The translations under genes and the position numbers were made by a program. Positions 1 through 32,000 of a stretch of DNA of 32,000 bases are shown here, piece after piece (positions within the stretch are counted from its first letter, which is position 1; the number at the start of each line of letters is the position of its first letter). The DNA lies in assembly GCA_020632885.1 (NCBI GenBank), contig JACKEQ010000004.1, forward strand, positions 73,361-105,360. The letters are read 5' to 3'. Origin of the DNA: Alphaproteobacteria bacterium (lineage in GTDB: Bacteria > Myxococcota_A > UBA796 > GCA-2862545). Under the pieces are notes generated by a model. The model searched no databases. It saw only the letters and a program-made list of their open reading frames with translations, and was not told the DNA's origin.

Positions 1-1559
1 TCCCCGTTCACCCGGTAGAACTTCTGGGTCGTGAGCTTCAGGGCGCCCGCGCGCGGCGGCGTGCCCCGCGAGAGCCGGGCCATCATCTCGGAGAGCGACA
101 CGACGGTCTGCACGCTGCCCTTCCCGTGGGTGGACTTGCTGCCGACGATCAGCCCGCGCCCGTAGTCCTGGATGGCACCCGCCACGATCTCCGAGGCCGA
201 GGCGGACAGCGGCGAGGTCAGCACCACGAGCGGGCCGTCCCAGGCCGTTCCGCCACGCTTGTCCTCGAGGGTCTCGATCTCCCCGCTCCTCTCGCGGATC
301 TGGACGACGGGCCCCCGGTCGATGAACAGCCCCGTCATGTTCACCGCTTCCTGGAGCGACCCGCCGCCGTTCTGCCGGAGGTCGAGCACCACCCCGTCGA
401 TGGCGCCGGTCTCCAGCATGTCCTTGCGCAGGATGCGCTCGAGGTCGCGGGAGGCGCTGCGCTTGCCGCCGGGATCGACGTAGAACGAGGGGACGTCGAT
501 GACCGCGATGCGCTTGCCGCCGACCTCCTTCACCACGAAGTCGGCATCCGAGTCGGCCAGCACGACCTTGTCGCGCACGATCGAGACGATGCGGGTCTCG
601 CCGGGCTGGGTGGCGTCGGCCGGGATGACGGTGAGCCGGACCTCGGTGCCCTTCTTGCCGCGGATCTGGCGCACCACACGGTCGATGTTGAGGTCGATCA
701 CGTCGACGGGCTCGGCGTTGCCCTGCGCGACCGCGATGATCTTGTCGTTCACCTGGAGCTTGCCGCCCTTCTCGGCAGGCCCCCCCGCGATGAGGTCCGC
801 GACGATGGTGTACTCGCCGACCGTGCGCAGGCTCGCCCCGATGCCCTCGAGGCTGTTCTGCATCTCGATGTCGAAGTTGTCCTGCGAAGCCGGCTTGAAG
901 TAGATCGTGTGGGGGTCGAAGACCGTGGTGAGCGAGGTGAGGTAGCGCTCCAGCGCGTCCATCGGCTCCGCGGACATCGTGTCGGTCTCGAGGCGGTGGT
1001 AGCGCTTGCGCAGCAGGTCGCGCGTCTCCTCCTCCGACTTGTCGGAGAGCGCGCCCAGCACGAGCTGCTCCTCGATCCGCTGGCGCCAGAGGTCCTTCGC
1101 GTCGGCGGCATCGCGCGGCCATGGCGCATCCTTGCGGTCGAACAGGTAGTCCTCGTCGTTCGTGAGGTCGAGCGGGCCGTCCAGGATGACGTTGGCGTCG
1201 GCCACACGCTCGCGCACGCGCTGCCGGTAGCGCTCGTAGATCTCCATCGCGAGCTCGAGCTTCGGCCTGCCGGACCGCAGATCGTCGTCGATCGTGGTGG
1301 CCTTCGCGCGGTACGCGTCGATGTCCGACTGCAGGAAGAAGACGTGGTTGAAGTCGAGCGCCTCGAGGTAGGCGTCCATCCACTCCTTCGCGATCGCGTC
1401 GTCCACCGGCCGACCGTCGTAGTGGTACGTCGAGAGCAGCGACGCGACCATGCTGGCGACCGCAGGCTCGGTCTCACCGGCGGCGAGGCTGGCCGCGAGG
1501 GGAAGATCGGCGAGGGCAGTGCAGCTCACGAGGGCGAGCAGGACGAGTGGGCGAACCAT
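1..1559 (-). CDS. prc: Tail-specific (C-terminal processing) protease, S41 family, Prc-like; C-terminal end cut by the window edge
   Basis: Absent from the ORF track because it runs off the left edge. Hand translation from ATG 1559 (GGAGG 8 nt upstream) gives a signal peptide MVRPLVLLALVSCTALA. It continues with KEWMDAYLEALDFNHVFFLQSDIDAY, LEGIGASL, a PDZ-like GGPAEKGGKLQVNDKI, DLRQNGGGSL, TSPLSASASEIVAGAIQDYGRGLIVG, THGKGSVQ and KLTTQKFYRVNG. These are collinear with E. coli Prc as I remember it. The plus-strand ORF 126..1592 is its antisense shadow. Confidence 0.93.
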   Translation of the reverse strand, partial: MVRPLVLLALVSCTALADLPLAASLAAGETEPAVASMVASLLSTYHYDGRPVDDAIAKEWMDAYLEALDFNHVFFLQSDIDAYRAKATTIDDDLRSGRPKLELAMEIYERYRQRVRERVADANVILDGPLDLTNDEDYLFDRKDAPWPRDAADAKDLWRQRIEEQLVLGALSDKSEEETRDLLRKRYHRLETDTMSAEPMDALERYLTSLTTVFDPHTIYFKPASQDNFDIEMQNSLEGIGASLRTVGEYTIVADLIAGGPAEKGGKLQVNDKIIAVAQGNAEPVDVIDLNIDRVVRQIRGKKGTEVRLTVIPADATQPGETRIVSIVRDKVVLADSDADFVVKEVGGKRIAVIDVPSFYVDPGGKRSASRDLERILRKDMLETGAIDGVVLDLRQNGGGSLQEAVNMTGLFIDRGPVVQIRERSGEIETLEDKRGGTAWDGPLVVLTSPLSASASEIVAGAIQDYGRGLIVGSKSTHGKGSVQTVVSLSEMMARLSRGTPPRAGALKLTTQKFYRVNG

Positions 1560-1725
1560 GTGGGCGACCTCCGGTACCATTGTGACACGTAGGCACGAGC
1601 GCCTCTTCGCACACACGGCGATTTGTCTGATCTTGTCGGCGGGCCCGGTGGGCAGGCCCCTTCGACGCTGGGCCTCCCGTGCATTAAGGCCCCGTGTTCC
1701 ACACCCGTCCACGGAGCCCACGACC

Positions 1726-2529
1726 ATGTCGAAGAGCGCCACCATCGCCAGCCTCGTCCGCACCGCCTCCCGTTCGGAAGCCGAGTTCCACGCCACCATC
1801 GAGGAGGTGTTCGCCGAGGGTGACCTCTCCCGGGTCGCCGACTTCTTCGACAAGCTCAACATCCCGCGCTCCACCGGCGCGGAAGACGGCCTCTTCAAGG
1901 ACGTCCCGGTCCCGTCGGGCTCCGCCCTGACGATCGGAACGTTCGAGGAGGAGCACGCCATCTCCTCCGGCATCCAGCGCTACCTCGACCGCCACGAGCG
2001 CAAGATCAAGTGGCACGCCACGCACCCGGGCACCGAGGGCATCCCCAACGTCCTCCTCCTCTTCCGGGAGGCCATGTTCGTCACCAACCTCCGCCTCAAG
2101 CGCCTCGAGATCCTGCTGGACGCCGCGGACGAGCTGACGCCCGCGCAGTGGGCCGTGTCCCGCGAGATGATGAACCGGAGCTACCTGTCGTTCCGGAACT
2201 TCCTGCAGATCACGGCCCACGACTGGGTGGACGCGCTCGTCTCCACGATGTCGCCCGACGAGATCGCCGACCAGCTGCGCAACCCGAGCCCCGGCGGCGG
2301 TGCCGTCGACGACTTCTACCAGCTCGTCGACCACCAGATCCGGGAGCTCGAGGAGGCCCGCGAGCGCCTCGAGGCCCGCCGGATGGAGCTCACCGTGGTG
2401 CCCGAGGGCTTCCCGCCGGTGAAGCCCCCGAACTACTTCGGTGGCGACCTCATGGGCCGTGGCCCCTGGAAGCAGTTCTGGAACCACCTGAACGCGGCGG
2501 CCCATCACTTCCGCGAGTCGGTGGCCTGA
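1726..2529 (+). CDS. Hypothetical protein (267 aa); no family recognised
   Basis: In-frame ATG at 1726 inside track ORF 1450..2529, with GGAG 11 nt upstream. From MSKSATIASLVR onward the composition is protein-like (K, F, N, Y, W, I present) and third-position GC is high. The upstream part of the ORF and the opposite-strand ORF 1684..2604 have shadow-type G/R/V/H-rich composition. Confidence 0.65.
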   Translation: MSKSATIASLVRTASRSEAEFHATIEEVFAEGDLSRVADFFDKLNIPRSTGAEDGLFKDVPVPSGSALTIGTFEEEHAISSGIQRYLDRHERKIKWHATHPGTEGIPNVLLLFREAMFVTNLRLKRLEILLDAADELTPAQWAVSREMMNRSYLSFRNFLQITAHDWVDALVSTMSPDEIADQLRNPSPGGGAVDDFYQLVDHQIRELEEARERLEARRMELTVVPEGFPPVKPPNYFGGDLMGRGPWKQFWNHLNAAAHHFRESVA

Positions 2530-2542
2530 GCCTGCCGGGGGG

Positions 2543-3139
2543 TCAAGGCTCCCCGAGCAACGCGACCTCGGCGATGCACGCGTCGCCGGGGCCCTGGAGC
2601 TCACGCACCTCGATCTGCACGAACTGCACGCCCTCCAGGAGCACGTCGATGGCCGGAGGGCGCCCGCCCAGCGCCTCGAGGGTGCCCTCGGGTGGATCGA
2701 GCTCGACGGGCACGCGGTCGCCGCGGTCCGTCACCACGTCGAGCGCCGTGATGGCGGGTCCCTCGCCGTCCCACGGCGCGAGAAGGATGCGCCGTACGGT
2801 CATGGGGCGACCCGAGGAAAGGGCGAGCTTCTGACCCGCTCCGCCCGACGCGCACCATGCCGTCGTGAGGTCGCCGTCCGCCGCCCAGTGCTCGCCCACG
2901 CCGCCCTTCTCCGATGCGTTGCGCACGGAGGACGCCTGCACGCGGGTCTGCAGGGGCACGCAGCGCCCGGTGCACTCCGGCGGGGTGCTCCCCCACGGGG
3001 TGACGGCCGAGGGTGCGGTGACGGGGTCACGGCCGACCTCCGCTCGGGGGCTCACCACAGCGCGGACCACCTCCACGCGAGGGGGCTCGGGGGCCGGGGG
3101 TTCGGGCGGCGGCGGGGAACACGCGAGCAGCAGGAGCAT
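2543..3139 (-). CDS. Putative lipoprotein with a galactose-binding / discoidin (F5/8 type C)-like domain
   Basis: N-terminus MLLLLAC (lipobox-like, but a very short signal; an in-frame TGA lies 7 codons upstream, so ATG 3139 is the first canonical start). The pattern NASE..HWAADGDLTTAWCA ... VQFVQIEV ... ACIAEVALLG matches the usual F5/8-type-C layout. Confidence 0.7.
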   Translation of the reverse strand: MLLLLACSPPPPEPPAPEPPRVEVVRAVVSPRAEVGRDPVTAPSAVTPWGSTPPECTGRCVPLQTRVQASSVRNASEKGGVGEHWAADGDLTTAWCASGGAGQKLALSSGRPMTVRRILLAPWDGEGPAITALDVVTDRGDRVPVELDPPEGTLEALGGRPPAIDVLLEGVQFVQIEVRELQGPGDACIAEVALLGEP

Positions 3140-3234
3140 TCCCAGACGTAACCCGGCGTGTCAGGCCGGAGAAAGACGAGAGGCCGACCGAGACGGTAGC
3201 TTGGCGGGGAGGGCTCCGGCCCAGGGGGTAGATC

Positions 3235-4206
3235 ATGAACACCAAGCTCGCCTTTCTCATCCTGATGCTCGCCGGGTGCCCAGACGCGCCCGAGCCCACC
3301 TGTCCGCCTGTCGAGGGCGACACCGACGCCGACACCGATGCCGACACAGACGCCGACACAGACGCCGACACAGACGCCGACACAGATGCCGACACAGACG
3401 CGGACACCGATGCCGACACAGACGCCGACACAGACGCGGACACCGATGCCGACACGGACGCCGACACAGACGCGGACACCGATGCCGATGCCGACACCGA
3501 TACAGACGCCGACACCGATCCGTTCGACGCCACCGAGCTGGCGGCGCTCGCCTCCTGGCAGCCGCACACGGTGACGTTCGTGCCCACGGAGGATCCCACC
3601 GCCTCGGTCACCGGAGACCGCGTCACCGTGGTCCTCGAGTCCTTCCCCGTCGAGCTCGACATCACCTACGGGACGCGGTCGGCGCGCTCGTACAACAGCA
3701 GCCGCTCCAACAACATCCGGCTCGATCCGTTCGGCGGGGGCGACACCGGTGACACGGGGGCCTCGTCGAACGTCTCCGTCTCCTGGGACGGCACGCCCTG
3801 CACGGACACGTCCGCCTGCACCTCGCCGCCCACCCCGCGCGGAGGCGCCAACCTCCTGCACGTGACCACCACGGGCTACACCGAGCCCGTCGAGCTCCGC
3901 TGGGCCTCGACGTTCCCGTCGAGCGACGCCCATGTCGGGTTCCTCACGGTCTCCGCCGTGGACTTCCGCGGCCACGTGACCGTCCTGAAGGCGTCGTCCA
4001 CGACGGGAGGATCGGTCGCCGTCGGCACCGGGATGGACGTCGAGGACGCCTTCGTGCCAGGGGGCCCGGGCAACGTCACCCTCGCCCGGCCGATCGACAA
4101 GGCCACGCCGCTGGTCTCGGTCACCGGGACCTCCGGGACCTCCTGGCCCACGGGGCTTCGCATCGAGTCCACCGCTGTCGGCACCGAGGTGTCGTTCCTC
4201 TGGTGA
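3235..4206 (+). CDS. Lipoprotein with an N-terminal acidic (Asp-Thr-Asp-Ala)n repeat
   Basis: Classical lipoprotein signal MNTKLAFLILMLAGC. It is followed by about 17 DTDA units and then a non-repetitive Thr/Ser/Val-rich beta-type region of about 225 aa. Third-position GC is high. Confidence 0.85.
   Translation: MNTKLAFLILMLAGCPDAPEPTCPPVEGDTDADTDADTDADTDADTDADTDADTDADTDADTDADTDADTDADTDADTDADTDADADTDTDADTDPFDATELAALASWQPHTVTFVPTEDPTASVTGDRVTVVLESFPVELDITYGTRSARSYNSSRSNNIRLDPFGGGDTGDTGASSNVSVSWDGTPCTDTSACTSPPTPRGGANLLHVTTTGYTEPVELRWASTFPSSDAHVGFLTVSAVDFRGHVTVLKASSTTGGSVAVGTGMDVEDAFVPGGPGNVTLARPIDKATPLVSVTGTSGTSWPTGLRIESTAVGTEVSFLW
3319..3519 (+). repeat. In-frame 12-bp tandem repeat GACACNGAYGCS, 201 nt (about 16.75 copies), encoding (DTDA)n
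   Basis: Read directly: gacaccgacgcc gacaccgatgcc gacacagacgcc and so on, with only synonymous third-position variation plus one irregular DADADTDTDA unit near the 3' end. Confidence 0.95.
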
Positions 4207-4236
4207 CCCGGACGGCGTGGCCGGGTACGGTGGGGC

Positions 4237-6399
4237 ATGCGAGAGCTCGTCCTCGTCGGAGCCGGCCACACGCACGTCCAGGTGCTGAAGATGGCCGCCA
4301 TGGAGCCCCTCGACGCGCGGATCACGCTCGTCGTGGACGACCCCGTCGCGGTCTACAGCGGCATGGTCCCGGGGCTCGTCGCGGGTCGGTACGCGCCCCA
4401 CGAGCTGGAGATCGACGCCCGCCCCCTCGCGAAGCGCGCCGGGGTCAGGGTGATCCACGCCCGCGCCACGCGCGTCGACACGGAGGCACGCTGCATCCAC
4501 GTCGAGGGGCGCCCGCCCATCCGGTACGACGTGGCCAGCCTGAACATCGGGTCCACGGTGGCGGGGCTCGAGCTGGCAGGGGTCCGTGAGCACGCCGTGC
4601 CCACGCGGCCCATCCGCGTGCTGGTCGACGCCGTCGAGGCCCGCATGCAGGCCACCGGCCCCACGCCCGACGTCGTCATCGTGGGTGCGGGCGCGGGCGG
4701 CGTGGAGCTCGCGTTCTGTGTGGAACAGCGCCTGCGCGAGCTCGGTCGGGTGCCGCGCGTGACCCTCGCCCACCGGGGGGCCCATCCCCTCGAGGGCCAG
4801 CACACCCGGGTCCAGGGGCGCGTCGAGGACGCGGCCACACGGCGGGGCATCCGGCTCGCGCCGCACACCGAGGTCACGGCGGTCACGGCGACGTCCGTGG
4901 AGACGACGGCGGGCAGCCTGCCTTCCGACCTCACGGTCTGGGTGACGGGGGCCGCCGCGCACGGTGTCCTGCGTGACAGCGGGCTGCCGGTCGACGCGCG
5001 GGGGTTCGTGTTCGTGGGCGACGACCTGCGTGTGGAGGGCCATCCCGACCTGTTCGCCGCGGGAGACTGCGCGGTGCTGCGGAGCTGGCCGGGCATCCCG
5101 AAGGCGGGCGTGTACGCCGTGCGCGAGGGTCCCGTGCTCCTGGCGAACCTGCGGGCCCACCTCGCGGGCCGGCCGCTGGCGCCGTACCGTCCGCAGCGCG
5201 ACTTCTTCGGCATCCTCAACCTCGGCGACGGCACGGCCATCGGGACGAAGTGGGGCGTGGCCGTCGAGGGCGGCTGGGTGATGGAGCACAAGGACCGCAT
5301 CGACCGTCGGTTCATGCGGATGTTCCAGGTGCTCGAGCCCGACGGCAGGGTGGCCTCCGACTTCGACCGACCCATGAGCGCCATGGAGGGCGAGATGGTC
5401 TGCGGGGGCTGTGCCGCCAAGGTCGCTGCACGCCCCCTGCAGCGGGCCCTCTCGCGTCTCCCGCCCGTGGTGGACCCCGACGTGGCGGTGGGTCCCGAGG
5501 ACGCCGACGACGTCGTGGCGTGGCGGGACGGCGGACGGCTCGTGGTGCAGAACGTGGACGCCTTCAGCGCCTTCACGGACGACCCGTGGGTCGTGGGCCG
5601 CGTGGCCGCGCACAACGCGACGAGCGACGTGTGGGCGAAGGGTCTGGCGCCCCGGTTCGCCATGGCCACGGTGCAGATCCCGACGGACGACGACCACGAG
5701 GAGACGCTGTTCCAGGTCATGGCGGGCCTCAGAGCGAGCCTGGACCCCGAGGGCATCGCGCTGCTCGGGGGTCACACCACGCTGGGCGAGAAGCTCGTGG
5801 TGGGCCTGGTGGTCACGGCGATAGCGGACGAGCTGCCGTGGCGGAACCGGGGCGCGCGTCCTGGCGACACGCTCGTGCTGACGCGTCGCCTGGGGACCGG
5901 GGTCCTGTTCCACGCCGACATGGCGGGTCGGGCGCCCGGTCGGGCCGTGGACGCCGTGCTGAACACGATGCTGCGGGGCAACCGGCTCGCCTCGGAGCTG
6001 GCCCGTGGGCAGGCGGTGCACGCGTGCACGGACGTCACGGGCTTCGGGCTGGCGGGCCACCTGGCGGAGGTCGTGCGGGGCTCGGGCTGCGGCGCGGTGC
6101 TGGAGCTCGCGGCGCTGCCGGCCTTCCCCGCCGTGGAGGGGTTGCTGGCCCAGGGCGAGCGCTCGACCTTCCACGAGCAGAACCGGGAGCTCCTGAAGGT
6201 CGTGGCGGCGAAGGGGGACGCGGCACGCCACCCGCGCTTCGAGCTCCTGTTCGACCCGCAGACGGCCGGGGGTCTGCTGTTCGCGACGCCCGATCCAGAC
6301 GGGCTGATCGCCGCTCTGGAGGCGGGCGGCGACACGGCCTGGCGGATCGGGGTGTGCACGGAGCCCCACGAATCGGGCGCGGTGTTCGAGGTCGTCTGA
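4237..6399 (+). CDS. selD: Bifunctional FAD-dependent pyridine nucleotide-disulfide oxidoreductase / selenide, water dikinase (SelD) fusion
   Basis: The N-terminal half has VLVGAGHTH (Rossmann), VVIVGAGAGGVELA and FAAGDCAV. The C-terminal half starts MVCGGCAAKV (SelD Cys/Lys loop) and has DDPWVVGRVAAHNATSDVWAKG, LLGGHTT and ACTDVTGFGLAGHL (PurM/AIR-synthase-like fold). This matches the known N-terminal-to-SelD fusion family. Confidence 0.92.
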   Translation: MRELVLVGAGHTHVQVLKMAAMEPLDARITLVVDDPVAVYSGMVPGLVAGRYAPHELEIDARPLAKRAGVRVIHARATRVDTEARCIHVEGRPPIRYDVASLNIGSTVAGLELAGVREHAVPTRPIRVLVDAVEARMQATGPTPDVVIVGAGAGGVELAFCVEQRLRELGRVPRVTLAHRGAHPLEGQHTRVQGRVEDAATRRGIRLAPHTEVTAVTATSVETTAGSLPSDLTVWVTGAAAHGVLRDSGLPVDARGFVFVGDDLRVEGHPDLFAAGDCAVLRSWPGIPKAGVYAVREGPVLLANLRAHLAGRPLAPYRPQRDFFGILNLGDGTAIGTKWGVAVEGGWVMEHKDRIDRRFMRMFQVLEPDGRVASDFDRPMSAMEGEMVCGGCAAKVAARPLQRALSRLPPVVDPDVAVGPEDADDVVAWRDGGRLVVQNVDAFSAFTDDPWVVGRVAAHNATSDVWAKGLAPRFAMATVQIPTDDDHEETLFQVMAGLRASLDPEGIALLGGHTTLGEKLVVGLVVTAIADELPWRNRGARPGDTLVLTRRLGTGVLFHADMAGRAPGRAVDAVLNTMLRGNRLASELARGQAVHACTDVTGFGLAGHLAEVVRGSGCGAVLELAALPAFPAVEGLLAQGERSTFHEQNRELLKVVAAKGDAARHPRFELLFDPQTAGGLLFATPDPDGLIAALEAGGDTAWRIGVCTEPHESGAVFEVV

Positions 6400-6403
6400 C
6401 CCT

Positions 6404-6955
6404 TCACGCGTCCAGGAAGGCCGCGAGGGCCGACCGCAGATCGGCGACCCGGATCCGCTGTACCCACGCGAGCTCGTGTCCCGAGTCGTCCGAGAGCAAC
6501 ACGCGGTCGGGGTCGGCGGCGTGGCTCGCGATGAACCAGTCCACGTGGGTGCCCCACCGGCCGGTCTCGCCGCGGTCGGCCCGCGCCTGACGCCGTGCCG
6601 ACCGCCAAGCGGAGTCGTCGGGGTACGCGCGCCACAGCTCACGCGCATACCGGGTCGCCGCGAGCGCCTCGAAGGGCTCCAGCTCGCCACCCCCATTCAC
6701 GAAGGCGTCCATGCTCTCCCGGATCAAGTCGACATCGTAGCCGTGACCGTACGTGCGCCGATGGCGGAAAACGGACTCCGCGCTCACCAACCATGGCACC
6801 ACGAGCCGCAGGAGGGTCTGCCCGGCCTTCCGATTCACCTGCTCCAGCGGCTTCTGGAGGGCCTCGTACTGGCGCCGGACCATCGCATTGGTGTCGAGCA
6901 CCACCACAGTGGCTCGGCCCGCCCGCAGTCGGGCGCGGAGCTCATCCGAGGTCAT
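6404..6955 (-). CDS. PIN-domain (VapC-like) putative ribonuclease toxin
   Basis: The four acidic PIN positions appear in canonical context: VVVLDTNA (D21), LVSAESVF (E), HVDWFIASHA (D) and VLLSDDSG (D). The ATG at 6955 lies 14 nt inside the 3' end of the upstream ATPase gene. Confidence 0.8.
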   Translation of the reverse strand: MTSDELRARLRAGRATVVVLDTNAMVRRQYEALQKPLEQVNRKAGQTLLRLVVPWLVSAESVFRHRRTYGHGYDVDLIRESMDAFVNGGGELEPFEALAATRYARELWRAYPDDSAWRSARRQARADRGETGRWGTHVDWFIASHAADPDRVLLSDDSGHELAWVQRIRVADLRSALAAFLDA

Positions 6956-8147
6956 CGCCGTCCGCCGCGAACGGGAGCGGGTGCCGCTCTCGCCACCGAT
7001 CCTCCGAGAAGACGCGCAGCTCGCCGGGCTCGCCCCTCACGACGAAAACCCGCCCTCCCTCGGGCAGGCCGAGGTGCTCGCGCGCGAAGCCGTTGAACCG
7101 GAGCGCGCCCTCAGTGGACATGTAGGACTGCGGTGCGTCTGCGGGAGCCACGCCGGGGGCGAGGACCCCGGTGACATCGGAGGCCTCGCCGCCTGGACGC
7201 CGGGAGACCCGGAGACCTTCCGCGGTGCGCTCCAGATGGAAGAACGCGCCGCCCCGCTCGAAGACGGGCGAGTGGCTCGTGAGCAGGATCTGGGAGGGCC
7301 CGCGTGGGTCGGCCACGATGAAGTGCAGGGCCTCCGCGAGCCGCTCCTGCACGTCCATCCGCAGGTTGAGCTCGGGCTCTTCGATGGCGACGATGTCGGC
7401 GCCACACGTCAGCACGCGCCCGATGAGCGCCACGACCTGCTGCGCGCCGGAACCGAGCAGATAGGCGGGCAACCGACCGTCGGGGGTCTCCAGCACCACG
7501 AGCGCCCTGCCCTCTTCGCGGCGGTAGACGACGTTGATCTCCCGGCCGCCGAGGAGCTCGCGGAAGCGCGCCATCACGTCGCGGAAGAGGTCCATGCGCT
7601 GGATGGCCGCCGTCTCGAGGCTGTCGCGGGCATCGAACAGCGCCATGGCCACGTCGGCCGGGATCTGCCCGCGGTCGTGGGGGTCGCGGTTGCTGCCGCC
7701 GTCGCCGATCTCGGTGCGATCGACCTGGATGTGCTGGAACCGCGGAGAGTCCCGCAACGCCTCCCATGCTGCCCTGTCATGTCGGTCCGGGCGCGGCTGA
7801 ACGCGCACACCATCCCCTCCCCAGGTGACCTCCACCCTGGCAGGGACGGCCACGCCTTCCACGCCCAGCTCGAAGCGAGCGTGTCCGTGGCCACCCAAGG
7901 TGTAGAAGTCCCGAGGGTCCATCCTCACCACCGAAGCGAAGTTGCGGCGATCCAACTCGAGCGACCCGAGCTTGTCCTGTAAGAACAGCAGGTCGATAAG
8001 CCGAAGGCACGCGCCGATGGCCTCGACCACATTGGACTTCCCGACGTCGTTGGCTCCGTGGAGCACGACCACGCCGCCCATGCCCTCCAGGCGCACCTCG
8101 TCGACGAGGTTCTTGAAGCCCTGGACCGCGAATGTCTCGATGCGCAC
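6942..8147 (-). CDS. SMC/RecF/OLD-type ABC ATPase (AAA_21/AAA_15-like) with a C-terminal AbrB/SpoVT/MazE-like domain
   Basis: GTG start at 8147 with GGAGG 5 nt upstream. Motifs are Walker A VVLHGANDVGKSN, signature-like LLGSGAQQ, Walker B/D-loop DIVAIEEPELNL and H-loop LLTSHSP. No nuclease domain is present. The last about 58 aa (nt 6945-7118), STEGALRFNGFAREHLGLPEGGRVFVVRGEPGELRVF, resemble a swapped-hairpin AbrB-type domain and are followed by an acidic tail FAADGDDLG. Confidence 0.85.
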   Translation of the reverse strand: MRIETFAVQGFKNLVDEVRLEGMGGVVVLHGANDVGKSNVVEAIGACLRLIDLLFLQDKLGSLELDRRNFASVVRMDPRDFYTLGGHGHARFELGVEGVAVPARVEVTWGGDGVRVQPRPDRHDRAAWEALRDSPRFQHIQVDRTEIGDGGSNRDPHDRGQIPADVAMALFDARDSLETAAIQRMDLFRDVMARFRELLGGREINVVYRREEGRALVVLETPDGRLPAYLLGSGAQQVVALIGRVLTCGADIVAIEEPELNLRMDVQERLAEALHFIVADPRGPSQILLTSHSPVFERGGAFFHLERTAEGLRVSRRPGGEASDVTGVLAPGVAPADAPQSYMSTEGALRFNGFAREHLGLPEGGRVFVVRGEPGELRVFSEDRWRERHPLPFAADGDDLG

Positions 8148-8198
8148 GGCGCCTCCAGAGATCCAGCGTATCCCGGCCCCCAGCGCGCCGACCGGAAG

Positions 8199-9041
8199 CT
8201 ACGCCCACCCCGCCGGGATCCGCTCCAGGAGCCCGTCGCCGTACACGTCCAGCAGACCGAGCTCCGGCATGTGCACGTACCCGATGTGGCAACGGCACAC
8301 GTCGTTCGTGCACGGACGTGGCGCCGACAGCGCGTCCAGCCCGTCCACGTAGAGGTTCCCGAGGGGCGCGCCGATGAAGTGACACCGCCGGACCGTGCCC
8401 TCCCCGTCCACACTGAAGTGCGACTCCCCTCCCCGGCACGCCCGGTCCAGCGAGGGGTACACCCGGTTGTCGTCGAACCGCGGGTCCACCGCCCGGATCC
8501 GCGCGCGGTCGGCGTCCGCGTAGTAGTCCGCCTCGCGCTTGTACGCGTTCACCCAGACGTACGTGCTCCGCGGCAGGGCCGCCCGCAGGGCCTCGATGGC
8601 GTCCAGGTGCTCCAGCAGGCCCACCACGCCGACCGAGTGACGCACGCCGAGCGCCCGCAACCGCTCGCACTGCCGCAGGAACCGGTCCATCCCGACCTCG
8701 CCGGGATGCCAGGTGGCCCACAGCGCCACCGTGTCGAGGTCCGCCTCCTCCAGCCAGTCGAGCTTCATCGAGAGGTTCGTCTGCGCGGCGACCCGCCGCA
8801 CCCCGGGCGCCCGCGAGAGCCGCACCATCGCGTCCCGGTACCAGCTCCGGACCAGCGCCTCCCCCCAGGGCGTGAAGAGCACCCCGAGGTCGTCCTGGAC
8901 CTCCGCCCACTCCACGAACCGCGAGAGCCCCGCCCTGTCGGCCTCCAGGACCTCCGGTGGCTCCCAGGCCTTGGCGAACGGACAGTACGGACACGCGAAG
9001 TTGCAGCTCGACAGCGGACCCCGGTAGTGGATCGTCCTCAC
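8199..9041 (-). CDS. Radical SAM protein (STM4011-like), 280 aa
   Basis: CxxxCxxC motif SSCNFACPYCPF lies near the N-terminus, and there is a Cys-rich C-terminus (RRCHF, PCTNDVCRCHIGY). The GTG start at 9041 overlaps the upstream stop (GTGA, 9038-9041). The long N-terminal extension in track ORF 8199..10169 has shadow-type composition and overlaps the upstream gene. Confidence 0.85.
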   Translation of the reverse strand: MRTIHYRGPLSSCNFACPYCPFAKAWEPPEVLEADRAGLSRFVEWAEVQDDLGVLFTPWGEALVRSWYRDAMVRLSRAPGVRRVAAQTNLSMKLDWLEEADLDTVALWATWHPGEVGMDRFLRQCERLRALGVRHSVGVVGLLEHLDAIEALRAALPRSTYVWVNAYKREADYYADADRARIRAVDPRFDDNRVYPSLDRACRGGESHFSVDGEGTVRRCHFIGAPLGNLYVDGLDALSAPRPCTNDVCRCHIGYVHMPELGLLDVYGDGLLERIPAGWA

Positions 9042-10342
9042 CGCAGCTCCCAGGCGTCCATCCTGGCCTTCACGGCGTCCGAGTACAGCCAGGGCCCGAT
9101 GGCGTCCGACCAGGCCAGCCCCTCGGCCGTCAGCCGCAGCCGGCCGGGCAGCTCCTCCGCGAGCCCGTGCTCCACGAGGCCCCCGAGCTGCGGGAATCGC
9201 TCCCGCACGTCGCCGAAGGCCTCCGCGAAGGCCACCGTGTCGAGACCCTCGGCCTGCAGCAGCCCCTGGAGCAGGTAGCGGCGGGCGCGCTCGTCGAGGT
9301 CCAGCACGAAGCCCCAGTCGACCCGCGTGGGGTCGTCGCGGTCGAGCCACGCGTCCAGCTCGTCCAGGACGGCCCCTCCACCCACCGCGAAACGCGTGGC
9401 ATGGTGTACCCGGCGCGTGTAGCTGCGCGCCCCGGGCCCGAGGCCCACCATGCCGTCCGCCTGGCATTTGTAGGGCGTGTGCACGACCGGCGCCCAGGGC
9501 GCCCGGAACATCCGCATGGAGGTCTGCTCGTAGCCGCACGACACCAACAGATCCCGGCCGATCCGGTAGAGCTCCAGCCGGTCGTCGGGTGCGTCGTGGC
9601 CGCGCCGATCGAGGCCCGTGAGCGGACGGACGAACAGCGGGTAGAGGAAGATCTCCTCCGGACGCCACTCCAGCGCGGCCGTCAGGCTGTCGACCCACGT
9701 GGCGGGCGTCTGGCCCGCCAGGCCGTAGATGAGGTCGATGTTGAGCGTGGGCACCCGCGACGCCCGCAGCGCCTCGAGGGCCGTCTGCACCGTCATGCCG
9801 CGCTGGGTCCGCCCCATCGCGCGCGCCTCGCTGTCCACGAAGGACTGCACGCCCAGACTGGCCCGCGTCGTCCCCCGCCGCACGAGGAGGTCGGCCTTGC
9901 CCGGCGTCACGGTCTCCGGCGAGCACTCTACCGAGAGCGGCATGCTCCCGAGGGGCGCACCCATGGTGTGCCCGAGGACGTCGAACACCCGATCGAGCCC
10001 GCCCTCGTCGAGCCAGGTGGGCGTGCCGCCCCCGACGGCCCCGGTGACGAACCGCGCATCCGGCAGCACCTCGCGCACCCGCGTCGCCTGCCGGGCGAGC
10101 TGCTGGAGGTACCGCTCCTGCCGCTCGGGGGCCCCGCGCACCGTGGTGAACAGGTTGCAGAAGGAGCACCGCTGGAAGCAGAACGGCACGTGGGCGTACA
10201 GGAACAGCGAGGAGGTGTCCTCGCCCGCCCAGACGTCCTCGAGGGCGAGCGCCAGCTCCAGCGCGCGGTACGCCGTCTTGTGGGGGTAGGCATACGCGTA
10301 GCCCGCGTAGGGTCCGGTGCCGAAGAGCGCGCTGGGGTCCAT
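9038..10342 (-). CDS. HemN-like (oxygen-independent coproporphyrinogen oxidase family) radical SAM protein (STM4012-like)
   Basis: YAHVPFCFQRCSFCNLF (CxxxCxxC), GGGTPT, SLGVQSF, NIDLIYGLAGQT, and a HemN_C-like C-terminal region. Confidence 0.9.
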   Translation of the reverse strand: MDPSALFGTGPYAGYAYAYPHKTAYRALELALALEDVWAGEDTSSLFLYAHVPFCFQRCSFCNLFTTVRGAPERQERYLQQLARQATRVREVLPDARFVTGAVGGGTPTWLDEGGLDRVFDVLGHTMGAPLGSMPLSVECSPETVTPGKADLLVRRGTTRASLGVQSFVDSEARAMGRTQRGMTVQTALEALRASRVPTLNIDLIYGLAGQTPATWVDSLTAALEWRPEEIFLYPLFVRPLTGLDRRGHDAPDDRLELYRIGRDLLVSCGYEQTSMRMFRAPWAPVVHTPYKCQADGMVGLGPGARSYTRRVHHATRFAVGGGAVLDELDAWLDRDDPTRVDWGFVLDLDERARRYLLQGLLQAEGLDTVAFAEAFGDVRERFPQLGGLVEHGLAEELPGRLRLTAEGLAWSDAIGPWLYSDAVKARMDAWELR

Positions 10343-10350
10343 GCCCGCCG

Positions 10351-11151
10351 TTATCCCAACGACGCCACGGGCACGCTGGCGAGCCGCACCATCAGCGTCT
10401 CGCCCGCCCGGTACACCTCGAAGACCCGCACCGCACCGAGCGTCCCCGCCAGCGCCGGGCCCGTCAGCTCGGGCTCGAGCCCATCCAGGGGCTCGCCGTC
10501 GACCGTCAGCAGCACGTCACCCGCCAGGAGACGCCCTGCCGCCGGCCCTCCCGGGTGCACGGCGAGCACCTCCACCCCGCCCGCGACAGGCTGGATGCGC
10601 AGCCCGAGCGTGGGTCGGTCGTCCACGTCGTCCACGGGCTCCCGGGTGCCTCCACCGACCATCACGAGCGGCGAGGCCTCCCGGCGCACCGGGCGGAAGG
10701 AAGCCCGCGCGTCGGCCCGGTAGCCGAGCACGGCCGGCTGGAGCACCCCGAGAAGCTCGAGGGCCGCAGGCCCCCAGAGCGTCTCGAACCCGGCCCCCCA
10801 GGTCCCGACGGCCTTCTCGACGTCGCCGGCGTCGTGCTGCTCCAGACCCGCCCAGAGCTGCTGGAACACGACCTCGACCGTCTGGGAGGCCTGCATGGGC
10901 ACGGGTCCGTCGTCCGTCTCGCGCCAGTAGGCCTCGTAGGCCCCGAGCCCGGGCCAGTCGACGAGCATCGGGGACGCCAGACCCGGCGCGCGTCCCGGGA
11001 GCACCGGCAGGGCCGCCGCGCTGGCGACGACCAGCCCGAGACCGCGGTAGGTCGCGGTGATGCGCTCGTCGAGGGGGAGCGTGTGGGCATCCAGCCAGAG
11101 CCCGCAGAGGTCGCGGACCAGGTGGGCGAACAGGGCGGCGGTGTCGCTCAC
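10351..11151 (-). CDS. Hypothetical protein with a C-terminal PDZ domain
   Basis: The C-terminus LGLRIQPVAGGVEVLAVHPGGPAAGRLLAGDVLLTVDGEPL has the PDZ pattern. The N-terminal about 150 aa is unrecognised. The GTG start overlaps the upstream stop (GTGA at 11148-11151). Confidence 0.8.
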   Translation of the reverse strand: MSDTAALFAHLVRDLCGLWLDAHTLPLDERITATYRGLGLVVASAAALPVLPGRAPGLASPMLVDWPGLGAYEAYWRETDDGPVPMQASQTVEVVFQQLWAGLEQHDAGDVEKAVGTWGAGFETLWGPAALELLGVLQPAVLGYRADARASFRPVRREASPLVMVGGGTREPVDDVDDRPTLGLRIQPVAGGVEVLAVHPGGPAAGRLLAGDVLLTVDGEPLDGLEPELTGPALAGTLGAVRVFEVYRAGETLMVRLASVPVASLG

Positions 11152-11921
11152 AGGGTGAACCTCGCCCAGGGCACGGTGAGGACGTGCGGGTGGGCGACAC
11201 GGTGCCCGACGTGCCCGCCCTCGCCGTAGAGGGTGCCATGGTCGCTCGTCACCATGACCTCGGTGGGCCCGCGGGCCGCGAAGGCCGCGAACAACGGCGC
11301 CAGCGCGCCGTCCACGTAGCGGAGGGCGGCCCGGTGGGTCGCCAGCGAGTCCGTCTCCGCGCCGTCCACGTAGTGCCGGTTGGGCTGGTGGATGGCGCTG
11401 ACGTTCACGAAGGCGAGCACGCGACCGTCGAGCTCCGCGAGGCGCCCGACGAGCCAGGCCACCTGGTGCTCCGTGCTGTGGGGGTCGGTGACCCCGAAGC
11501 CCGTCTCCCAGCGGGACTCTGCGAAGAGCCCGGGAAGCACGGTGCCGAGGGGGGTGGCGGGGTTGAAGAAGCCCGTGCCCCCGACACAGATCGTGTGGTA
11601 GCCCGCATCCGCGAAGCCCCGCACGATGTCCGGCGCGTCGAACACCGTGGTGTGGGGCCCGATGGTCTCGGACCCGCCGAAGGCCACGGCGAGCTCGCGG
11701 ATGTGGGGACCCGGCGTGACCGGCGTGGGGAGGAACCCCGCGAAGAACGCGGCGTGGGCGGCGTAGGTGAAGGTCGCCGGAGAGTGGCGCTCCTCCCAGG
11801 CGTCCACGTACCGCGAGAGCACGGGCAGCTCGCCCGCCTCGAGCGCCGCGACGGCCACGTCGTACCTCAGGGTGTCGAGGGTGACGAAGAGCACGTCGTG
11901 GCGTCCGAGGACGGACCTCAC
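11148..11921 (-). CDS. Alkaline-phosphatase/sulfatase-superfamily hydrolase (STM4013-like)
   Basis: DVLFVTLDTLRYD is the metal-binding Asp plus nucleophile Thr motif. VMVTSDHGTLYGEGGHVGH is the C-terminal metal site. The GTG start at 11921 overlaps the upstream stop (GTGA 11918-11921). The upstream extension of the track ORF has shadow-type composition. Confidence 0.8.
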   Translation of the reverse strand: MRSVLGRHDVLFVTLDTLRYDVAVAALEAGELPVLSRYVDAWEERHSPATFTYAAHAAFFAGFLPTPVTPGPHIRELAVAFGGSETIGPHTTVFDAPDIVRGFADAGYHTICVGGTGFFNPATPLGTVLPGLFAESRWETGFGVTDPHSTEHQVAWLVGRLAELDGRVLAFVNVSAIHQPNRHYVDGAETDSLATHRAALRYVDGALAPLFAAFAARGPTEVMVTSDHGTLYGEGGHVGHRVAHPHVLTVPWARFTL

Positions 11922-13306
11922 TCGCTGACGCTCGTGTAGAACCAGTCCCGGTCCCGCTTCTGGTCGCCCGCGACCAGCGTGCCCGCGAAGGCGACGCGCA
12001 GCGCAGACACGGTCTCGTCGGACAAGAAGCTCTCCGAGACGTCCAGCTCCTCGAGGTGGGCCAGAGCCGGCAGGATGCCGAGGAGCGTCTGGGCGCCCTC
12101 GTCCGTGAGGATGCCCATGGACAGGTCGAGGTGCGTGAGCTGACGGATCAGCGGCCCGCCGGCGAGCACACCCACGATGTCGTTCGTGAAGCTCGCGTTC
12201 TTCAGGCCGAGGCGCTTCACGGCCGGCAGACCCGCGGTGTTGGCGAGGATCCCGGCGACGTGCTCGGCGCTGCACGACCCGCCGTAGTCGTCGGTGCCGA
12301 ACCACACCTCGAGCTCCTCGAGCGCCGGGTAGCTGCCCTTCGCGAGCTGCTCGGCCGGCTGGGTCGGCAGCCCGCCGGTCTCCAGCTTCAGGCGCTTCAG
12401 CTTCGGCGCCACCAGCGCCCCGAGGGCGATGTCGCCGCCCGTGATGGTGAGATCCTCGAGGTTGGGGAGGATGGGCCCCAGGGGCTCCACGGAGGTGTGG
12501 TAGGTCCAGGAGATCTCGGTGTCGTCGGGGTACTCGAAGGCCCCGAGGTGCAGCCGGCGCAGCGAAGGCCGGCGGCCCTGCTTCACGAGGAGCTTCACGG
12601 CGTCCTCGAACATGGCCTCCCCGTCGATCTCGAGGAGGCCGACCTCCAGCTCACGAAGGAACTGCGCGGACGGGTGCCGGAGCACGGCGCTGTAGAGCTT
12701 CTTGAGGTCGAGCTCCTCGACGTCCCAGTTGCCAGCGACCTTGACCCGCCGCCAGAACCCGTTCTCCCAGTCGATCTCGACGGCCTCGGCCTCGTCGCGA
12801 CCGGGCCGGACATCGCCGAAGAAGGCCGTGGCGTGCTTCTCGAGCAGCTCCTGCTCGCGGACCTTCAGCGGGCCCGGCGGCTCCGGCGCGGGTGCCGCCT
12901 CCCCACGGGGACGGGCTCGCACGCGCTCCTTCGGCTTGGTGACGGTCGCCCCGAGCTGCATCTGCACCGCCATGAGCTCACCGCGCGGGTCGCCAGCGGC
13001 CTGCAGGCTGTCGGCGAGCACGGACCACGCCTCGAGGTCGCCGGGATCGGACGTGATGCGCGCCACGATCTCCTCGTTGGGATCGGCCGTGCGCGCCTGG
13101 GCGGCGGCCTCGGCGTACCCCTTCTTCACCTTGGACGCGATGGCCGCGTCCGCCTTCTTCTGGGCCTCCTCGTGGCTCTTGAAGACCTTGGTGCTCGTCT
13201 GGCCGTCCGTGCCGGTACGACCGAAGCGGACGGTGTACGACTCCCCCTCCACCACGATCTCCCAGAACTTGTCGGACTTCCCGTCGCTGAACTCGAACCG
13301 CCGCAT
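11918..13306 (-). CDS. WGR domain / TIGR02996-like segment / leucine-rich repeat (RNI-like) protein (STM4015-like)
   Basis: N-terminus RRFEFSDGKSDKFWEIVVEGESYTVRFGRTGTDGQTSTK..KKGY is a WGR domain. LEAWSVLADSLQAAGDPRGELMAVQMQL is the myxobacterial/planctomycete repeat-companion motif. The C-terminal half has LRR-like units (LKRLKLETGGL, LEELEVW, VKRLGLKNASF, LTHLDLSMGIL, LEELDVSESFL). GGAGG lies 4 nt upstream of ATG 13306. Confidence 0.9.
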   Translation of the reverse strand: MRRFEFSDGKSDKFWEIVVEGESYTVRFGRTGTDGQTSTKVFKSHEEAQKKADAAIASKVKKGYAEAAAQARTADPNEEIVARITSDPGDLEAWSVLADSLQAAGDPRGELMAVQMQLGATVTKPKERVRARPRGEAAPAPEPPGPLKVREQELLEKHATAFFGDVRPGRDEAEAVEIDWENGFWRRVKVAGNWDVEELDLKKLYSAVLRHPSAQFLRELEVGLLEIDGEAMFEDAVKLLVKQGRRPSLRRLHLGAFEYPDDTEISWTYHTSVEPLGPILPNLEDLTITGGDIALGALVAPKLKRLKLETGGLPTQPAEQLAKGSYPALEELEVWFGTDDYGGSCSAEHVAGILANTAGLPAVKRLGLKNASFTNDIVGVLAGGPLIRQLTHLDLSMGILTDEGAQTLLGILPALAHLEELDVSESFLSDETVSALRVAFAGTLVAGDQKRDRDWFYTSVSE

Positions 13307-13336
13307 GGACCCTCCCGGGCGCGAGTATAGGCGGGG

Positions 13337-15133
13337 TCAGTCGCCGTCCCGGACGATGACGGTGAAGGTGACCTGCCGGAGGGGTCCGACCCCCGCGAGA
13401 CCCTCGCCTGCACCGACCACCTGGAGCCGATCCCGCGCGATCCCCCGCTCCACCAGGGCCGCGGCGACCCCCTCGGCGCGGCGCACGGACAGCGCGTAGT
13501 TGTAGGCGGACGGGCCCTCGGAGTCGGCGTGCCCCTCGACCCGCAGCAGCCGGACCTCCCCGTGCTCGGCCATCCAGGCGGCGATCGCGTCGAGCGTCCC
13601 GGTCTCCTCCAGCGTGTCGCGGTCGTGCGCGAAGAGCGGCGTGCCCGTGGTGACGAGCTGGTTGCCCTCGAGGTGCACGGCGTCGGGCTCGAGCACGACG
13701 TCCACCTCGGCCACCTCGTCGATCGGGACCTCCACGGTCCGGACGTGCGTTCCGAAGCCCTCGGCCGCCACGCGCACCGTGACGTCGCCGACCTCGCGCT
13801 CCATGCGGACCTCTCCGCCTTCGGGGGGCACGTGCTCACCCTCGATCTCGACCACGACCCCGGGGACGACGGATCCGTCGGGCCCACGCACACGCACGAC
13901 CAGCGTGCCGATGCGCCGGGCCTCCAGCGTCACCACGGAGCGCATCGTGCGCCCCTCGAGCAGGAAGGCGCCCACCCCGCTCGGCACGAACCCCTCGGCC
14001 TCCACGACGACCGCGTGCTCCCCCGCCCCTCCGGCGTACGTCCACACCTCGCCGCCCAGGCCGTGGAAGGCATCCCCGTCGTGGCGGAGGGTCCAGCTGT
14101 CGGGTCCGCGCACCTCCACGCGCCACCCCGCCGTGACGTCCGGGCAACCGTCGTCGTCCCGGTAGCCGTTCACCGTCTCGGGCACGTTCGGGCACACGTC
14201 GTCGACGTCGGACAGGCCGTCCCCATCGTTGTCGGGGTCGGGGCATCCATCGCGGTCCTGGTGGCCGTCGAGGTCCTCGGGCGCGCGGGGACAGCGGTCC
14301 TGCGGCCCGACCCGCCCGTCTCCATCGTGGTCCTCGGGACCCGGCACCACGAACGACAGGTCCAGCAGCAGCCTGCTCGCGGGGGTGCCCAGCCCATCCG
14401 TGAGCCCGACTCCCACGCCACCCCGCAGGTGGATCCCGCGGCGCAGGCGACCCCGCGCCGTCGCCAGGGCCTCGAGGGGCACGAGCCGGCTGGTGACGGG
14501 CTGACCCAGCGGGAAGGCCCCGAAGAGCTCGAGGGCCCCACGAAGCCCGGGGTACAGGTCGCCGCCATAGCCCACGGCACCCTCGAGGCGGGCGCCGAGC
14601 ACGGTGCCCCCGACGTCCTGATCGGGCTGCACGCGCGCCAGGATTTGCCCGCCGAGGCCGCCCGTGCGGAGGGTGAGCCCACCTGTCACCGCGTGGGTGG
14701 AGAAGGGCTGGGGGGCCGAGGCATTGCCGCGCTCCAGCTCGGCCACGAGCGCCACGGGCATGCCAGGAGACCCGATCCGCGCGAAGAGCAGCACGTCGCC
14801 GGGCCCGACGAGCGTGTCGTCGGCGTACCGGGCCACGTGCACCGGGAGGAGCACACCGAACCGGAGGTACTCACCGGTGGCGAGCGACGCCCCCAGCCTC
14901 GCGGTGACGAGGTCGCGGACGTAGGGCGTGCGGGTGCCGTCGGCGCTGCGGAGGACCAGCGGCGCGAACTGCGCATCGTTCGCGAGGAACACCCGCGCGG
15001 ACCACGGATCACCCACGGTCGCCGGGCGCAGGCTCGTGAAGTCCTCGCCGAGGGGCTGGAGGGTCTGGACATCGGCAGCCCGAGCGGACCCCGCGAGCCC
15101 CATCCCCACCACCATCGCCGCGAGTGCCCGCAA
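13337..15133 (-). CDS. OmpA-family outer membrane protein with TSP3 (thrombospondin type 3) calcium-binding repeats
   Basis: Signal peptide MRALAAMVVGMGLAGSARA, then a beta-barrel-like N-terminal half. Repeats DHDGDGRVGPQDRCP, DRDGCPDPDNDGDGLSDVDDVCP and DDDGCPD follow, then a CarboxypepD_reg-like segment. The C-terminus has the OmpA motif LLRVEGHADSEGPSAYNYALSVRRAEGV. Confidence 0.9.
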   Translation of the reverse strand: MRALAAMVVGMGLAGSARAADVQTLQPLGEDFTSLRPATVGDPWSARVFLANDAQFAPLVLRSADGTRTPYVRDLVTARLGASLATGEYLRFGVLLPVHVARYADDTLVGPGDVLLFARIGSPGMPVALVAELERGNASAPQPFSTHAVTGGLTLRTGGLGGQILARVQPDQDVGGTVLGARLEGAVGYGGDLYPGLRGALELFGAFPLGQPVTSRLVPLEALATARGRLRRGIHLRGGVGVGLTDGLGTPASRLLLDLSFVVPGPEDHDGDGRVGPQDRCPRAPEDLDGHQDRDGCPDPDNDGDGLSDVDDVCPNVPETVNGYRDDDGCPDVTAGWRVEVRGPDSWTLRHDGDAFHGLGGEVWTYAGGAGEHAVVVEAEGFVPSGVGAFLLEGRTMRSVVTLEARRIGTLVVRVRGPDGSVVPGVVVEIEGEHVPPEGGEVRMEREVGDVTVRVAAEGFGTHVRTVEVPIDEVAEVDVVLEPDAVHLEGNQLVTTGTPLFAHDRDTLEETGTLDAIAAWMAEHGEVRLLRVEGHADSEGPSAYNYALSVRRAEGVAAALVERGIARDRLQVVGAGEGLAGVGPLRQVTFTVIVRDGD

Positions 15134-15181
15134 GGCGCCCCTCCGGCCCGCAGCCTACGCCTTTCTGACGTAGGATGCGGC

Positions 15182-16153
15182 GTGGTCCTCCTCCTCCTCT
15201 CCGTCGCGTCCGCCTGCGAGCGCTGGGCCCAGCTCACCGCGCTGGCTCCCCTCTCCGCACCCGGCCTCGACGAGTCGAGCGGCGTGGCCCCCTCCCGCAT
15301 CACCCGCAACCAGCTCTGGACCCACGACGACAGCGGTACGCCCGAGCTCTTCCGGTTCGGCATCGACGGCACGTACACCGTGCACGAGGTGCCCGGCGCG
15401 GCGAACGAGGACTGGGAGGACATCGCCAGCGCCCCGTGCGGTGGGCGCGAAGCGTGCCTGTACGTCGCGGACATCGGGGCCGAGCGCCCCGACCCCACGA
15501 GCCTGCAGGTCTATGTCGTCGTGGAGCCCGATGGCGACGGCCCCGCCAGGCTCCGCGAGCGCTGGGAGCTCCGCTGGCCGGGCACCCCCCGCGACGCCGA
15601 GACCCTCCTGGTGGACCCCTGCACCCAGGAGGCGTGGATCGTCACGCGGGGCGAGACCACCGAGGTGTTCGCGGTGGATCCCACCCGCGGGCCGTCGGCG
15701 ACCGACCTCCTGCCCGTGACGAGCCTCCCTGTGGGCCCGATCACGGGCGGCGACTTCGCACCCGACGGCACGGGCGTGGTGCTGCGGACCCAGGACGCCA
15801 TCTGGCTCTGGCGCAAGGACCCCGAAGCGGGGGTCGACTGGGAGGAGGCCCCGCTCCTCGTCGCCGACGGCCTGGAGCCCGGCGAGGCGATCACCTGGGA
15901 GGCGGACGGCGACCTCGTGCTCACGTCCGAAGGGGCTCCCACCGCGGTGGGGCGGCTCGCATGCGAGCTCCCGTCCCTCGAGCCCCAGTGCACGGCGGGT
16001 GGCTGCGGCTGCGCCCTCAGTCCGGCGTCGGGCCCCCTTCCCTGGGCGTGGCTGGGCCTCGCAGGGGTGGGATGGGGAGCGGTGCGACGCCGTGCCTCAC
16101 GTACGTCTTCGAGGCCGCCATCCGCTCCTCGATCGCCCGCACGCGCTCCTTGA
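15182..16153 (+). CDS. Putative beta-propeller (SdiA-regulated/YjiK-like) lipoprotein with a MYXO-CTERM-type sorting tail
   Basis: This is the 3' third of track ORF 13529..16153 (the rest is the OmpA antisense shadow). The GTG at 15182 gives MVLLLLSVASAC (lipobox-like), then LDESSGVAP..LWTHDDSGTPELF, ACLYVADIG and a C-terminal GGCGC + hydrophobic + RRR. The start is uncertain because there is no upstream in-frame stop. Confidence 0.72.
   Translation: MVLLLLSVASACERWAQLTALAPLSAPGLDESSGVAPSRITRNQLWTHDDSGTPELFRFGIDGTYTVHEVPGAANEDWEDIASAPCGGREACLYVADIGAERPDPTSLQVYVVVEPDGDGPARLRERWELRWPGTPRDAETLLVDPCTQEAWIVTRGETTEVFAVDPTRGPSATDLLPVTSLPVGPITGGDFAPDGTGVVLRTQDAIWLWRKDPEAGVDWEEAPLLVADGLEPGEAITWEADGDLVLTSEGAPTAVGRLACELPSLEPQCTAGGCGCALSPASGPLPWAWLGLAGVGWGAVRRRASRTSSRPPSAPRSPARAP
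15998..16093 (+). other. MYXO-CTERM-like C-terminal sorting signal (GGCGC...hydrophobic...RRR)
   Basis: It encodes GGCGCALSPASGPLPWAWLGLAGVGWGAVRRR: a Gly/Cys motif, a hydrophobic span and a basic cluster, as in the myxobacterial MYXO-CTERM class. Confidence 0.7.
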
Positions 16154-16433
16154 TCTGCTCGCGCTCGTCGGGCCGCGCGAAGGCCCGGTAGCGGTTCAGC
16201 ACCGCGATGGCCTCCTCGAAGCGCTGCAGGCGCTCGTATGCGTTCGCGATGTTGAGCAGGATCGGGTGGAGACCGGAGAGCCGGTAGGCCTCCTGCCAGG
16301 CGGCGATCGCGTCGTCGTAGAGGCCCTCGTCGTACAGCAGAGTGCCGTTGTCGTAGATCTCGGCCGCCCGGACCTCGGGGGTGGGCTCGTCGACGGCCGG
16401 CCCGGACGCGAAGGCGGCGACCGCCCAGAGCAT
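16017..16433 (-). CDS. TPR-repeat protein (138 aa)
   Basis: EIYDNGTLLYDEGLYDDAIAAWQEAYRLSGLHPILLNIANAYERLQRFEEAIAVLNRY forms two TPR units. The ATG directly abuts the upstream stop (TGAATG at 16431-16436). Confidence 0.75.
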   Translation of the reverse strand: MLWAVAAFASGPAVDEPTPEVRAAEIYDNGTLLYDEGLYDDAIAAWQEAYRLSGLHPILLNIANAYERLQRFEEAIAVLNRYRAFARPDEREQIKERVRAIEERMAASKTYVRHGVAPLPIPPLRGPATPREGGPTPD

Positions 16434-17681
16434 TCAGTCGTCCGCCCAGGGATCCCGGACGTCGGAGGCCTCCACCGAGAACGGCTCGGAGCGCACGGAC
16501 GGCAGCGGAGGCGGCACGCTCCCCGTGCCCGGCTGACGGGCCTGGAGGCGCGGCAGGGGCGGCTCGGGCTCCCAACGGGGCGTCGCGGACGGCGAGAGCA
16601 CCTGGAGCGGGAGGGCCGCGCCTGCGGGAGCGACGACAGGCCCGGGCGGCGCGGGCTGACCGCTCCGGAAGCCGAGACCCACCATGAAGCCCAGGAGCCC
16701 CACGAACACGGCGATCGCGAGCACGCCGAGCACGGTGTCGCGCTCGAGCACGAGGCCCTTCGGGGGCGGCTCGGGCTGCGCGGGCATGCCCCAGGGGCCG
16801 CCGTAGGACAGCATCGCGGGGACCCCGGTGCCCTGGGCCACCGGCGGGACGGCGGGCACTCCGGGATGGGTCCAGGGGGACGCGTAGGGGCTGAAGGGAC
16901 CGGGAGGCTGCGGGGTGCCCTGCTGGACCCACGGCGGCGCGTAGCTCATGGGCGCGCTGGCCGGGACCGGCGTGCCGCGGCTGGGTGGGCCGCCGTCGGT
17001 GGGACCCGTGCGGTTCACGGCACCCGGATGGGTGGCCACCGCGAACCCGTGGCGGCGGGGCACGCCGGGCTCCGTGACGGCGCGCGGGGCCGGCGTGGCG
17101 CGGCGCGCAGGACCCATGGGCGCTGTCGGCGCGGTGGGGGCGGCCCTCGGCGGAACCGCGGAAGTGACGGGCGGGAGCGGCGAAGGGCGCGGGGGCACGG
17201 AGTCGCGGCGGCGAGGGGGCGCACCGGTGCCCGTGCGTGGCGGGGGACCCATGCGGATCGGGATCGCCTCGGAGAGGGGCAGCGAGCGGCGCGGGGTGAC
17301 CGGTGTGGTGGAGAACGCGCCGTGACCGTGGTGGCGCCGGGGGGGGGGAGGCGTGACCGACAGCGCCGCGCTGGTCTCCCAGGGATCCGGGGCCTCCATG
17401 GGGTCCGCCCGGCGGGGCGGCACACTGCCCAGCGGCCGGACGGGCACACCGTCCACGCGGCTCAGCGGGACGTCCGCGGTGGGCGGCTCGAGATCGATGG
17501 GGATGTCGCGGCCGGAGGTGGGGAACACCACGAGGATCCCCGTGCAGGCCGGGCAACGCACCTTGCAGCCGTCCGGACCGACGGCCGAGCGGGGCATGGT
17601 GTACTGCGCCCGGCAGTCGTCGCAGGTGACGAGGAGCCCGTCGTCCTGTGTCTGCACGCCCCCTCCGTTCATGGGGTCCAT
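16434..17681 (-). CDS. MJ0042-type zinc-ribbon protein with a long proline-rich linker and one transmembrane helix
   Basis: The N-terminus VTCDDCRAQYTMP...KVRCPACTG has two CxxC pairs. About 250 aa of Pro/Arg/Thr-rich low-complexity sequence follow, then a TM helix VLGVLAIAVFVGLLGFMVGLGF. The start is 4 nt after the HlyD stop. Confidence 0.8.
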   Translation of the reverse strand: MDPMNGGGVQTQDDGLLVTCDDCRAQYTMPRSAVGPDGCKVRCPACTGILVVFPTSGRDIPIDLEPPTADVPLSRVDGVPVRPLGSVPPRRADPMEAPDPWETSAALSVTPPPPRRHHGHGAFSTTPVTPRRSLPLSEAIPIRMGPPPRTGTGAPPRRRDSVPPRPSPLPPVTSAVPPRAAPTAPTAPMGPARRATPAPRAVTEPGVPRRHGFAVATHPGAVNRTGPTDGGPPSRGTPVPASAPMSYAPPWVQQGTPQPPGPFSPYASPWTHPGVPAVPPVAQGTGVPAMLSYGGPWGMPAQPEPPPKGLVLERDTVLGVLAIAVFVGLLGFMVGLGFRSGQPAPPGPVVAPAGAALPLQVLSPSATPRWEPEPPLPRLQARQPGTGSVPPPLPSVRSEPFSVEASDVRDPWADD

Positions 17682-17685
17682 CTTC

Positions 17686-18612
17686 TCACAGGAAGACCCT
17701 CACGGGCTCGCGGGGCCGGATCGAAGCGCCCGAGAGCCTCACGCGAACCGGGATCCCGTACTGCGGGCGACCAGGCATCGTCCAGATCTGCTCGGGGAGC
17801 ACCGCAGACCCCGGCGACACCGAGACGACCTCGCCCTTCACGCGTGTGCCGTCGGATCGCTGCACGACCGCGGCGGCCCCCGGCTCCGGCACCCGCTGAG
17901 GGGCCACCCAGGCGATCACCTCCTCGGAGGTCTCCCGCTCGACGGTGACCACGGGCTCGCCCTTCCGCACGACCTCGCCGGGCAACCGGTGCACCGCCGC
18001 CACGCGCCCGTCGATGGTCGACCGCAGCGACAGGCCCTCCAGACGGGCCTCCACGGCATCGAGCCTGCGCAGGGCGGCCACGACGGACCAGGCGGACGAC
18101 GGTGCGTCCACGGGGTCGGGCCGCGCGCGGGCCAGCTTGAGACGCAGCTCCTCCTCGCGGGCGAGGGCCTCGTCGAGCTCGGCCTGGGACGCCGCCCCGC
18201 CCTCCACGAGACGCCGCAGGCTCCGGATCCTGCCCGCCACGGCCTCCGACTCCCCCTGCAGCTGCTTCACGCGCGCCTGGTCGCGGGCGCGCTCCACGGC
18301 CTGCTCGGGGTCGACGGTGGGCGCCTGGGCGATCGCGAGGAGCTCGGCGGCCGCGATCTCCCGCTCGAGCTCGAGGTGGGTGGGGGCCATGCGCACGACG
18401 ACCTCGCCGGCGTGCACGTCGTCGTGCAGCTCGACCTCGACGGCGTCGACGCGGCCGTCGATCTCGGAGGCGATCTGCACCACGCGCTCCCGCCCGAGGC
18501 CGGGGACGGCCCCCTGGTCGCGACTCTGCACGCTGGACCAACCCACCGCCACCACGACCCCGAGCCCCCAGACGAGCGCCCCGAGGCGCCGTCGATTCCG
18601 GATGCCGATCAT
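17686..18612 (-). CDS. HlyD-family periplasmic adaptor / membrane-fusion protein
   Basis: N-terminal TM anchor LGALVWGLGVVVAVGW, a biotinyl-lipoyl-like SEIDGRVDAVEVELHDDVHAGEVVVRM, a coiled-coil middle, then STIDGRVAAVHRLPGEVVRKGEPVVTV. The ATG overlaps the upstream stop (ATGA 18609-18612). Confidence 0.85.
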   Translation of the reverse strand: MIGIRNRRRLGALVWGLGVVVAVGWSSVQSRDQGAVPGLGRERVVQIASEIDGRVDAVEVELHDDVHAGEVVVRMAPTHLELEREIAAAELLAIAQAPTVDPEQAVERARDQARVKQLQGESEAVAGRIRSLRRLVEGGAASQAELDEALAREEELRLKLARARPDPVDAPSSAWSVVAALRRLDAVEARLEGLSLRSTIDGRVAAVHRLPGEVVRKGEPVVTVERETSEEVIAWVAPQRVPEPGAAAVVQRSDGTRVKGEVVSVSPGSAVLPEQIWTMPGRPQYGIPVRVRLSGASIRPREPVRVFL

Positions 18613-19292
18613 GCTTCCCCCACCCGGGCGGTCGGCAGCAGCGTGATGGCCGAGACGTGAGCGATGCCGGCGAGCTCACGGACGAGGGTGGCGCTGCCGT
18701 TCATGGCGCGGAGGTCGATGTCGTAGACCAGCTCCTCCGGCTCGCCCGGCCCACCCGTGCGGGCCGCGGTGAGGCGGAACCAGCGGGCATGCCGCTTGAG
18801 GACGGCGTCCACCTCGCCCCTCTGGACGTCGTCGCCACCGAACCGGAAGCGGAGCACGCCCTCGGCGTCCACGCGGGTGCCGTAGGAGGTGAGCTCGAGG
18901 AACAGCACCCCGCCGAGCAACGCGGCCGTCGCGAGCCCCGCGAACCCGAGCTGGCCGGCACCCGTGGCCATGCCGGAGGCGACCGCCATGAACAGGAAGG
19001 TCGTGTCGCGGGCGTCCTTCACGGGTGTACGGAAGCGGACCACGGCCAGCGCGGCCGCCAGCCCGAAGGCCCGGGACAGCGAGTCGCCGACGATCCCCAT
19101 GATCACGCACACCACCATCGCCAGCAGAACGAGCGACTGCACGAAGTTCTGGCTGTAGGACAGGGCGCCGTGGGTGCGCGCGTACATCACCCCGATCGCC
19201 CAGGCGCAGAGGAAGGCCACGAGCAGCCGCAGGGCCATGGCGTCCAGCGTGGGCGCGCCCACCCCCGGGCCCGCCAGCATGCCGCCCATCAT
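18609..19292 (-). CDS. DUF4956-family membrane protein
   Basis: In-frame ATGATG at 19292 inside track ORF 18609..20237. Several TM helices and the family motif VVRFRTPVKDARDTTFLFMAVASGMATGAG are present. The ATG overlaps the VTC stop (ATGA 19289-19292). Confidence 0.85.
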   Translation of the reverse strand: MMGGMLAGPGVGAPTLDAMALRLLVAFLCAWAIGVMYARTHGALSYSQNFVQSLVLLAMVVCVIMGIVGDSLSRAFGLAAALAVVRFRTPVKDARDTTFLFMAVASGMATGAGQLGFAGLATAALLGGVLFLELTSYGTRVDAEGVLRFRFGGDDVQRGEVDAVLKRHARWFRLTAARTGGPGEPEELVYDIDLRAMNGSATLVRELAGIAHVSAITLLPTARVGEA

Positions 19293-20020
19293 CCAGGTCT
19301 CCACGAAGACCTCCCACCCGAGACCCAGGGCGTGGCCCACGGCTCGTCCTTCACGATGTCGACTCCCTGGGCGTACTTCGAGCAGCTGGTGCGCTCGAGC
19401 CGCAGACCCTCGGCGATGGTGCGCATCCACGAAGGGTACGCCCCGTTGAACTTCATCTCCAGGATCACGGGGGCCTCGAGGGGCACCGTGCGCCACGGAG
19501 CGTCTGCGGGACGGAAGCGATGCGCGCCCGGTTCCTGGACTTCGAGCCCGGAGTCCAGGGTCAGCCGCGTGCCGTCGCCCCACGGGGACACCCAGGCCCG
19601 GCGCTTGTAGCGCACCCAGAGGCCGGGGCGCGCGTCGATCCTCTCGGCCACCTGGCGGAAGATCGGCGCTCCGGCGTCGGCGGGCATGGGCTCGTTGTGG
19701 GCCAGGGCCGCAGCGTGCTCGGGAGCGATGCGCTCCCGGAGCTTCTCGATGGTGTTGCCGACGCGCTTCTTGATCTCGGCGAAGACGACCTGGGGCTCGG
19801 GTCCGTAGAAGCGGATCCGGAGCTTCATGCGCTCCCGCACGCCCTCCCAGGTCTGCCGGGCCAGCATCCAGTCCGTGCGGTCGAGGTAGAGGCTCGTGAC
19901 CAGGTACGCCCCCGTGGGACCGCCGAGCCGGTCGGGGTCCATGAACACGCTCGCGTGGCGCGCGACGTCCTCCGCCGTGCCCGGATCGAGCAGGTACTTG
20001 AACTCGTAGCGGGAGATCAC
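19289..20020 (-). CDS. VTC-domain (CYTH/triphosphate-tunnel, polyphosphate-polymerase-like) protein
   Basis: N-terminus ISRYEFKYLL, then TSLYLDR, MKLRIRFY, FAEIKKR, ILEMKF and SCSKYAQG, which is the strand pattern of bacterial VTC-domain proteins. The GTG start overlaps the LTD gene stop (GTGA 20017-20020). Confidence 0.88.
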   Translation of the reverse strand: MISRYEFKYLLDPGTAEDVARHASVFMDPDRLGGPTGAYLVTSLYLDRTDWMLARQTWEGVRERMKLRIRFYGPEPQVVFAEIKKRVGNTIEKLRERIAPEHAAALAHNEPMPADAGAPIFRQVAERIDARPGLWVRYKRRAWVSPWGDGTRLTLDSGLEVQEPGAHRFRPADAPWRTVPLEAPVILEMKFNGAYPSWMRTIAEGLRLERTSCSKYAQGVDIVKDEPWATPWVSGGRSSWRPG

Positions 20021-20523
20021 TCGTTCGCCGCACCGGGCGTCGGGGTGGGGTCCGCGGCGAACTCGCCCGTGCCGTCGGGCATCCGGGCCCAGGCGACGTC
20101 GGTGGTCTGCTCGGGGTAGACGACCTGGTCGAGCAACGGGAGATCTTCGGTCGCAGGACCGAAGATGGCGAGCTCCTCACCCAGGATCTCGAGGCGGAAG
20201 GTGGTGTGGACCTCGCCCGGCTCGGCCGGATCGCCATCCGCGAAGATCACGAGGTAGCCGCCTGCCGGGATGCTCGTGCCGGCCGGGAACGACCACTTCT
20301 GCGGGAGCGTGGAGTCGTCCGTCAGCGTGTAGGACGACAGCTCGACGTCCTCGTCGCCGAGGTTCGCGATCTCGAGCCAGTCGGGGAACGCACCGCTCGC
20401 GTCCTGCAGCCCGCTGGCATTGCTCGCGACGAGCTCGTTGACGACGAGGTCCGGGGGCACCCAGGCCCCTCCTTCGCCCTTGCAGGCGCCGAGGACGGCC
20501 AGGATTGCAATCCATGCGCGCAC
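20017..20523 (-). CDS. Lamin-tail-domain (LTD) lipoprotein
   Basis: Signal MRAWIAILAVLGAC, then LVVNELVASN...FPDWLEIANLGDEDVELSSYTLTDD...WSFPAGTSIPAGGYLVIFADG...HTTFRLEILGEELAIF, the LTD pattern seen at CotH N-termini. GGAGGAG lies 7 nt upstream of GTG 20523. Confidence 0.85.
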   Translation of the reverse strand: MRAWIAILAVLGACKGEGGAWVPPDLVVNELVASNASGLQDASGAFPDWLEIANLGDEDVELSSYTLTDDSTLPQKWSFPAGTSIPAGGYLVIFADGDPAEPGEVHTTFRLEILGEELAIFGPATEDLPLLDQVVYPEQTTDVAWARMPDGTGEFAADPTPTPGAANE

Positions 20524-20601
20524 GGGTAGGCTCCTCCACCAGGTGCACGAAGCCTACCGCGTGGCCGTGTCACCTGCTCGTCACAAACCCGTGAGGTTCA
20601 G

Positions 20602-21396
20602 GTGTTCGCAAGCCCCCCGGCACTCTCCGACGGTCGACCCGCGCTGGTGGGCATGGTGCACCTGGAGGCCCTGCCCGGCGCGCCCGGATGGCAGGGTGAC
20701 CTCCAGCGCGTGCTCGCCGCTGCCGATCGGGACGCCCACCGCCTGGTGGAGGGCGGGTGCGACGCCCTGCTGGTGGAGAACATGGGCGACCTGCCCTGGC
20801 TGCGTGGGAGCGTGCCGCCCTGGACGGTGGCCGCGATGGCGCTGGCGGTGGAGCGCGTCGTGGCGCTCGGGAAGCCCACGGGGCTCCAGGTCCTGGCGGC
20901 CGCCAACCGCGAGGCCCTCGGCATCGCGGTCGCCACCGGGGCGCGGTTCGTGCGCGTGGAGGGCTTCGCGTGGGCGCACGTGGCGGACGAGGGCTGGATC
21001 GACGCCTGCGCGGGCGAGCTCCTCCGCGACCGGCGCGCGCTGGGGGCGGACGTGGCGGTCTGGGCGGACGTCCAGAAGAAGCACAGCGCCCACGCCGTCA
21101 CCGCCGATCTCTCGCTCGCCGACCTCGCCCACGGCACGGCGTTCGCCGGGGCCGACGTGCTCATCGCCACGGGCACCAGCACGGGTCGTCCGACGTCCCC
21201 CGCCGATGTGGACGCCATGAAGGCCGCGGGGCTGCCGGTCGCCGTCGGGTCGGGGGTCACGCCCGAGTCCATCCCCGCGCTGCGCGCCGCCGATGCGCTC
21301 ATCGTGGGCAGCTGGCTCAAGGAGGACGGCGACTGGCGGCGACCGGTGGACACGGCCCGCGTGCGGGCGCTGCGGGTGGCCCTGGACGCGCTCTGA
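20602..21396 (+). CDS. BtpA/SgcQ-family TIM-barrel protein
   Basis: LVGMVHLEALPGAPG, LLVENMGD, FVRVEGF, IATGTSTG and AVGSGVT match the BtpA family layout. Confidence 0.88.
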   Translation: MFASPPALSDGRPALVGMVHLEALPGAPGWQGDLQRVLAAADRDAHRLVEGGCDALLVENMGDLPWLRGSVPPWTVAAMALAVERVVALGKPTGLQVLAAANREALGIAVATGARFVRVEGFAWAHVADEGWIDACAGELLRDRRALGADVAVWADVQKKHSAHAVTADLSLADLAHGTAFAGADVLIATGTSTGRPTSPADVDAMKAAGLPVAVGSGVTPESIPALRAADALIVGSWLKEDGDWRRPVDTARVRALRVALDAL

Positions 21397-21408
21397 ACAC
21401 ACGTTTAC
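21392..21408 (-). promoter_or_regulatory. Candidate LexA (SOS) operator upstream of dinB
   Basis: The minus strand reads GTAAACGTGTGTTCAGA. This matches 15 of 17 positions of the Myxococcus xanthus LexA box CTRHAMRYBYGTTCAGS (consensus from memory). The plus strand contains GAACACACGTTT, a GAAC-N4-GTTY Cheo-type core. The site lies 10-26 nt upstream of the dinB GTG, in the only AT-rich patch of the region, and overlaps a TACACT -10-like hexamer (21405-21410). Confidence 0.5.
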
Positions 21409-21417
21409 ACTGAACGT

Positions 21418-22500
21418 GTGACCCGGAAGCTCATCCACGTCGACATGGACGCGTTCTTCGCGGCCGTCGAGCAGCGCGACGACCCCAGCCTGCGTGGGAA
21501 GCCCGTCGTCGTGGGCGGCACGCCCGACGGCCGCGGGGTGGTGTGCACGGCGTCGTACGAGGCGCGGAAGTACGGCGTGCGGAGCGCGATGTCCGCCGCA
21601 CACGCCAAGCGTCTCTGCCCCCACGCGATCTTCGTGCCCGGCAGCTTCTCCCGCTACCGGGAGGCCTCCGCGGGCATGCACGCGATCTTCCACGACTACA
21701 CCGACCTCGTGGAGGGCGTGTCCCTCGACGAGGCCTACCTGGACGTGACGGAGAACAAGGCGGGCCTGGCGTACGCCCGGGAGGTCGCCGTCGACATCCG
21801 GCGGCGGATCCGCGCGGAGCTCGGGCTCACGGCGTCGGCGGGGGTGGCCCCGGCGAAGTTCGTGGCCAAGATCGCCAGCGACCACCGCAAGCCCGACGGG
21901 CTCACGGTCATCCCCCCGGACGGCGTGCTGAACTTCCTGCACCCCCTCCCCGTCCGCAAGCTCCCGGGTGTCGGGCCCTCCACGGCCGTGCGCCTGCAGA
22001 CCCTCGGCCTGCACACCGTCGGCGACCTGTACCGGTGCGACGAGCGCGACCTCGTGCGGCGGCTGGGGAGCCGGGGCGCCTGGCTCGCGGGGATGGCGCG
22101 GGGCGAGGACCCCAGGCGCGTCGTGGTCTCCCGCGAGCGGAAGAGCCGTGGCTCGGAGCGCACGTTCCACGAGGACGTCACCCACCTGGATGGCGTGCGG
22201 GAGCACGTCGTGGAGCAGATCCGCGGCCTGTGCGAGGGCCTGCAGCGGGCCGGAGAGCTCGCCCGCACGGTCACGCTGAAGGTGCGCTACGCGGACTTCC
22301 GGACGATCACCCGCGCCGCCACCCTCGACCGTCCCACGGCGGCCCCGGCCGACGTCGTGCCGGTGGTGGAGGGTCTCCTGGGCCGCACGGACGCGGGGCG
22401 CACACCCATCCGGCTCGTGGGGGTGACGTTCAGCAACTTCGCCTCGGAGGACGCGCCGGTGCTCGAGCAGCTCGCCCTGCCCTTCGCCCCGGCCTGGTGA
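21418..22500 (+). CDS. dinB: DNA polymerase IV (Y-family translesion polymerase)
   Basis: MTRKLIHVDMDAFFAAVEQRDDPSLRGKPVVVGG, YEARKYGVRSAM, SLDEAYLDVT, SAGVAPAKFVAKIASD..KPDG and LPGVGPST are collinear with E. coli DinB. Confidence 0.95.
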   Translation: MTRKLIHVDMDAFFAAVEQRDDPSLRGKPVVVGGTPDGRGVVCTASYEARKYGVRSAMSAAHAKRLCPHAIFVPGSFSRYREASAGMHAIFHDYTDLVEGVSLDEAYLDVTENKAGLAYAREVAVDIRRRIRAELGLTASAGVAPAKFVAKIASDHRKPDGLTVIPPDGVLNFLHPLPVRKLPGVGPSTAVRLQTLGLHTVGDLYRCDERDLVRRLGSRGAWLAGMARGEDPRRVVVSRERKSRGSERTFHEDVTHLDGVREHVVEQIRGLCEGLQRAGELARTVTLKVRYADFRTITRAATLDRPTAAPADVVPVVEGLLGRTDAGRTPIRLVGVTFSNFASEDAPVLEQLALPFAPAW

Positions 22501-22538
22501 CGGGAGCAGGGCCCGCGGTCTCGGGATACGCACTGCCG

Positions 22539-22868
22539 ATGTCCGAAGCCTCCCCCGACCGCGGGTTCATCCGCGTCGACTGCCCCGCCTGCCGCAACCC
22601 CGACGTGTGGTTCACGTGCAACGCGTGCAAGAAGTCCGACCACTTCGCGATGCACGCGGACCATGTCGCGTGCGACTGCGGTCAGCGCTACGACCACGGC
22701 ACGTGCACGTGCGGGGCGACCGTGCCGTTCGACGGCCTGCGGTTCGTGGCCTGGGACCAGGGCCCGATGTCCCTCGCCGACCTCGAGGTGGCGTGGGGTC
22801 GTGTGGCCGGGCTCGCCGTGGTGGCAGTGCTCGTGCTGGCCGGCATCACCTGGGCCATGCTCACCTGA
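22539..22868 (+). CDS. Small Cys8 zinc-ribbon-like, C-terminally membrane-anchored protein (109 aa)
   Basis: In-frame ATG 22539 inside track ORF 21543..22868. Cys pairs are CPAC...CNAC...CDC...CTC with several His. The C-terminal helix is LAVVAVLVLAGITWAML. It ends 14 nt before the AAA+ gene. Confidence 0.68.
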   Translation: MSEASPDRGFIRVDCPACRNPDVWFTCNACKKSDHFAMHADHVACDCGQRYDHGTCTCGATVPFDGLRFVAWDQGPMSLADLEVAWGRVAGLAVVAVLVLAGITWAMLT

Positions 22869-22882
22869 CGGAGACCGAAGGA

Positions 22883-23893
22883 ATGGACCTCGCATCCCTG
22901 ACCCTCGAAGACCTGCAGCCCGAAGCGGAGGCCCTGCGGGAGCGCCTGAACCGCTTCCGCACCTCGCTGGCGGCGTACTTCGTGGGCAAGACGCACATCA
23001 TCGACCTGATGACCGTCTGCGCCATCGCCCAGGAGCCGCTCCTGCTGCTCGGGCCGCCCGGGACCGCGAAGTCGGACCTCATCCTCAAGTTCCGCGACGC
23101 CCTGGGCATCCCCGCGGCCGAGAGCTTCGAGTACATGCTCACGCGGTTCACCGAGCCGAGCGAGGTGTTCGGGCCCATCGACATCAAGCAGCTCCGCGAG
23201 GGCCGCTACCTGCGCCGGGCCTCGGGCAAGCTGCCCACCGCGAGCCTCGTGTTCCTCGACGAGATCTTCAAGGCCAACTCCGCCATCCTGAACGCGCTCC
23301 TCACGGTCATCAACGAGCGCAAGTTCTACCAGGACGGCCAGCCCGTCCCCGTCGACCTCAAGGTGCTCTTCGGGGCCACCAACGACCTGCCCGATCAGGC
23401 CGAGCTGGCGGCCCTGAAGGACCGGTTCTGCCTCAAGGTGGCCTGCCGGTCGGTGCAGGACGACCACTTCGTGGACCTCGTGGACGCCGGGCTCGCCGCC
23501 CAGACCCAGCGCGACCTGAACCAGAAGCCGTGGTCCGAGGGCCACGCGTCCCTCGAGGACCTCCTGAAGGCCCACCGCTACCTCACGCTCCAGATGGCCC
23601 GGCGCACCACGGCCACCGACGGTTCCACGATCACGGACCGCGAGCGCTACTTCCCGGACGAGGTGCTGGCGGAGTTCCGCAGGGTGCTGAAGACCCTCGT
23701 TCGCGAGGACCGCGTGTTCGTGTCGGACCGGAAGGTGGTCAAGCTCTACAAGCTCCTCCGGGCCCACGCCTGGCTCACGCACGGCGGTCGCGTCGAGCGC
23801 TCGGACCTGCGGCTCCTGTCCTACCTCGGCGAGACCGCCGAGGAGGTCGACCTGCTCGAGGAGAAGGTGCCCCGCCTGCTGGGTCTCTCGTGA
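22883..23893 (+). CDS. RavA-like MoxR-family AAA+ ATPase (336 aa; AAA+ module only)
   Basis: ATG 22883 is preceded by GGAG/AAGGA. LLLLGPPGTAKS (Walker A), FEYMLTRFTEPSEVFGPIDI, LVFLDEIFKANSAILNALLTVINER (Walker B/sensor) and VSDRKVVKLYKLLRAHAW closely parallel E. coli RavA residues about 40-330. No LARA/C-terminal domain is present. Confidence 0.9.
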   Translation: MDLASLTLEDLQPEAEALRERLNRFRTSLAAYFVGKTHIIDLMTVCAIAQEPLLLLGPPGTAKSDLILKFRDALGIPAAESFEYMLTRFTEPSEVFGPIDIKQLREGRYLRRASGKLPTASLVFLDEIFKANSAILNALLTVINERKFYQDGQPVPVDLKVLFGATNDLPDQAELAALKDRFCLKVACRSVQDDHFVDLVDAGLAAQTQRDLNQKPWSEGHASLEDLLKAHRYLTLQMARRTTATDGSTITDRERYFPDEVLAEFRRVLKTLVREDRVFVSDRKVVKLYKLLRAHAWLTHGGRVERSDLRLLSYLGETAEEVDLLEEKVPRLLGLS

Positions 23894-25287
23894 GCGAGCT
23901 GCAGAGCGTCGAGCTCGCGCGGGGTTGGCTCGCGGCCGGCCTCGCGCTGTCCCGTGTGGGCGACCCCGGCTCCAGCACGCTCACCGAGGCCGCCGCCGTG
24001 CTCGACGCCGCCCAGCACGAGCTCGCGAAGCTCCCGCCCGCCGGCGTCCTGCTCGACCTCTCGCGGGTCTTCCTCCAGCCGCGGCCCCGCATCCGCCGCG
24101 AACTCCCGCCAGCGCTCGCCGACGTCGTGCGGTCCTACGAGGACGTCGTGCTCGGGCGTCTCGTGGTGGATCCCCTGCGTGTGGCCGTGTCGGACGCCCT
24201 CTCTGGCCTGCCCGACCGCCTCGTGCACACCGGCGTGGTGGTGCTGGTCGAGCGGATCCTCGAGCGGGTCGGGTTCCGCGCCGGCCAGGCCGTCAACCCG
24301 GGCGCCCTGCGGGAGGTCGAGCGCACCGCACCCGAGGACATGGCCGTGCGGGCGGGTCCCGCGCTGGACAGTGCGGCGGGCGACCTGCTCGCGGACGCCT
24401 ACGAGGACCTCGTCCGGGGCTTCCAGCGCACCGGCCGCCCGCTGCGCGCCAGCGATGTGGTGGTCCTCCAGCAGCTCGAGGTGCTCGAGCGCCGCAGCGA
24501 CCGCCTGGCCCTCTCGCAGGTGATCGCGGCCTCGGAGCTGCTCGCCCGGGGCCTCCCGCGTCGCGTCAGGGGCTCCCGGCGTCGCGAGGGCCACGTGAGC
24601 ACGCGCCTCCTCGACGACAGCGCCTACCCGGTGGGCGGCTTCAGCTCCATCTCCACGCGCGGGTCCATCGAGAACCTCGTGACGTCCGAGCTCGCGCTGA
24701 TGGAGGACGGCGAGGACGTGGACCTGTTCGACGTGCGCTTCATGGAGGGCGAGCTCCTCTACTACACGCGCGACGAGACGGCGTTCGTCCGCGCACGGCG
24801 GCGCATCACCATCACGCTCGACCCCGCGCTCGTGGACGCCCGCTACCGTGACGAGGGGCTCCCCTACCAGCGCCTGGTGCTCGGGCTGGGCTGGATCACC
24901 GCGCTCGTCCGGGTGCTCCTCCTCTGGCTGGACCGCGAGGACCTGCTCGTGCGCATCGTGCCGCCCGCCGAGGGCCTGGACGCCGAGGTCCGCCTGCTGG
25001 GGCTGACGCTCGCGGAGGGCATCCAGTCGGGCTGGGTGCGCATCGAGCCCGTGGAGGACCTCGGCGCCACCCTGGCCTCCGACACCCGCGTGGCGCCGGT
25101 GGACCTGATCGCGCTGACCGCCGCGCACCGCGACCTGCCGGACGTCCAGCACGGCTGGTCGATGCAGCTCGTCTGCTCCGCGACCCCCGCGCTCACCGCG
25201 CCGTTCGCGGGCGAGGTCGCCATGCCCGCCGACCCCATGGAGGGCTGGCGTCGCTCGCTGCACATGGCGCTGCTCGACCTCGTCTGA
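23890..25287 (+). CDS. Hypothetical 465-aa partner of the RavA-like ATPase (ViaA position and size; no clear MIDAS motif)
   Basis: The GTG overlaps the ATPase stop (GTGA 23890-23893). Composition is protein-like and third-position GC is high. The segment RRRITITLDPALVDARY...QRLVLGLGWITALVRVLLLWL...LLVRIVPP lines up by eye with a VWA beta1-alpha1-beta2, but has DPALV where DxSxS is expected. Confidence 0.78.
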   Translation: MSELQSVELARGWLAAGLALSRVGDPGSSTLTEAAAVLDAAQHELAKLPPAGVLLDLSRVFLQPRPRIRRELPPALADVVRSYEDVVLGRLVVDPLRVAVSDALSGLPDRLVHTGVVVLVERILERVGFRAGQAVNPGALREVERTAPEDMAVRAGPALDSAAGDLLADAYEDLVRGFQRTGRPLRASDVVVLQQLEVLERRSDRLALSQVIAASELLARGLPRRVRGSRRREGHVSTRLLDDSAYPVGGFSSISTRGSIENLVTSELALMEDGEDVDLFDVRFMEGELLYYTRDETAFVRARRRITITLDPALVDARYRDEGLPYQRLVLGLGWITALVRVLLLWLDREDLLVRIVPPAEGLDAEVRLLGLTLAEGIQSGWVRIEPVEDLGATLASDTRVAPVDLIALTAAHRDLPDVQHGWSMQLVCSATPALTAPFAGEVAMPADPMEGWRRSLHMALLDLV

Positions 25288-25294
25288 TGCTACG

Positions 25295-25675
25295 TTGAGT
25301 CCGATGGTCGTCCCCCGCCCGCTGCGCCTGGCCGCGATCCTGCAGATCACGAGCGGGCTGCTGAACATCCTCCTCGTGAGCTGGGTGGCGTGGCTCGGCA
25401 TCTCGTGCTTCTGCGGCTTGGTGACCTTCCCGTTCCTCTCGGCGGGCGGCGTCTGCGGGCTGTTCAGCTTCCTGCTCGTGCCCATCGGGATGCTGGAGTT
25501 CGGAGCCGGCGTGTACGGCTGGCTGGACCCCCGGGAGGGCGTGTCGGCCATGCGCCTCGTGGCCTGGGCGGAGATCGCCGGCATCCTCGTGGGAGGGCTC
25601 CCGAGCGCCATCGTGGGGCTCGTGGTCCGTGCGCTGCTGGGCCGCGACGAGGTGCTGGTCTGGCTGGAGGGCTGA
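25295..25675 (+). CDS. Small multi-pass membrane protein (126 aa), paralog A
   Basis: TTG 25295 (alternative ATG 25304). There are three to four hydrophobic helices and a C-terminal motif ILVGGLPSAIVGLVVRALLGRD. Confidence 0.7.
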   Translation: MSPMVVPRPLRLAAILQITSGLLNILLVSWVAWLGISCFCGLVTFPFLSAGGVCGLFSFLLVPIGMLEFGAGVYGWLDPREGVSAMRLVAWAEIAGILVGGLPSAIVGLVVRALLGRDEVLVWLEG

Positions 25676-25986
25676 CGGTCGACCGGGCGCTCCGCCTGCA
25701 GCTCGGAGCCGGTCTGTGGAACGCGTGGGTGTGGGCCGCCGTGGTCTGGGCGCTCGGGACGGGCGTGCTGGGCGCGCTCGAGCCGCTCCTCGGTGCGGTG
25801 GGCTGGTGCGGGTGCGCCCTGGCACCGTTCGGCGTGCTGGAGATCCTGCTCGTCCAGCTCGCCAGGGTCGCCGACGACCCCGCCCGAGCCTCACGCCGGC
25901 TGGCGCGGCTCCAGGTGGCCTCCGTGGTGCTCGGGGGCCTGCCTTCGGCCCTCGTGGGGCTGACGGTCCTGCGCGACCTGCGCTGA
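25672..25986 (+). CDS. Small membrane protein, paralog B (start unresolved)
   Basis: The frame of track ORF 25390..25986 encodes DRALRLQLGAGLWNAWVWAAVVW...VLGGLPSALVGLTVLRDLR, collinear with paralog A. No ATG/GTG/TTG lies at the homologous N-terminus. A CTG at 25672 overlaps the paralog A stop (CTGA). The first canonical start is GTG 25729. Confidence 0.5.
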   Translation: MTVDRALRLQLGAGLWNAWVWAAVVWALGTGVLGALEPLLGAVGWCGCALAPFGVLEILLVQLARVADDPARASRRLARLQVASVVLGGLPSALVGLTVLRDLR

Positions 25987-25991
25987 GCCTG

Positions 25992-26729
25992 TCACCAGAG
26001 GAACGGCACCAGCGCCTTCCGGCCCTGCGGATAGCCCTCGAAGGTCGACCGGTACCAGGCGTGGTGCTGGCCCGCCCGGGGCACGAGGTTGCTGGCCGAC
26101 CAGACGACGAAGGCCAGCGCCGGGAGGGTCCACGCGGCGAGGGCGAAGCCCGTCCACTGGATGAGCTCCCCGAGGTAGTTCGGGCACGACACGAGCTCGT
26201 ACAGGCCGCCCCGGGGCACGCGGTAGCCGGTCTCGCCGGGTGCCCGCAGGCCCGCGAGCACCCCGTCCGCCCAGCGGTTCACGGCGTACCCCACGAGGAA
26301 CAGCGCCACACCGAGCACGAAGCGGGGGTCGGTGAGCCAGGACACGTCCCGGGGGGCTCCGTGGAACACCGACCACGCGACCAGGCCGTCGATCACGCAG
26401 TTGCTGGCGAAGGCCATGGCCGCGATGGCGAGCGGCATGGTCTTCCCGTCGAGCCGCATCCGCAGCGGCCAGAGCACCGCCCGGTCCACGTAGTGGAGGA
26501 GCCAGAGCGCCCCGAGGAGCGCGGGGACGAGCGAGCGATCGCCGGTGGCGAAGGCCGCCACGGGCCAGAGCACCGCGGGCGACTCCATCACCATCCAGGC
26601 CGGCCGCGACGGGACGGACGGACCCCAGCCGCGCGCTTCGTGCCGGCCGTACGGGGCCGTGCGGAACTGCAGCGCCACGAACACGACCGCCGACAGTCCC
26701 ATCCAGGCCAGGCTGGCTGCGCCCAGCAC
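25992..26729 (-). CDS. 3-oxo-5-alpha-steroid 4-dehydrogenase (steroid 5-alpha-reductase) family membrane protein
   Basis: A multi-pass membrane protein ending GGLYELVSCPNYLGELIQWTGFAL...HHAWYRSTFEGYPQGRKALVPFLW, the family's C-terminal signature. The GTG start is 1 nt after the upstream stop. Confidence 0.88.
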   Translation of the reverse strand: MLGAASLAWMGLSAVVFVALQFRTAPYGRHEARGWGPSVPSRPAWMVMESPAVLWPVAAFATGDRSLVPALLGALWLLHYVDRAVLWPLRMRLDGKTMPLAIAAMAFASNCVIDGLVAWSVFHGAPRDVSWLTDPRFVLGVALFLVGYAVNRWADGVLAGLRAPGETGYRVPRGGLYELVSCPNYLGELIQWTGFALAAWTLPALAFVVWSASNLVPRAGQHHAWYRSTFEGYPQGRKALVPFLW

Positions 26730-26730
26730 G

Positions 26731-27201
26731 TCAGTCGTCGAGCTTGACCCAGTACGGCGACCCGTGGAGCTGGAGCTTGATCTGGCTCACCTCCTCAGGG
26801 CGCAGCTCGAAGGTCTGCGGCTGGTACGTCTGCGGATCGACCTGCGTGAGGAAGTAGCGCTTCCCCTTCTTGGTCTTGTGCAGCTGGATTCCGCGCGGGT
26901 CGTCGTAGAGCAGGTCCAGGTCCTTCGCCGTGAGGGGCCGGTTGGTGGGCTCCTCCTCCTCGGGCTCCGGCTCCTTCGGGACCGGAGGCGGTGTGATGGC
27001 CTCGATCACCTCGTCGACCTCCCACCGCGCCTCGAGGCTCTGGATCCCCTTCTTGGCGGACTCCAGGTGCTCCATCACGGTCGTGGCGTCGGGGAACGTC
27101 CGCGCGAGCTCCAGGAGCTGATCGCGCAGCACCTCCCGCTCCTTGAACCCCGCCTTCCCGATCGCGGCCACCAACTCGTCCAGTGCATCGAACCGACCCA
27201 T
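26731..27201 (-). CDS. Hypothetical acidic protein (156 aa)
   Basis: ATG 27201 is preferred over the track's GTG 27213, which overlaps the GGAGG Shine-Dalgarno sequence itself. Composition is protein-like (K, F, Y, W, Q) with a PPPVPKEPEPEEEEP linker. No family recognised. Confidence 0.68.
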   Translation of the reverse strand: MGRFDALDELVAAIGKAGFKEREVLRDQLLELARTFPDATTVMEHLESAKKGIQSLEARWEVDEVIEAITPPPVPKEPEPEEEEPTNRPLTAKDLDLLYDDPRGIQLHKTKKGKRYFLTQVDPQTYQPQTFELRPEEVSQIKLQLHGSPYWVKLDD

Positions 27202-27273
27202 GGTGCTGTCCACCTCCGCGTCGGGTCGCTATCCTGTCCGCCTCCAGCCCACCAACCCCCCGGGGAGGCCCGC

Positions 27274-28707
27274 TTGGCCTTCATGGACGCGTTCACCGAC
27301 GAGCAGCGGTCCCTCTTCGAGTCCACCGCCGACGTGCTCGACGTCCGGCGTGGCGAGTACCTCCTCCGCAAGGGCGAGCCCGGTGGCGATCTCTTCCTCC
27401 TCCGCGAGGGCACCCTGGAGGCGGTCGACACCCGCAGCTCGCCCGAGGTGATCCTCGCGGTGATGACGGCCGGGAAGGTCGTGGGCGAGCTGTCGTTCCT
27501 GGACGGGTCGCCCCGCTCGATGGACGTGAGGGTGGCGGAGGACGCGAAGGTCCTGCGCTGGGGCTACCGCGACCTCAAGGCCCTCCTGAAGCGCGAGCCG
27601 GTCTTCGCGTCGGCGTTCTACGAGAGCGTCGCGCGCCTCGCCTCCGTGCGCATGCGGCGGCTCACCGACAGCGCGATGACCGGCAGCCTGCTCGCCAACG
27701 ACGCCGACTCCGGCGCGTCGATGGAGCGCGCGCGCGCCGAGGCCGAGCGGGCGGCGACCACGGTCAAGGCGGCCCTCCTCCGCTGCGAGACCCTGCTGCG
27801 CGAGAACCCCGGCGACGTCTCGGCCGAAGGGGCCCTGCGGGACGTGCTCTTCGACCTCCAGGAGCGCCTGGACGCCCTGATGGCCGCGTGGCCCGGGCCC
27901 GCCGAGCGCGACCGGGTGAGCGAGGTCCTGAAGCGCGAGCTGCACCCGTACCTCGTGCGGTCCACCCTCGCGGACCGCTGCATCCGGCGGCCGCAGGGAG
28001 TGACGGCCACCCCGGAGATCCTCTCCCACGTCCTGGTGTCGCGCGCGTCGGGCGAGGGTCGTCTCGGCGAGATCGTCGATCGCTGGCTGCTCGAGCGCCC
28101 CACCCTCGTCGCCATCCGCTCCATCGTCCAGGCGCTGCCGGAGACCGTAGGGCACCACCTCGTCCAGCACCGCAACCGGCGGATCCTCGTGCTGAACGCC
28201 GGTACGGGGTCCGTGGTGGCCCGCCTCTCGGCCCTCACCGACCGCGCACCCACGCACATCACGGTGGTGGATCCGTCCCGCGACGCCCTGTCCCTGCTCG
28301 ACACGGACGTGGCCCCGGTGCCCCCCAACGTCACCGTGGAGGCCGTGCAGCACGACCTCGCGGAGCTCGCGGTGCATCGGCTCCGGCACACGTTCGCGCC
28401 CGCCGACGTCGTCGTGGTGCACGGGCTGATCGAGTACCTCCCCGACCGTCTGGTGGTCAGCCTGCTCCGCACCTGCCGGACGTTCTGCAACCGCGAGGGG
28501 CACATCGTCACGGCCACCCTGTCCGACAGCGCGGACCGCCACCTGCTGGACCGCCTCCTCCGCTGGCCCACCCTCCGCCGTCCTCCCGAGACCCTCCGGC
28601 GCCTCCACGAGGCCGCGGGCCTCCACGGCTTCGTCCAGCACGAGACCACGGCCCCCGCCGTCCTCATGAGCGCGCGCGCCGTTGCGCGGGGGGATGGCAG
28701 CCGGTAG
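27274..28707 (+). CDS. Cyclic-nucleotide-binding domain protein with a C-terminal class I SAM-methyltransferase-like domain
   Basis: cNMP-binding pattern: GEYLLRKGEPGGDLFLLREGTLE...VGELSFLDGSPRSMDVRV. The C-terminus has RILVLNAGTGSV (motif I-like) and VVVVHGLIEYLPD. TTG 27274 lies 5 nt after GGGGAGG. The alternative ATG 27283 is 14 nt from it. Confidence 0.83.
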   Translation: MAFMDAFTDEQRSLFESTADVLDVRRGEYLLRKGEPGGDLFLLREGTLEAVDTRSSPEVILAVMTAGKVVGELSFLDGSPRSMDVRVAEDAKVLRWGYRDLKALLKREPVFASAFYESVARLASVRMRRLTDSAMTGSLLANDADSGASMERARAEAERAATTVKAALLRCETLLRENPGDVSAEGALRDVLFDLQERLDALMAAWPGPAERDRVSEVLKRELHPYLVRSTLADRCIRRPQGVTATPEILSHVLVSRASGEGRLGEIVDRWLLERPTLVAIRSIVQALPETVGHHLVQHRNRRILVLNAGTGSVVARLSALTDRAPTHITVVDPSRDALSLLDTDVAPVPPNVTVEAVQHDLAELAVHRLRHTFAPADVVVVHGLIEYLPDRLVVSLLRTCRTFCNREGHIVTATLSDSADRHLLDRLLRWPTLRRPPETLRRLHEAAGLHGFVQHETTAPAVLMSARAVARGDGSR

Positions 28708-28739
28708 AGTCGCGCGTCACCACCCCCAAGGAGCCGTCG

Positions 28740-29594
28740 ATGACGCGCTGGTCGATCCTCATCCTCGCCCTGGTCGCCTGTTCGGGCGGGCAGCCGGCGC
28801 AGCACGGCCCCGAGACGCCGCATCCGGAGCCCGAGGCCCCCGAGGCCCCCAAGCCGGACGCCATGCCCGACACGCCGGTCCTGGACGCCGCCGCCCTCGC
28901 GAAGTCCGCCGAGAACACCGCCCTCGTTCCCTCCCCGGTGGAGACCGAGCGCGCCCTGGTCGCCGCGGGTGTGGAGACCCAGCTCGCCTCCCTGATCCCG
29001 AAGCACACCTTCGACCTCGAGAAGAGCGACGTCGACCACGCGGCCGTGCGCACCGGGGTGGTGCTCGGCGACATGCTGCTCACCGTGAAGACCGCCGAGA
29101 AGGACAAGCTGATCGAGCGCCTCGAGTCGGTGCGCAAGGGCCTCGGCCAGCTCGAGGGCGGGTCGGACATCGACAAGACCCTCAACGACTACGTCGCCTC
29201 CATCCAGGCGGACGCCATCAGCCGCGACGAGCTCCTGAAGGAGTTCGACGAGCTCTCGGGCGCGATCATCCCGGAGCTCGAGTTCAACGGGAAGGAGCGC
29301 GTGGTGCCGCTGATCCAGGCGGGCTCGTGGCTCGAGGGCGCCAACCTCGTCGCCCAGGCCGTGAAGGCCAAGGGAACGCCCGCCGCAGCAGACGGGTTGC
29401 TCAAGCAGCCTGCGGTCGTGGCGTACTTCTCCAAGTACGTGAAGACCGAGGCCGAGGCTCCGCAGCAGGTCACCAAGACCCTCGAGGCGTCGCTCGCGAC
29501 CCTCCAGGGCCTGGCCGAGAAGAAGGAGCCGCTCACCGCGGAAGACATCGACACCGTGATCAAGACCACCTCCGACGTGCTGGGGCTCCTCTGA
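28740..29594 (+). CDS. Lipoprotein (284 aa), helical, unknown function
   Basis: AAGGAG lies 6 nt upstream of ATG 28740. Signal MTRWSILILALVACSG, a Pro/Glu-rich linker, then a K/E/L-rich helical body. Confidence 0.8.
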   Translation: MTRWSILILALVACSGGQPAQHGPETPHPEPEAPEAPKPDAMPDTPVLDAAALAKSAENTALVPSPVETERALVAAGVETQLASLIPKHTFDLEKSDVDHAAVRTGVVLGDMLLTVKTAEKDKLIERLESVRKGLGQLEGGSDIDKTLNDYVASIQADAISRDELLKEFDELSGAIIPELEFNGKERVVPLIQAGSWLEGANLVAQAVKAKGTPAAADGLLKQPAVVAYFSKYVKTEAEAPQQVTKTLEASLATLQGLAEKKEPLTAEDIDTVIKTTSDVLGLL

Positions 29595-30004
29595 TGCTCA
29601 CCCTCACCACCGCCCTGCTCACGGGCACCGCGCTGGCCACCGAGAAGGCCGCCGAGGAGTGCGTCCAGACGAAGGTCTGGGACGCGTACGCGGAGGGGTG
29701 GGGCGTGCGTACGCTCACGTCCACCACGCTCCAGCCCGGGAAGACCCGGAACTACCTGGTCACCCTCTACGCCGGCAACGAGTACCGCATCGAGACGTGC
29801 GGGGACGAGGCTGTCACCAACCTCGACGTGCTCCTCTACGACACCGAGGGCAACGTGCTCGTCCGCGACCAGACGGACGACCGGCAGCCGAGCTTCACCT
29901 ACAAGCCCGAGTCCACCTCGACGTTCTACGTCGTGGTGTACCTGCGGGGCGTGAAGGAGAAGAGCACGGACGCCGGCGTCGGGATGGCGGTCGTCTACAA
30001 GTAG
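29594..30004 (+). CDS. Small secreted beta-sandwich-like protein (136 aa; PPC/pre-peptidase-C-terminal-like pattern)
   Basis: The ATG overlaps the upstream stop (TGATG). Signal-like MLTLTTALLTGTALA, then LYAGNEYRIETCGDEAVTNLDVLLYDTEGNVLVRDQTDD...STFYVVVY, resembling PPC-domain periodicity. The family call is tentative. Confidence 0.68.
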   Translation: MLTLTTALLTGTALATEKAAEECVQTKVWDAYAEGWGVRTLTSTTLQPGKTRNYLVTLYAGNEYRIETCGDEAVTNLDVLLYDTEGNVLVRDQTDDRQPSFTYKPESTSTFYVVVYLRGVKEKSTDAGVGMAVVYK

Positions 30005-30010
30005 GCCGCC

Positions 30011-32000
30011 TTGCTCGCCGTCCAGCTCGAGGAACGCTTCCGGGAGGCCCTCTCGGACCTCCACGGGACGGGTTCCGTGGTGGACGACCGCGACGCGTCC
30101 ATCCGGTTCGCCGTGGAGTTCGCAGGTCTGCTCTCGCGCATCGTGCCCGAGGACAGCCCGGCGGACGCGGTGGCCCGCATGGGGTCCTCGATCCTCGCGC
30201 GCACCGACCTCTCCGAGGAGGAGGTGCAGCTCCTGATCGGCCTCGCGATGCGCCCGGAGCACCGCTCGCCCATCGACGAGGACGCCCTGCGCGCCTTCGG
30301 CGGGCGCTTCGGCACGGGGGCGGAGCAGGCCCTGCGGGCCGCGGTGGCCGAGGAGATCGACCTCGCCGGCTTCGCCGAGCGCTACGGCGAGGCCGAGGGG
30401 CTCCTGCTGCTCGACGCGCTGTTCGGGATCTGCGCGGTGGACGGCGTCATCGACGCCAACGAGATCGCGCGGCTGGAGGAGGCCGCCCAGCAGCTCGGCG
30501 TGGACGCCATGCTCGTGAGCGCCCTGTTCCGCAAGCACGACAACCGCTACGCCACGGGCGACTTCACCTTCGACCTCACGGGCAACGAGTACATCGTCGG
30601 GCGCTCGGCCGGGGCCGCCATCCGCCTGCCGGACCCGTTGGTCGGGAGCCGCCACTGCCGGCTGGTGCGCGAGGGCGACCACTGGCGTGTGGTGGACATC
30701 GACTCCGGTCGCCCCACCCTGCTCGACGGCACCGCGGTGGCCTCGGCCCCCTTCCGCCACCCGTCCGTGCTCAAGGTGGGCAGCTACTCGCTGGAGCTCA
30801 CGCCCGACGAGAAGCAGCTCCGGGCCTTCGGCAGCGGCTCGTTCTCCGCGCTGTCCGTCCGCAACCTCGTGCGGCGCATCGGGGGCACGAGCCTCCTCGA
30901 CGACGTCAGCTTCACCGTGTTCTCCGGAGAGGTGGTCGCCGTCGTCGGCCCGTCGGGCGCCGGGAAGACCACCCTGCTCAACGCGATCGCCGGCATCGCC
31001 CCCGCGGACACCGGGAGCGTCATCCTCGACGGACGCAACTTCCACGTGCTGCTGGGCGAGGACCGCTCGTTGATCGGCAACGTCCCCCAGGACGACGTCG
31101 TGCACGCCGAGCTCACCGTGGAGGAGGCCCTCTTCTACGCCGCCCGGCTGCGGTTCCCCGCGGGCACGAGCCGCGACGAGGTGCAGGCCGAGGTCGACCG
31201 GGTGCTCGACGAGCTCGACATCACGCACATCCGGCACAGCCGCATCGGTGACGAGGTGCGCCGGGGCATCTCGGGGGGGCAGCGCAAGCGGGTGAACCTC
31301 GGGCAGGAGCTCCTCACGCGCTCCACCCGGGTGCTCTTCCTCGACGAGCCCACCAGCGGGCTGGATCCGCAGACCGGCCAGGACATCGTCGGGCTCATCC
31401 GCCAGCTCGCGGACGGCGGGCGCATCGTGTTCCTGGTCACCCACGACATCACGCCGGCCGTGCTCGACCAGGTGGACCACCTCATGGTGCTCGCGCCGGG
31501 CGGGCGCCTCGCGTGGTTCGGGCCCCCGGAGGAGGCCAACGTCTTCTTCGGTGTGCGCAGCGCCGACGGCATCTTCTCGCGGCTCGCGGAGCACCCGCCC
31601 GAGGTCTGGGGCCAGCGGTACCGCGAGGGGCAGGCCGGCAGGAAGTTCGTGAAGACCCGGGAGCACCTCCTCGGTCTCGACGGGGTGGACGCGAGCGAGC
31701 AGGCCCAGCGGCCCCGTCGCGGCGGGTTCGTCTCCCAGCTCCGCACCCTGACGTCCCGCTACGCGCGCGTGAAGCTCCGGGACCGCGGCGGTCTCGCCGT
31801 CCTGCTCGCCCAGGCGCCCATCCTCGGGCTGGCGATGTGGGTGGTCTTCCCGGCTGCGGACATCAACAGCCTGTTCATGCTCGCCCTGTCGTCGCTGTGG
31901 TTCGGCGCGTCCGCCAGCGTGCGCGAGCTCATCGCGGAACGCTCGATCTGGCGCCGCGAGTCGCGCGTCGGGCTGCGCACCTCGTCCTACCTGCTCTCCA
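30011..32000 (+). CDS. TerB-like / FHA / ABC transporter ATP-binding + ABC-2 permease fusion (ABCG-type exporter); 3' end cut by the window edge
   Basis: Absent from the track (runs off the right edge). Hand translation shows LLLLDALFGICAVDGVIDANEIARLEEAA (TerB-like) and YIVGRSAGAAIRLPDPLVGSRHCRLV...WRVVDIDSG (FHA). ABC motifs are GPSGAGKTTL, VPQDD, ISGGQRKRV, VLFLDEPTSGLD and VTHD, followed by the start of the permease. The start is uncertain: TTG 30011 is the first start after an in-frame TAG at 30002, and the alternatives are GTG 30077 and ATG 30179. Confidence 0.9.
   Translation, partial: MLAVQLEERFREALSDLHGTGSVVDDRDASIRFAVEFAGLLSRIVPEDSPADAVARMGSSILARTDLSEEEVQLLIGLAMRPEHRSPIDEDALRAFGGRFGTGAEQALRAAVAEEIDLAGFAERYGEAEGLLLLDALFGICAVDGVIDANEIARLEEAAQQLGVDAMLVSALFRKHDNRYATGDFTFDLTGNEYIVGRSAGAAIRLPDPLVGSRHCRLVREGDHWRVVDIDSGRPTLLDGTAVASAPFRHPSVLKVGSYSLELTPDEKQLRAFGSGSFSALSVRNLVRRIGGTSLLDDVSFTVFSGEVVAVVGPSGAGKTTLLNAIAGIAPADTGSVILDGRNFHVLLGEDRSLIGNVPQDDVVHAELTVEEALFYAARLRFPAGTSRDEVQAEVDRVLDELDITHIRHSRIGDEVRRGISGGQRKRVNLGQELLTRSTRVLFLDEPTSGLDPQTGQDIVGLIRQLADGGRIVFLVTHDITPAVLDQVDHLMVLAPGGRLAWFGPPEEANVFFGVRSADGIFSRLAEHPPEVWGQRYREGQAGRKFVKTREHLLGLDGVDASEQAQRPRRGGFVSQLRTLTSRYARVKLRDRGGLAVLLAQAPILGLAMWVVFPAADINSLFMLALSSLWFGASASVRELIAERSIWRRESRVGLRTSSYLLS

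Follow-up and report, generated by a model that had tools for sequence, protein, structure and literature searches.

The window, that is, the whole stretch of 32,000 nucleotides that was analysed, carries on its reverse strand a two-gene unit in which the gene for an ABC-type ATPase with a C-terminal antitoxin-like module overlaps the gene for a putative PIN nuclease. The unit comprises the following features:

8148..8198 (-): upstream intergenic region, 51 nt, with the ribosome-binding site GGAGG at 8152..8156
6942..8147 (-): ATPase gene with C-terminal antitoxin-like module, 401 aa, GTG start, stop codon included
7218..8147 (-): nucleotide-binding domain of the ATPase, residues 1 to ~310
8034..8057 (-): ATPase motif, Walker A, GANDVGKS
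7437..7457 (-): ATPase motif, signature, LGSGAQQ
7371..7394 (-): ATPase motif, Walker B, IVAIEEPE
7266..7280 (-): ATPase motif, H-loop, TSHSP
7137..7217 (-): variable, Pro/Ala/Gly-rich linker that joins the ATPase domain to the C-terminal module, residues ~311-337
7005..7130 (-): AbrB/SpoVT/MazE-like core, a predicted swapped-hairpin half-barrel, residues ~340-381
6945..7004 (-): short helix (residues 382-388, S-x-x-x-W/F motif) and disordered, partly acidic tail (residues 389-401), candidate toxin-binding segment
6942..6955 (-): overlap of ATPase stop and PIN start, 14 nt, predicted translational coupling
6404..6955 (-): PIN gene, putative toxin/effector, 183 aa, VapC-like, ATG start
6893..6895, 6776..6778, 6539..6541 and 6485..6487 (-): candidate catalytic residues D21, E60, D139 and D157 of the PIN gene

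Both open reading frames lie exactly where the sequence-only reading had placed them, with 14 nt in common (6942..6955), and the motifs it had quoted are all present in the translations, namely GANDVGKSN, LLGSGAQQ, IVAIEEPELNL, TSHSP and the C-terminal string in the ATPase, and VLDTNA, SAESVF, VDWFIASHA and LLSDD in the PIN protein. The two frames are far beyond chance; in DNA of 72% GC each displays a coding GC3 signature of 0.88, and hidden Markov models built without the window sequence recover the PIN protein with 95.9 bits (residues 1-181), the C-terminal module with 52 and the ATPase with 365. The 401-aa protein is 100% identical to a database entry named 'AAA family ATPase [Myxococcales bacterium]', and the NCBI annotation of the 183-aa gene uses a different start, which makes it shorter. 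A scan around the pair revealed no recognisable sigma-70 promoter and no terminator. The 51-nt upstream region contains no recognisable palindromic operator (best inverted repeat arm 5 nt, shuffle p=0.91), and such operators reached p<=0.05 upstream of the ATPase genes of 4 of 24 loci, with no clear enrichment.

The body of the ATPase matches the Pfam families AAA_21 (1.6e-14) and AAA_15 (7.7e-14), and a profile of its family retrieves AriA (8ux9, 4.9e-11) as the top PDB relative, followed by OLD, Eco8, GajA, RecF and SMC; the AriA match spans only profile positions 216-344, the C-terminal half of the ATPase domain. The ABC ATPase clade proposed from the sequence is thereby borne out, and profile scans of the 401-aa protein, stated earlier to lack a nuclease domain, likewise detected none. 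The depositors of 8v45 call this protein 'AriA antitoxin'. Across 19 members of the ATPase family the residues K37, S38, Q236, Q237, E256, E257, P258 and E259 are invariant, and H292 is nearly so. Top-residue frequency is 0.71 in Walker A and 0.67 in the signature/Walker B region, and falls to 0.32 in a poorly conserved insertion at residues ~51-140; the linker varies in both length and sequence in the family alignment (conservation 0.48). The PADLOC 'AriA' models match the ATPase (2.9e-15), with model lengths equal to those of Pfam AAA_21 and AAA_15 and with many other ATPase models matching as well, among them NsnB weakly (2.3e-7) and PtuA at the N-terminus only (1.1e-8).

The AlphaFold2 model of the 183-aa protein is confident (pLDDT 91.8, pTM 0.85), and its top 13 Foldseek matches in the PDB are all VapC proteins, with probability 1.00, E-values from 8.6e-5 to 1.4e-3 and target-normalised TM scores of 0.60-0.67. 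The acidic residues D21, E60, D139 and D157, in the canonical D-E-D-D order, are retained in all 83 of 83 relatives, and together with the VapC matches they uphold the earlier assignment to the PIN/VapC fold. The protein exceeds VapC by about 50 residues, and its sequence has diverged beyond the reach of the Pfam PIN model: PF01850 is matched by 4 of 7 relatives (best 7.9e-4), the window protein itself has no match in Pfam, NCBIfam or PADLOC, the PIN profile reaches VapC among PDB sequences at E~1.3 only, and a word-indexed search with the single window protein returned itself alone. The family comprises at least 96 homologous clusters, most members of which possess a four-Cys cluster. The downstream protein is probably a VapC-type PIN nuclease with RNase activity; toxicity and an RNA substrate are its predicted attributes.

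The last ~65 residues of the ATPase are predicted by AlphaFold2 to adopt a beta-beta-alpha-beta-beta fold with a core pLDDT of ~93, in which the strands occupy module positions 8-10, 16-18, 34-38 and 44-48 and the helix positions 20-25; a further helix follows at 49-55, and the last 8 residues have a pLDDT of 43. Foldseek places SpoVT (2w1t), Abh (2fy9), MazE (1ub4/2mrn) and AbrB (1yfb/9a4b) at the top of the matches to this model, all with non-significant E>=0.96, and ranks the F-plasmid VapB (9h6a_B) 34th. The Pfam model MazE_antitoxin is matched by 2 of 12 relatives (best 5.9e-4). A profile-profile comparison with hhalign aligns the module in register with AbrB-N (P=0.0027), such that a conserved arginine of the module coincides with R23 of AbrB, and gives P=0.13 only for VapB. 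The closest PDB sequence to the module profile is a designed double-psi barrel (E=0.1), and the last 60 residues of the ATPase have no match in Pfam, NCBIfam or PADLOC. The assignment as an AbrB-like module, already suggested in the sequence-only reading, thus draws on results that are individually weak (Foldseek E>=0.96, Pfam in 2 of 12 relatives) and all concordant. The window proteins themselves match neither the Pfam PIN model nor an AbrB model of Pfam, and it took relatives and structure prediction to make both assignments.

The extension beyond the module core is about 20 residues long, shorter than the usual toxin-wrapping regions of VapB. Its acidic tail had been proposed to occlude the active site of the PIN protein, and this role finds no support, since the tail shows the lowest conservation within the module (top-residue frequency 0.30, gaps 31%), is missing in several relatives and, in the loci with a 14-nt overlap that were inspected, contains an Asp codon (GAT-G) that provides the ATG of the overlapping PIN gene.

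PIN relatives were reached through the neighbours of ATPase homologues, and 34 non-redundant PIN loci were collected, of which 32 were assessable. In 32 of these 32 loci the PIN gene is immediately preceded by a module ORF, which bears out the tight co-conservation of the two genes; the module is fused to an ATPase in 30 loci and forms an antitoxin-like gene of its own, of 70 aa, in one, a fusion statistic that is biased to one subfamily because the PIN-seeded surveys used the single peptide pattern [VI]DWLI[AG][GA][HYQ]A. The PIN start is overlapped by 1-20 nt in 30 of 32 loci (14 nt also in L001, L003, L006, L014 and L022; elsewhere 1, 4, 8, 17 or 20 nt), and the other two have gaps of 8 and 119 nt. 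This synteny extends over Myxococcota and Thiotrichales, in loci whose GC content ranges from 33% to 73%. The family occurs chiefly in Myxococcota and giant sulfur bacteria.

Two loci depart from the common architecture. L026 encodes a bona fide stand-alone module of 70 aa, with an in-frame stop upstream and no ATPase; it consists of the same core and ~20-residue tail and nothing else, and its gene overlaps a PIN gene of the same family by 20 nt, in the classical antitoxin-first VapBC layout. L008 is the sole ATPase relative devoid of the module, and there the PIN gene is also absent and a Uma2 nuclease gene is found instead. Evolutionary distances correlate more strongly between module and PIN (r=0.85) than between ATPase and PIN (0.69) or ATPase and module (0.68), a mirror-tree pattern that could stem from differences in evolutionary rate or alignment length and not from physical contact. 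Degraded toxin genes were encountered as independent events, namely an internal deletion (L005), a frameshift (L007) and a deletion fusion (P0130), and the adjoining ATPase-module frame is intact wherever the whole gene is on the contig. That the PIN gene alone is inactivated time and again suggests that it is costly.

The flanking genes are different in every locus, and one Polyangium MAG contains two copies (L016 and L021), as would be expected of a mobile cassette. The defence-island context that had been envisaged was not seen, the neighbours being housekeeping genes that vary among loci. PIN-less solo copies of the module occur in phage-like gene arrays (L041 and L042/L043). PHROG scans of L041 identified a DNA-polymerase exonuclease subunit (5.5e-42) and phrog_871, and those of L042 nothing convincing. 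In IMG/VR, neither the PIN profile nor P0238, P0246 or a degenerate DNA pattern found a true match (three pattern matches being due to chance), tblastn against GenBank phages did not match the family, and tblastn of plasmids with a Sorangium family member found no match. The notion that the solo copies are phage decoys therefore stays a lead.

Contextual comparison with known systems shows which parts of this architecture have precedents. PADLOC, run on the pair, reports no system, as the sequence-only reading would have it, and literature searches for a system combining an ABC ATPase, an AbrB domain and a PIN protein found none among the papers open to searching. The claim that the architecture could not be placed in a named family stands for its new elements, a PIN protein as partner and an AbrB domain fused to the ATPase; it does not stand for the pairing of ABC-ATPase antitoxins with nuclease toxins, which is established in PARIS and NetFlax D29. 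PARIS and the 'AAA ATPase antitoxin' hub of NetFlax anticipate the concept. In PARIS, AriA sequesters AriB and releases it upon ATP-dependent sensing of a trigger (PMC11464382). Like the present pair, PARIS consists of two genes, one of which encodes an AAA_15/21 ABC ATPase without a nuclease domain; among solved structures AriA matches the present ATPase family best, and its variable surface, proposed as the trigger sensor, has a parallel in the hypervariable insertion. In contrast, AriB is a DUF4435/TOPRIM protein, whereas the effector here has a PIN fold, and AriA (464 aa, as against 401 aa) lacks an AbrB-like domain and holds AriB via the surface of the ATPase dimer. The D29 AAA ATPases of NetFlax neutralise TOPRIM_OLD and AarT toxins experimentally, with no convincing interface models for these antitoxins (PMC10440598). 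They are ATPases of the same type, validated as antitoxins of nuclease toxins and encoded first, for which the authors propose an Abi function (PMC10440598), and the node includes AbiL and Septu-like pairs. Their partners are TOPRIM_OLD/RloB, HNH, HEPN and AarT, the main text and the portion of the supplements covered here naming neither PIN nor an AbrB fusion, and the proteins are described as AAA-N plus AAA-C only.

The AbrB-type VapBC modules of Shigella and the F plasmid (3tnd, 9h6a) share with the present pair a PIN toxin with a D-E-D-D site, which includes the best fold matches, and an AbrB-type domain with a C-terminal extension that is encoded immediately upstream and translationally coupled. 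The VapBC antitoxin, however, is a small, labile, stand-alone protein of ~70-100 aa, matched only by the relative L026 (70 aa), whereas an ATPase of ~400-450 aa carries the module at its C-terminus in 30 of 32 loci. Menshen (ParB-like NsnA, ABC ATPase NsnB, and NsnC) also places an ABC ATPase gene beside that of a PIN-like protein, but the present pair has no flanking ParB/DUF262 gene, and NsnC combines a PIN domain devoid of catalytic residues with a C-terminal nuclease (PMC12065111), unlike the present PIN protein, which is intact and has no fused nuclease. Membership in four named systems was rejected because the defining effector is missing: in PARIS and Septu (PtuAB) the partner would be a DUF4435/TOPRIM AriB or an HNH PtuB, respectively, rather than a PIN fold, and the partner here matches no PADLOC model; OLD/Gabija GajA would have a TOPRIM domain where the C-terminus here is the AbrB-like module; and Menshen (NsnABC) would require a flanking NsnA gene, with a PIN protein that lacks the catalytic residues and has an extra nuclease domain.

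Taken together, we consider it moderately probable that the pair is a mobile, toxin-antitoxin-like two-gene cassette, in which the PIN nuclease is restrained by the AbrB/MazE-type module borne on the ATPase and the ATPase acts as the sensor; neutralisation by the module, gating by ATP and a role in phage defence are all putative components of this reading. The AbrB/MazE-type module, comprising core, short helix and tail, would bind the PIN protein from its flexible linker and hold it in an inactive state. Two chains are required to form an AbrB barrel, and ABC ATPases form head-to-tail dimers around ATP; the resting particle is therefore expected to be at least (ATPase)2:(PIN)2. By analogy with AriA-AriB of PARIS and the 'AAA antitoxins' of NetFlax D29, the ATPase body might serve as the sensor, with the hypervariable insertion (residues ~51-140) recognising the trigger. 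A nucleotide-dependent rearrangement could then release or unmask the PIN nuclease, which would arrest the cell in abortive infection or addiction.

The existence of the plain two-gene version L026, a gene order and coupling as in classical type II systems, housekeeping rather than defence neighbours, toxin decay typical of chromosomal TA loci, and the fact that AbrB-type antitoxins partner 24% of TA-associated PIN-like domains (PMC5499597) are also what one would expect of an ordinary type II VapBC addiction or stress module that persists as a selfish element. Its ATPase would sense nothing; its part would be confined to stabilising, oligomerising or regulating the antitoxin, for instance by aiding DNA binding or operon autoregulation. 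We regard this as unlikely, since the catalytic motifs of the ATPase are invariant across relatives of only ~35-45% identity, which places ATPase activity under selection; moreover, the insertion is hypervariable, like the trigger-recognition surfaces of AriA, and every characterised AAA_15/21 system with a partner nuclease is an Abi or defence system (PMC11464382, PMC10440598). Somewhat different expectations follow if the pair is a machine for nucleic-acid surveillance in the style of OLD/Gabija, divided between two genes, with the AbrB-like domain targeting the ATPase to DNA or RNA and the PIN protein as a recruited nuclease subunit, harmless alone. AbrB domains are primarily DNA-binding and the family arginine aligns with AbrB R23 in the hhalign register, the closest ATPases include the DNA-handling OLD, GajA, RecF and SMC, the relative L008 is paired with a Uma2 restriction-endonuclease-like protein, and the ABC ATPase of Menshen works with a PIN-like protein (PMC12065111). 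However, L026 pairs module and PIN in the absence of an ATPase, so that their relationship there is independent of an ATPase machine; the divergence of the module follows that of PIN more closely than that of the ATPase to which it is fused, VapC toxins from VapBC complexes are the closest structural matches of PIN, and the cost suggested by the inactivation of PIN alone sits poorly with a harmless subunit. The surveillance explanation accordingly strikes us as quite unlikely.

Long spurious ORFs abound in DNA of 72% GC, the NCBI start is different and yields a shorter protein, and the window protein has no Pfam match, all of which might be taken to mean that the 183-aa ORF is non-coding or functionally unrelated to the ATPase. 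The GC3 value of 0.88, the 96 or more homologous clusters, the leave-one-out HMM score of 95.9 bits, the confident AlphaFold2 model and the synteny of all 32 assessable loci in Myxococcota and Thiotrichales at 33% to 73% GC make such an artefact barely conceivable. Chance adjacency of the two genes is refuted by the comparative data on synteny.

A bolder extension of the reading in which the PIN nuclease is restrained by the ATPase-borne module is that the fusion is an ATP-driven 'antitoxin machine', an intermediate in the capture of VapBC by an ABC ATPase, and that the solo modules L041 and L042/L043 are viral antitoxin decoys; we find this rather doubtful. As the barrel needs two chains, opening and closing of the ATPase dimer could mechanically assemble or disrupt it and so license the PIN nuclease. 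Were the decoys real, the solo modules of phages would re-neutralise the released toxin.

ABC-ATPase sensors such as AriA, PtuA, GajA and the NetFlax D29 antitoxins restrain toxic partners. In the present family such restraint appears to come from a portable, recognisable antitoxin domain that is flexibly tethered, and the same module also occurs free-standing, as a 70-aa gene beside the same toxin family. The pair would thus offer a concrete evolutionary link between type II toxin-antitoxin modules and ATPase-gated abortive-infection systems, e.g. PARIS. The new PIN family, with at least 96 clusters, is missed by current PIN profiles, and it would widen the range of effectors in AAA_15/21 systems to include a PIN protein. 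It is centred on Myxococcota and giant sulfur bacteria, groups in which immunity has received little attention.

The cassette consists of two co-oriented reading frames, which were found in the window (GC 72%) as the sequence-only reading had described them, with every motif it quoted present in their translations:

6942..8147, minus strand: ATPase gene, 401 aa, GTG start, with GGAGG before the start
6404..6955, minus strand: PIN gene, 183 aa, ATG start

The frames share 14 nt, and both have a coding-type GC3 of 0.88, their neighbors being slightly higher (0.90-0.97). A protein encoded on a MAG contig of 529 kb and annotated "AAA family ATPase [Myxococcales bacterium]" is 100% identical to the ATPase. 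NCBI annotates the PIN gene with 165 aa and a start at V19, and this removes the overlap between the two genes. The ATG at 6955, giving the 183-aa form, is likely to be the real start and the public annotation a shortened one, because the 18 residues ahead of V19 (window 6901..6955, minus strand) are conserved among PIN relatives, the N-terminal helix has a pLDDT of 97 in the AF2 model, and the window protein scores 95.9 bits over residues 1-181 against a family HMM built without it. In the four junctions read base by base (window 6942..6955 and loci L001, L003 and L006) the geometry is fixed: an Asp codon of the ATPase tail, in the context GAT-G, provides the PIN ATG, and the TGA stop of the ATPase falls within PIN codons 4-5 (xAT-GAG or xCT-GAG). 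This 14-nt overlap geometry restricts both the "acidic tail" of the ATPase and the N-terminus of the PIN protein.

The last ~65 residues of the ATPase, here termed the module, are conserved throughout its family with the consensus Y-V-S-S-E-G-x-L-R-L-P-x-x-I-R-x-x-L-G-L-x-x-G-G-G-V-x-F, and AF2 models them as a β-β-α-β-β fold (core pLDDT about 93) that leads into a short helix and ends in a disordered tail. The AbrB-like C-terminus proposed from sequence agrees with this fold and with the best Foldseek matches, seven of nine of which are SpoVT, Abh, MazE or AbrB, but their E-values are 0.96 or worse; F-plasmid VapB appears further down the list. Most AbrB-like alignments have an RMSD of 2.5-3.9 Å over about 50 columns, and the 1ub4 MazE chain aligns at 11.9 Å over 70 columns. 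Among 12 module relatives scanned, two match Pfam MazE_antitoxin (best 5.9e-4) and one matches PrlF (0.15); in hhalign the motif falls into register with AbrB VDELGRVVIPIELRRTLGI (P=0.0027; AbrB sequence confirmed against 1z0r). These sequence and structure-model results, individually weak but concordant, allow us to call the module "AbrB/MazE-like" with moderate confidence. The accompanying proposal that the acidic tail occludes the PIN active site is weak: within the module, conservation is lowest in this tail, several relatives do without it, and in those 14-nt-overlap loci that were inspected its GAT-G codon provides the PIN start. The short helix after β4, with a conserved S-x-x-x-F/W, is a better candidate for the PIN contact.

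The PIN protein itself has no match in Pfam, NCBIfam or PADLOC, and a single-sequence search retrieved only itself; its family was reached via the genes neighboring ATPase homologs. A profile search recovers at least 96 clusters, whose members are about 195 aa long; they come from Myxococcota (Sorangium, Archangium, Haliangium, Cystobacter) and from Thiotrichales (Beggiatoa, Thioploca, Thiomargarita). The proposed PIN/VapC assignment holds: the acidic D21, E60, D139 and D157 are invariant among 83 sequences, as are T22, W117, W140 and L153, and each of the best 13 PDB matches of the alignment-based AF2 model (pLDDT 91.8, pTM 0.85) is a VapC toxin taken from a VapBC complex (probability 1.00, best E 8.6e-5). 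Pfam PIN is reached by four of seven relatives (best 7.9e-4). Four cysteines (C...CxxC...C) are conserved in 72-80 of the 83 members (alignment A4), which suggests a structural Zn site; the window protein is the only aligned sequence with none of the four (residues ~34, ~124, 134), and the CxxC-bearing insertion is absent from it (~residue 124).

The ATPase matches Pfam AAA_21 (1.6e-14) and AAA_15 (7.7e-14), and the Pfam search detected no nuclease domain, as the sequence-only reading had stated. Its PADLOC matches are scattered among generic ABC-ATPase models (AriA, mad3, HEC-01A, GajA, PtuA, NsnB, AbiLi). A profile of 19 relatives has PARIS AriA (8ux9/8v45; 4.9e-11) as its best solved-structure match, followed by OLD nuclease, retron Eco8, GajA, RecF and SMC, bearing out the suggested SMC/RecF/OLD-like clade. 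K37/S38 of Walker A, Q236/Q237 of the signature and E256/E257 of Walker B do not vary within the family, H292 of the H-loop is nearly invariant, and residues about 51-140 are hypervariable.

To investigate the linkage of these genes we pooled ATPase-seeded and PIN-seeded loci from genomes and metagenomes and de-duplicated them at 90% identity, which left 34 PIN loci, 32 of them assessable. In all 32 the PIN gene is immediately preceded by the module reading frame, and in 30 the module stop and the PIN start overlap, by 1-20 nt (usually 4, 8 or 14). Flanking genes are unlike in every locus, and the loci have GC contents between 33% and 73%; chance adjacency of the ATPase and PIN genes is refuted. 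Across the 24 complete loci the module-PIN distance correlation is 0.85, compared with 0.69 for ATPase-PIN and 0.68 for ATPase-module; the module therefore follows the PIN protein more closely than its own fused ATPase. In locus L026 a genuine stand-alone 70-aa module, with an in-frame stop upstream and comprising the core plus about 20 residues, overlaps a clear PIN-family gene by 20 nt. The module forms the ATPase C-terminus in 30 of the 32 loci, one further locus (L031) being truncated by a contig edge. The sole ATPase relative that lacks the module (P0017, in L008) also lacks the PIN gene; in this stretch (L008 4366..7117) an HTH_31/HTH_3 protein is encoded upstream of it and an Uma2 (restriction-endonuclease-like) protein downstream, suggesting effector swapping within the ATPase clade. 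One Polyangium MAG (binchicken_co186_95) carries two divergent cassettes (L016 and L021); multiple copies per genome are common for toxin-antitoxin and defense paralogs.

Degraded toxin genes occur in at least four independent cases, in three of which the ATPase-module frame is kept. L005 (6214..6450) has an internal deletion, the remnants of the two PIN termini now lying in different frames, and L007 (6190..6285) has a frameshift downstream of the DTNA motif. P0130 is a deletion fusion in which the PIN C-terminus directly follows an ATPase-module fragment that lacks its N-terminal part. In Candidatus Parabeggiatoa (L024, identical to L040) a ~200-nt AT-rich insert that looks MITE-like, bounded by inverted repeats (CAAGGATTGT...ACAATCCTTG), interrupts the PIN gene (L024 6241..6466, L040 4241..4466), and the ATPase gene is likewise interrupted, into two reading frames.

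Beyond the cassette, a module profile search yields 222 clusters (50% identity level). Of the 150 listed, roughly half are proteins of 400-480 aa that carry the module at their very C-terminal end; the others comprise fragments, solo proteins and proteins in which an unrelated N-terminal region is fused to it. As it lies inside or at the end of P0245, P0248, P0197, P0220 and P0185, behind unrelated non-ATPase regions, and as a tandem duplicate in the shortened ATPase P0116, the module looks like a mobile domain. Two solo modules of 60-63 aa (P0246 and P0238; L041 3001..3192, L042/L043 3001..3183) are embedded in tightly packed arrays of small, unannotated, co-directional genes that include no PIN or ATPase gene. 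L041 has phage-type PHROG matches, including a DNA-polymerase exonuclease subunit (5.5e-42); L042 has no convincing viral marker, and searches of IMG/VR and GenBank phages did not find the module. The L041 array could be viral, and the idea that the solo modules are "antitoxin decoys" of phages is no more than a lead.

In the window the cassette sits between a cluster of STM4011-STM4015 type and a gene for a SelD-related fusion protein, neighbors that are not defense genes:

8199..13306, minus strand: conserved function-unassigned cluster upstream of the ATPase gene, 51 nt away
within 8199..13306, minus strand: STM4011-family radical SAM protein (3.6e-110)
within 8199..13306, minus strand: STM4012-family radical SAM protein (1.6e-157)
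within 8199..13306, minus strand: PDZ protein
within 8199..13306, minus strand: WGR-domain protein, C-terminal part matching the STM4015 family (5.9e-57)
4237..6399, plus strand: pyridine-nucleotide-disulfide oxidoreductase/SelD-like fusion, 720 aa, converging on the PIN gene

The cassette may be co-transcribed with the cluster. The fusion protein matches NCBIfam "oxidoreductase/SelD-related fusion protein" (3.3e-135, under the model cut-off), and its stop codon is 4 nt from that of the PIN gene.

Membership of the pair in PARIS, OLD/Gabija, Septu or Menshen is ruled out, as the defining effector is missing, and none of seven PIN-family members matches a PADLOC v2 model. The AAA15/21 defense ATPases of the PARIS survey are partnered with TOPRIM, DUF4435, RloB, DUF4276, UvrD, DUF262, DUF3996, HNH and RT, with PIN not among them (PMC11464382). 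The NetFlax "AAA ATPase antitoxin" node D29, presented as AAA-N and AAA-C only, has TOPRIM_OLD, HNH, HEPN and AarT as partners (PMC10440598). The pair is not described in the PIN superfamily classification or in the eLife survey of conflict systems in multicellular bacteria. Like PARIS and D29 it would combine an ABC-ATPase "antitoxin" with a nuclease toxin, and it is set apart from such systems by its PIN effector, by the apparently canonical AbrB-type antitoxin domain fused to the ATPase, and by a free-standing homolog of that domain beside the same toxin family. It is unlikely that the cassette is simply an addiction module to which the ATPase is an accessory, and an OLD/Gabija-like split nuclease machine, with the AbrB domain as a nucleic-acid binder, is somewhat less likely still.

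The domain identities, synteny, coupling, stand-alone version and co-divergence are shown by this analysis, and the best-supported reading is a toxin-antitoxin-like cassette. AriA sequesters AriB and frees it upon ATP-dependent trigger recognition (PMC11464382), and D29 AAA ATPases neutralize TOPRIM_OLD and AarT toxins experimentally (PMC10440598); by analogy with these, the ATPase would be the controlling or sensing element. A VapC-type PIN nuclease, presumably toxic, would be restrained and neutralized by the AbrB-type module on the flexible tether of the ATPase, which would gate its release, possibly in a defense role.

Follow-up and report, generated by a model that had tools for sequence, protein, structure and literature searches.

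The STM4011–STM4015 cassette is catalogued in NCBIfam (NF038073, NF006067, NF038075, NF038074 and NF038076), with its type locus in Salmonella Typhimurium LT2; no functional study of it was found in the literature. A scan of a one-genome-per-species collection identified 595 stretches encoding an STM4011 relative, and 80 loci were kept. The order [one to three STM4015 copies]–STM4014–STM4013–STM4012–STM4011 recurs in these 80 loci, which span Actinomycetota, Myxococcota, Planctomycetota, Cyanobacteriota, Chloroflexota, Verrucomicrobiota, Deinococcota, Bacteroidota and Pseudomonadota, with cassette enzymes 50–60% identical across phyla. The window, i.e., the whole 32-kb stretch of DNA analysed here, carries an intact, lineage-specific variant of this cassette. 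It has the same three enzymes, each above its family cut-off, and shares the relative order 4015...4013...4012–4011, the start/stop overlaps and the C-terminal Glu tail of the leucine-rich repeat (LRR) protein. It differs in lacking STM4014 and in having a DUF5063-PDZ gene between 4013 and 4012. Its STM4015 homologue scores below the family cut-off, has additional WGR and helical modules at the N-terminus, and is without the H-H-H-[YF] motif that standard STM4015 proteins conserve. The Salmonella cassette enzymes are only ~32% identical to those of the window.

The span 8199–13306 holds five intact open reading frames, all on the minus strand and exactly where the original prediction had placed them: the WGR-LRR gene (11918..13306, 462 aa), the STM4013-family hydrolase gene (11148..11921, 257 aa), the DUF5063-PDZ gene (10351..11151, 266 aa), the STM4012-family radical-SAM gene (9038..10342, 434 aa) and the STM4011-family radical-SAM gene (8199..9041, 280 aa). 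The genes are translationally coupled through GTGA overlaps at 11918–11921, 11148–11151 and 9038–9041, and 8 nt separate the TAA of the PDZ gene from the next gene's ATG. Support for the GTG starts comes from products that align from residue 1–3 of the NCBIfam models and with the N-termini of homologues. The coupling originally proposed is confirmed and a single transcript is predicted, but the unit may be longer than five genes: an OmpA-family gene on the same strand ends 30 nt upstream, an ATPase gene begins 51 nt downstream, and no convincing terminator was found within or flanking the five genes. All residues conserved in at least 97% of the 73–82 homologues of the three enzymes are retained in the window copies, so the genes look functional; judged by their conserved radical-SAM Cys triads, auxiliary Cys and alkaline phosphatase (AP)-superfamily metal and nucleophile residues, the enzymes also look active.

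Assignment of these enzymes to STM4011, STM4012 and STM4013, made in the original prediction, was borne out by HMM search: the 280-aa protein scored 367.7 bits against NF038073 (cut-off 200), the 434-aa protein 524.9 bits against NF006067 (cut-off 380) and the 257-aa protein 353.1 bits against NF038075 (cut-off 250). The sequence motifs it quoted were likewise located: the hydrolase contains DTLRYD and SDHG, the HemN-like protein CFQRCSFC and the small radical-SAM protein CNFACPYC. The genes proved to be kept together across phyla. The STM4012 protein combines Pfam Radical_SAM and HemN_C domains, conserves C55, C59, C62 and a GGGTP motif, and has HemN (1OLT) followed by the methyltransferase NocN as its closest PDB entries; by sequence, it is a HemN-like (class C type) radical-SAM enzyme. 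In the STM4011 protein, C13, C17 and C20 are conserved together with C202, C220, C244, C249 and C251, and this C-terminal five-Cys region is probably an auxiliary Fe-S cluster site. Sequence searches returned no solved relative of STM4011, the sole hint being the C-terminal region of SkfB (E 0.15). The STM4013 protein is assigned as an NPP-like metallophosphoesterase of the AP superfamily (STM4013/SEN3800 family): its nearest solved relatives are the Xanthomonas nucleotide pyrophosphatase/phosphodiesterases 2GSN and 7N1S (E 1e-6), and D16, R19, D21, T52, H56, H178, D227, H228, H240 and H244 are conserved in at least 97% of 76 homologues, with Thr52 the probable nucleophile.

These assignments bear on a housekeeping explanation, in which the HemN-like protein would be a true coproporphyrinogen dehydrogenase or HemW chaperone and STM4011 an anaerobic sulfatase-maturating enzyme (anSME) serving the hydrolase. 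HemW, HemN and ChuW models do match (E 1e-31 to 1e-35), Pfam Sulfatase matches weakly, and radical-SAM maturases of sulfatases are known. However, all heme-family scores fall far under the curated cut-offs (for the STM4012 protein, 122 against 205 for HemW and 108 against 325 for HemN), whereas STM4012 passes its own; neither radical-SAM protein reaches the HemN or HemW cut-off. Moreover, Salmonella has a separate hemN ~8 kb from its cassette, the window has no heme-pathway neighbours, STM4013 has a conserved Thr and lacks the C/S-x-P-x-R formylglycine motif, and STM4011 has no detectable similarity to anSME structures. A heme role is unlikely, and we consider the housekeeping explanation as a whole very improbable.

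The 462-aa protein has a WGR domain (Pfam, aa 3–68, E 6.9e-17), a helical TIGR02996-like module (20.2 bits, under the cut-off of 29) and an RNI-type LRR. The NCBIfam STM4015 model aligns with aa 197–458 over model positions 15–286 of 290 and scores 192.9 bits against a cut-off of 275; given this near-full coverage at a sub-threshold score, the protein is a divergent STM4015 core with an N-terminal WGR extension. The AF2 model (pLDDT 94.9, pTM 0.91) accompanies a best solved match to 2RA8, B. fragilis Q64V53 (E 5e-41), and a fold search also returned NLR-type LRR domains at E ~1e-5. WGR is missing from most STM4015 proteins, including that of Salmonella, and the LRR domain is highly conserved, about as much as the C-terminal tail. 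The nucleic-acid-sensing WGR-LRR core suggested earlier is not supported, with WGR an optional add-on and the LRR not variable like a sensor.

STM4014 is usually encoded directly downstream of STM4015, and its profile identifies it as a RimK/LysX-like ATP-grasp ligase: the best solved relatives are LysX/ArgX (1UC8, 3VPD) and RimK (4IWX, 5ZCT), with weak matches to MptN and CofF as well. The closest of these solved relatives perform ligation at a partner protein's C-terminal Glu. No STM4014 was found in the 32-kb window. Whether the PDZ protein corresponds to STM4014 or replaces it, a question left by the original prediction, can be answered: the two are unrelated (hhalign probability 0.3%) and the PDZ gene holds a different cluster position, so that correspondence was rejected in favour of replacement. 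The protein is composed of a DUF5063-like helical domain (aa 1–152; 10696–11151, minus strand; Pfam DUF5063 19.4, below cut-off) and a PDZ domain (aa 180–256; 10384–10614, minus strand; Pfam PDZ_2 29.6 bits, cut-off 27). For the N-terminal domain, the AF2 model (pLDDT 85–94) matches 3NRH (BF1032) at E 2.4e-5. R179 and the T-L-G-L-R loop (181–185) are invariant in the seven closest homologues.

Across 91 loci, STM4014 was present in 69, DUF5063-PDZ in 11 and both in none. The hypergeometric probability of this exclusivity is 1.5e-8, uncorrected for the relatedness of loci; the pattern rests on one clade of related genomes and therefore counts as roughly one evolutionary event. No ATP-grasp gene was detected within the examined flanks (up to 9 kb each side) of any PDZ-type cluster or anywhere in the 32-kb window, though one could lie elsewhere in the PDZ-type genomes. 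The PDZ gene is directly upstream of the HemN-like STM4012 gene in the window and holds the same position in L083, L087, L088, L089 and L090. It stays with the cluster where gene order and orientation are scrambled (L081 and L082), and remains beside a HemN-like gene in L085, from which the rest of the cluster is gone.

The LRR protein ends, after a short charged linker, in the tail W-F-Y-T-S-V-S-E (aa 455–462; 11921..11944, minus strand), a feature absent from the original account. Across over 10 phyla, more than 210 STM4015-type proteins end with an acidic linker and a conserved tail (consensus W-R-Y-V-A-V-[SAG]-E, against WFYTSVSE in the window) whose last residue is almost always Glu. The same Glu-terminal pattern was found in 95 of 97 cluster-adjacent STM4015 copies and in 117 of 120 WGR-LRR homologues, and the final eight columns are among the most conserved (3.13 bits; linker, 1.7). 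With its variable length of 14–26 aa and an Asp/Glu content of 36%, the linker gives the appearance of a tethered tail. Terminal Glu is retained even in the very divergent Salmonella STM4015 (...AMYTE) and Bacteroides proteins (...PMITE), and the tail is kept in all tandem STM4015 paralogues, two or three per locus in Actinomycetota, an arrangement that resembles multiple precursor genes. The tightly packed cassette genes leave no room for a small separate precursor gene. Tails of PDZ-type clusters differ systematically from the rest: none of the 7 verified ones has Arg at position -6, compared with 86 of 95 tails from other clusters.

The conserved Glu tail, together with replacement of the usual ligase by a PDZ protein, suggests that the cassette enzymes work on the tail. 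We hypothesize, with a probability of about 0.45, that the system's working end is this tail, which would be passed to the two radical-SAM enzymes and the NPP-like phosphoesterase. In standard cassettes, the target of the ATP-grasp ligase would be the terminal Glu, by analogy with the action of RimK on ribosomal protein S6 and of LysX on LysW. PDZ domains are modules that bind C-terminal peptides, and in the window this domain could capture the tail (...DWFYTSVSE-COOH) and present it to the HemN-like enzyme. The radical-SAM enzymes might then modify tail residues or something attached to the tail, candidate chemistries being oxidative decarboxylation of the HemN type at a propionate side chain (for example, that of Glu), transfer of a methyl group, or formation of a C–C or C–X cross-link involving the conserved Tyr, while the NPP-like hydrolase would remove or process a phosphoester group. 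The end product may be an LRR protein that carries a permanent modification, or else a small molecule assembled on the tail and then released. Several observations weigh against this proposal. The conserved LRR domain is unlike a typical RiPP leader, and it is not obvious what an AP-superfamily phosphoesterase would contribute to the chemistry of a peptide tail. Classical PDZ ligands usually end in a hydrophobic residue, which makes a C-terminal Glu atypical, and AF2 predicts the tail to be ordered (pLDDT ~85), so that it may pack against the LRR body, as a structural element or an intramolecular ligand, instead of serving as a free substrate.

A serious rival, possible though in our view doubtful, is a pathway in which the three enzymes produce or salvage a small phosphorylated metabolite, either a nucleotide derivative or a sugar phosphate. 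The ATP-grasp enzyme of standard cassettes would add a glutamate-type residue, as with CofF for F420 and MptN for methanopterin, and the LRR protein would be a scaffold or regulator whose tail is a docking motif, like the C-terminal tip of SSB, recruiting the enzymes or the PDZ adaptor. The kinship of STM4013 with nucleotide pyrophosphatase/phosphodiesterases and its conserved Thr nucleophile agree with this, as do the ordered tail, the weak MptN and CofF matches of STM4014 and an enzyme identity across phyla typical of fixed small-molecule chemistry. In addition, STM4011 is fused to a Cof-type HAD-IIB phosphatase in Bacteroides finegoldii, and in Salmonella the gene for such a phosphatase overlaps its end, which together with the AP-superfamily phosphoesterase suggests a phosphorylated small molecule. 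However, this partner is limited to the divergent Salmonella/Bacteroides branch, and clustering of the genes around the other 80 loci yielded no cross-phylum flanking family, HAD phosphatase or other. Moreover, the solved structures nearest to STM4014 are those of enzymes acting on protein C-termini, an invariant terminal Glu encoded beside a RimK/LysX-like ligase gene would have to be a coincidence, and the exchange of a ligase for a peptide-binding PDZ protein is hard to explain for a small-molecule substrate. The nucleotide-derived product raised in the original prediction thus retains some footing in the NPP-like hydrolase and the HAD linkage, but is not the reading we favour over tail modification.

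The surroundings of the cassette bear on a further explanation, an anti-phage or conflict system in which WGR-LRR senses an invader (nucleic acid or protein) and turns on radical-SAM effectors producing a toxic or chain-terminating nucleotide, as viperins do. LRR and WGR domains occur in immune sensors, the fold search gave the NLR-type matches and PADLOC a weak WGR match; the cassette is patchy in phyletic distribution and also found on large plasmids, and in the window it is followed, after 51 nt, by an AriA/GajA-like ATPase gene pair. This pair is, however, absent at all other loci, and the window clade has uniform GC content and conserved chromosomal synteny (VTC, DUF4956, zinc-ribbon and OmpA genes). 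The LRR is strongly conserved, not diversifying, and WGR is optional. Searched against known and candidate defence systems, the five proteins gave only two marginal partial matches. A phage collection gave only two matches at ~32% identity, both Salmonella records, one of them a contig of 156 kb from a Salmonella genome and the other short and unannotated. A defence role is therefore unlikely.

Among known proteins, the B. fragilis structural-genomics protein Q64V53_BACFR (PDB 2RA8) has the same WGR + LRR architecture and an ...ITE tail (Foldseek E 3e-22); neither a function nor a publication was found for it. In B. finegoldii, a near-identical gene carries an STM4015-family annotation and adjoins STM4014 and STM4011; unlike that of the window, the Bacteroides cassette is of the ATP-grasp type, and the one in B. 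finegoldii has the STM4011::HAD fusion. The standard cassette resembles the LysW-LysX/ArgX and RimK-S6 systems in placing a RimK/LysX-type ligase gene beside that of a protein with an acidic, Glu-ending C-terminus (LysW ends EDWGE). In the cassette, however, the tail-bearer is an LRR protein of 290–460 aa rather than a 55-aa zinc-ribbon or ribosomal protein, tailoring would be by radical-SAM enzymes and a phosphoesterase, ligation onto the tail is putative, and the window has no ligase at all. Compared with RiPP and peptide-cofactor pathways (PQQ, PqqA/PqqE; mycofactocin, MftA/MftC; thiopeptide class C methyltransferases such as NocN), the cassette has no short leader peptide, PqqD-like recognition element or protease; its "leader" would be the whole conserved LRR domain, and the SkfB similarity is insignificant. 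In common with these pathways, it has a short C-terminal motif that conserves Tyr and Glu, a tail-bearing gene present in multiple tandem copies, and a pair of radical-SAM enzymes, one with an auxiliary-cluster Cys region and the other HemN-like, with NocN as its second-best PDB match.

In the window, the cassette comprises five minus-strand open reading frames spanning 8199–13306, present exactly as the original prediction had them: a WGR-LRR protein (11918–13306), a hydrolase (11148–11921), a PDZ protein (10351–11151), a HemN-like radical-SAM enzyme (9038–10342) and a small radical-SAM enzyme (8199–9041). The predicted coupling is equally visible, as GTGA occurs on the minus strand at 11918–11921, 11148–11151 and 9038–9041, each stop codon overlapping the next GTG start, and 8 nt separate the TAA of the PDZ gene from the next ATG. 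The chosen starts are right, since alignments of the products to the NCBIfam models and to homologues begin at the very first residues. GC content is uniform (0.70–0.75 throughout the window), so the cluster does not form a compositional island. A promoter and terminator scan of the window gave nothing above background, with no internal elements standing out, and an Rfam scan of the same DNA detected no RNA family.

NCBIfam models support the predicted identity of the three enzymes. The small radical-SAM protein matches STM4011 (NF038073) at 367.7 bits against a cut-off of 200, covering model positions 2–278 of 278; the HemN-like protein matches STM4012 (NF006067) at 524.9 bits (cut-off 380) and the hydrolase STM4013/SEN3800 (NF038075) at 353.1 bits (cut-off 250), both over their full length. 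The cysteine triads are kept in both radical-SAM enzymes. STM4011 carries five further cysteines, conserved across the family, whose pattern would be consistent with an auxiliary cluster; searches of the PDB with the single STM4011 sequence and with a profile returned no significant relative. For STM4012, the nearest structures are HemN and the methyltransferase NocN. Placement of the HemN-like protein in a characterised housekeeping family, named in the original prediction as an outcome that would speak against it, was not observed: the scores for HemW (122, cut-off 205.4), HemN (107.9, cut-off 324.95) and ChuW/HutW (112.3, cut-off 400) all lie far under the respective cut-offs. STM4013 has the metal ligands D16, D227 and H228, and at least 97% of homologues share its Thr52. 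No C/S-x-P-x-R motif is present in the region of the nucleophile, H-S-P-A-T-F-T-Y-A-A-H, and the Pfam Sulfatase model scores 22.3, under its cut-off of 25. STM4013 is an NPP-like phosphodiesterase and not a formylglycine sulfatase. A heme or sulfatase-maturation role for the cassette was rejected because the scores lie under their cut-offs, Salmonella carries hemN separately and the formylglycine motif is missing.

The assignment of the LRR protein to STM4015, together with a TIGR02996-like segment, stood only in part. The STM4015 model (NF038076) is covered almost completely (positions 15–286 of 290) and a Pfam WGR domain is found at residues 3–68, but the STM4015 score of 192.9 bits falls short of the cut-off of 275, and the TIGR02996 match at residues 78–118 is likewise sub-threshold. 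The protein nevertheless bears the C-terminal tail of the STM4015 family. Roughly 35 residues ahead of their C-terminus, standard STM4015 proteins also share a conserved L-D-L-H-H-H-[YF]-L motif (His in 85% of sequences at the column checked), which could be a metal site. WGR-type proteins have lost it, the window protein reading L-D-V-S-E-S-F-L around residues 423–426 (about window 12029–12040).

To place this cassette among its relatives, a one-genome-per-species collection was scanned, in which at least 595 stretches encode an STM4011 relative; the best 80 loci were fetched. More than 5000 STM4011 relatives, counted as protein clusters, are present in the protein collection. The cassette spans more than 10 phyla and occurs in Salmonella, Streptomyces, Bacteroides, Akkermansia, cyanobacteria and planctomycetes. 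The co-conservation expected for the gene set was evident, as the same order recurred across phyla when the 80 loci were searched by tblastn with the window proteins: one to three STM4015-like genes come first, followed by a ~1.1–1.4-kb gene and then by STM4013, STM4012 and STM4011. The intervening gene is STM4014; its products score 280–406 bits on NF038074 (cut-off 175) and are ATP-grasp proteins of RimK/YheCD type. Unlike this standard 4015-4014-4013-4012-4011 arrangement, the window order is 4015-4013-PDZ-4012-4011, with the overlapping or abutting gene junctions of standard cassettes retained. NF038074 had no match among the seven window proteins scanned, and tblastn with candidate ORFs from the STM4015–STM4013 gap of other loci found nothing real in the 32 kb; likewise, no ATP-grasp gene was found by tblastn in ten PDZ-type loci. 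At seven of the compared loci the ATP-grasp gene is relocated (L001, L035, L045, L057, L058, L070 and L078), lying beside the cluster in L001, L045, L057 and L058. All-against-all clustering of flanking ORFs from the 80 loci, in which the many spurious ORFs of high-GC genomes create noise, identified no sixth cross-phylum gene.

Judged by STM4011 identity to the window copy, the cassette has two deep branches. The STM4011 proteins of Actinomycetota, Planctomycetota, Cyanobacteriota, Deinococcota and Myxococcota are 50–60% identical to it, those of the name-giving Salmonella and of Bacteroides only 30–32%. The Salmonella cassette had no megablast match among 5,426 complete E. coli genomes. At the Salmonella locus (L091), a gene for a Cof-type HAD-IIB hydrolase (8840–9574) shares 16 nt with the end of STM4011, and in Bacteroides finegoldii (L092, 7974–9539) a HAD domain is fused to the STM4011 C-terminus in a 521-aa protein, a fusion that ties the cassette to phosphate-ester chemistry. 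STM4013 remnants persist at the B. finegoldii locus as a broken reading frame.

The original prediction left undecided whether the PDZ protein corresponds to STM4014. Profile-profile comparison detected no homology between the two, and the possibility of a divergent STM4014 was rejected on this ground; the PDZ protein also has no NCBIfam match. It consists of two parts. The PDZ assignment holds, given a Pfam PDZ_2 score of 29.6 (cut-off 27) and a hydrophobic-Gly-hydrophobic loop of the carboxylate-binding kind, and peptide binding is predicted. R179 and the T181-L-G-L-R185 stretch are invariant in the seven closest homologues, with a related L-G-V-R-F motif in three PDZ-type loci (L088–L090). 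AF2 models this domain poorly (pLDDT below 50), because the alignment of 7 homologues is shallow. The helical N-terminal domain of 152 aa is modelled confidently and matches 3NRH (Foldseek E 2.4e-5; TM 0.68–0.71 normalised to the target), the structure of BF1032 with a DUF5063 fold, whereas the DUF5063 model itself (PF16702) scores 19.4, under its cut-off of 27. The protein is rare: among 5.8 billion clustered sequences, a word-indexed search yielded only 7 full-length relatives, and 30 relatives of the N-terminal domain were found among 1.84 billion representatives.

None of the 80 loci yielded a match to the PDZ protein. Where it does occur, its gene lies between STM4013 and STM4012 (L083/84, L087, L088, L089 and L090) or, in L081/82, in a locus whose order and orientation are scrambled, yet with all five genes together. 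At L085/86 the cassette is reduced to the PDZ gene and, still abutting it, a degenerate HemN-like gene that lacks the cysteine triad. The L085 copy (4250–5350) encodes a 366-aa protein 36% identical to the window STM4012, with CxxxCxxC lost and the other cassette genes absent from the contig; L085 is a decayed cassette with the PDZ/HemN-like pair as sole survivor. The PDZ gene abuts the HemN-like gene in every case. Across 91 loci, STM4014 was present in 69 and the PDZ protein in 11, with both in none; the 11 loci with neither are mostly truncated contigs. The hypergeometric probability of zero overlap is 1.5e-8, but all PDZ loci belong to one clade, so that the exclusivity amounts to little more than one evolutionary event. 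The chromosomal surroundings of PDZ-type clusters are syntenic and conserved, with VTC, DUF4956, zinc-ribbon and OmpA genes, a sign that the clusters were inherited vertically within a Myxococcota-like clade. In NCBI, exact copies of the window proteins carry inconsistent labels, 'Alphaproteobacteria bacterium' for a MAG (database protein P0001) and 'Myxococcales bacterium' for P0128, on the same 529-kb contig; the gene content and the closest relatives indicate Myxococcota.

A short terminal segment of the LRR protein family is among its most conserved. Glu is the last residue in 95 of 97 cluster-adjacent STM4015-like copies, after W-R-Y-[VT]-A-V-[SAG]; among these 95, Arg occupies position −6 in 86, Tyr or Phe position −5 in 91, Val position −2 in 86, and a small residue or Thr position −1 in all. 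Information content reaches 3.13 bits per column over the last eight columns versus 1.7 in the preceding stretch, a linker of 14–26 residues that is 36% Asp/Glu. WGR-LRR homologues end in Glu with the same pattern in 117 of 120 cases, and the window protein terminates in DWFYTSVSE. Even the very divergent Salmonella STM4015 ends in ...AMYTE and the Bacteroides proteins, including the solved structure 2RA8, in ...PMITE; all tandem STM4015 paralogues keep the tail. The verified PDZ-type tails never carry Arg at −6 (0 of 7), a residue present in 86 of the 95 other tails (Fisher p = 6e-7, a value confounded by phylogeny). As far as could be found, the tail conservation and the ligase/PDZ alternation are previously undescribed.

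A profile search identified LysX/ArgX and RimK as the closest solved relatives of STM4014. LysX/RimK-type enzymes join an amino acid to the C-terminal glutamate of a partner protein (LysW, ribosomal protein S6), and PDZ domains are modules that bind C-terminal peptides. Since two unrelated proteins that handle C-termini alternate beside a member with an invariant C-terminal Glu on an acidic tether, we infer that the tail would be the working end of the system. In the standard form, STM4014 would ligate onto the tail; in the window, the PDZ adaptor would capture the tail and pass it to the HemN-like enzyme. The radical-SAM chemistry might, speculatively, be oxidative decarboxylation of a propionate side chain, methyl transfer, or a cross-link with the conserved Tyr. 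Covalent modification of the tail is putative, and indirect evidence for it comes from the invariance of the terminal Glu, from a RimK/LysX-like neighbour and from the replacement by a PDZ protein. We hypothesize, with a probability of roughly one in three, that the STM4015-type LRR protein is a large carrier or precursor whose tethered Tyr...Glu tail is elaborated by an ATP-grasp ligase (replaced in this lineage by a PDZ adaptor that holds the tail) together with a pair of radical-SAM enzymes and a phosphoesterase, yielding a novel protein-bound cofactor or a released metabolite.

The same tail could instead be only a docking motif in a small-molecule pathway. AF2 models the window LRR protein with a pLDDT of 94.9 overall and ~85 in the tail, which may thus be docked rather than free, and the LRR domain is conserved as strongly as the tail. 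Two phosphoesterases, the NPP-like STM4013 and the Cof-type HAD phosphatase that overlaps (Salmonella) or is fused to (B. finegoldii) STM4011, point to a phosphorylated small molecule. For these reasons, the small-molecule pathway remains a serious alternative. A hybrid scheme, in which a metabolite is assembled on the tail and then released, would reconcile it with tail modification.

On the minus strand, the LRR gene has an OmpA-family protein gene (13337–15133) ending 30 nt directly upstream, and the cassette is followed after 51 nt by the start of a 401-aa AAA_21/AAA_15 ATPase gene (6942–8147); with such close neighbours, transcription may extend beyond the five genes. The best PADLOC matches of the ATPase are AriA, GajA, PtuA and HEC-01A. 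Its gene overlaps by 14 nt that of a 183-aa protein (6404–6955, minus strand) without a family match, the N-terminus of which (VVVLDTN...) resembles a PIN-type nuclease motif, and the pair (6404–8147) may be a toxin-antitoxin or defence pair. This pair was found at no other cassette locus, and its uniqueness to the window argues against extending a defence role to the cassette. A PADLOC-DB 2.0 scan of seven proteins assigned no system to the five genes, giving only two marginal partial matches (WGR_XIII, 24 bits; PDC-M51A, 27 bits) and none for the hydrolase, the PDZ protein or STM4011. The LRR domain is conserved rather than diversifying, WGR is optional among STM4015-type proteins, the cluster lies in conserved synteny, and the phage collection gave matches to just two records, both divergent and from Salmonella, of which one is a contig of a genome. 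Taken together, a defence system is unlikely.

Beyond the ATPase pair, a plus-strand gene (4237–6399) encodes a 720-aa fusion of a pyridine-nucleotide-disulphide oxidoreductase (residues 4–298) and an AIR-synthase-related, SelD-like domain (residues 431–713). An OmpA gene also precedes the LRR gene in related PDZ-type loci (L081, L083) and, independently, in B. finegoldii, and the upstream neighbour in Salmonella is the porin gene ompL; in most of the 80 loci no adjoining OmpA gene was seen. The OmpA/porin adjacency may be fortuitous or may hint at a connection to the envelope.

In the full-text literature, no functional study of the cassette or its gene combination was found, and nothing relevant on DUF5063, on amidoligase/ATP-grasp systems, or on an amino-group carrier protein with radical SAM. 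The STM4011–STM4015 cassette is among the more widespread radical-SAM gene sets without an assigned function, and the invariant C-terminal Glu, the RimK/LysX-type fifth gene and the PDZ swap in one lineage make its function directly testable. If the tail is the substrate, the cassette would represent a new class of protein-templated radical-SAM chemistry, and its PDZ variant a natural experiment that reveals the usual step of the ligase. NCBIfam lists all five families as hypothetical equivalogs; compared with that catalogued cassette, the window holds an undescribed variant in which STM4015 is fused to WGR and a DUF5063-PDZ adaptor is present with no ATP-grasp protein.
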